Assembly: GCF_003704095.1 (NCBI RefSeq)
Contig: NW_020844967.1
Coordinates: forward strand, 1 to 64,000
Source of the DNA: Pocillopora damicornis
Lineage: Eukaryota
Reading direction: 5' to 3'
DNA length: 64,000 bases
The translations under genes and the position numbers were made by a program. The notes below the pieces were generated by a model. The model was not told where the DNA came from. It saw nothing but the letters and a program-made list of their open reading frames with translations, and did no database searches. This document shows positions 1 through 64,000 of the stretch, piece after piece. Every line of letters begins with the position of its first letter. Position 1 is the stretch's first letter.

Positions 1-12769: not shown

Positions 12770-15176
12770 GACCAGTTGTGAACTGAAGAGGAATGTAAAA
12801 ACGGACTGTGAAACGATCCCTGAAAACCTCTATTGCACATCACTAATTACCGTATAAAATTTTATTTGCTGTTATTTTAAATTTATCTTCATTCAGCTAA
12901 AATTAAGCTTACCTCCTTCAAAAATGTTTGTAATCAGCAAGAACGATCGTATCTAATGCTCCTTGCCTTTAAATCTTATTTTAGTTTTATTTTTTTCTTT
13001 CCATTTTTTTTGGAGAAAGAGGTCAACTTGACACTATTTCAAGATCATTTAAAGATCAGTAGCTTCCATATCCTAACAGGTTTCGAAAATTTTTCCGATG
13101 CAAACTGACACTTCTACATTGTTAGGGGGAAGGTTATTGCCAGTGAGGTTAAAGAAGGTCACCTGTAAAACCCAACTGAGCGAAAAAAACTCCCCCTTTA
13201 TTCAAATTTACGAACAAAAAAAAACGTTAAGTATACCGTTTACCTCTTGTGCGTAGCTCGCGACTTAATCCCAACATAAGAGAACCCTTTTGATGATCTT
13301 ACCTCTTTATGTTTTTGGAGTCTTGAAAAGAGTTATGGACGAAAGGTCAAGTCCTGTTATGCCCCTGAAATGACAGTAGCAGAGTCCTGCATTATCAGAT
13401 ATTTATTGGAGGCAGACAGCGTACAAACATGACCTGCGCAAGGGAGGTGGGCTTGTCAAAGAGATTACGTCATGTAACTCAAACCCACGGATTCTTTTTG
13501 TGATTGGCTCCTTCAGTGAGCCCATGAAACAAAAAAGAAAAGATGCTCAGAGAATAAGGAAACTGTATCTTGATTGACATGAAATTATAACCAGATTTTG
13601 GATAAATTTTCTAGTGATTAAAGAAACGCTCAAATGAAGCGCAGTTTCTTGAATGGAAGCCCAGGGAATCAATTATTAACCCACATTGCCATAGAAGCAA
13701 ATGGCAAAAGAGGATTTACTGACATATGCTCTTTCGCATTTCGTCAACGGGCTAGATCAAATATTTTGTCTCCTACTGTCAAGTCAAGCAAATTATTGAC
13801 AAAAACCCACATTTCATAACATGTGGGATGTCTGAGTTGAGTAATAACTGTCAAACAGCGACCAACCAAGCGTGATATTTACCGAGCAGCTGGATTAAGT
13901 AATTCCTTGTAAAACATAATGCATCATTTATAAAAGGACAAAAATAGGAACAAAAGCAGACTGTGAAAGACTCAGATCTAAAACGATTTTTTCCGTGACA
14001 AGATAGAGAATATCCAAGATTACAGGTGAGGAGATGATGCATCCTAGTTTATAGATTTACCTTTAAAAATGTGTATTCAGAGGAGTGTAAAGACAATCCA
14101 CAACTACCTGTCGAATGGCGTCAGCCAAACGTGTGTATTTTAGCCCTCATATCTATAAACAAAGCTTTTAGCTTTTAGCTTTTAAGTTTTTGTTTAGTCT
14201 CGGCGCTAATTGATTAGTAACAGCGTCATAACGTGGCTGATCTCTGTTTCCGAAGCCCGAAACTAAATCCAACTCTTAAGGAATTTCTGTCAATTCTTAA
14301 AAGTCAATTTTAAAAAGCAAAAGTTTTAGCCTTGTATGACGAAATGTGCACTTAAGTGTGATTATAGTTTAGAGAAAAGTCAAAGGAAACCCATAGAATT
14401 CTATTTTATGGCTTTTCGTGAAAAGTATGGGCAGGTTCTCAAAGCCAAGCTTGATTAGAAAATAATAGCAAACTCGAGTTAATGAACTGAAGATAGAGAA
14501 ATTGAAAGGAGTAATCATAGAGTGTCCTCGAAGGCCTTTGGAGAGGATAATAAGGCCCAAAGATTTGCCACAAAGATGTGATTTCGTTTTCCGTGATAAC
14601 CAAAAATTACCTAGGACTGTATATCGAAAGAGCCATTTTCCTCACCAATTCAAAACAATCGTTTAAACATCAGTTCTGAGAATTTTCAAATGTTCTTCTA
14701 GAACATCCCTTCCTTGTTTCGCCATCATTGACTGCATGAATTTAAACCTCTACGCAATCAGTAGAATCGTATGTTAATATTTCCCAGTTTATTTTCACAG
14801 CTTACATAAAGGAAAGGGTTTTGTATTATTTTTACGAGAAAAACGAATAATAAGCTGAATTTGTAATTAGTCTCGCTAATTTCAAGCTGTTCACAGGTGT
14901 TAATTTAGTTATTGATTCACTAAAAGAAAATCTGTTTTCTATACAAAGAACACCAGCAATACATTTATATATCTTTGTTGTGAAAAATGTGCTAAGAAAT
15001 ACGAAAATGAACTTTGATTTATTCATACAAGAATACTTTTAAGTTCTAAACAAATAATAAGCAGATGAAATGTTTTGTTAATTTTACTCATAATGATAAA
15101 CAAACTGGCATACTCTTTTTTTCAGAGCGTTCTCTCTCGAACTTGTGCACTTCACCTGTAACAGCATTTCCGCAAA

Positions 15177-15695
15177 ATGAGACTCANNNNNNNNNNNNNN
15201 NNNNNNNNNNNNNNNNNNNNNNNNNNNNNNNNNNNNNNNNNNNNNNNNNNNNNNNNNNNNNNNNNNNNNNNNNNNNNNNNNNNNNNTTATGGATGTCCAT
15301 CCATGTGTGCTCCAGCTTGTGAACCAACGTGTTGTGCCCCACCCCCACCCCCTCCACCACCACCATGTCCCGTCCCCGTTCCTGTGCCGTGCCCACAACC
15401 AGGACCCCCAGGACAACCAGGGTGCATGGGACCACCCGGACTTCCCGGATGTCGTGGATTCCCCGGTAGTCCAGGATGTATGGGACCAATGGGACCAATG
15501 GGACCTCCCGGAGCACCCGGATGCCCCGGTCTACCCGCTCCACCCCCACCGCCTTGTCCCCCCATCTGTATCCATCATTGTATGAAGATTTGCCCTCAGC
15601 CATGCTGCACTCCACCACCTGTGTACATTCCTCCCCCTCCACCACCACCTATGCCAGTTTGTGCCCCGGCTTGCGCTCCTGCTTGCTGTAAATAG
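15177..15695 (+). CDS. Minicollagen B (paralogue of A); signal/propeptide hidden in the assembly gap
   Basis: After the gap: YGCPSMCAPACEPTCC, polyPro, 15 Gly-X-Y, CPPICIHHCMKICPQPCC, CAPACAPACCK*. Candidate ATG at 15177 (MRL) follows an acceptor tttttttcag ending 15125. AATAAA near 15859. Confidence 0.9.
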   Translation: MRLXXXXXXXXXXXXXXXXXXXXXXXXXXXXXXXXXXYGCPSMCAPACEPTCCAPPPPPPPPPCPVPVPVPCPQPGPPGQPGCMGPPGLPGCRGFPGSPGCMGPMGPMGPPGAPGCPGLPAPPPPPCPPICIHHCMKICPQPCCTPPPVYIPPPPPPPMPVCAPACAPACCK

Positions 15696-16793
15696 AGCGT
15701 TTGAAATCTGGAGAAGAGAGTTTTAGATCGATGACGTGCCCTGTGGGCAGAATAACAGACCAGTGGTTTGGATTTTTGATTTCATGTTTTCAGCCCTGAC
15801 TTCCTGAGGAACAAAAACTCGTATTGAAATTATTTCTGTTTGATACATTGAAAAAAATAATAAACATCAGTTTCCAATATCGTGTGGCCTTCAACTGAGC
15901 TTGTAAATGAGAGCCGATGGCAAGAATGGTAGCTTGCATCACATCATTAAAGCGTGATACGGTAGCTCTCTACAATCAAAAGGAAGGAGCCTAAATATTG
16001 ATGAAACTAGCGGCAGTGAACAAATTGTAATCCGTTTTTGTGAGACTCAAACCCTAAGGGCTTTTTATTTAAACAAAGTTTAGTCGTTATTTAACAAATC
16101 CTCAATTTGGCTGAACCTTTTCTCTGAACGTTACTTTGTGAACAGTGTCAGTAGGGCCGAAAGCTAACAGTGGAAGGACTTTTATTTAATTAAAAAAATC
16201 TTCTTATCGAGAAAGCCTGAAGCCCACTGATTGGAATAAACCTTGGTTTGGTTTAGATAAATAACCGACCAAAATTTTCATGCAGAGTAGAAATGTTTCC
16301 TGTTCATGGTTGCAGTGAGAGCTTAGCTGGGAGAAAATTGAAGAAGGAGGACTATTTACTGTTTATACTATTCTACAAAAAGGCTATCTTTCGTGCAGAA
16401 CATAGGCACTGGTGTTTCAGTCCAAGCCTTTTCACCTGCCCATGCGGGAGGGGTTCCATTCCCAGCAAATGCAAAACTTATACTTTTTATTTAAATTCGA
16501 AAAAACAGAAAAAATATTCGAAGAAGATTCAAGAGCCAGCCGATGGTTGAGACGAAACAATCATTAGAATCATGAGCTCTCTTCCTCTGTTGTTCAGAAT
16601 GCACTGGCATATAGATTGTTTTAATTTTGTCTTTATTTGAAAAAAACAGTGAGGATAAAAGTTAGCCGTAAGATCATTTCTTCAGTTCATTTTAACCCCT
16701 GTCATGCAGCAAGAGTCCACAGTTTTTCCACCTTCATAGCATGTTTATTCAAGCACAAACTCTTACAAAAGCAAGAACAACAGCTTGATTCAT

Positions 16794-17437
16794 TCAGTTA
16801 CTGACGGTACTCTTTTTGTCTTCTTTGTCTTCATTACCCTCTTTGGATTCTTCTGCAGGTTTGTTTTCCTTGGGCTCAACATGGGTCGTACAGCCGGGGT
16901 ATCCGCAGTTGTAATTCCAGTAGTTGTATCCGTAGGGGTAGTGGTAGGGGTATGGGTAATTGTAGGGGTATGGATAGTGAACAGTAGCGGGGGCCTGGTG
17001 CACTGCTGGATGTAAAGCTGGGTGTACTACTACAGGCGCAGTGACGGGTACATGGGGGTGTTGATATGGGTAGGGGTAGTGGGGGTAGCCGTAGGGATAA
17101 TTTCCATATTGCCAGGGGTATGCGAAATGTCCATAGCCGGGGTAGTAGACACCTGGCTGTTCTAAAAAGCAAAAACAAAAAACAAAAACAAAATTAACTG
17201 ATTAACTGGAAAGCTTATAGATTGACTGTCTTGAAAATAATTCGAAAGTAAAGTTATACCTTTGCTGGCCTTATCCTGTTTCACTTCATCTGATTGGCTC
17301 TGAACACTGACTTGCTGTGCAGCCTGGGCTGGGTTTTGTTGATTTGCGTTTATTTCCAGTGAGCTAAGAGCCCTGGAATCCACCACAGCAAAGAAAGCCA
17401 CGGCCACAAGGCAACCGATCACAGCTGAGGTCATCAT
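16794..17437 (-). CDS. Secreted Tyr/Pro/His-rich orphan protein A, ~181 aa, 2 coding exons
   Basis: Exon 17260-17437 (signal MMTSAVIGCLVAVAFFAVVDS plus Q-rich linker), phase-1 intron, exon 16794-17161: EQPGVYYPGYGHFAYPWQYGNYPYGYPHYPYPY...HYPYPYNYPYPYHYPYGYNYWNYNCGYPGCTT plus an E/K-rich tail. Confidence 0.85.
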
Positions 17438-20265
17438 GTCTATCAGGATAATGAATAGACAGAATTGAAAATTGTAAAAATTCTAAGGTACAATAGCCAT
17501 AACGAATCGATTTCCGTCAGCCCTCGTGGCGATTTTCCCGTTTCCTTTCAAAAAGGCAGAAATCGCACACTGGAAGGCTAAAGCGAGTCAAAAGATAAAA
17601 TCGCCCCACCATCCGCGCGCGCCTCATGCTTCTCCACTTGGATTAAAGGAAACGGAAAGGACTGATACACGTGTTAATTTTTGAAAGATTCAGCTACTTT
17701 TTGACATTCTAAAATATATTATGAAGTTGATCGTCATGGTGAAAAAGAATTCGAACATATTGTCATGGGTTGTGGTAGGGATGAAAAGGTTTAGGTTAAA
17801 TGAACGGAATTCGAATCACAAACTTTCGATCTCGTGATCGAGTCTACGCCGGAAAGTTCTGTGAACGTAAGAGGTATAGCATCATATCGCGAGTTCGGAA
17901 GTTCTGAGGTTGAGTCCCCAAAGAGCAAACGCATTTTTTTCCTCATGAAAATTCTATACAAACGCACCAAACCTTTCTCCACACAGGTTACTGTCGCGAA
18001 ACCTACTTAATAAGCAAACTCAGAGTGTAGTTGATAGATTACGACAGCTACATACCTCATAGATTTTTAGCTGATTATTATTTATATAGCACTTTGGAAG
18101 AGTAAATAAATTCACAGTTTCCTATTTTTTAAAGGTGGAAAGTGCTTTTGTTAAGGACTGTCATGAGTTGGTACATGGAATGATATCTTCATTATAAAAT
18201 AAACGTGGCTATACACGTATTCTAGAATTATCACATCTACCCATTTACATGAGTGAGAGAACTGAAAATATAAGTCCTGATCATTTTGGAAGGTTTAGAA
18301 ATGTTTTCTAGACTTAGCATGCTTATTATGAACCAAGAAAGCCGCACAATGGGGATGAGAATTCCTAGTAAAATAAATGTCTAAAAAAAATTGTGTTGTA
18401 CCAATGTAATTTGAGTCTTGATTCGTATCAGAGAGCAAAGTCATTTTTTTGACAAAGCTGGAGAAACAGGAGATTGAAGATTCCACATAATTTTAAAGCC
18501 TCTTTTAAACTAATTTCTTTCAGCTACAGACATTGTTTAACTCAGTTTGCTATAAACCAAATGGAAAAAAGGCGTAAACAATGTTCTCCCTTATTTTGAT
18601 GAACAGCTAGGGAAGCTATTGTAGATGAAAGAATGGACCGTACTCACCAATATCTTTCTGTTTCCTTCGACTCCAACGTTTCCTTCTACAAAATCTGATG
18701 ATTAACTCGGATCGATTAAATATGAAATATAATCACTCGCACCCACAGAAGCTAGAACGCGTCTGATTGGCTAATTATGAAGTATTATGTCAACTGACAA
18801 TTGTGAATGAGTAAATAGACTAGTGATTGTTGACACCTTTTTATCAAAGGAGAACAACTTTTGTTTGGTGTCCAACACCTCCGCGTATAAACAAAATATT
18901 TGTAATCCAACACATCTGAACAAAAAATGTGTGTATCCCGGATTATTGAGGAGGTTTTTCAATAAGTTTTCATGAAATGCTAGTGGAAAAAAAGACAAGA
19001 CAAGATTCGATTTTTTCACTTATTCGTGTTGTTTATAAACCAAATGCAAAGAGTAATGCGAAGAATCAAATAATTGGGTAATTTCTAAAGCTCAAGAAAG
19101 TCTGCGGTGGCCAATTTACTTTATCAAATCATCTGATTAAACCATGTATTTTTTAAATACCCTCCGACACAGTAGCAGCACAGTTTCATTAGAAATTTAA
19201 CCCCTTCATTTTAATGATTAGGTGCCTCGTTGCTTTAAAATTAGCTTTAAGCTTGAAGCAGACATTTATTCGGAGAAGGCAATATGCTCCTCTCTTCAGG
19301 ACCACCAATGAGTTCGTCAATAGCAAATGAGGAGAATTTTCATGAAACAGGTGCTTTAACGCCTCAAGGTTAATCTACTATGCTATAATATTATACTATA
19401 AAATATGTTGGGGAGAATCTATCGAATAATAGAAGAGACTTTAGCCATGATAGAAATCTAAGACCACGTGATTCACATTTTGGATTGGATTTGAATATAC
19501 ATTGTTTCTTCTGAATATGTTATTTTTAGAGTTATTTGACACAATTTCCAACACTCAAACCGTGGTCAGAATCATCTAAGTAAAGCTTTGTCTTTTGATA
19601 AGTGGAATGTGCGGAAGGGGACAAGGTCAGGCTCACAAATCCTTGCTTACTGTATCCTGCGTCTTTCCGTCTCTTTCCAGCAGCCTTCCACTCACCCCTC
19701 TCCTCTTCGCCCCAGGTGTCCTGATACTCTCTTAAGTGTGCCTCAAGTTTGCGTTGGTCCGGTTGCAGGTAAAAAGGAAGGCTTTTACACACAAGTCAAT
19801 CATATTGAAATTNNNNNNNNNNNNNNNNNNNNNNNNNNNNNNNNNNNNNNNNNNNNNNNNNNNNNNNNNNNNNNNNNNNNNNNNNNNNNNNNNNNNNNNN
19901 NNNNNNNNNNNNTTTTTTTGGTCCTTTTTATCCCCTAAAGCGTCCCCCTCGATTAAGTGCCCACCTTTCAATAAGCGCCTCTACTTTTTGCCGAAGTTTT
20001 AAAGAGGTACCCTGGGTCTTATTCGAGGAAATACGATACTTTGTAATTACGTTGTAAATATAATAGTAATAACCTTAGTATTTTTATTTTAAAAGTAATT
20101 ACTTCCCCCTTCCGAAAAGAGATACTGACAGCGAAAACTATAATGCAACAGGTTAATTATTGTAAAGAAGGAGGAAGTAAGAGCGTTGTATGATAAAACG
20201 GACGATTAATTTTTACGTGCTTTTGTAGAGAAATACGATGGAGATGGAGAAATTATCCCTGGAAC

Positions 20266-22605
20266 TTAGTTATACATAGCTGAGCTTGCAGCAGCTGAAA
20301 GAAAGGAATTGCTTTGATCACAATTTTGAGGAATGTTGTTACTGTAAGGAAACTGTAGACTCCGTGGAGCCTCCCCGCAAATATTTTGTATAGGACCTGA
20401 ATTTTGAATGCAGTGTACCATGAGAGCTGGAGTGATACACCTTGCAACGTTCTTCTGAGACTCCTTCTTCAGCTTCATGCGGTACCGTTTGTTCTTGAAC
20501 CAGTTCTAGAACGAAACATACAGAGGTAAAGAACGGCACGATTAACCCAGAAGCCTATTCTGGATTTACTGATATAAAGGGCCTGGTTGCTTGGCCGGGC
20601 CTACACTTTGGCTTAACTTTTTCAGAAAATCGGTCATTCTAATTGACCGTTGTAATATTTCACGTGTCGTGGGAAATGACTGTTAACGATTATTTTCTGG
20701 AATTTCTAGGACGTTTAGTTGCGATGTTGCAGCTGTTCAACACACGGCTGTCGCCTGGGTTCCCATGCGGGACATACGGGAAATCCTAGATTTTGAGCAT
20801 GTGCAGTGGAAACATTCTTGAACCGCCAAGCTAAAGCCTGTCTATTTCATTCACTTTTTTTTTCTCGATTTTGAAGCGTCACTTTATTGTAAACATTCAG
20901 TTAGAATTTTCTCGAAGCCTTCTTGAAGGAGTTTGTATTAAAAGTTTTGATTTTACAGGTTGTCACCGTTCGCAACAACATTAACTTTAAAATTAAGCAT
21001 ATTTCTCAACTTGCTCCTCCTGGGGTTACATTTTTTAAAATCTTACCTGCAAAGCTGGTTTTGGTATCCCCAACACAGCAGCTACCTCCATACACTGGTT
21101 GGAAGTCAGGTACGGTGATCTAGCAAACAGTCGCTCCAACACGTTTTTCTGATAATCTGTCAGCCTCCCTCGTGTTCGCAGTCGTGGGTAAGACTTCGGT
21201 GCAGAGGCCTGGCTGTTTACATCAGCTACTTGAGCGGTATCGCCTGTGTTGATAAATTCTGCAGTTAACCATTTAACTATCAAGATCTTATCGGTTAATT
21301 CTTCCCTGTAACCACACATTTCCTTTGAGTTAGATACGAGAATTTGTTTATTTGAGTATTTTCATTACCTGTTTACTGGATGATGTATGAATATTATAAA
21401 GAGAAGTTACGTGTTAATCACCTCTGGAGTAGAACATCTTTCGTTTTTAAATTTCAAGTTACAATTTTTTCTCTTCCTCTTACATTCACGTGCAGCGCAC
21501 ATGATTTCACAAATTAGCCAATCATGTCAAAGAACTCCAACTTTGACATTGGAAAACTGACGTGGACATTTTTTCGCGTACTTTTTGTTTTTGCGGAGTT
21601 TAGTTTGTTGTTTTGAGCTTTCGTTCGCGTAAATTTGTTACTCCTTTGCTTGGAATTTTAAGACGTTTCGGAGTTTTTATTTTAGCTAAATATTGTGGTT
21701 CATTTAAAAAGTTTGATACGTATTTTCTACAAAGTTTGGACTCTAGTCTCTTTTTTCGTGGATGGATTTTTTACATCTGGGAGTTAAAGGGTTAACTTGA
21801 TTAGGGTAGATAATGAGTCACATCTAGTGGGTATTTCTTCGTTTTGTGGAGGAAAGGCTCTCGAAAAAGCGAAAGAAAATGTTAAAACGAGGAGAAAGAA
21901 AAGAATCAACCCAGTAGCTTCAGACATCGAGCATAATAATCGAGATGAGGTCATGGCGGATGCAAATAAATTCTCTCACCGCCATGCGCTTCTTTGCCTA
22001 TGGATTTATAAGTGAAATACACCTTAGAATCTAAAGTAAGTTTTCAATCATTTTAAAATCAAGGGTATTGCTAGTTTCCAGGTTTACATCGTCCTTCATT
22101 ATCATGTTGACGGATAACGAATTTCCCCACGTTTGGAAAAATAGCCGTACTTAAAGTTTACTTTTTTTAAGATACAAGACACGACCGTTTTGGTCGTGTT
22201 TATGAGGGAATCACAGGGTGGTAGAAATCCCCTGACTTATACCAAGAGAGAAAGTTTTTGGTTTTTTGAAAACATCTTGAAAATACAAAAACCATTCAAA
22301 CAAACCAAAAAACGTTGTAATAAACTCAACAAGTTAATTTAGCGTGTTGCTTTGATGGACTTCCACCTTGTTTGATCTGAAGTTTTGGTTCATACTTCAT
22401 ATTTTTTCCAACGCAAGCTCAAGCAATTGAATGTGAGCAACAGAATATTCGTTGGCAGGCAACACTTTAGAGTAAGCTTGCCGTGGATTCTGCACTTACC
22501 AGAAAAGGATCTCGGCGGTAACGGATTCAGCGGGTTGAACGGATCGACGTCAATTGCATGTGAATCTCTACCATTTTCTGGTACTGGTTCAAATAATTCT
22601 GCCAT
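20266..22605 (-). CDS. Divergent homeobox protein A (K50), ~170-180 aa
   Basis: Homeodomain RLRTRGRLTDYQKNVLERLFARSPYLTSNQCMEVAAVLGIPKPALQ|NWFKNKRYRMKLKK split by a phase-0 intron 20506-21046. Exons 20266-20505 and 21047-21243; probable first exon 22500-22605 (MAELFEP..., G|GTAAGT, phase 1). An alternative start at ATG 21319 is possible. Confidence 0.85.
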
Positions 22606-23893
22606 TGCGACCAAAAAATAACTGTTTCGGAATTTTAAAATTGAGAGTTGGTGTGCTCCCTATAATTGCTTGGAGAGAAATGTTTTGAAATTGCACAGTG
22701 GTGCAGTGGCTGATTTAAGCAAAATAATGACGTACCTAGGTATTTGTTTTGAAAATAAATAATGCGCTATTCGCTAAAGGATTGATTTTCTAGCGTAAGG
22801 TTGAAGCGTCATTGAAACCGAGTGAATATCTGTTCTGCATGTATAATGACATCATTAAAACAGCAATACGTCATTTAATCAATTTTGAAGTCAATAAGCG
22901 AATTATTATTAACAAACAGTTGGTTTCTCAGCCACGGATATTACAATCTGATCTCAGCATATCTTTTTCGGAAATATGTTGACGAAATGAATGCTAAAAG
23001 CTTTCTAACTTGTGAGATGAATCAGTTTCTTCTTGGATAAAAATTGGTTATCGCAGCATTGACGGTAAGCAACATTTACATATCGCATAGTTATTCAGTT
23101 TTATCAGTTTGTGCCGTGATTTTACGTAATAAACGAAACTAAATGAAATATCCATAATTAACACCTGATTCAATGGTGCTAATAATAACAATTTTGATTA
23201 ATTACGACGGATTTTGAAAGTGAAAAACAAACGTCAAGAATTCAGATCAAAACAACGAATTTACAGGGTAACCAACCAAATGTTTTGGTATCAGACAGGT
23301 TCGAGAGACCCAAAGTACCATAGATTTCCGAAATCGTGGTTTTAAAACGTAATTAGACTTAGTTCAGACTGGATCCCTTTGCCAACAATGCTATCATTTC
23401 AGACAAATATATCGTGTTTACACGTTCGTTTTAATATTGTTATGGCCATATTATTGCAATCATTGTTATGTATATTTTAATTTTTGTTTGCAAAACGAAG
23501 AGGTAGGTAATTAGGTAATTAAGGCTGATTAAAGTCTAATTAACCCATTCCTTATTATTCGAGGTAATTGATGCTTCGCTGAGTGTTATGTAACAGGTAA
23601 ATTATCCAATACGATTGGTACATACTTCGTATGAAATAATGCATGTTGTTATGTTGAGCAGTTAAAATGTCATTGGTAAGTTGAGTGGCTGATCTAACGA
23701 ATAAAAACAATTAGCTGCAAATTAGCGATTAATTAGCTATATGTGACCTCACAACAAAAATCAACGAATCAGCAAATGTTTACATTTATATTTTTGGAAT
23801 TAAGATATGGTATGAAATAACTTTACATAGCTGTAAAGCAAATGAATTGGAATCAGCCATCACCACAGGGAGACGGTTTGGTTAAGTTTAAAA

Positions 23894-24579
23894 ATGTCAA
23901 CTTCATCCTTTGTCGAAGAAATTGTCTCAATGGAAGGAAAAATGTTGGCTGATGAAATTGTAAAAGGTAGATTTACACAATGTGTTGTAGCAGTCCCCAT
24001 AAAGCGGATATTTACCAAAAAAAAAGAAGAGGACATCTATATATTTAGCGGAAAATGAAGTCCAGTCAAAACTCTCTGCTTCTTGAGTTATCGAACATGT
24101 CCAATAATTTAACATGATCATTAAATTATCGCATCGAATCGAATTAAAATCTGCATGGAAAAATTTGGTTGACTTGATTTCTATTCAAATTCAGTCGTAG
24201 GTACCAAGCCAGGCTGTAGTCTTAAGCCAAGTGGAAAACCGCGATCGAGGTTTAATTCTCATCAAAAACAAATTTTGGAGCAAGTGTTTCATCTGTCGCC
24301 ATACCTTGATTCCATTGAGCAGGCACAGATGGCCGAGACTTTGGGCATTCAAAAGACGGCGCTGCAGGTATTTATCGAAAAAAATTGAACATTTACTTTT
24401 TCTGATACTGACGCCCCGTTTGTTTTTGTCTTTAGAACTGGTTCAAAAACAAACGATATCGTCTAAAGAAGAGACAAGAAGCGGGCGATAAGGAAGTTTT
24501 ACCACAAAATGAAATAAATGACCACTGCAAGGTGGAACCAGGACACGAGGAAAGTTTCAGTTTTGCAAAATTTATTTAA
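23894..24579 (+). CDS. Divergent homeobox protein B (K50), paralogue of A, ~127 aa; absent from the ORF track
   Basis: Exons 23894-23966 (phase 1), 24201-24367 (or from 24195), 24436-24579. Homeodomain SGKPRSRFNSHQKQILEQVFHLSPYLDSIEQAQMAETLGIQKTALQ|NWFKNKRYRLKKRQ with the intron at the same 46/47 position as in A. Confidence 0.85.
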
Positions 24580-25239
24580 CAATGGCGAATCAGACGTCGA
24601 TAACTGCGAAGAGCTCTAGGAAGATTTGTCGGAATCTTCCTTTCCTTTCGCCTTGATACCATGGATATAAACGACGCGCTAATTTGACTAAAATGTTGTT
24701 AAATTGTACTCCAAGACCACCTTTCCTCTAGTTCTAATACTTTCCCAATTTACTTGACTTCTCCTGTGTCTTTAGACGAGTGTTAAATGCTTAAACTTGA
24801 ATGCTCATTTGTTTTAACGTTCAGAGTAATGTCGAAAGTAGTCCATGATTGCATCAGTTTTGCTCTACTTCGCTTAGTGATTGGTCCAGAAAAAGCGCTA
24901 CTTTTCTGGCCGGTATGTAGGACAAGTAGTTTAACTATAATTGTCTCTAAATGTTTTCCCTGACGACTTTTAGCCAAAATTTTAGGTAAACGGTTAAATC
25001 TCTTCACTTAGAAGATGTTTTTCGAAACATATTTTTTTTAAAACAGTAATATAGAATTATGATGAACAATGACCACATTGTGTATAACATAAAATGTTTA
25101 TTGATACAAATTAAAGCTAAGCTATTTATTCTCAGCAAATCTAATGAAACGTAGAAGAGGTAATAACTTGTGTGTAAAGTGGCTTGAACGGTTTTACAAT
25201 CATTAATATCACTTACTGAGCTGCTTGCATTGTATTCTT

Positions 25240-25610
25240 ATTGTAGAATGTAAAGAAAGCGACATAACTTTTAAGTCTGTAAAACATGTTTCGACAGAAA
25301 CTTCTGTCATCTTCAGTTAATTAATGTGCAAAGCGTTGGAAGTTGAAGTATATAGTAAGTAGAACAATGCTAATTATGATAAATAGTGACAACAAGAAAA
25401 GAGGTAAAGGATGAAAGTGTGAGAATTAAAAGGATAGTTTTAGATTTACATGGTGTAATTGTTGATTCAAGGATGGTTTGTTCTCTTTGAATATGAATAA
25501 CCTCTTTTATCTTGAGTTGAAAACCGGTAGAGGCGTGATCTAAAACCGCTATCCGCTGAACGCAAAGCGCGACAATGTGCAGAATCTTTCACATGATGCT
25601 ACGAATGACC
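25240..25610 (-). mobile_element. Penelope-like retroelement 3' fragment with a minimal hammerhead motif
   Basis: Frameshifted GIY-YIG C-terminus-like peptide VLDHASTGFQLKIKEVIHIQREQ/PSLNQQLHHVNLKLSF*, followed by CTGAAGA-tgacagaagtttctgtc-GAAAcatgtt at 25281-25320. Confidence 0.7.
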
Positions 25611-26284
25611 TTCACATTTTAGATTTTTTACTCCCAATTTCTCACTGTCAATTTTCTACTTACCGCACGTGACATATAATTCAAGGTCTGGTATTTGGTG
25701 TTGTGAGATGAAATAGTCAATTGATCAATCTCGGAGTGAAGGATATTTAAGAGAGTTGGCTAGGGTCATGAAAGTTTTGAAACAATTATTTCGCGCGACC
25801 TACCGACATTTAATAAGAAGCTTTGATTTTGATGTTTGGGTTGTTCTAAAGCCGATAAGTTCTACTTCTGAATTTGAAAAGTAAGAATTATTTTTGTACC
25901 TTTTATAAAAAACTGTTTTTTGTGTGTGGTTTCATTACTATATGAAAGCAAAGGCGATACAAAATATATACAGTTGATCTGTTTGTATAGCTATAAAACT
26001 CATTGAAATATTTTACATGAAACCCTGGCTCAGGTAAAGTTTAACTTGAACAACCCAGCCCTATAATTGATCTAGAAAATTTTTATCTGTCTACCTGCTA
26101 GAGGATGCAGATAGATGAAATACTTTCTATTCGATTTTTTTTCTACCCTGAACAACCAGGAAAGAGACGTAGAATTTGTAACTGACCACCATCAAATGCG
26201 ATCTTTTACAGTCTATTTCTGGATTTTTTTAAAAATTAGTATCATCGTAAATAACTTCTTTACATCTTTTGTATATCGTTATGT

Positions 26285-26390
26285 CGTTATGTTCAATGCA
26301 CTGGACTCCGTGTCGAGAGGCCTGGGTTTGAGACCTGGCCGGGTCAATGCGTTGTGTTGTTGGTCAAGACACAGTGCCTCTCTTAACGGC
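26285..26390 (+). mobile_element. Degenerate tRNA-derived SINE fragment
   Basis: tRNA-like head (...gcactggactcc...gggtttgagacctggcc) followed by gtgttg..caagacac..gtgcctctct; a related core gtgcctctctccaccca recurs near 26918. Confidence 0.4.
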
Positions 26391-26618
26391 ACACATAATT
26401 TGGAGCCTCGCTTGTGTATCCCGCACCTTAATGGTGAAAGCTATTAAAAAAAATTGAGATGTAAAAACAAATTGAATAGAGACCTTTAAGACCAAATGAA
26501 CCCCTTCTGAAAGTAACCCCCTTGTTTACTCTTTTGATCACCTGTCATAAGAGTGAGAGTTAACACTTTCTACTTATGTTTCCGAGAGGAGCCTAGTGTG
26601 AGAGGTGTTAAGGCGAGC

Positions 26619-29600
26619 TCAGATTCTAACTTGATACCTATGACTACTTGCTTCATCTGGTCTCTCACTCGTTTGTGAAACACACGGCGCCGTATTATCT
26701 AAAAGCCAGTAGGTTTCCATTGCACCCTTGCCCTAAAAGGGAGATAAAAGAAAAACATTTTACTGTCAGTACTAAATAAGCCTGGTACATAAAATAAGAC
26801 GGTGTGAGATATGTGTTTTGTAAAGAGGTTTTTAGTTTAATTCGAGCAATGTTGGTGAGAGCGCTGACCAGGTCAGTGTGTTGATGTATTTGAAAGAAAA
26901 AAATTAATTGCTATCCAGTGCCTCTCTCCACCCATGAGAATACATTGGTACCGGGAAGGGTAATGAAATGCTGCGAGGGATTAGCATCCCAGCCAGTTGG
27001 GAGTAGTGATACTCTTCGTCGTTTCGCGCGTCAGATATTCTGACCAAAAAGACAGGGTCGAGACTCACCAGTAATTTAAACGCGTAATTTTGAGAAAAAT
27101 ATGCAAAAAAATTCTTCTATCGTTGTGTTACTTGTTCTCTTTAGGTTTTTTTTTTCCTTTCCACAGGGCGAACTAAAAAGATTGTGCATGAGGATTCAGT
27201 CCCAGGTCTTATTCCTCACTTGACCCTATATAACAATGGCAAAAATGTCATACTTTGACGTCAACTAATCCTCTGAATTCCAGATGATAACCATCGATAA
27301 ATTCCAGCATGTCCTTTGTATCTTTGCTCACATGGATTTTCTGGGCTGAAATGTGAAGTATTTGGGTTTTAAATAATCAACGATCTTTGTAAATTTTTTT
27401 AACGATTTGTAAATAAACAGCAAGCAAACAAACAAACAAACGAAACACAAATTGGAGAAATCCCTCAGAGCAAGGACGAACTCCACCATCCTACTCAACA
27501 TAAATAAGAAAAAAAAAGAATAGATTCCATTTGTTTTTCATGTATGCATATCACCAATGCAAGTCAGGCCGCGCTGAACTGAATTGAACCCGGGGCTCTA
27601 TAAGTGTAACTATACATTTTTTATGTTGACAAAAATTTTGGAACAAGACTTACGCAATCCAGTTGTCTGCATTCTGGATGCGGTGTTCACAGTGTCCCCA
27701 AACAAACAATAGCGAGGCATTTTGTTCCCTACAACTCCTGCCGCGCAAGGACCTGGAAATAAATGAGTGAAGAAGTTAACAAAAATAATATAGAATTGCA
27801 AAAAATGAAAGATTTTGTCTTCCTTTTTAATGAGGCGCAGACTAAATTCACGAAATAATAGAAGAACGAATGGAAGTATACCATTCAATATATACTTAAA
27901 GCTAATAAAATTTAAATCTGATACATCAAATTTTATTGCCAATTATTGTTCGTCTGTGATGATTAAAAGTATCTACGAAATATAAGAAATATGAAAAAAT
28001 GATTGTATGCGAAGAATGCAGACATTTAAAATAACTATAACGAAACCGGCAACGGGGTTACCTCCAGAAATCCAAGAGATAACTTCAAAAACTCACCCGT
28101 GTGTATACCTATTCTTACACTGAGATCTCTTCCGTCATCGGAGCCAAAATGAACACTTTTCATGAGCTCCACCAGATGAAGAGCCATCAGGGACACCTCA
28201 GTGACGTGATTGTGCCCATTTTTCTCTGGTAGGCCTGATACAACCATGTAGGCGTCACCGATCGTCTCCACCTTATAGACATCGTATTTGTCGATGTGGT
28301 TGTCAAAGATTCCATAAAGTTGGTTCAACATGTGGGTCACCTCCATGGGTGAGATACTGGCACAGATTTGCGTGAAGTCCACGATATCACTGAAAAAGAC
28401 AGTCACGCTTTCAAACTGCTCTGCTTTGACAGTCTGCCCACCCTTGAGCTGTTCGGCGACAGGATACGGCAGCATTTGGTAAAGAAGACAATCTGCTCTA
28501 TGTTTTTCTTCCTTCAGCTGTTTCGTTGTTTGATGAAGTTTGTTCGCGTATCTTTGGATCGTGTAAACAATGAACACAAAGCAGGGCATAATCAACAGAA
28601 CGAAGGCAAAAACTGAATACTTTAGTATCGAGTCCTTCTCTGCTGAGCTTACATTCTCCTTAAGTTTGTCAAGGATCAGTGTCCCGACCTCCTTTTGAAC
28701 TTTAAGTAATGCATTTATGTAAACAGTCATGATATCAAACCACTCTACTCCCAACTCCACTGACGCGTTTTGCTTTTTATTGCCTAAGATAACTTTTCTT
28801 TTTTGCTCCACAGTAACCAAAATCGTCCTGTTAGAAGCTTCAACAGATTTATTATAAATTGTTTTAATCTCCGGCACAAGTTGCATGCTCGTCTGTAACT
28901 TGTCCTGTCCCAGCTGATTCTGCTTTGCATACCAGAGTAAATCATTTGTATCTTGAAAATATCCTCGACTGAAATATGAACCTCCAAGAGCTCGCTCAAT
29001 ACCAGTTCTTTCTTTGCCAATAAGGAGCATTTGGTACCCGATGTAGTCCGACAGAATGTCTTGGTCTGTTTGCTGGACGTTGCGGAAAGACCAATCAAAC
29101 AGGTTTGTAATTATTTGTGTGTAAAACGTGATTTCTTCTTTGATTGTGCTGTTATTGGAAGGGTGAGACTGACGATGGTTATTTACCAGCGCCAGAAATG
29201 TCTCCAGGCTGTTAAAATTATACGTTTCACGATTATCTTGTGGCCACCTGGCGAGATTTTGGGCCACCTCATCAGTTTCCTCTGCAGCTTCTAACACCCG
29301 AGGCCATATTCCCTGTTGTGGATCTGAACTGAAGTGTAAAACTCTTGTTCCTCGCTCAATTTGCAGTCTGTGAATGAGGCCCGCGACTTCGATGCTCAGG
29401 TTTATGCTAGCTTGCAATGTTTTGGTTTTTGTAGTGACCTGACTGGCTTTTAAAGCGTCTAGTATTGTAAGAATCGTCAGACCAGTCATGGCTATCAAGC
29501 TCACAACTACCATGGTCGCCATTTGAGTTCTTCTTCCAGTTCGAGTGATACTTTTTGGTGTTGATATTTTATTTTCCAGTCTCAAGTCCAGGATCGGCTC

Positions 29601-29621
29601 TACTTGTCTCGTTTTCTTCAT
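26619..29621 (-). CDS. NIT-domain membrane guanylyl cyclase (NIT-GC), ~609 aa, 4 coding exons
   Basis: Exons 28097-29621, 27654-27752, 27254-27345, 26619-26732. Order: TM1 ([17 protein letters not shown]), NIT signatures IHRLQIERG and [11 protein letters not shown]2 ([19 protein letters not shown]), LLYQMLP helix, class III cyclase with GTP-specifying [10 protein letters not shown] and [17 protein letters not shown], then [11 protein letters not shown]. Confidence 0.9.
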
Positions 29622-32600
29622 GGCAGCTGATAATCCGCGAAAGAAAGCTTCAGTTTAACCGAGGTGTCTTGAATTGAATCTTTTTTCTGGGGAAACAAAA
29701 ATTCCTTCAATGAGGTGTATCTGAAAGTTAATATTAAAGTACTTTATTCAAAATTCAGAAGGTTTCCTTGAAAGTTAGGTTTACTGGTACTTTCACGAAT
29801 AGCCTCTTTCTTGAAAGCTTCATGTCCGTCAGACGAGCGAGTTAGCGTCGGGAGCTTGGGGTGACAAGAGTTGAGGGTAAGAGGAGCTAGGAGCCAGAAC
29901 ATTTCCAAATGAGAAGACGTGGGTTTGAAAAACTCTGTTCCCAGTTTCTGTGCGGATTTTTTTCGTGAAAATTAAACGTTCGCTCTCTGAAAAAGATTGC
30001 GAATTAGATCTAATATCGAATTGAAGACTTAAAATATTTTTGTGTCCTCTTTGTCATTAGCATGGCTGGAGTCTTCTAGGAATCGAGTACGAATGGAAAA
30101 CGTGAAGCAGTCATAATTATCCTGAATACCGAGAGCTTTAATTTTTTGCATTCTTCAGTGCAGCTTACACAGAAAAAAAAATTCTGGCGCGTGAAAAAAA
30201 AAGTTTTCAAACGAGAGTTGGACGTCAGTGTGCGTGCATCTGCGGTTATTTAAAAATCAGTCATTTTTGGACAGTAAATCAATGTTTCTTCCACCTTTAT
30301 CAATCAAGATTAATCCTTCTTATCGTTCTATTGTTCTTTGTGTTGAACTCAATCCGAAGATAGCAGATGCTTCTGCCGAGAAATGTTTGCTAATCTTAAT
30401 TTTCTTTGATATTTCTATTGATAAGAATATTATTCTCGAACGAAAATTTCTTAAAGCAACCATTAGTGACTCCAGCTCGAAAACTTCACCTTTAGAATCA
30501 CTTTACGTTGGCTAATTTACACCATCAACTCAATTGATAGAACCAACCTATCTCGTAACATACACCGCCCCATTCCCACCGATGCAGCTCTACACTTTCG
30601 TTAGGAACTTACCCTCTTAATTCAATTCGTTCTATCAGTACTGTGTTATCATGTTCAATCTTTCGATTTTCAGGAGTATTAAGTAAACACACGCGTCTTT
30701 CGAAGATAATCCGGCCTTGATCCATTACGCTCCATATATTTACACAGTGAACCGCGAAGTGTTTAATTTTTTACCACAATTGGTCAAAGGGAAATGCTAA
30801 GTTTGCTCAGGGCGCAAATATCATCTTGGACTGAATAAAGAAATGAATAATAATCTTTTTGGATTATCCGTTTAATCCCAAAATTTGGAACAATTAATCT
30901 GAACATTTTCAACCTACTAGTTCGGTGACGGGTGGGAGTGAGCAAAAATCTATCATCGTAACGAAAGTACGTGTTCATGTCATTTTTCCCGACCAATCGA
31001 AATAGAAATTACTTTAAATAATTATAGACTGTCTAATTATACCAAGATTGGGTTTTTCAATATTTTTAGCCACTTTTATACACTCAGTTGAGAGTAGGTT
31101 AACTTGAAAAGGTCCTGATACGAAACATCTGTCGTTCACATACAAAACAAAAGCGTTAAAAGGCTGGTTTGAAATATTTCCTTATGTCGTGGTAACCCGA
31201 ACTGAAGCATAGCTGTTGTCTTCATCCCTCGTTTTGGTGTTTAAGTACTTCAAACCTTCCGAATAAGATAAAATATCTAGTTACGAAGGAAGAAAGAAGC
31301 AAAATGCAAATGCATGCAATGCACCGATTTTCAACCTGTCAAGACAAAAGATTATAGCACCCAATATATTGGTGTCTCATTCTAAATCAGGCAATCAGCG
31401 AGTTCATTTCACGAAATTTAACACTAATGTATCGATGAGAACATAATTCATGTAATTTCTGACGAATTTAGAAGCAGTTGAAAAATAGTTCAAATGATAC
31501 TCAGAATTTTCAACCAAGCCTTCATTATTTTAACGGCAAAATTCTGCCGAGCAGAACACGAAGTCTTCTATGTACTAAACTTACACTCTGCATATTACGG
31601 TTTTTTTTTCACTTTTTTTTTTTTGCGGAAGCTAACCAATTGCTATGTTAGAGGGCCAACCCAACGAAATTAAACCTGGCAAAAGTAAACAAAAAAAAAA
31701 AGGCACGATTAGCTCCCTTTCCTTTCCTCTCACGCTTGCAGAATTAAGTGAAACGAGTAAAAAAACATTTATGGTAAAATCACCTTTTTAACATTCGGAG
31801 CTTGCTGTTAATCGCAGATAACATGTAAGTAAATCAGTAAAATCAGCATTTTACACAACAAAAAACGAGTAACGACTGCAAAATTTTCGAAAACTTGAGC
31901 GAGCCTTTAACAAACGTGAGTATTGATGGAGATATCTACAACTTTCAATTAAAAAAAAGGAAAAATTAGTACGTGTCACAATTTTATGAAAGGAAGATGT
32001 GGATCGCTTTAGATATGGCACAGAAAGCACAAAAGGAAAATTGGAAAACACTTCTGAATTTTTTAACATTATATTAATTGATTTATGGAAAAGAAAATAA
32101 CACGTAGTATTTTTCAGACGTTTCCAGGACTTACCAAACGCGCTGATGAAGTCCCCCTAGAGTCCAAGTTTTTGGAATTTCTTCTGCTTTCTGTGGTGGC
32201 AGGTTTTCAACTGGATACAGCTTTTTGTAGCCCATATAGCATTCTTGACGGGCTAATGCTCTGTTATAAAGCAGCAGAGAATCAAGTCTAATCGGATAGT
32301 CTGAATTCTTTCATCTAATTGGTCAGTTAACGCAGAGGGCAGATGGCTTGTTAATGGCTGTCTGTTAAGAGCCGACGAGAAAAGCTGATGCATTGGCGTA
32401 TTGTTTTTATCTATTATGGAGGTAAATTGATGTTAATAAAAGCTTTTCTTTCTCTTTCATTTCATTTCATATTTTTCGGATGATAGACGACTTTCCAATA
32501 AGTCACCAATAGTTAAATAGTATTGGGGCAAAATCGGTAAGTGATTTTAATAGATTCATACGAAACAGCCTTTCCTCTTCACAAGCAAGATTAGGCTTTT

Positions 32601-35600
32601 GCTTTGAGTTTCTTTCAGTCGGTAACCATAGTAATAACAATTACAGCGAGTTATCAAGATGGAAAATTATCCAATGAATTTTTTTGAAATCAGGAATACG
32701 AGCTGAGTATGCTTTTTGTGGCTGAAAAACGCTTAGATTTGCTCACAAAGCCATAAAACGAACAAAATTCTCTTTGATGAGTATAAATTTTTTAAATTCA
32801 ACCACAGTCTAGACAAGAACGTCATCCAACACCATTTTAATCTCAAACATTTTTAATCAAAATGCACGGTAAAAGTCCGTGACCATATGAAGTAAAAGGT
32901 GTATCCATAAGCAGATGTCTAAAAGCAATGTTTTGACAAACTCTGACAACTTTGGTCCCAAAACTGGACAAACTTTGTCAAATGCGCAGTTACAATCTCG
33001 ATGCTTGAGATCTTTTTGGTGAAAGAAAAAGCCTCTCTTGTTAAATGACTCAACCATTTCCTGAATAATTACACGAAGCACTGCTAATCATAATAATAAC
33101 AACTTTTGTAAGTGAAAAATTTTGGAGAGTAAAGCTTAACTTAATTAAGTTCGATATACATTTCTCAAGCCATCTACTTGTGTAAACATATTAATTTCCG
33201 ACTGGTAGCCATCGTCTTTTCGCTAGCTTATTACTCGACCCTAAATCAACATCATATTTTATTTCACATGAAGTTTCCTTGTTGATTTTCAATGAGCAAT
33301 CAAGTTGTTTTAACAGAGTCACAGAGAACAGTTTTGGTATCGCTCCAAACCTAATAACAACGGCCTATTTCAAACAGATTTGTCATAATCGTAGGATGTC
33401 TCTTCGTGTCACCGAGATACACGTTATAATCAGCATCTTAAAAAATCGACGGCAGAGCTAAAAATTTATAATCCTTATTGACCTTCTGTCTTATTTTATA
33501 TATTCTATTTATGCATCCCAAGGTTTGGTGCTTCCTGAGACTAAGAAGTTTACTCGCTTGTTATGACGATCAAAGGCTTGTAAAGGTTGGACTTAATTTC
33601 GGCCTAAAACAAGCCATCGAAATCAGTCAAACTTGACAGTCCTTAAGTACTTAATTGCCAGTTTTCCGAATCTCTTTTCATCTTCTCAGTATATATACAA
33701 AATCTTTTGTGTTCGTGTCTTAACAACCCAAAGCTCTGCAAAGTCCACTAATTAAGAGAAGGCCCCATTTTCAAAAAGCATAAATAATCGAAGCGCGCAC
33801 TTTTCACTCTAGTGCGAGAACAAGATTAGTTGCCAGTAACTTTTTTTAAAGTATATACTGGGGTTATCATGTTAATTTTTAAGTAATCTAACTACTGAAA
33901 CTCGGATGGATCCAAACATTCACTGGGGGAAATTCCATTTTCAAATAACAGGTTCTTTCATTTGGCTTCTCTTAGCTTTGTCATACAGCATACCTAGAAG
34001 CACCATTCTATTTGTGTAGTAATCTTGCAAACAAAACCTACTTGAAATCCACTGAACTGGTCTCATTCTCAAATAGTTTAAATAACCGAGGCGGTCATTT
34101 TTTCACCCTAACAAAGTGAAAACACTATACGAATTAACGATCACATATTACACGTCAGTTGCAGCAATCAGTTTAAATGGTTAAAACCGAGCTTGAAATA
34201 AAGAAGTAGAATTCATATCAGATTTCACACGACCTGAATGTTCTGCCATAGTTTCGCATGACAGTTTTTTCCGATTANNNNNNNNNNNNNNNNNNNNNNN
34301 NNNNNNNNNNNNNNNNNNNNNNNNNNNNNNNNNNNNNNNNNNNNNNNNNNNNNNNNNNNNNNNNNNNNNNNNNNNNNNNNNNNNNNNNNNNNNNNNNNNN
34401 NNNNNNNNNNTAAAATTCAGATTAGGGTTTGATACTCAAACTAGCTTTCTGTAAAAAAGATTAACTGCATAAGATCATTATTAGAGAGCCAGTGTTTTTC
34501 TTTCCGCAGCGTAGATTTCCCCCCAAGTCTCTGCCTCTTTTGGTGTTTGAGAAAGTACTTGGGGTAGAATAAATTCTGTAAACTTTTTCTCTAGACTAAA
34601 TCCTGTTTGCACCTGCTTCGAGGGGGCGAAGTAAAGAAGGAACTATGACTAATATGGCAACTAATTAGGATTCCGTTTTTTTAGGGCGACTCGGACGTGT
34701 AAAATTGTCGGCGAAAGTTGGTCATAATTGGCTGATGTTTGATTATTATTGTAGCAAATGGTTTTTTGTTTCTCGAATGTGATGAGAATGTTTAGTAAAA
34801 TGTCACCTCGTAATGTTGAAATCTTTGTTGTAATCGCTATGGAACAATCACGATTTTTGTCGCTATAGGCTCCAAATAGGGTCTTGATATTCCTTGCCAC
34901 TCAATTTTTTTTCGGATAGAAAAAATTGGAGGAGCTTTTTTCGCCTTTTTCGCTTGTACTTTTCGAAAGATCTTGCAACGAAATGTGAGAAGTGGTAATT
35001 CGCTTCATGCCAAGATATATTAACTTTTACACATAGGCGTTTATCGTGCTTCGGTATATACCTTTGTTATACCAAATAAATGTTTCTCGTCTTCTGCCTT
35101 TCCCGTGTTGCCTAGAGTTCACCGGAGAGAATAAGTCTCTTAAATCTTTCATCGGATTTATCTTCAAAGCGAGTGCAATTTCAGTTATAAAGTTATAAAG
35201 TTGAAATTTCTCTAGACGCTGTGTTATAGGACATTAAATGCTAAAGATTTTCGTTAAATGCTGGGCTCGTATGACATCACAGCAGTGAAGTAGGTCGGGA
35301 ATAATCTTCATGAGAGTCGGTTTTCACAATCTAAATTTTAAACCACGCACTACGTATCTCTTGAGACCGATCTTTGTTTTAAAAATGGTGTAACTCAAAT
35401 AGTGTAACTGTTCTTTTCAAGGGTATATCCTTTTCTAGCGCAATTTTCGTATGCTTTGGTACTATGCGTGGCTTAATGTACGACTTACGACATGAAGCAC
35501 TTGCTGGTCGATCAATGTATTCGTCCCTGAAACGTGCCAGTTGCGATGGCCTTATGCAGCTTGCTTCAGCCTAATGTCTAATCTTGCGGTGGTTTGGTAT

Positions 35601-37088
35601 GCAGTATGGTGTGTTTATAATGGTTGATGGGGAGTTTGATCAAGTCCTGAAGAATTATTTATAGTCCTACGACGCTTTGATTCAACACCGGAAAGTGTTT
35701 ATGACAGTTAAGAAGAAGCCTGTTTTAGTCCAGATGAAATGATTTGTAGCCCTACGGTGGTTTGCATTTACATCGTCAAGTGTTTTCGTAAAAACCATCT
35801 GCTGTTTATAAGGGTTTAATTTTGAGACTTTAATGAAAGCATTCATCCATCTCGTTCGATCTGAAGCTCATTGGTAGCTGAGGATAAATTGGCTCTTTTT
35901 CAAAACTAGCATTGGCGCTTTTTAATAGCGACCATTGGTGTTGATCTTTAATACAAAAGGGAGAACTCCTTTGACAGGCAAATTAGGTTTGTTTTTATGA
36001 TTCACAGTTACAGCGGGATACGCTGTAAAATCGACAACTTACGCCGTAATATCGACAATTTACACTTTAATATCGACATCTTACCTAACTTTTGCGGATA
36101 CTTGGAAATGAGTTATTACGCAATGAGTTTTCATGGCTTACTTTACACTTTTCTCGCCCAAAATTTGCACCGTGTTTGTCCAATTTTACTCTTTAATTTG
36201 TTCTCAGCTTCCCTACCAGATAATTATTCAATAGTCAGTCTCATGAAGGCCTCCTCAACGTTAAAATTCGACAAAATTTGCATATAAAACTAAAAATAAG
36301 CGCAAGGAACGGTTTTATTTGAATACTTGAGGGCGTAAGTCGCAGTTTTACTCTATCGTTGTGTATTCTTGTGATCACACATATCAGAGTCAGCAGTCAG
36401 GTATCTTTAATCGCGTACACAGCATTTCTCTGTTTTTCTCTCATTTATCCCTTGCTCTACTGAAAAAAGGAGGAAAAAGGGAATTTGAATTTGAGAATTT
36501 AACTCGTGCATCTGGTACAGAGTAAAAAACAGTTTGAAAGACTCAGATGGTTGCCAAAGTCATGCGTCTGTGTTGCTCTTGGCAACAAATGGCCGAGGGG
36601 CCTTATCATTCCAGCTGTTGTTTATGAATTAACAAATTTTTGTGCTTAAAATCTCGATGAACTCACGTTGACGTGCGAAATAATTGTTGACTTTAGTTAA
36701 GAAGCCTTAAGAAAATCCGATATGTTGTCTGTCAGAAATGCCCCAGCTGTGTACATAGTCTCTCCCACTCATCAAAAAACAGATGGTTGCATAATCATTA
36801 GCTCGCCATTGAAATTCTGGTAAATATTATGAATGTTATGAAAGTCATCTAGCGCACGATTAGTGAATAATCAATTCGAACGAACAAAATAAAGAATACA
36901 CACACATCTGGTACAGTTTCAAGATTATTTCAAGTATTTATTTTCAGCTCCGAAGAAAATCTATACTCAGAAATGTTTGGGACATGTAAAAGCCTCATTT
37001 GAGCGCTCCCTGAGGTACTCAACATGTGAGTTTAAGATATTTTTTCCTCGAAAATTTATCAATGTGCGAACAATTTCTGTTATCCAAG

Positions 37089-39525
37089 TTAATGATGCTT
37101 CTTGTGCTTCTTTTCGTCGCTGATTTTCTTTCCTTTCGAGCTCTCTTTCTTGCCCTTCTTAAATTTCATGCATCCGGGAGTTCCACAAGGTGAGCCTGAT
37201 GGATATGGTGCGGGGTATGGGTAGGGCTGCTGAGGGGGGTAGGGCTGCTGAGGGGGGTAGGGCTGCTGAGGGGGGTAAGGCTGCTGAGGGTATGGCTGCT
37301 GAGGATATGGATATTGTGGCTGCTGTGGGTAAGGGTATCCTCCACATCCTTGTCCGTAACAGTCCTTTCCTTTTCCTGTTGAAATAAATATTAAAGTTAA
37401 TTTAGACTGATCAATGCTCCAGAAACTATGTCAATTTTCAAGTATCTCCGCCATTAAAAAGTATATTCAAATTTATGAAAATCGCAGTACTCTCCAAAGG
37501 GTAACTTTACTTGTCGAAAACTGTCTTGAAATTTTCTAAAAAAATTCGGCACGGATGCCGCCATTTTGAATCTAGCTTAGCAGCCTGGCCTTAAATATAA
37601 AGCAATTGTCTCAACTCCGACTTTAAACCAACTCTTGGCTATCTGTCCAAACATTTAGAAGCTTTACAAGTTACTAAGTTCAAAATGGCGGCTCTCAAGG
37701 TCGAATTTTCAGCGCATTTGAAGACAATTTTCGAAAGGTTGGGTTTATCTTCGGATTTTCAAAACGGGAAAAGTAATAATAAATATGTATGTACACCTTT
37801 TAATTTAATGATCGAAATAACACTTGTATGGTTTTCTGGTATCTGAAGCATGTTTTTCCTTTTCAAAATGGTAAGAAAAAAAATCGATGCAATGTTTTGC
37901 ACAAGAGTCATGCCCAAACTGAATAGATAATTTCATAGTTGTGTAAGCGAACGTTGTGAGTCATAGTTAGCCGCTTAGAACTTTTTTTTTCAGTGCTTAG
38001 CGTTTACGAAGCTTCCATCCTCTTGTATAGACGCGTTCCTCCGATCCTCCGTCTACCTGACTCCATGCCGGGCAAAGTTTTGTTTTCGATGAGTGGGATT
38101 ATCTGGTTCCACAGCTCAGTTATCGTTGTTAGTATCACACTTCATCAAGTCGACGCATCAATATTTTCAAACCCTCAATCTGTTTTGTACTTTCTAACTT
38201 TAATCCAATTGCAAAAATATCACTTCACCTTCTGAGTCTACCTATTTAATTGATGAATAGCCTGTATTTCTGCTGGGGGGGTACATGCTCTTTAATTTCT
38301 TTTTGGCAGGGGTTGGGGTGAATTTACGCTCTTACTTCTTTGAGTATTCCACACATATAGCTAGGTAAAAAAATTAACATTCCATAAATAAACAGGGATC
38401 TAATGCGGATAGACTTTATCACAAGTAATTTACAAATAGGATCTGTTTCAGTTATTTGAAATTAAATGTGATAACTATTAATTTGACACAATATCAATTT
38501 CCTTTACTTATCGTGGGTCAGACAAAATGTATCATAACATCCACTAAAAATTTTGTATAAGTTATTTTCATAAAGTATAGCGCCGTGTTTTCTTTCCAGG
38601 ATATCGGTAAAAGGTTTACAGGTTTTATATCTCACTTAGCATTAATACTCGAAGGCAGAAAACAAAAGACAAAGACACAAGTACAATGCAATCGCCACAT
38701 ACAACCAAAAATGCCAAAGACCTACTCAGCGGGTCTTATTCAACAATGGCTGAAACGTGGTCTACAAGGAAGATCTTCTATCGCACATACCGATCATTTA
38801 AAAAGTTGAAATGCGATACGAGGTTTAGTTTTTTTGTTGGTATAGCACTTTTTCAAAAGCTGTTGGTAGCTGACATTGTATTCCCCGTGGGTTAAGCAAC
38901 TTTTTAACAATTCCCACACCAGTAATCTCTTTGATTTCACTACCAGCATGACGTAAATTTGATCTCATTTAATGATTCATCGTTCACTGATTCGATAAAA
39001 ATCCGGCCAGAAATCGAATTTTTAAAAATAAATTCTAGACGTTTAAATGTTCTTGATGATGCTATCATTCTGGGGCTGATTTTTTTTGTTCTTATTTTTT
39101 TTATTTTCTTCCAGACGTATAAGTTGTTTGTAGCATATGTTTGGTTCTACATGAACGACTTTGATTGCAATGGATAACAACTTGGTCACCCTTAAAAATG
39201 ATCGCCTTAACTTCCTTTGCGTTTGTTTCGAGTATTAACCACCTTTCTGCTGAGTCAGCGCTGGCTGACGAGCTGGTTTAATATTTGCAAATACAATCGA
39301 CAAGCACATATGCGACGAAGAGTGAAATAAATTCCCCTGATTTAAGTATTTACCCGATCCACTTCCGGACGCAGAAGAATCTTCCACTTCCTTGTCTTCG
39401 CTATCTCCTTCCGTTTCTGTTTCCTTGTCGTTTGGTTCCTCTTTCTGTTTCAAGACAGATTTTCCTTCAACAGTCATCAGTGTCAGAGCCAACAGGCAAG
39501 CGATTAACAGTAGCGATCCCTTCAT
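37089..39525 (-). CDS. Secreted Tyr/Pro/Gln-repeat orphan protein B, ~152 aa, 2 coding exons; correct frame missing from the ORF track
   Basis: Exon 39354-39525 (signal MKGSLLLIACLLALTLMTVEG plus acidic linker, SGSGSG), phase-1 intron, exon 37089-37375: GKGKDCYGQGCGGYPYPQQPQYPYPQQPYPQQPY(PPQQPY)3PYPAPYPSGSPCGTPGCMKFKKGKKESSKGKKISDEKKHKKHH*. Additional internal exons are not excluded. Confidence 0.8.
37415..37851. mobile_element. Decayed foldback/long-TIR MITE in intron
   Basis: Nested inverted matches gccgccattttgaa/ttcaaaatggcggc, tcgaaaactgtctt/aagacaattttcga and ccagaaac/ttttctgg, symmetric about ~37625. Confidence 0.5.
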
Positions 39526-41642
39526 GATAACCTGTAAAAGCATTAAAATAGCCAAGGAAAATACTTAAAAGAAAAGCTTCCCGCGCTTCTTATTTTCTTT
39601 CTCAGACTTAGATGGCAAGACCTGAAAGGATAGTTTTAAATTCTCTTCTCGTGTTTGAACTGAAATGCAAGCTTGGTTTAAAGATTTGAAAACAAAAACA
39701 CGATAGCCTATATCACAGCTCGAGCGTTATGATTTGCTAAAGGGACGAAACAGGATCTAAGTTTCGCCGGTACACAAAACCCATACCATAAATGTATTGC
39801 ACAGATGGCTCAAAAGAAGATTGAATATATTGCACCTTTTCTATATGTCGTTGCTCCTTGACCGTCACCTGCAAAGCTTAATGAAAATTTCCGGAAAGCT
39901 TCGAGGAGTAACTATATGAACCGTCGCCTTACATAATTTATTAATTATTACACGGGTAGTGTTTTGTCCTTATGAATTGTAATTGTTATCCTGGTTTGAA
40001 AGATCGAATATTTTACTTCTAACACGCGTAATCACAAATGTGATCATCGCTTAACTTTCTGAAAATGTATTTAGGAACTATAAAGATCACGTTCTTAAAA
40101 TTTGTTGACAGGCCTTAAAAAAACTTTTCTTACGATATCATCACAAGTTATTATTCCGTAAGGTAAGCAACGACCAGGTCACAAGTATTTCAAGGTGACA
40201 ATGTTCTTTGCATTTTCTAAATAAGGTCGGCCGATTTGTGCCCTACAAGTCAAGTGAATATCTTCCTTTCTGAGGCAATAAAAGACATCTTGACCTTTTT
40301 TTTAAAGGTTTTCCACGCCTTGAAATTACCAGGTGTAGAAAAATACAGTTTTTTCTGAGGAGGGCAGTCATTTCACATTATGTGGGTGTTTCTTTCAATC
40401 GGCTTTCTTCATATTTGTCGTTGATTAGCTCACCCGCTCTACAACCGGGGGAAGTAATGAGGAGATGTGTGTTTTTTTATACTTGCTCGGCTGTGGAAGT
40501 GATTGTTGTTTGAAATAAAGTTCAGTCCAGTCTTAGTTTTCATCAAGTCCTGTCTCGTTTTTTATCGATTCCTGAGGAAAATATAAATTTATTTTGTATT
40601 CGTCACTAACGATTGTGTTGGAATATAACAACCTGCTCTCTTTTGTCAAGTCGCCTTGTGAGTCAGGGCAGTTGTGTATTCAAAATACCTCTTGCGTATC
40701 GGAATACGGAAATCGTTTGTACATCGGTGTACAACCTCCTGCTACAATTTTGTAGAACGAGAAAATTTAGAGTTTTCAAACACTTATTTCCAGATATTTC
40801 TACAAATGGGACAATTTCTCAACCAGCCATTTTGAAGTGGCAACAAAAAAAAAAGCCTACTGTTTTTGGATTCTCCTAAAGGCCAGCGCTCGTCGAATGT
40901 TACAAAAAATCTCGTTACTAAGCTTTTAAGCTTAAGAAAAGCTTTTAAAAAACCTCTCTTAACTACGAAATAGCGTCTTAGTAATGTGTACCATGTCTTA
41001 TAAAGAATCTCTAAAATGCTGGCAATTATGATACATCCCATTTTTGGGGTCTCTTCAGTGAGTGTTTGCGTGGTCAGGTCATGAAATGGATCAACGATTT
41101 TTCAATCGTCTCAATCTATTTATTGAAGCGATCAAGCCAAGGGACTTGGAATATTTTCGATAGGGAATGCAGACACGGTGAATGAACCCTATTTTGCTTC
41201 TAGATCAACATTTTTGGGTTGATGACTCCCCCAACTGACGTAAAAAAAAAAATAAAAAAAAAGCTCTGGCGTAGTTTTGAGAGGTTCAAAATGAAAACAA
41301 CCAGCTGTGGCTTATTCCTTCTAAAAACCGGAGATTCTGCTGAGAGGCCATAATTAAAAAACCACAGATCTGAAATCTTGGCCATCCTGTGTAGTGCATG
41401 GTATGTTTGTCCTATACCATAGCGAAACGATCTCTCCCCTGACGAAAACCACGCACTGGAGCTTGTCTGTTCTTCATTTAGCTATGTCAAAAGAGTGCCG
41501 CATTACGCTTAACGTAATTCTTTATCAGCGCGCACAAATTGGCATTTATCACGTAATTAATTAGCTGAACGCAATACACCTCAAAGTTCATCCAAAGGAA
41601 GAGAGTTTGTGTTGGAAAAACTGTCATCTAAAGAGCATAAAT

Positions 41643-44600
41643 ATGCCCTCTTTTATCGAGTTAGAAAAGCTTTTGAACTTTGCACTCTCCTCGCCAGAGG
41701 TGGGGACCGTAAATTTTAACATTTTGCGCATGTTTCTTCAAGAAATACTACGGCATCTTGGCATTGAAAACAAAGCTATCGACATTGACACACTAGGAGA
41801 GGAACACAAAAGTGCTATTGACTTTATCAAGGATGGGTATGCCGATGTTACCAGTCTAGAAAAAAGATCACTCGAAGTCTTTCAAGTCGAAGAAACTCCT
41901 GAAATGATGGTGGGACCTGAAGCCGAATCCACGACTCCATTTCAAAGCAATACAGAGCAAGAACAAGAGTCTCCTCCTCCATCAGCCTTAGATGCGGAGC
42001 AGAGGGAAGGAGAAAAGTTGACGAGTGTGGAAACTGATCCCACAGAGGAAAGTAAATTGGATGCATCGATTACAGAAGGAGAATTGAGCATTGCTCCTCC
42101 TAAATCGCCCTTAACCCGAAGCTCCGTTTTCTCACCTGGAGGATCAGATTCGCTGAACAGCCTAAAAAGGAGGGTTTCAGAACTCCAAGGACGTGTAGAA
42201 TTTCTTGAGTCACACCCCCCTCCCGCTGTTCCTGATCCCGTTATATCGGTGGCTTCCTTAGTGAGGAAGGAGAGCAAGACACCCGCTCATGACTTTGTGG
42301 AGTTGGTCAACATAAAGCGGACGCTTGAGGCGTCAGAAAGTTCTCTGGAGGGCTTAACAGAAATGGTAGATGCCTTAGCGTCTGATCTGAATGAACTGAA
42401 AGAATCTTTGCCCAAAGTCCATAAGACCTCAAGTGATCTGCGCTCTGATATGGAGGAACTGCGGAAATCTCTGAATGCAATGAAAGAGGATAAAGCAGGA
42501 AAAGAGGAAGGGGAAAAGGAAGGGGACACGATATCAAATCTGGAAAATACTGAGCAAAGAATGGATGGATTTGAAAGTGTGCTGGCAAACTTGAGAGAAG
42601 CCGTTGCTGAGATTACTGAAAATTTGAAAGATCACTCACAAGTAACAGATCCCAAGGGGCAGGAAATGCTTGACGCTCATGAAAAACAGCTTCAGGGATT
42701 GAAGGTTCACATTGAAAAAGTAGAAGGTAAACTGGATGGAGTGAGTTCCAAGTTAAGTGGAGCTGAAGAGGCTGCAGCAGACACCCTGACTAAACTTGAA
42801 GCGTGTGGTGAGGAAATCAACGAAATCAAAACCAAACAAGAAACTTTGGGTGAAGAGTTAAAAAATCACAAATCACAAATTAAAGACAACGAAATACAGA
42901 TCCACCAGTTAAGCAACTTGATGACGCTGATGAAACGTGAAAACACTGAGCGGGCGAATGTAGAGGCTGCGGACAAAGAGAAAGGTGAGGACAAATATAC
43001 AAAGCGTATAGAGGGCTCCTGTTGAGTTGATTTATGACAATAACAGACCATATCAAGCTTGTTAAGTCCAAGTGAAAACTTATCGATATCAAACAGAATC
43101 ACGTAGCCCCGCACCCCTCATCCCTTATGTAAACTCTGGATAATGATTGTGTTGAGCCAGTCCATAACAGTCATTGCATTGCATCGCATAAGATACATCT
43201 ATTATACTAGGTTATAAAAATGCCTGCCTTTCGGGAAGTTTAACACAGTTAGGGTGCAAAATATCCAGTTAGCCGTTAAAGAAATAAAAAGCGCGCCAAG
43301 TGCATTGTTGAGTTCTATAAACACTTGGGAATTTTTAAGACTCGAGAAGTGCGGAGAAGCACGAGCCGGAGCCGAAGCCGAGTGCTTCTCGCACTTCTCG
43401 AGTGTTCTTAAAAATTCCCACGTGCTTATATAACCCAACAATGCTCGAGGAACAAGTTTTGTTATTTCTTTTATTACACCCATTTTGAAATCACTGGTAG
43501 TGCTTGTAATCTGATTGGCTCTAATTGGTGCGATTTATTCATGAATCACACCATTTTTGCTTTAAATCACATCTTTTTCCCAGTAAGTGAGCAGGCCACA
43601 CTAAAAACAAAACAACCAATCAGATTTCAAGGCTTGTTTAAAGTAACCAGTCAAATTGCAGGAAAATGATAGACAAAGAGTATCGTATGGCGAATTTTGC
43701 TACTTTTGTTTCCAAAACTCTTACTTTCCCCCTCAAAAAATGGATAAATTTAATTTCAAACCAGCTCAGTATCGCATCAATAAAATATTTGAATTGACCA
43801 AGTCCTGTATTTGGGCGATTTCAAAATGGATGTAATAAAGTGGTAATTGAACTTCGTGTCGTGCAATTTTGGTCGGAAAACATACTTGTGATTTCAAATC
43901 GAACTTGCGCTGCACGCTCGACCGATTTTGAAATCACGCGTATTATTTCAGCCCAAATTGCACTCCACTCAGTTCAATTACCATTATCTATGAAATGTAT
44001 CGTGAATTGCGCGCGCTCGTACCGATGACGTAGGCTACGTGCATTATATCTCAACAGTGCACTCGTGTGACGTAAGGCGCGTGCTTTATGGAAATATAAT
44101 GAACTCGTTCTGACCAATCACGTCGCGTGCATTTCTCTGAATATTTTATAATTAACATTAAAAACATCCTCTACGTACCGGATTATGATGTACACTTCAT
44201 AATTATTCGCTGAAGGTGAGTTGAAAATTGAGTTCGTCGAGAATAATTACAATAGTGTGCTAAATCTCATAAAAACTTCCGATTTTTTATTTTGTTTTAG
44301 AGGAAGAAAGAGAACATAAGTCGGAAACTTCGACGTACAGGCGCCGCGCGTACAGCGTCGATCGACAAGAATTGAGTTTGATCCGTACCATGATATCTGA
44401 GTTACAAGAGGAAAAAGAAAAACTGAAACAGACCGACATCCGATTGAATGACGAGCTTTACAGGAAACAGAGGCATTTGGACGACCTTTATAACATTGTT
44501 GACGAACTGAGAGACGTGAAAGTCGACAAAGAACTGCTTAATATGGGATTTGAGCTGAAAGCTGATAAAAAAGACGTGGAAACCAAGATTGGAAGGGAAG

Positions 44601-47106
44601 ACTTTGAGCACTGCATAGGTCTTGTTGATCAGTCCTTAAGAGATTTGCTGCAAAGATTAGAAGGCCACGTAAGTTTGATGTAATATTTCGTTTGGTCAGA
44701 CCTATTGTAAGCAAACAGGCATCCCGGTAGGGGAGGCTTGTCGATATGCAATCTTGGGGAAAAAGCCGGGATCAGAATGGTGTTGAAGTTTGGTGTTCCT
44801 GTTTGTCGGGGTTTATGCTATCAATACCGCGCTTGTCTTGTATTACCATATATTTTTTTCTGATTTAACATGTTTAGTCAGTCAGCCAGTCACTCGGTAA
44901 ATTGGTCCTGCTATCAGTTAATGGGTTGATACGTCCGTCAGCAAATCGCTTGGTCAGTCAGTCACCCAGTTGGTCAGCTAGTCAGTCAGTCAGCCAGTTG
45001 GTCAGTCGGTCAGCTGGTCAGTCAGTCAGTTGGTAGGTCAGCTGGTCAGTCAGTTAGTAAGTTAGTCAATCAGTCAGTTGGTCAGACGGTCAGTTGCACA
45101 GATGGTCAGTTGGTCAGATGGTTAGTTAGTTAATCAGTCACTCAGTCGGTTAGTTGGTCAGCTGATTAGTCAATCAGTTGGTCAGTCAGTCCGTCAGTCG
45201 ATTAGTCAGTCGGTCATTTGGTCAGCTGGTCAGTCAGTTGGTCAGCTGGTTAGTCAGTTGGTCAGTTGGTCAGTCAGTTGGTCAGCTGGTCAGTCAGTCA
45301 GTCAGTCAGTCAGTTGGTCAGCTGGTCAGTTAGTCAGTCAGTTCGTCAGTTGGTCAGCTGGTTAGTCGGTCGGTCAATCAGTCGGTTGATTAGTTAATCA
45401 GTTGGTCGGTTAGTTAATCAATTGGTCGGTTAGTTAATCAATTGGTCGGTCAGTCAGTGAGTCTTCCAATCAGTTCATAAGTCAGTCATCCAGACATTGG
45501 ATGTGTTGAGCGTGGGTAATTCATCCAGTCATTAAGCGGGCCAGTCATTTAGTCAGTTGGCCAGTCAGTCAGTCGGTAAGTCTGACTGACTGAATGACCG
45601 TCTGACTGTCTGTCATGGATCGGTCGGTTGGTCGGTCGGTCGGTCGGAGAGTCAGTCCATGAGTCATTTAGCTATGCACTTGATTCGAGTTAAGAGGAAT
45701 AGAAAGTTGAGCGTTATCTTTCCCATTTAGGAAAACGCGCTGAAATTAGCCATAGAAGCAATCCACTCAGACGTGGGCAAGAAACTCGACAAAGAAGAAG
45801 TTGAACCCTTGAAGCGTTACCTGGAGTCGCGAATGGAATTTATGAAACCAAAACCGGTGGAAAGACCGCCCCCAGAAGAATTGGCAGCAGGGATCCGAAA
45901 GCGGTTCCTAGTGAATCACAACTGTATATCATGTGACCGCCCTGTTAAATACGCGAGAGAGGAGCCTTTTCCCCCTCTACCAACCATACGCTGCATGCCG
46001 GGATCGAAGTCGACCCGTCCCTACACCACTTTCGAGCTGGAACAGATCCGACAGCACATGCTCCCAGGAGGACTGTCGATGACGAAGGAAAGGTTTGAAC
46101 TGCTGGAGAAGCAACGCAGCAAGTTACAGAAAGAAATGTTACGACTTAGGTTGGTGCTCCCTTTCCATCTAACCCTACCGTGAAATTTTAAGCATGAGAT
46201 TACCCAAAAAGTTTATTACAAATACTTTTACCACCTTATATCTATCTAATGAATGGATTACAGACATACTTACAGAAAGGAACTAAAATACTATTTTCCT
46301 GCGCAACTGTTGATTGGTCACGCAACACGTTATCTGCACCTTACATGGTCACGCAACACGTCATCTGAAAACGCCTTGCGTTACGTGGCCAAACAACGGC
46401 TGTACAGGAGGCGCAACAATGCTGATTTAATAAACCTCTTAGCAGTAAGTCCTGATGGCCACCTAAACAACTATACTGAGGCAATATTTCTCTGGGATTT
46501 CGTTTCAGAGTGAGGTGGTTCACGAAAAAAAACTTACTATTTGGAAAAAGACTTATACAGGTTTCAAACGCCAGACACTGAGACAGACTGGTCACGTCCG
46601 ACAATTTTGATCAGTGGACTGATTTACCTCACATCCTTTATTTTCATTAGGAGGGTTTTTGTTGTAGACAAATATGACGACAGGGTAAAACATATTTCAA
46701 AACTGACTGAAGAAAACCGTAACAGTCATAATTATTCTACTTTGTTTTAATCATTAGTGGTGTTCACGATCTACAAGAATTGGCCGAGGCTACTGCAAGG
46801 GCCTGTGGAGGAGTCCATACCCTCACCTATCCCCACAGTCAGTCGGTTGTTCGTGGACTTCAGCTTAACAAGGACGACTTGGACTTCCTCGTCCCGCAGA
46901 AAGATTTTCAACCGGTGGATATCTTAGGACAGGACGGACACATCTATAAGGGATTACTGGATTCCCTCCCTACGACACTTCCCCACATCCCACAAAAGAG
47001 CAAAACCTCCGGACTAAAAAATGCCCCAAGGAATGTGAGGAGGAGCACGACCCCGACTTCCCCTAGTCTTCAAAAACCTGCAAAGGATCAAATTGAAAGT
47101 TGCTAA
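41643..47106 (+). CDS. QRICH2/C16orf96-like coiled-coil protein (DUF4795-type), ~825 aa, 4 exons
   Basis: Exons 41643-42984, 44301-44668, 45731-46149, 46758-47106 are phase-compatible. N-terminal LLNFALSSPEVGTVNFNIL, long coiled coil, AAGIRKR..NCISCDRP and RACGGVHT motifs typical of this family. Confidence 0.8.
43471..43987 (-). repeat. Dispersed repeat copy 2, apparently nested in another repeat (~43275-44150)
   Basis: Reverse-complement homologue of 1067-1527. Confidence 0.75.
44876..45670. repeat. Degenerate tetranucleotide array (GTCA/GTTG/GTTA/GTCG), ~0.8 kb, intronic
   Basis: Continuous 4-bp periodicity gtcagtcagttggtca. Confidence 0.9.
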
Positions 47107-47428
47107 TTTAAACTGATTCCCTGAGTGACGATTTCTTTTTCGTTTGTAAACATTACTTAAGCAGAGCAATATTTATTATTCCGTAGCTTAGAAAAATCCT
47201 TCTTTGTGTTGTAAACGATGCGCTTACTTATTCCAAGGAGGCAGAAATGCAACGGACGAAATGTAATTTTCGGTTTAAAAGTTCTTTGTAACCTGTTGAT
47301 CAAAATAATCAAACACATCAGTGTCTTATTTAAAAGAAAATCCTTTTCATTATTTAACAAATTGTAAGTTGTCAAGGTACGCTAAATTCAAACTGATGAA
47401 CATAGAGTAGCCATCATCTTACTAACGA

Positions 47429-48331
47429 TTAGAAAGTTTTGACAAGTGGATTGTGCGGATCATGTCCTTCCTTCAGAATTTTCAGAGAAAAATTGACTGT
47501 ACCGTAACCTTGTGTTAGAGACCCCATTGAAATTACGTCAACATGCGGTCCAAAATATTGCGCGATGTTCTCTATTGTAACGCCTCCACTTCCCTCAATC
47601 AGTAAATGCGGGAATTCTTTCTTCAGGACCTCAGCTGCTCTGTGGAGAGCCTTAGGCTCAAAGTTATCCAGCATAACAACATCAGCTTCTGCACTGGCAG
47701 CTTCTCTTGCCTCCTCGATGCTTCGACATTCCACTTCAATTTTGATTGAGAAACCTCCCACCCTCCTTGCGTCTTGTACGGCACGTGTGACGCTCCCAGC
47801 GGTCCAAATGTGATTGTCTTTGAGCATGATCATGGAGGATAGATCATATCGATGGGTGGAAACACCACCGACCAAAAGTGCGTACTTTTCCACGATTCGA
47901 AAACCCGGGGTAGTTTTCCGAGTTCCCGCTATTTCTCCGTGCCAGTTATGGTCTTCCTTAAGTTTCACCAAACTCTTAGCCTTTGTCGCAATTCCACTCG
48001 CTCTTGTAATACAATTTAAGGCCACTCTTTCTCCCAGAAGAATCTTGTTAACTCTCCCAGTTACCTTTGCCACCGTGGTCGTGGGTTCAACTTGCACCCC
48101 TTCGGAGAACACCCACTCCACCTTGCACCCCAACTCACGGAATATTGCGTCGAAGAAAGGAACTCCCGCTAAAATACCCCTAGATTTGCACAACAATACT
48201 GCTGTTTCTTCATTTTCTCCCACAACGAAACCTCCATAATCAAAGCTTGGCGTATCTTCAGCTAACCACTGCTGAACGTGTTGTCGAAGCGAAGTTGGGT
48301 GAAGAAGAACATGAAGACGTTTGTCCGCCAT
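47429..48331 (-). CDS. QPRT: Quinolinate phosphoribosyltransferase (nicotinate-nucleotide pyrophosphorylase), intronless, 300 aa
   Basis: [60 protein letters not shown] motifs. Confidence 0.96.
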
Positions 48332-48447
48332 GTTTGATTGAGTTGGTTACTAAGCCCCGAGCTTGGCTACCAAGCTAAACTCTGCCAGGCTACCAAGTTA
48401 GGTTTTCTTTTTTTCCCAGATGTCTCGACGGGACTTTAAACAACAAA
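48332..48447. promoter_or_regulatory. Compact bidirectional promoter between QPRT and OS9
   Basis: Only 116 bp between the divergent ATGs; three GGYTACYAAG copies (48345, 48365, 48388). Confidence 0.6.
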
Positions 48448-51400
48448 ATGGTGATCAGAGGGAAACTATCCGGCGAGTTGTTTATTTTTAACATTTTAAG
48501 TGTTTGTTTCACTTTAGTGGATTCAAACTTCAACGTGGAGGAAATATATGGTGTTAAGTATGGATTTCAGATTTCTAGGGAGCCAGTTCTCTTGAAAGAG
48601 GTAAGATTTTCAGAGATTTTTCTATCCGCCAATGGTGTAACGCGACGTTTGTCAATTTATTTTGCTTTGATAAGCTGCTTCGAACAAGGAACGGGCACCT
48701 GCAGCTGCAGATGGAGAGACGTCGGAAGATTTTATTATTAAGCGGATTCCAATTTTTCATTTAAGATGTTTTGATTATCATTACAGTTTTTTTTCATTGT
48801 GATCTGGATTAGCAGATCCTTGTACTTAAAGATGATTTATGCATTCTCTTACTTTTAATTAAAGTTAACACTTGGGTTCTTGTGATTGGTGCAGAGCTAA
48901 CAACATCTCTATCACAAAAATTGATCAGGATTTCATCGTATCATCGCAATAGTGAACGTTCTAAGTTCGTTTACCCTTTTACTCCTAAGATCTGATTGTT
49001 AATTCAACCCTCTAGCTGCTACACAGTTTCCTTGTAAGTTAGTAACAAGAAGTGGGTTTTATATTAAGGTAACAACTTGTACCTGATATGTTTGAGTATC
49101 CTCATTACCTGTTTGCACGATAATGTATGAATATTATAGGGTGAAGTTACCTGTTAATCACTTCTGGGAGTTAAAGAGTTAAGGAAATCAGCATAAGTTT
49201 GTCTTTGATTTGAATATTTTGTTAATATCTATTAATAAACTGATCACTACCCAGCCTGTGTAATGTGATTATGAATTTATTCCCATTTCATTTTTTCTTT
49301 TGTGAGTAATATTGTCAACACTTGAAGATAAAATTTGCATCCACATGTGAATTTTCATCATTCACACAATACATGTCCGCTTCTCTGGAAAAAACAGTAT
49401 CTATTGTTTTTGTAGGTTAGAAAATAATGTTGTAAATAATGTCACATCTATTTCAGAGTTCAGAACTTGGAAATACAGTGTTATTATCATCCAAGCATGG
49501 ACAGCAATATCAGTGTGTTCTACCACAGCTTGAGAATTTAGATAAAAAGGATGAGGATATCCAACATATATCTAAAGATGAAATTCCTCAGCTTCTAGAA
49601 CCAATAAAGAAAAAGTGTTTGTATAATGTAAGTGCTTGTATGCCTTCTTGAAGCTATTTGTACATTAGGATAGAGAAGCCATCTGGTGTAATAATTGTAA
49701 TTAGAAAACAGTTTACAAGAATTTCAGTAACTTTTTCCATAATAGCTTCAGATGGTGTGGTAGGTGGCTGTGCCGTAAGGTGAATCCCAAGCACAAGGGC
49801 TTACTTGAGGTCTTATGAGTGGTTGTAGATTGCAGGTATCAGGCTTTTATTAAAATTGCCAAGTTTCTGGGCTTGATAAGCTCACATTTTAGAGCACGGT
49901 ACTGCTGTGTGGGACATTACAGGCTCAGGCCTCATACCAGACCAACACTCAGGGTGTTAAAATAACTAAGAGAATGTGCTGCCTTTACTTTGCAGTCAGC
50001 AAAAGATTAGACATTCTAGTCCTCTTGGGATAAGGACTAAAAATTAGATAAATTAAATTAGCTACAAGACTTTGGTGTAAGATCAAGATGACAACTTCTA
50101 CCTGTTTAGTCTGAGTATTCTCATTAACAGTTTGCTGGAAACATGTGGATATAATATGGAGAAGTTGGATGTTAGTCACTTGTGGGAGTTAAAGTTTTAA
50201 GTACATGTATTAATTGTAACTTACTTGTAAATGTGTGTATGCTTCCCTTTTTTTTTTGTAGAATAAAGGATGGTGGACATATGAAGTATGTTTTGGAAAA
50301 GGAATTTACCAGTATCACATGGAAGGTCAGAATGAGCACCAGGCAGCTTACATGTGTACATGTTTCATTTATTTTGTTTGTTAATTTTGGGTCGAATTTG
50401 CTTATTTTAAGTAGCACTTGTATTAATTATTATATATTCATCAAAAAGTATGACCTTTTCATTTTCTTAACATCTTTTCCTGGAAAAGGAGGGTGATATT
50501 ATAATGTCACAAGATTATCGCAATGTCTGCAAGGCCAAGGATTTCAGCCTCTGAAACATCACACATTAAGATGGCTTGAATAAATCAAAACTGCAACACT
50601 TATCAAATCCAACCTTATAAACTTTAAGGGATGCCTGATAAAAAGCCTCAAGTGACCTCTGATATGTGTACTGCTAGATTTTCCTTTGAAATTGGTCTGT
50701 GTTCCTTTAAGAAACACAGGAGAAGTTTATTTTGTATTGAAAGTCACTTAATACATCCCTTCAGTGAAGCATATCAATATTTTATATCATATCATGTCAA
50801 GCATATCAATATTTTCTAACCAAATAGGTGTTTCTCCATTTCAGCAAATAAGGTTGTTGGTGATAAAATTTCCTTAGGAGTATTTAGTAATGAGACTGAT
50901 TGGAGTCAGGAGAAAATAATCCTTAGAAAGGTAAAAACTTTTATGGATGTTGAATGAATTGTTTAACAACTCTGTTCAATCTCCATTTACAAATGTTTGG
51001 CCAGTCTTTAAATCTGCTTCTAATTACAGCTTTAATATAGCACTCCAAGGGGCCATTGTTATGGTTCCCTTTGCATGTGAAAAAAAGTTTTCATTTGAAA
51101 TTTAAATAAAAAGTGGCTAATCTGGCAATCTGTATTTTTGACCATGTAAGTAGCAATTCTTTGTTTTTTCTATCTTGGTGTCAATGGTTTAAAATTAGAG
51201 CATGATGCACAGAAGTACATTGTTATGGTATATTTTAACAGACAGTAAAATCCCACAAACTTGGAACTTGGACAGCTACTTTATTAAACAATTATTCATA
51301 TTTAGGAGTGACTACAATAGACAATAAGATTATCCTCAATAGGTCCTCTATAGATTACGCCTTAGCTCACCACTGACACAAACCCACACTTGTCTCCAAA

Positions 51401-54400
51401 ATTCCTTGAAATGAACAATCTTTCACAGTGGCTCCCTCTCTTGGTATAGCATTCCAAACAGTCTGTTCCAGAAGGTTCCATGGCATGCAAGTCAGCATGA
51501 GTAAGACTAAGTGCTTTCTCTCTTTTTTCCTCCAGGAAAAACCAAAACCAGGAAAAAGTTCAGTGGCTAAAAAATATCATTCCCAGTATTATGTGAATGG
51601 TACTCAGTGTGATTTGACAGGAAAAGAAAGAGAAACACAAATTAAGGTACTGTAGCTGCAGTATTTGTCACTTTGGTTTAAATTGTTTACCTCTATTTCT
51701 TCTTTTCCTTGATTGATTTTAATCTTCATCCCCCCTTGCTAGCTCTTCCCTTCCTTTTCTCTTCCTTTTCTCTTCCTTTTCCCTTCTATTTCCCTTCCTT
51801 CTCCCTTCCTCTTCCCTTCCTTTTCCCTTCTTTTCTCTTATTTTTCCCTTCCTTTTCCCTTCCTTTTCTCTTCCTATCCCTTCCTTTTCCCTTCCTTTTC
51901 TCTTTCCCTGTGCAAGCTTTCTTTCTGCCATTTATGTATTGTTTTTTTGCTGTCTTTATTTTGGAATATTTCTTTTCCCCCTAATTCTTTCATTTCTGTG
52001 TTCCCACAGTTTCTTAATTTCTTGATTCTATCATCTCAAAGTATGCCTCTTCTACAGTTCATCCCTTCCCTTTTTCTGCTTTTACCTTCATTTATTAGTT
52101 TTTTATTCTTATATGTTCCTCTGCTCCTCAATTTCTCTGTCTCTGCAGGGAAACCAAGCTGTCTACTTGTTTTCCTCATCTGTTGTGTTCATTTTGTTAA
52201 TGCTTCCACATCCCTTGGCTCTTGGTGAGACTCTCTGTTTTCATAATTACTTTCTTGTTTTCAGATATTCTGTGATGAAGATAGAGCAGATTTTGTAGTA
52301 AGAGTGGATGAACCATCGTCCTGTTCCTATGTAATTACAGTACACACCAACAAGCTTTGCAAACACAACTTGTTCAGGTCCTCCCAAGTACAGGAACCCC
52401 AGTCTATTACCTGCTCTCCAGCATTATCAGAGGAACGATATAAAATTTATGTAGAAAGAGTCGGTGAGTAGTTTCAATCAGGGAACTTTTTCAGAGTAAG
52501 TGTGTCAACTTTGTGTAAGTCGTTTGAAAATAAGATGTACGGCATAACCGAAGCTGATGGCATCCCATTGCTGCTCTTGTGATGTTTTATCTTATAAATT
52601 ACAGAATCACGAAAAAAGGCTCAAGAGGAGGCCAAAGCTGCCAAAGAAGCTGAAAACAGAGCTCGAAAAGCAAGAGCTGTAGAGAAAGTAGAAGGTGAAG
52701 ATGAAATAGAGGACGATGATGAAGAAGTCTTTGATACAAAGAATACGAGATCAAAGCGAAGCCAAGTGTGGCCATGGGAAAACCCTGGAGTTGAAAGTGA
52801 GGATGAGGTTTGGATTGATGGAAAAATCGAGCAGGACAAAATTGATGTGCACAGATTGGACATTACCAAGGGGCGCAAGAAAAATGCAATGGGACATCTT
52901 GAAAGTGAAGGTATCACCATCATGAGTCAAAAGATACACAGGAAGAGACAACCTGTCATGGAAAGGTAAATGTAATGAGCTGATACACTCTAATGCTCGT
53001 TACTGATTCTCTTACAAATTTTTTGAATGCGTTCTGTCAGAGATCCGGCCCGTTATTTTGCATTGGTTAGTTTGAAGGATGCGGATGCGGCATGTCCATG
53101 TTTAAGTTAGAAGGAAAGTTTCGGTCTTCTTTGCGAACCTCCTCGGCTTTTTTTGGGAAGACATGTACCATCTTAGATTTTGATCTTTGATCTGAATGTT
53201 AACTACTGTAACTGTTGAATATGGGTGTCGTTATAGCACACTCTTAATTTTAGAGGGAATCTCCTTCTTTCTTATACAGCAGGTCCTTATTTCGCTATTT
53301 TCTTACAGACAAACAGGAGACGCTGAAGAGAAAGAAGAAAATCCTGCCGAAGATGAAATGAAAGAAACGCCGGATAAAGAAGAATCAAAGGAGTCAATTG
53401 AGGGGACGGAGAAAAGTATCGAGAAAGAGGAAAATGTTGACGGTAATGAGATGGAGAAGGCTGTTGAAGGAGCTACTGAACAAAACTACAAACAGGGGGT
53501 TAAAGGAGATGAAGGTATTCCAGCAGAAGGAGGGAAAGAGGAGGTCATTGATGTAGTCAGCAAAGAAGGTGGAAAAGAAACAACTACAACAGAGCAAAGT
53601 TTGGATGAGGAATGGAGGAATAAAGTGGATGAAGAAATTCTTAAACTGAGATCTACTTTGAAAGAGAAATTAAGCAAGTTTGGTTTCAATCCTGAAGGTG
53701 AATTATGGTAGATTCTTGTGATTAGAATTACCATCTATCCACTTTTTTGTTTGCTTGTATGGGAACTCATTCGCATCACTAAAACCGATTTTAAGCTCTT
53801 TAAGTTTACATCAAGAACAAATTGCAAAAAGAAACGCTGATCTTGTTCATTTCTCGTAGTAGATTTAGCAGAAATATTGAGCAAATCTGCTACTTTCCTA
53901 AAATTCAATTGTTTTTACATTTAAATGAACAAAGAGCCGGAAGAAGACGGCAGAAATTTTAATTCTTTCGTTGTCTTTTTACGTAAAGAATCATTCTAAT
54001 TCTTTAGATTGAGCCGTAGTCTAGTGCGCTAGCTAAGGTGTTTGTCGAAGCCAGTCAGGTGTCAAAATAATGGACAAATCTGCGAAAGTTAGTCGAAACT
54101 TTTCCAATTGATTATCTCATTCTGTGGCTCTTTGCCGTCACATATACTCATCGTCCTTCCAGGGTTATTTGTGTCAGTCGTTAGCGAATACCGATCTAGT
54201 TTGGATAATGTTTTACTTCAGTCTGTATTTTCTGTTCCTCGTCGATGGTCAAATCTTGAAGATATGTTTTTTTTCGTTATGGCCTTCAGCACCTTATATT
54301 TTTGTACCTTTACTTTTTTTTTTGACTGACAGTGTTGGATAAGAAATTCGAGGAGAAATTTGGAAGTGTGGGAAACCGAGAAAAGGGGAAGGATGCTGCC

Positions 54401-57400
54401 GACAGTCAGATTGGAACAGAAAATCATGAAGATGAAAAAATTGATGAGAAAGACGAAAAACTTGAAGATGAGGATGAGGATGAAGATGAAGATGAAGATG
54501 AAGACACGCCACAAAAGGAACAGCAGAAGTCAAAGCCTAACATAAATTACTTTGCGGAATCACTTAAAGAGTTTCAGAAGGTTTGTTCTTTGTTTCCTCA
54601 CCCATCAGCTCCCAGAAGCGGTTCACAGTTTCAATGGTTATCCCGCAAATAAGTGATGAGAGTGGACTAGCTTATCGGGTTGCGTTATCTTGATGCAACA
54701 CCAAATTCTCTCAAGTATTGTACAATGAAATGTTTTGTAGCATGTAGGCGAATAGGAGACTACTCAGCTTTTGAGAATCAAAGGTTTAAAAAGCTAAATT
54801 TGATGCCTTTAAATGGCAAATGATAGCCCTTATTCATACAGGGTCGACTCGTAAATATTTCTTTGGAAAGTTATGCTTTTATGCAATTTTTTTTTCTGGA
54901 AATAAGACATTACTCTTCTACAAAGAATCGAAACATTTTTCTAACTGTTTAAGCTAGCTAGAAGCTACAGCTTTTCATGAAATAACTGAGATACTGCCGG
55001 CGCTCTGATCGGTCAAAAACCTTTTGATCGTTTACTGCACTGGTAAACCCACTGAAAATTGAAACACGCTGTGTTTTGTTTTAAGTTTATGTCATAACAG
55101 TAATAGATCGCACTTTCTACCGGTTTACCGTCGCTTTATTATAAGAACACGAGAAAAGTATGTAAATCACTCGCTGGATCTCGTTTTTTTTCCTAACATT
55201 CTGCATGAATTATTGCGCCTGTGAACCGATAGAAAGTTCCGTCTCTCGCTAAAATAGCCCGATTGACTCAATTCGTTCTATTGTTGACAGCTTTTTAGCG
55301 GGGGCATGATGAAGAATTTGTTAGAAGCTGCCTCTGTAATGCAAGCTGAGTTGGAAAAACAGTTTTACGAAGAACGCGGTCGAATGAAGAGTGAAGTTGA
55401 AATCGTTAAGACAAAGATACAACAGATTGAGGAGACAAATGGTGTGAAAGACAAAGAGCTTGCCAAAACATTGAGCAAGATAAAGGATTCCATTGAACGT
55501 TTTGAGAAAACCAACTTGTAAGTTACCAGGAAATAGATTTTTAATGTAATAATTGAAATGCCAATGGTCGAATTGTTGTTTTCGTTATTTATGGTTTACT
55601 TCGTGGTCGGTCGGTCGGTCGGTCGTCGTTTTTGCAGTCAATCGCTCAGGCATCTAGTCGGCCGGTGAGTCAACAACTCGTATGGCATTCTCTCCTAGAC
55701 AGTTTATTGTATCAGATTCACCTTGTTTGTGTGACAGTAAAATAACAATGGTTGTTTCTACTTCCCACGTTTGATATCAAGTTGAATCGATCAGCATCTC
55801 CGAGCAAATTAACTTCCTTTGAAAACTGTTTATCTCTTCTTTGGTGGTTACTTGTATGATTCTCACACTATGTCAGTATGTTTATGCGTCAATGTTCTAG
55901 AGAAAAGTTCAATCTTAATTCAAATTCGTGTTCTTATCTCTTTAGGCAACTAGATGATGACATGGAATCAATCAAAGAACTCAATAAAGAGATATTCAAT
56001 ATGATAGGAGGTAAAGATAAACCAGCCGCGAAAGGCGACTTGCTAGAACTTTCTCTTAGGAGCAACAAACTTTTGAAGAAAATTCTTTTGCGGCGATTCC
56101 AGCTGGACCAAGACTTAGATTATATCACAAAAATGAGAGGAAAATTTTCTGGTGACAAAGATGCCGAGGAGGAGTCGAAGGATAAGGCGCAATTTTTGCC
56201 AACGAAAGGTGGTATTGATAAAGTCGTGAACAAGGTGAAAACTATGATCCAAGATCTGGACGTGAACAGTAAAGTGAATGCAAAAGCTGCAGATTTTGGG
56301 GATGAAGGCAGCACGGAAATAAACTCTGCCAGTTCTACAATTGACGACGTTGACGAATTAGAGTCATCAGAATCGTCTGATGAGAGTGACACGAAAACAG
56401 GAGTAAAAGTGAAAGTGTCAAAGGTTAAGAAAGTATTCGTTGGCGACAATGAAGACTCCGAGATGGAAGAAGCAGATCTTGACGATGAAGAGATGGAAGA
56501 GTTAGGTCTCCAAAAGCGAATTCGTATGGCTACGAAGAAAATGGAAGAACTAGTCAAACAGCAGCTGAGAGACTCAGGAGTGTTGCCTTCAGGTATGACA
56601 AACTTAATTAGAATTCAGATAATACTTGAAGATCTGTAATGTTCTTTGTCTGCAGCCGGTGCTTGGACATGCTGTAGTTTCTTCAACTCCTTCAATCCCA
56701 AGAATGTCCAGAAAGGAAAGATGATGAGAAGACAGAAAAACAATAACCAGGGAACATTGTTTGATTTAATACTACATTCTCCAAACTTTATTTATTGAAA
56801 TGTTAGGTAGACGGTGTGGAGAAGTGATCTTTTCATCTTGGTAGTGAGTGGGTTGATGCTTTCCTTGCGAAGTGGAAGGAGCTACATCATGATATTTTCA
56901 TTTGCTTTGAGGAGGGGGGGGGGGAAAGAGAGGGGGTACTTACGAAGCTACCCAACACTTCAAGAACACTGCAAAATAATAAATCATTTATTCGAAGAAA
57001 TAATTAAAAAAGGAATGAAGAAGGTTAACCATATTATAATTGATAACGCACTTAATAAAGTGGAGATGTCCAATCAGTAACGTGGTTTCTTCACTTAAGT
57101 ATAAATCTTGACATGTAGTGTAATCATGTTTAGGCAAGATAAAAGTCAAGATTGTGACATCCAAAGACGCTCTGGAGAAAATGGAAGGCAAAAGCGATTT
57201 GAAGTTACTCAGTGACGATGAAGAAAATCAATTTAAAAACATGATCCTTGGTCTATTGGTGAGTTAAGAACACGAAACATTTTGAAAATAGTACAAATGA
57301 ACGAAAAAGCGTCCAATTTTCAATTTTCGGTTTCAGGCACTGATCTGTGTCTGTTGATAACGACGCACAAGCGGATGGGCTGTTAGACCGGTTTCGAAAT

Positions 57401-57861
57401 AATGGAGAGCTTGTAAACAGTTTATAATCTCTTGAAAAGAAAATGGAAAAAAAAAAAAGATCTGGCATATATCCCCGTTCACAAGAGTGACAAATGATGC
57501 ACATCATTCCTTTAAAAGTAACGTACCAGATGTAACTGACTTCTCCCTGTTTTTGTGGTCGAACAGTCACGTGTTCATATTCTTTGCTAGACTTTCAATC
57601 GGTACATTAGTACCACTTGGAAAATCGACAGTTTGAATTAATAAGTTTTTGAAGGTTATACCGATATATTTTAATTGAACCTCATCGGTCAATTTTCTTT
57701 TCCTAATCTCTCAGGGAGGTAGTCCTGACGCTGGGAAAGAAAGAAAGCGTCAACAAGACTTGGAAAACAATTACAATTTAGTTTGGAATGAGGACGAGCT
57801 GCAGACAGTGCCGAGGGAAGATGATGAAGCTGATAGGGAAGTGGAAGTAGAATCATTTTAG
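48448..57861 (+). CDS. OS9: ER lectin OS-9, ~975 aa, 13 exons
   Basis: Exons 48448-48600, 49457-49627, 50262-50325, 50845-50930, 51536-51646, 52265-52463, 52605-52965, 53309-53697, 54333-54580, 55291-55517, 55946-56592, 57134-57258, 57715-57861, all in phase. MRH motifs GWWTYEVCFGK..QYH, YHSQYYVNGTQCDLTGKERET, VDEPSSCSYVI; C-terminal GKIKVKIV and RQQDLENNYNLVW. Confidence 0.9.
51735..51910. repeat. Polypyrimidine low-complexity tract (CCTTT-like)
   Basis: Nearly pure C/T stretch in an OS9 intron. Confidence 0.8.
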
Positions 57862-59166
57862 CCACAATCAAACTTTTGCACTCCTCATCGAGAAAGATCT
57901 AATCGTCTTGTCACGAGCGTATTACAAAGAAAAAAATCGGAGTGTCCCTAGAAATAGAACCTCAGACATTTGGATTTTGCGCTTCGATGCTCTACCACGC
58001 ATGTACTCACCTTAGAGTTGCCTTAAACTCAACGATAGGGCATCACGGCGCGAAATCCGAAGGTGTGGATCTTAATTCCAAGGTTGAGATCAAAATTTGT
58101 CACATTTGTTGATGTTCTACAGACGTAGGAGAAAACTTTTGAGAGAAATAATTTCACTTATCCCGATATACTTCTGCTCTCTACTGAAATCCTTCTGCAG
58201 TTATATTAATGTTCAAAATGGCAGAAATGATTTGTTTTCTGTAGCATACCCCTCCATCCAAAGGGATCGCCTTTGGAAAAAGGCCAGTATGCAGCATTGA
58301 GGCGTGCTGTAGGTTAATCTTCTTCTATAGCACTTAACCAATCTACTAAGACAACGCCGTATTTGTTGTTTAAGTCAATTTGTTGTCTCTGATACGGGAA
58401 GGAATTTCCGCAAAGAGCGCACGGTGACCTGTTACGAAAATTATCAAGATAAACACTCACTTCTGGCGCTGTTGGATTGACAAAAAAAGAAAACGAGTTT
58501 TATTTCAAATAGAGTATGTTAAACAAAAGTATTTATTGTAGAGTTTGTATAACTTTAGATTGTAAAAGTCAACCGAATACAACATATTGCTCTGCACGCG
58601 CTTTTTCATGCGTGAAAAAAAAATCTCATGAATACCAAAAAAATCTGTACCAAGCTCACAGATGTAAAGTGATTTCTTACATCTCTACGTGTAGTGTAAA
58701 TACGTAAATTAAAAAGAGATCTTTTCACCATATATTTTGTGTTGGAATCGTGGGAAAGCACAATTCTTTGGCTTTGATGTTGGTATCGAGACCCCACAAC
58801 CCCGCACCCATTTTGCTTAAAATGTTGTCCAAATCAAGATGTAGTGAAAATCTAACCATGACAATGGGGGCGTGAGCTTATTTCTCAAGACAGTTTAACT
58901 AAGCAGGCGAAAGAATATCTGCAGAGGACTAATGAATTACACGGACATAAATATGGAAAAATTTCTGTCATAGTTATTCGCTTGTTTACCATAAATGTAC
59001 ACCTTCAGACACTAAAAATGACAAGGAAACAACAGACCAGGACATTTTCAGTTCTGTTAATGGCTACTTTATTCCAATTTTTTTTTTCCCAACCAAAGAC
59101 AACATGTCAAAATGCAAAAATCCTGTACAGAGCAAAGAAGATTTTAAAAGTTGATGCACGGTTAAT

Positions 59167-63164
<3,998 letters not shown>

Positions 63165-63366
63165 CTGCAAACATCGACACAAAAAGAATCATGATATCGA
63201 GCAAATTTTAGCAACGATTTCAGTAATGATAAGGTAACCGAAAAAATAAATTATCCAAATACACTATACGCGTGTCTAGCGTTTAAAATAAGGTACAACA
63301 TTGACGATTGAAGTAGATAACTCGACATACCTTGAGGAGAAGACGGTCTCTGCCACTGAAGCGATC

Positions 63367-63375
63367 AGAAAGGAA
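63367..63375 (-). promoter_or_regulatory. TCT initiator / 5'-TOP pyrimidine start of NACA
   Basis: TTCCTTTCT lies ~40 nt upstream of the non-coding exon-1 donor (CAAG|GTATGT at 63331), typical of translation-machinery and snoRNA host genes. Confidence 0.55.
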
Positions 63376-63604
63376 TGAATATGGGTGCGCAGGGAATCAT
63401 GGGAACATAACAGCTATGGACTCACTCGCTCGAGGGCCCGGGTATCGCGTGGTACTGAAGGTATAGCGAAGTGCAAAAAGGAAGCCTACTTTTTGCAGGA
63501 GGAGTAAGTTTTAAACTTTTTTTTATTTATGTGAAGAGTAGAAAGTATACTCCTACTTGCAGCACACTTATTCGACTTTTAACTCGACTCATAAAGATAT
63601 AGCG

Positions 63605-63860
63605 ATCTCGTTCTAGTCATCTCGGTTGAAGACGATAAGCTGTAGGCCCCGTTTCCTAAATCTCCTCCGTGTTGATTAGCAGGGGATGTTAAAGAATCCA
63701 CGCAAAGAGAAAGAAATGTAGCTACCGATGTTGTGGCCTGGTCTTGTTTCTAAAAAATCTTAAATTGGGAACAACTGCAAAATTTCATTTAAAAAAATTA
63801 TAAACTGATCGATGAAGCCTGGCTTAGGTCCCCCGCAAAAGTGTTGTAAGGTGCACTAAA
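63605..63860 (+). mobile_element. Degenerate SINE-like repeat fragment
   Basis: ttctagtcatctcggttgaagacgataa... resembles ttctagtcctcttggataaggactaaaa near 50014; family not identified. Confidence 0.3.
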
Positions 63861-64000
63861 CCATATTCATAAGCAGAATGTGCTATATATTATTAAAATA
63901 ATCAATTAAATGGAGTCAACTGCAGGTAGATTTCTTAAAAAGATCGAAGAACCAACTTTGCCTCTCTCTCATCACGAGGCTTGTTGGCTCAGTTGAAAGT

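Follow-up and report, generated by a model that had tools for sequence, protein, structure and literature searches.

Two neighbouring homeobox genes of the stony coral Pocillopora damicornis (RefSeq assembly GCF_003704095.1, contig NW_020844967.1; the window analysed is the stretch of 64,000 nucleotides from position 1, to which coordinates refer) share a recognition helix in which N47, K50, K52 and Y54 occur together. This combination, reminiscent of several homeobox classes at once, raises the question of whether the genes are functional, and to which family they belong. With a probability of roughly 80%, they are paralogues of long standing within a homeobox family that is small, evolves fast and is at least Hexacorallia-wide.

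Gene models and transcripts

The two genes, designated A and B, are located on opposite strands in a head-to-head arrangement, with about 1.3 kb between them (Table 1). From this geometry, the region between the start codons putatively serves both genes as a divergent promoter, and the arrangement may permit shared regulation of A and B. The span of 20266–24579 given in an earlier note on this DNA contains the whole of gene A, but the gene model behind it was incomplete: the ATG at 21319 is not the start, as a contig of run X3 has position 21243 spliced to an exon further upstream, which ends at 22500. The gene model suggests the ATG at 22605–22603 as start codon.

Table 1. Features of the homeobox gene pair, of a neighbouring gene, and of a second pair of the same genome (window coordinates unless a contig is named; cut, offset of the joint)
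Feature	Position	Strand	Description and basis
Gene A		-	3 exons, ~180 aa
Gene A exon 1, coding part	22500..22605	-	ATG 22605-22603, 35 codons + 1 nt; ORF; GTAAGT donor after 22500
Gene A intron 1	21244..22499	-	1256 nt, phase 1; joint 21242/22499 (cut +1), X3 contig
Repeat inside gene A intron 1	~21288-21931		Pile-up of many contigs 90-95% alike
Gene A exon 2	21047..21243	-	Homeodomain 1-46 at 21184-21047, ends ALQ; Pfam; both flanking joints
Gene A intron 2	20506..21046	-	541 nt, GT-AG; joint 20505/21047 (CT..AC on plus strand)
Gene A exon 3	20266..20505	-	Homeodomain 47-60 (NWFKNKRYRMKLKK) at 20505-20464, then 65-residue tail, stop
Inter-start-codon region	22606..23893	.	~1.3 kb; also contains alternative 5' exons of gene B
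Gene B		+	3 exons, ~129 aa
Gene B alternative 5' exon	23563..23596	+	Run X10, joint 23593/24192 (cut +3)
Gene B exon 1, coding part	23894..23966	+	ATG 23894, 24 codons + 1 nt; ORF
Gene B exon 2	24195..24367	+	Homeodomain 1-46 at 24230-24367, ends ALQ; Pfam, joints
Gene B homeobox intron	24368..24435	+	68 nt, GT-AG; joint 24365/24434 (cut +2), X6 and X10
Gene B exon 3, coding part	24436..24579	+	Homeodomain 47-60 (NWFKNKRYRLKKRQ), then 33-residue tail, stop
NIT-HNOBA-guanylate cyclase gene	27613..29621	-	Pfam; synteny marker, outside gene pair
Second pair in this genome	contig C1951, ~497-506 kb		46/47 intron, K50, S-[PQ]-[FY]-[LI] loop

Both homeobox introns are removed in contigs from public sequencing runs filed, or guessed, as RNA, and the spliced contigs stem from several independent studies. 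For gene A, a single X3 contig of 262 nt and low depth (2.6), from a run guessed to be RNA, lacks both introns; 41 nt of it fall on the exon-1 side of the joint 21242/22499. Both introns of gene B are removed in contigs of run X6 (polyA) and run X10 (oligo-dT). The 1114-nt contig of X6 covers 23887–23964 and is joined to 24193 (cut +2, GT..AG), the shorter side of the joint 24365/24434 spans 173–174 nt in the contigs of X6 and X10, and the 3' UTR extends past 24800 in both. The alternative 5' exon at 23563..23596 does not contain an in-frame ATG and has an in-frame TGA at 23569–23571; one isoform of gene B, from run X10, accordingly is without an in-frame ATG. A further 5' exon of gene B ends at 23064, where the loose end of an X10 contig matches letters 23051–23064. 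Translations, Pfam matches and contig joints agree in supporting two real, spliced homeobox paralogues arranged head to head, as the note had proposed.

Homeodomains and selection

Genes A and B each encode a canonical homeodomain of 60 residues, with SPYL at positions 23–26 and NWFKNKRYR at positions 47–55. Counting back from W48, F49, N51 and R53 shows that, in both genes, an intron separates codons 46 and 47 of the homeodomain, in agreement with the first reading. The exon-2 products, which are 39% identical, match PF00046 with 29.5 bits (A) and 32.6 bits (B), above the cut-off of 22.9 bits, and the matches of two spliced orthologues, P0006 and P0085, reach 54.5 and 51.3 bits; in the exons of A and B and in the spliced orthologues, Pfam indicated no domain besides the homeodomain, and no OAR. 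Of the back-translated NWFKNKRY motif, the 234 Mb genome contains exactly two copies and a reversed control none. Gene A is the best in-genome match of gene B, and no other gene of the genome is a closer paralogue to either of them. The third in-genome match of gene B (L003) turned out to be an ordinary NK-like gene and was rejected as a family member, and a search of the genome with exon 3 of gene A returned only that exon itself because the tail is too diverged.

If the proteins bind DNA as solved homeodomains do, N51, R53, K50, residue 47 and Y54 would face the major groove. K50 would favour C-rich bases 3' of the core, as in bicoid and Otx, a preference that N47 and Y54 would modify; the combination of residues 47, 50 and 54 is absent from the solved homeodomains matched in this study. 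Both proteins are predicted to act as sequence-specific DNA-binding transcription factors, either as monomers or cooperatively.

Exons were searched singly, and the two homeodomain blocks of each gene were set next to each other for the trees and the dN/dS counts. The homeodomain dN/dS ratio, counted where dS is unsaturated, amounts to 0.11–0.30. Both homeodomains hence are under purifying selection, the ratio being clearly below 1 and not near 1, the value that would have spoken against the genes. Constraint is moderate, since 0.2–0.3 is high for a homeodomain. In the helix-3 block, 6.5 of 7.0 synonymous sites differ between A and B, yet all nine residues are identical; this saturation of synonymous sites indicates that the identity of the helix has been kept by selection, and gene conversion was rejected as its source.

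The possibility that one or both genes are decaying duplicates, i.e., expressed pseudogenes devoid of protein function, is very remote. The poor conservation of helices 1 and 2, the comparatively high dN/dS, the B isoform without in-frame ATG, the lack of B at the Orbicella and Oculina loci, and the truncated tails, R50 or degenerate N-terminal arm of B-lineage copies elsewhere (see below) would fit such decay. It is contradicted by the spliced contigs from independent studies, by dN/dS, by the conservation of helix 3 despite saturated synonymous divergence, and by the structural core residues L16, F20, W48, F49, N51 and R53, all of which are retained in A and B. Moreover, every copy examined has an intact reading frame and canonical splice sites.

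Class membership and position in homeodomain trees

The intron between codons 46 and 47 (nt 139) marks nearly all PRD-class genes of cnidarians. In Nematostella, 31 of 33 PRD-class homeoboxes carry an intron at this position and none of the ANTP homeoboxes is interrupted, making the 139-nt intron nearly exclusive to the PRD class in that species (Ryan et al. 2006, PMC1779571). About 50 homeoboxes of the P. damicornis genome share the position, and a GT directly after codon 46 was confirmed in 38 retrieved loci. With this intron, A and B have the gene structure usual for the PRD class in cnidarians, and they also carry lysine 50. However, neither the x-Y-P-D loop nor V/I47 of the PRD class is present; A and B have SPYL and N47. 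Among 35 PRD rows from the same genome, V/I47 occurs in 35 and the loop is mostly Y-P-D, with a few FPG, YPG, YPN and YPT. Helices 1 and 2 have probably drifted from the PRD "YPD" pattern to SPYL, and W-F-[KR]-N-K-R-Y-R in the recognition helix is the hallmark of the family.

The published name of the Nematostella gene NVHD151 implies a more specific assignment. The gene was listed under DMBX (PRD class) as "DMBXd" (GenBank DQ301956), the sixth Nematostella "Dmbx" of the 2006 listing, albeit with a published support for this placement of 0.02 (PMC1779571); its K52 was already remarked on in 2010. Like A and B, NVHD151 has the intron at nt 139, K50, K52 and Y54 (WFKNKRYK) and a non-YPD loop (SSAYI), and by our own count its homeodomain is 45% identical to that of the Orbicella A-type protein. 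It differs from A and B in residue 47, which is T (UniParc) or V (alignment of the paper) instead of N, in K55 instead of R55, and in AYI instead of PYL, and its similarity to the second pair on contig C1951 is of about the same degree (50%). A reciprocal search of the P. damicornis genome with NVHD151 was uninformative, since the matching stretch is 57 residues long in intronless genes but only 46 in split ones, so that the scores are not comparable. Literature searches for NVHD151 did not reveal any published expression or function; a gene called "vent1-like" that a single-cell atlas assigns to early apical tuft cells (PMC10946136) may or may not be NVHD151.

In homeodomain trees, whose 60 columns are too few for deep nodes, NVHD151 is sister to the group of NKRYR sequences (97/84; 100/90 in the first tree). 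The NKRYR group itself is supported by 93/97, and a wider clade (100/95) also contains the second pair of this genome. That A and B are divergent DMBX family members, as the name "DMBXd" implies, would be in line with K50, with the intron, with the 2006 listing and with an AU test (p = 0.127) that did not reject joining the clade to the genome's eight canonical Dmbx genes. We nevertheless regard it as improbable: the tree in which they are held together is 14.5 log-likelihood units worse, the canonical Dmbx genes (contig C37) form a starred clade of their own (98/98, 100/95) far from A and B, and the THYPDV loop and VWFKNRRAK[FY]RK helix present in all eight are absent from A and B. The lack of OAR or any other additional domain and the low support of the original placement point in the same direction.

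In the free tree, the clade falls outside the 44-row PRD cluster of 46/47-intron genes of this genome (split 91/91), and with midpoint rooting it lies on the ANTP side of that split. Another reading, suggested by the automatic NCBI name "vent1-like" of an orthologue, is that A and B are ANTP-class NK-like genes of the Vent/BarH type that acquired K50 and the intron secondarily. Their x-x-Y-L motif with L26 would suit this, the exon-2 products (helices 1 and 2) match the ANTP-type domains En, Cdx, Dlx and BarH (BarHL2) best in the PDB, and the weaker profile-search matches are mostly BarH-like. However, these PDB scores are only 21–25 bits, the best single-domain PDB homeodomain matches are of mixed classes and reach only 30–33 bits, and no score to an ANTP domain exceeds 33 bits. 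The 13 ANTP rows in the trees, a small sample of search hits without family names, group in a starred clade (95/89) to which the A/B family does not belong, which argues weakly against Vent/BarH membership; the near restriction of the intron to PRD genes in Nematostella (PMC1779571) argues against it as well, and grouping the clade with all 46/47-intron genes of this genome, and hence a PRD link, was not rejected (AU test, p = 0.063). An ANTP origin of the pair therefore appears unlikely.

Other classes were likewise discarded. TALE membership is precluded by the 60-residue homeodomain, in which helix 2 follows helix 1 without the three extra residues of that class. For the SINE/SIX class, there is no SIX domain N-terminal of the homeodomain according to Pfam, and the proteins are too short. 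Y54 is shared with NK2, but A and B have K50 instead of Q50, and nothing conserved was detected besides the homeodomain; TN and NK2-SD, the other motifs of the NK2 family, were judged by their known pattern rather than with a profile. Lying outside the canonical Dmbx and Otx clades and the sampled ANTP clade, the pair bears out the view that its combination of residues fits no canonical family. Overall, A and B represent a K50 homeobox family that is genuine, under selection and restricted to one lineage; its class is uncertain, and the unusual DNA specificity proposed in the note is a prediction.

Relatives in corals and comparison with known families

The genes had been called orphans, a label that does not hold, as they have orthologues in Orbicella, in Oculina and in several further assemblies of corals, and a sister gene in Nematostella. 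Searched with a profile, a set of 1.84 billion proteins yielded 64 matches, among them XP_020625099.1 of Orbicella faveolata, which carries the automatic NCBI name "vent1-like", and a hypothetical protein of Oculina patagonica, both with NWFKNKRYRLRLK. When exon 2 of gene A was used in word-based protein searches, only an unspliced ORF from Logan contigs was returned; such searches are blind to the family because its members share no 5-mers with the query and because of the length window applied. A full-text literature search for the helix-3 string retrieved no paper, the string being found only in the supplement of Ryan et al. (2006). The exon structure is the same in the other coral contigs, and the exon-3 tail of gene A can be aligned with those of the Orbicella and Oculina orthologues, i.e., across genera.

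Helix 3, described as invariant, is identical in A and B and unchanged in A-type orthologues from O. faveolata, O. patagonica and several further coral contigs, but R50, K47 or T47 occur elsewhere in the family. Some of the B-lineage relatives in other corals have R50 or K47, some copies have truncated tails, and the B-lineage locus L054 has a degenerate N-terminal arm, so that part of the family may be decaying. The head-to-head pair, present in this genome, is not a general feature, as a stretch of 10 kb around the Orbicella and Oculina loci contains the A type alone. A NIT-guanylate cyclase gene is a neighbour in three corals, adjoining B-type copies in L009 and the A-type Oculina gene in L011.

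Within the range set by database content, the searches found relatives in stony corals and one sea anemone only, consistent with the proposed anthozoan-specific family. A further-reaching reading, less likely than not, is that the NKRYR group and NVHD151 make up a hexacorallian or cnidarian-specific family, neither Dmbx nor bilaterian, whose N/T47, K50, K52 and Y54 would specify a motif bound by no characterised homeodomain and which would mark a cnidarian-specific cell type or larval territory. Cell types and body-plan features peculiar to a lineage are where homeobox families restricted to cnidarians are candidates to act. A gene listed as "Dmbx" since 2006 falls in a conserved clade apart, with a recognition-helix signature of its own and with coral members that are under selection and, to judge by the spliced contigs, expressed; the automatic names "vent1-like" and "DMBXd" are misleading as to family affinities. 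Nothing is overturned by these results. Divergent PRD-like genes in tandem duplicates are frequent among cnidarians.

Canonical Dmbx, Otx, Gsc and Pitx genes resemble A and B in K50, in the 46/47 intron in cnidarians and in tandem duplication, the P. damicornis genome containing eight Dmbx genes on contig C37 and five Otx genes on contig C1899. In contrast to A and B, they have V/I47, A54 and a YPD loop at positions 25–27; residue 52 is R in all eight Dmbx genes, in Gsc, in Pitx and in three of the five Otx genes, the other two having K52. N47, K52, Y54, the SPYL loop, the separate clade and the lack of OAR set A and B apart from these K50 PRD families. The SIX/sine oculis class shares N-W-F-K-N, i.e., N47 and K50, with A and B, but its proteins have a SIX domain upstream and another loop and helix 1–2 pattern, whereas A and B comprise only 129–180 aa. 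The starred clade of A and B (100/95) also includes the second pair of this genome and an S47 type from further coral contigs (L008, L055), which have the 46/47 intron, K50 and an S-[PQ]-[FY]-[LI] loop in common with A and B. With R52, V/F54 and TWFKNRRVKWRK or SWFKNRRFKWRK as helix 3, both are much nearer to the ordinary PRD K50 pattern.

By analogy, A and B can be compared to Obox, DPRX and other ETCHbox genes of mammals, which likewise are short, contain the homeodomain as sole domain, evolve fast, occur as tandem or linked duplicates, and are restricted to one animal lineage. The nearest feature clusters in the ESM Atlas are "Oocyte-specific homeobox 6" (0.88) and "divergent paired-related homeobox" (0.86), which are leads at scores below the trust level of 0.9. 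Common descent of these mammalian genes with A and B is supported at the level of the homeodomain only.

Structure and splicing of the gene pair

Translation of the window between 19800 and 25000 agreed with what had been read from the sequence in an earlier note, namely that gene A (minus strand) and gene B (plus strand) share SPYL, ALQ, the helix 3 NWFKNKRYR, and an intron between homeodomain codons 46 and 47 (numbered from W48, F49, N51 and R53). Since each domain comprises 60 residues, neither contains a TALE insertion, and both upstream exons scored above the cut-off of the Pfam Homeodomain model (29.5 and 32.6 bits). In the 234-Mb assembly, a degenerate DNA pattern encoding NWFKNKRY has exactly two matches, against none in the reversed control; the likeness of A and B is therefore not due to chance, and they are the only such genes in the genome.

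Assembled contigs of four public sequencing runs, which give splice joints and not expression levels, were compared with window 20000–24800. Their identity to the window of 96–99% indicates that they originate from this coral or a close relative. Both introns of gene A are spliced out in a single 262-nt contig of run X3 (depth 2.6; the RNA status of this run is a guess), and the two joints define three exons, which places the ATG at 21319, the start in a plain ORF reading, within an intron. Gene B is represented by a 1114-nt contig of the polyA run X6. Its 68-nt intron is also removed in the oligo-dT run X10, with different 5′ exons; this isoform contains an in-frame stop and no ATG ahead of the homeodomain exon, and would be non-coding unless translation began at a non-AUG or internal codon. 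P0016, a 75-aa Logan ORF beginning inside helix 1, probably derives from a similar transcript. The joints in X3, X6 and X10 thus confirm the splicing of both homeobox introns as predicted in the earlier note. The start codons of A and B lie on opposite strands, about 1.3 kb apart.

Within intron 1 of gene A, each of the four runs contributed to a pile-up of dozens of contigs (90–95% identity) over a repeat-like stretch; their depths add up to hundreds, and internal joints and loose ends are numerous. This stretch probably represents a dispersed repeat or mobile element that is transcribed.

Features of the homeobox locus (window coordinates) and helix 3 of related loci on fetched contigs
Feature	Coordinates	Strand	Sequence or product	Basis or remark
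Gene A exons	22605-22500, 21243-21047, 20505-20266	minus	~180 aa	X3 joints
Gene A joint, skips 541 nt	20505/21047	minus		GT-AG; X3 contig
Gene A joint, skips 1256 nt	21242/22499, cut +1	minus		GT-AG; X3 contig
Gene A, end of exon with SPYL and ALQ	21047	minus		followed by GT; translation
Gene A, frame resumed after AG	20505 (stop at 20266)	minus	NWFKNKRYRMKLKK	translation
Gene B exons	23887-23966, 24195-24367, 24436 onward beyond 24800	plus		X6 contig
Gene B coding start	ATG 23894	plus	~129 aa	X6 contig
Gene B, end of exon with SPYL and ALQ	24367	plus		followed by GT; translation
Gene B, frame resumed after AG	24436 (stop at 24579)	plus	NWFKNKRYRLKKRQ	translation
Gene B alternative 5′ exons	23051-23064 (exon end at 23064), 23563-23596	plus		X10
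Repeat-like stretch	21288-21931			
NIT-HNOBA-guanylate cyclase gene	27613-29621	minus		Pfam
L007			NWFKNKRYRLKKK	
L056			NWFRNKRYRQKQK	R50
L054			KWFKNKRYRLRKK	K47; N-terminal arm degenerate
L009, 3 tandem B-type copies	3675-12908 (ENA ERZ25067556)		NWFRNKRYRSKKRK	R50; tail truncated
L008, L055			SWFKNRRFKWRK	more distant type

Coral relatives, synteny and selection

When a profile built from the exon-2 products of both genes was run against 1.84 billion representative proteins, 64 matches were obtained at E ≤ 0.001. True family members among them are the spliced 153-aa protein XP_020625099.1 of Orbicella faveolata, annotated as “homeobox protein vent1-like” (helix 3 NWFKNKRYRLRLKK), an Oculina patagonica hypothetical protein that shares this helix (P0085), and numerous ORFs of exon 2 or exon 3, unspliced, in contigs from Logan, ENA, Tara and JGI. 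Four high-scoring long proteins (P0002, P0005, P0008, P0030) consist of 5–13 near-identical repeats of one homeodomain-containing unit and look like gene models through tandem arrays or assembly artefacts rather than true multi-homeodomain proteins.

Each of the six fetched contigs (L007, L008, L009, L054, L055, L056) carries the same two-exon homeobox. The constant part of helix 3 is therefore W-F-x-N-K-R-Y-R, with variation among the relatives at positions 47 and 50, both stressed in the earlier note. The NIT-HNOBA-guanylate cyclase gene next to the pair is confirmed by Pfam. The same neighbour adjoins this homeobox locus in L009 and Oculina, so its conservation extends to at least two further corals and the locus is syntenic. 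In L009, three nearly identical B-type copies (dS ~0.06, NWFRNKRYR), with a stop soon after the homeodomain, are sited upstream of the cyclase gene. The head-to-head arrangement is not general, because the Orbicella and Oculina loci contain the A type alone within 10 kb.

A and B score among the lowest of the roughly 50 genome matches that end at Pfam profile position 46. Some relatives have a degenerate arm or a truncated tail, as might be expected of decaying duplicates. This explanation is less likely, given dN/dS values (Nei-Gojobori counts on two homeodomain blocks) of 0.11 in the Orbicella–Oculina comparison, 0.26 between window A and Oculina, and 0.22–0.27 between window B and the L009 copies. 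Synonymous sites are saturated in the A–B comparison; within the helix-3 block, nine residues are identical despite differences at 6.5 of 7.0 synonymous sites, which shows purifying selection on this helix, as the earlier note had proposed, and excludes recent gene conversion as the source of the identity. The C-terminal tail of the A type is alignable across genera. Constraint on the family is real, and looser than in classical homeobox families.

Class affinities

Maximum-likelihood trees were calculated from 72 and then 74 homeodomains, whose 60 columns are too few to settle class. The rows comprised 35 genes of the same genome with the 46/47 intron, a divergent pair on contig C1951, A, B, all relatives found, the Nematostella vectensis gene NVHD151, and about 25 domains from search matches (BarH-, Lbx-, Tlx-, Hox- and DUX-like); left out were three own loci without a located downstream exon, two whose intron lies elsewhere, three truncated P0005 repeats and, in the case of the second tree alone, P0026, a long-branch row. 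Genes with the NKRYR helix formed one group (support 87/95 and 93/97), with the A type (window, Orbicella, Oculina) basal and a B lineage of B, the L009 copies, L007, L056 and L054 (100/98). NVHD151 was its sister (100/90, then 97/84), and both joined the S47 type and the C1951 pair in one clade (100/96, then 100/95). That A and B are plain Dmbx members is less likely: canonical Dmbx (98/98), like Otx (96/97) and the sampled ANTP rows (95/89), was separate from the clade, although AU tests rejected neither joining it to Dmbx (p = 0.127) nor to all 46/47-intron genes (p = 0.063). In a PDB search with the Orbicella protein, the best single-domain scores were 30–33 bits (ZFHX3, Ubx, Scr, Ftz, Dlx5); judged from these scores, no named family is close, in agreement with the trees.

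NVHD151 is represented by a 60-residue UniParc entry (search hit P0043) corresponding to row Nv_151 of the alignment of Ryan et al. 2006 (PMC1779571), tabled there as “DMBXd (151)” (accession DQ301956, intron position 139, support 0.02). Its helix 3 reads WFKNKRYKLR. At residue 47, UniParc has T but additional file 12 of PMC1779571 has V; since V would result from reading on into the GT of the intron, this residue of the published alignment may stem from the intron. Among 111 PRD homeodomains, K52 occurs in DMBXd and one Rx allele only (Mazza et al. 2010, PMC2938728). A literature search found no paper naming NVHD151 or DMBXd beyond these two. An NK-like origin, as implied by NCBI's name “vent1-like”, is less likely; the intron is present in 31 of 33 Nematostella PRD-class homeoboxes, and no ANTP homeobox is interrupted (PMC1779571). 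The name “vent1-like” was used once for an unspecified gene of early apical tuft cells in Nematostella (PMC10946136), a lead only for a link to this family. With gene B exon 2 as query, the best genome match after itself was gene A exon 2 (45% identity), followed by an ordinary NK-like gene.

A and B are best read as old paralogues within a K50 homeobox family that is restricted to one lineage, evolves fast and has a PRD-type gene structure. By analogy with general homeodomain structure, the proteins would bind DNA via helix 3, residues 47, 50, 51 and 54 facing the major groove; the uncommon combination N47/K50/Y54 would be expected to shift the preferred site. A and B are real and somewhat unusual genes, and not orphans as first described: RefSeq annotates one orthologue, and the sister gene of the anemone has stood in catalogues for two decades, its K52 having been remarked on. 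What is new is the recognition of the clade as distinct from Dmbx, together with its coral members, the splicing of these genes and the evidence that they are under selection.

Of about 150 Pfam homeobox matches in the genome, the roughly 50 ending at position 46 bear the signature of the 46/47 intron; 40 such loci were fetched, of which 38 have GT right after codon 46 and 35 a located downstream exon. They include a tandem array of eight canonical Dmbx genes on contig C37, ~555–623 kb (L028, L031, L037–L039, L041, L049, L053; THYPDV loop, VWFKNRRAK[FY]RK helix), a cluster of five Otx genes on contig C1899, ~1.24–1.31 Mb, one Gsc and one Pitx. The C1951 pair (L012, L013; ~497.8–506.5 kb), with K50, T47, the 46/47 intron, helix TWFKNRRVKWRK and loops SPFL and SQYI, belongs to the clade of A, B and NVHD151. 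The 35 fetched genes with a located downstream exon all have V or I at position 47 and A54, nearly all have a YPD loop, and R52 is the rule, K52 occurring in two of the Otx copies only (VWFKNKRAK). From these 35 genes, A and B differ on every point, at positions 47, 52 and 54 and in the YPD loop.
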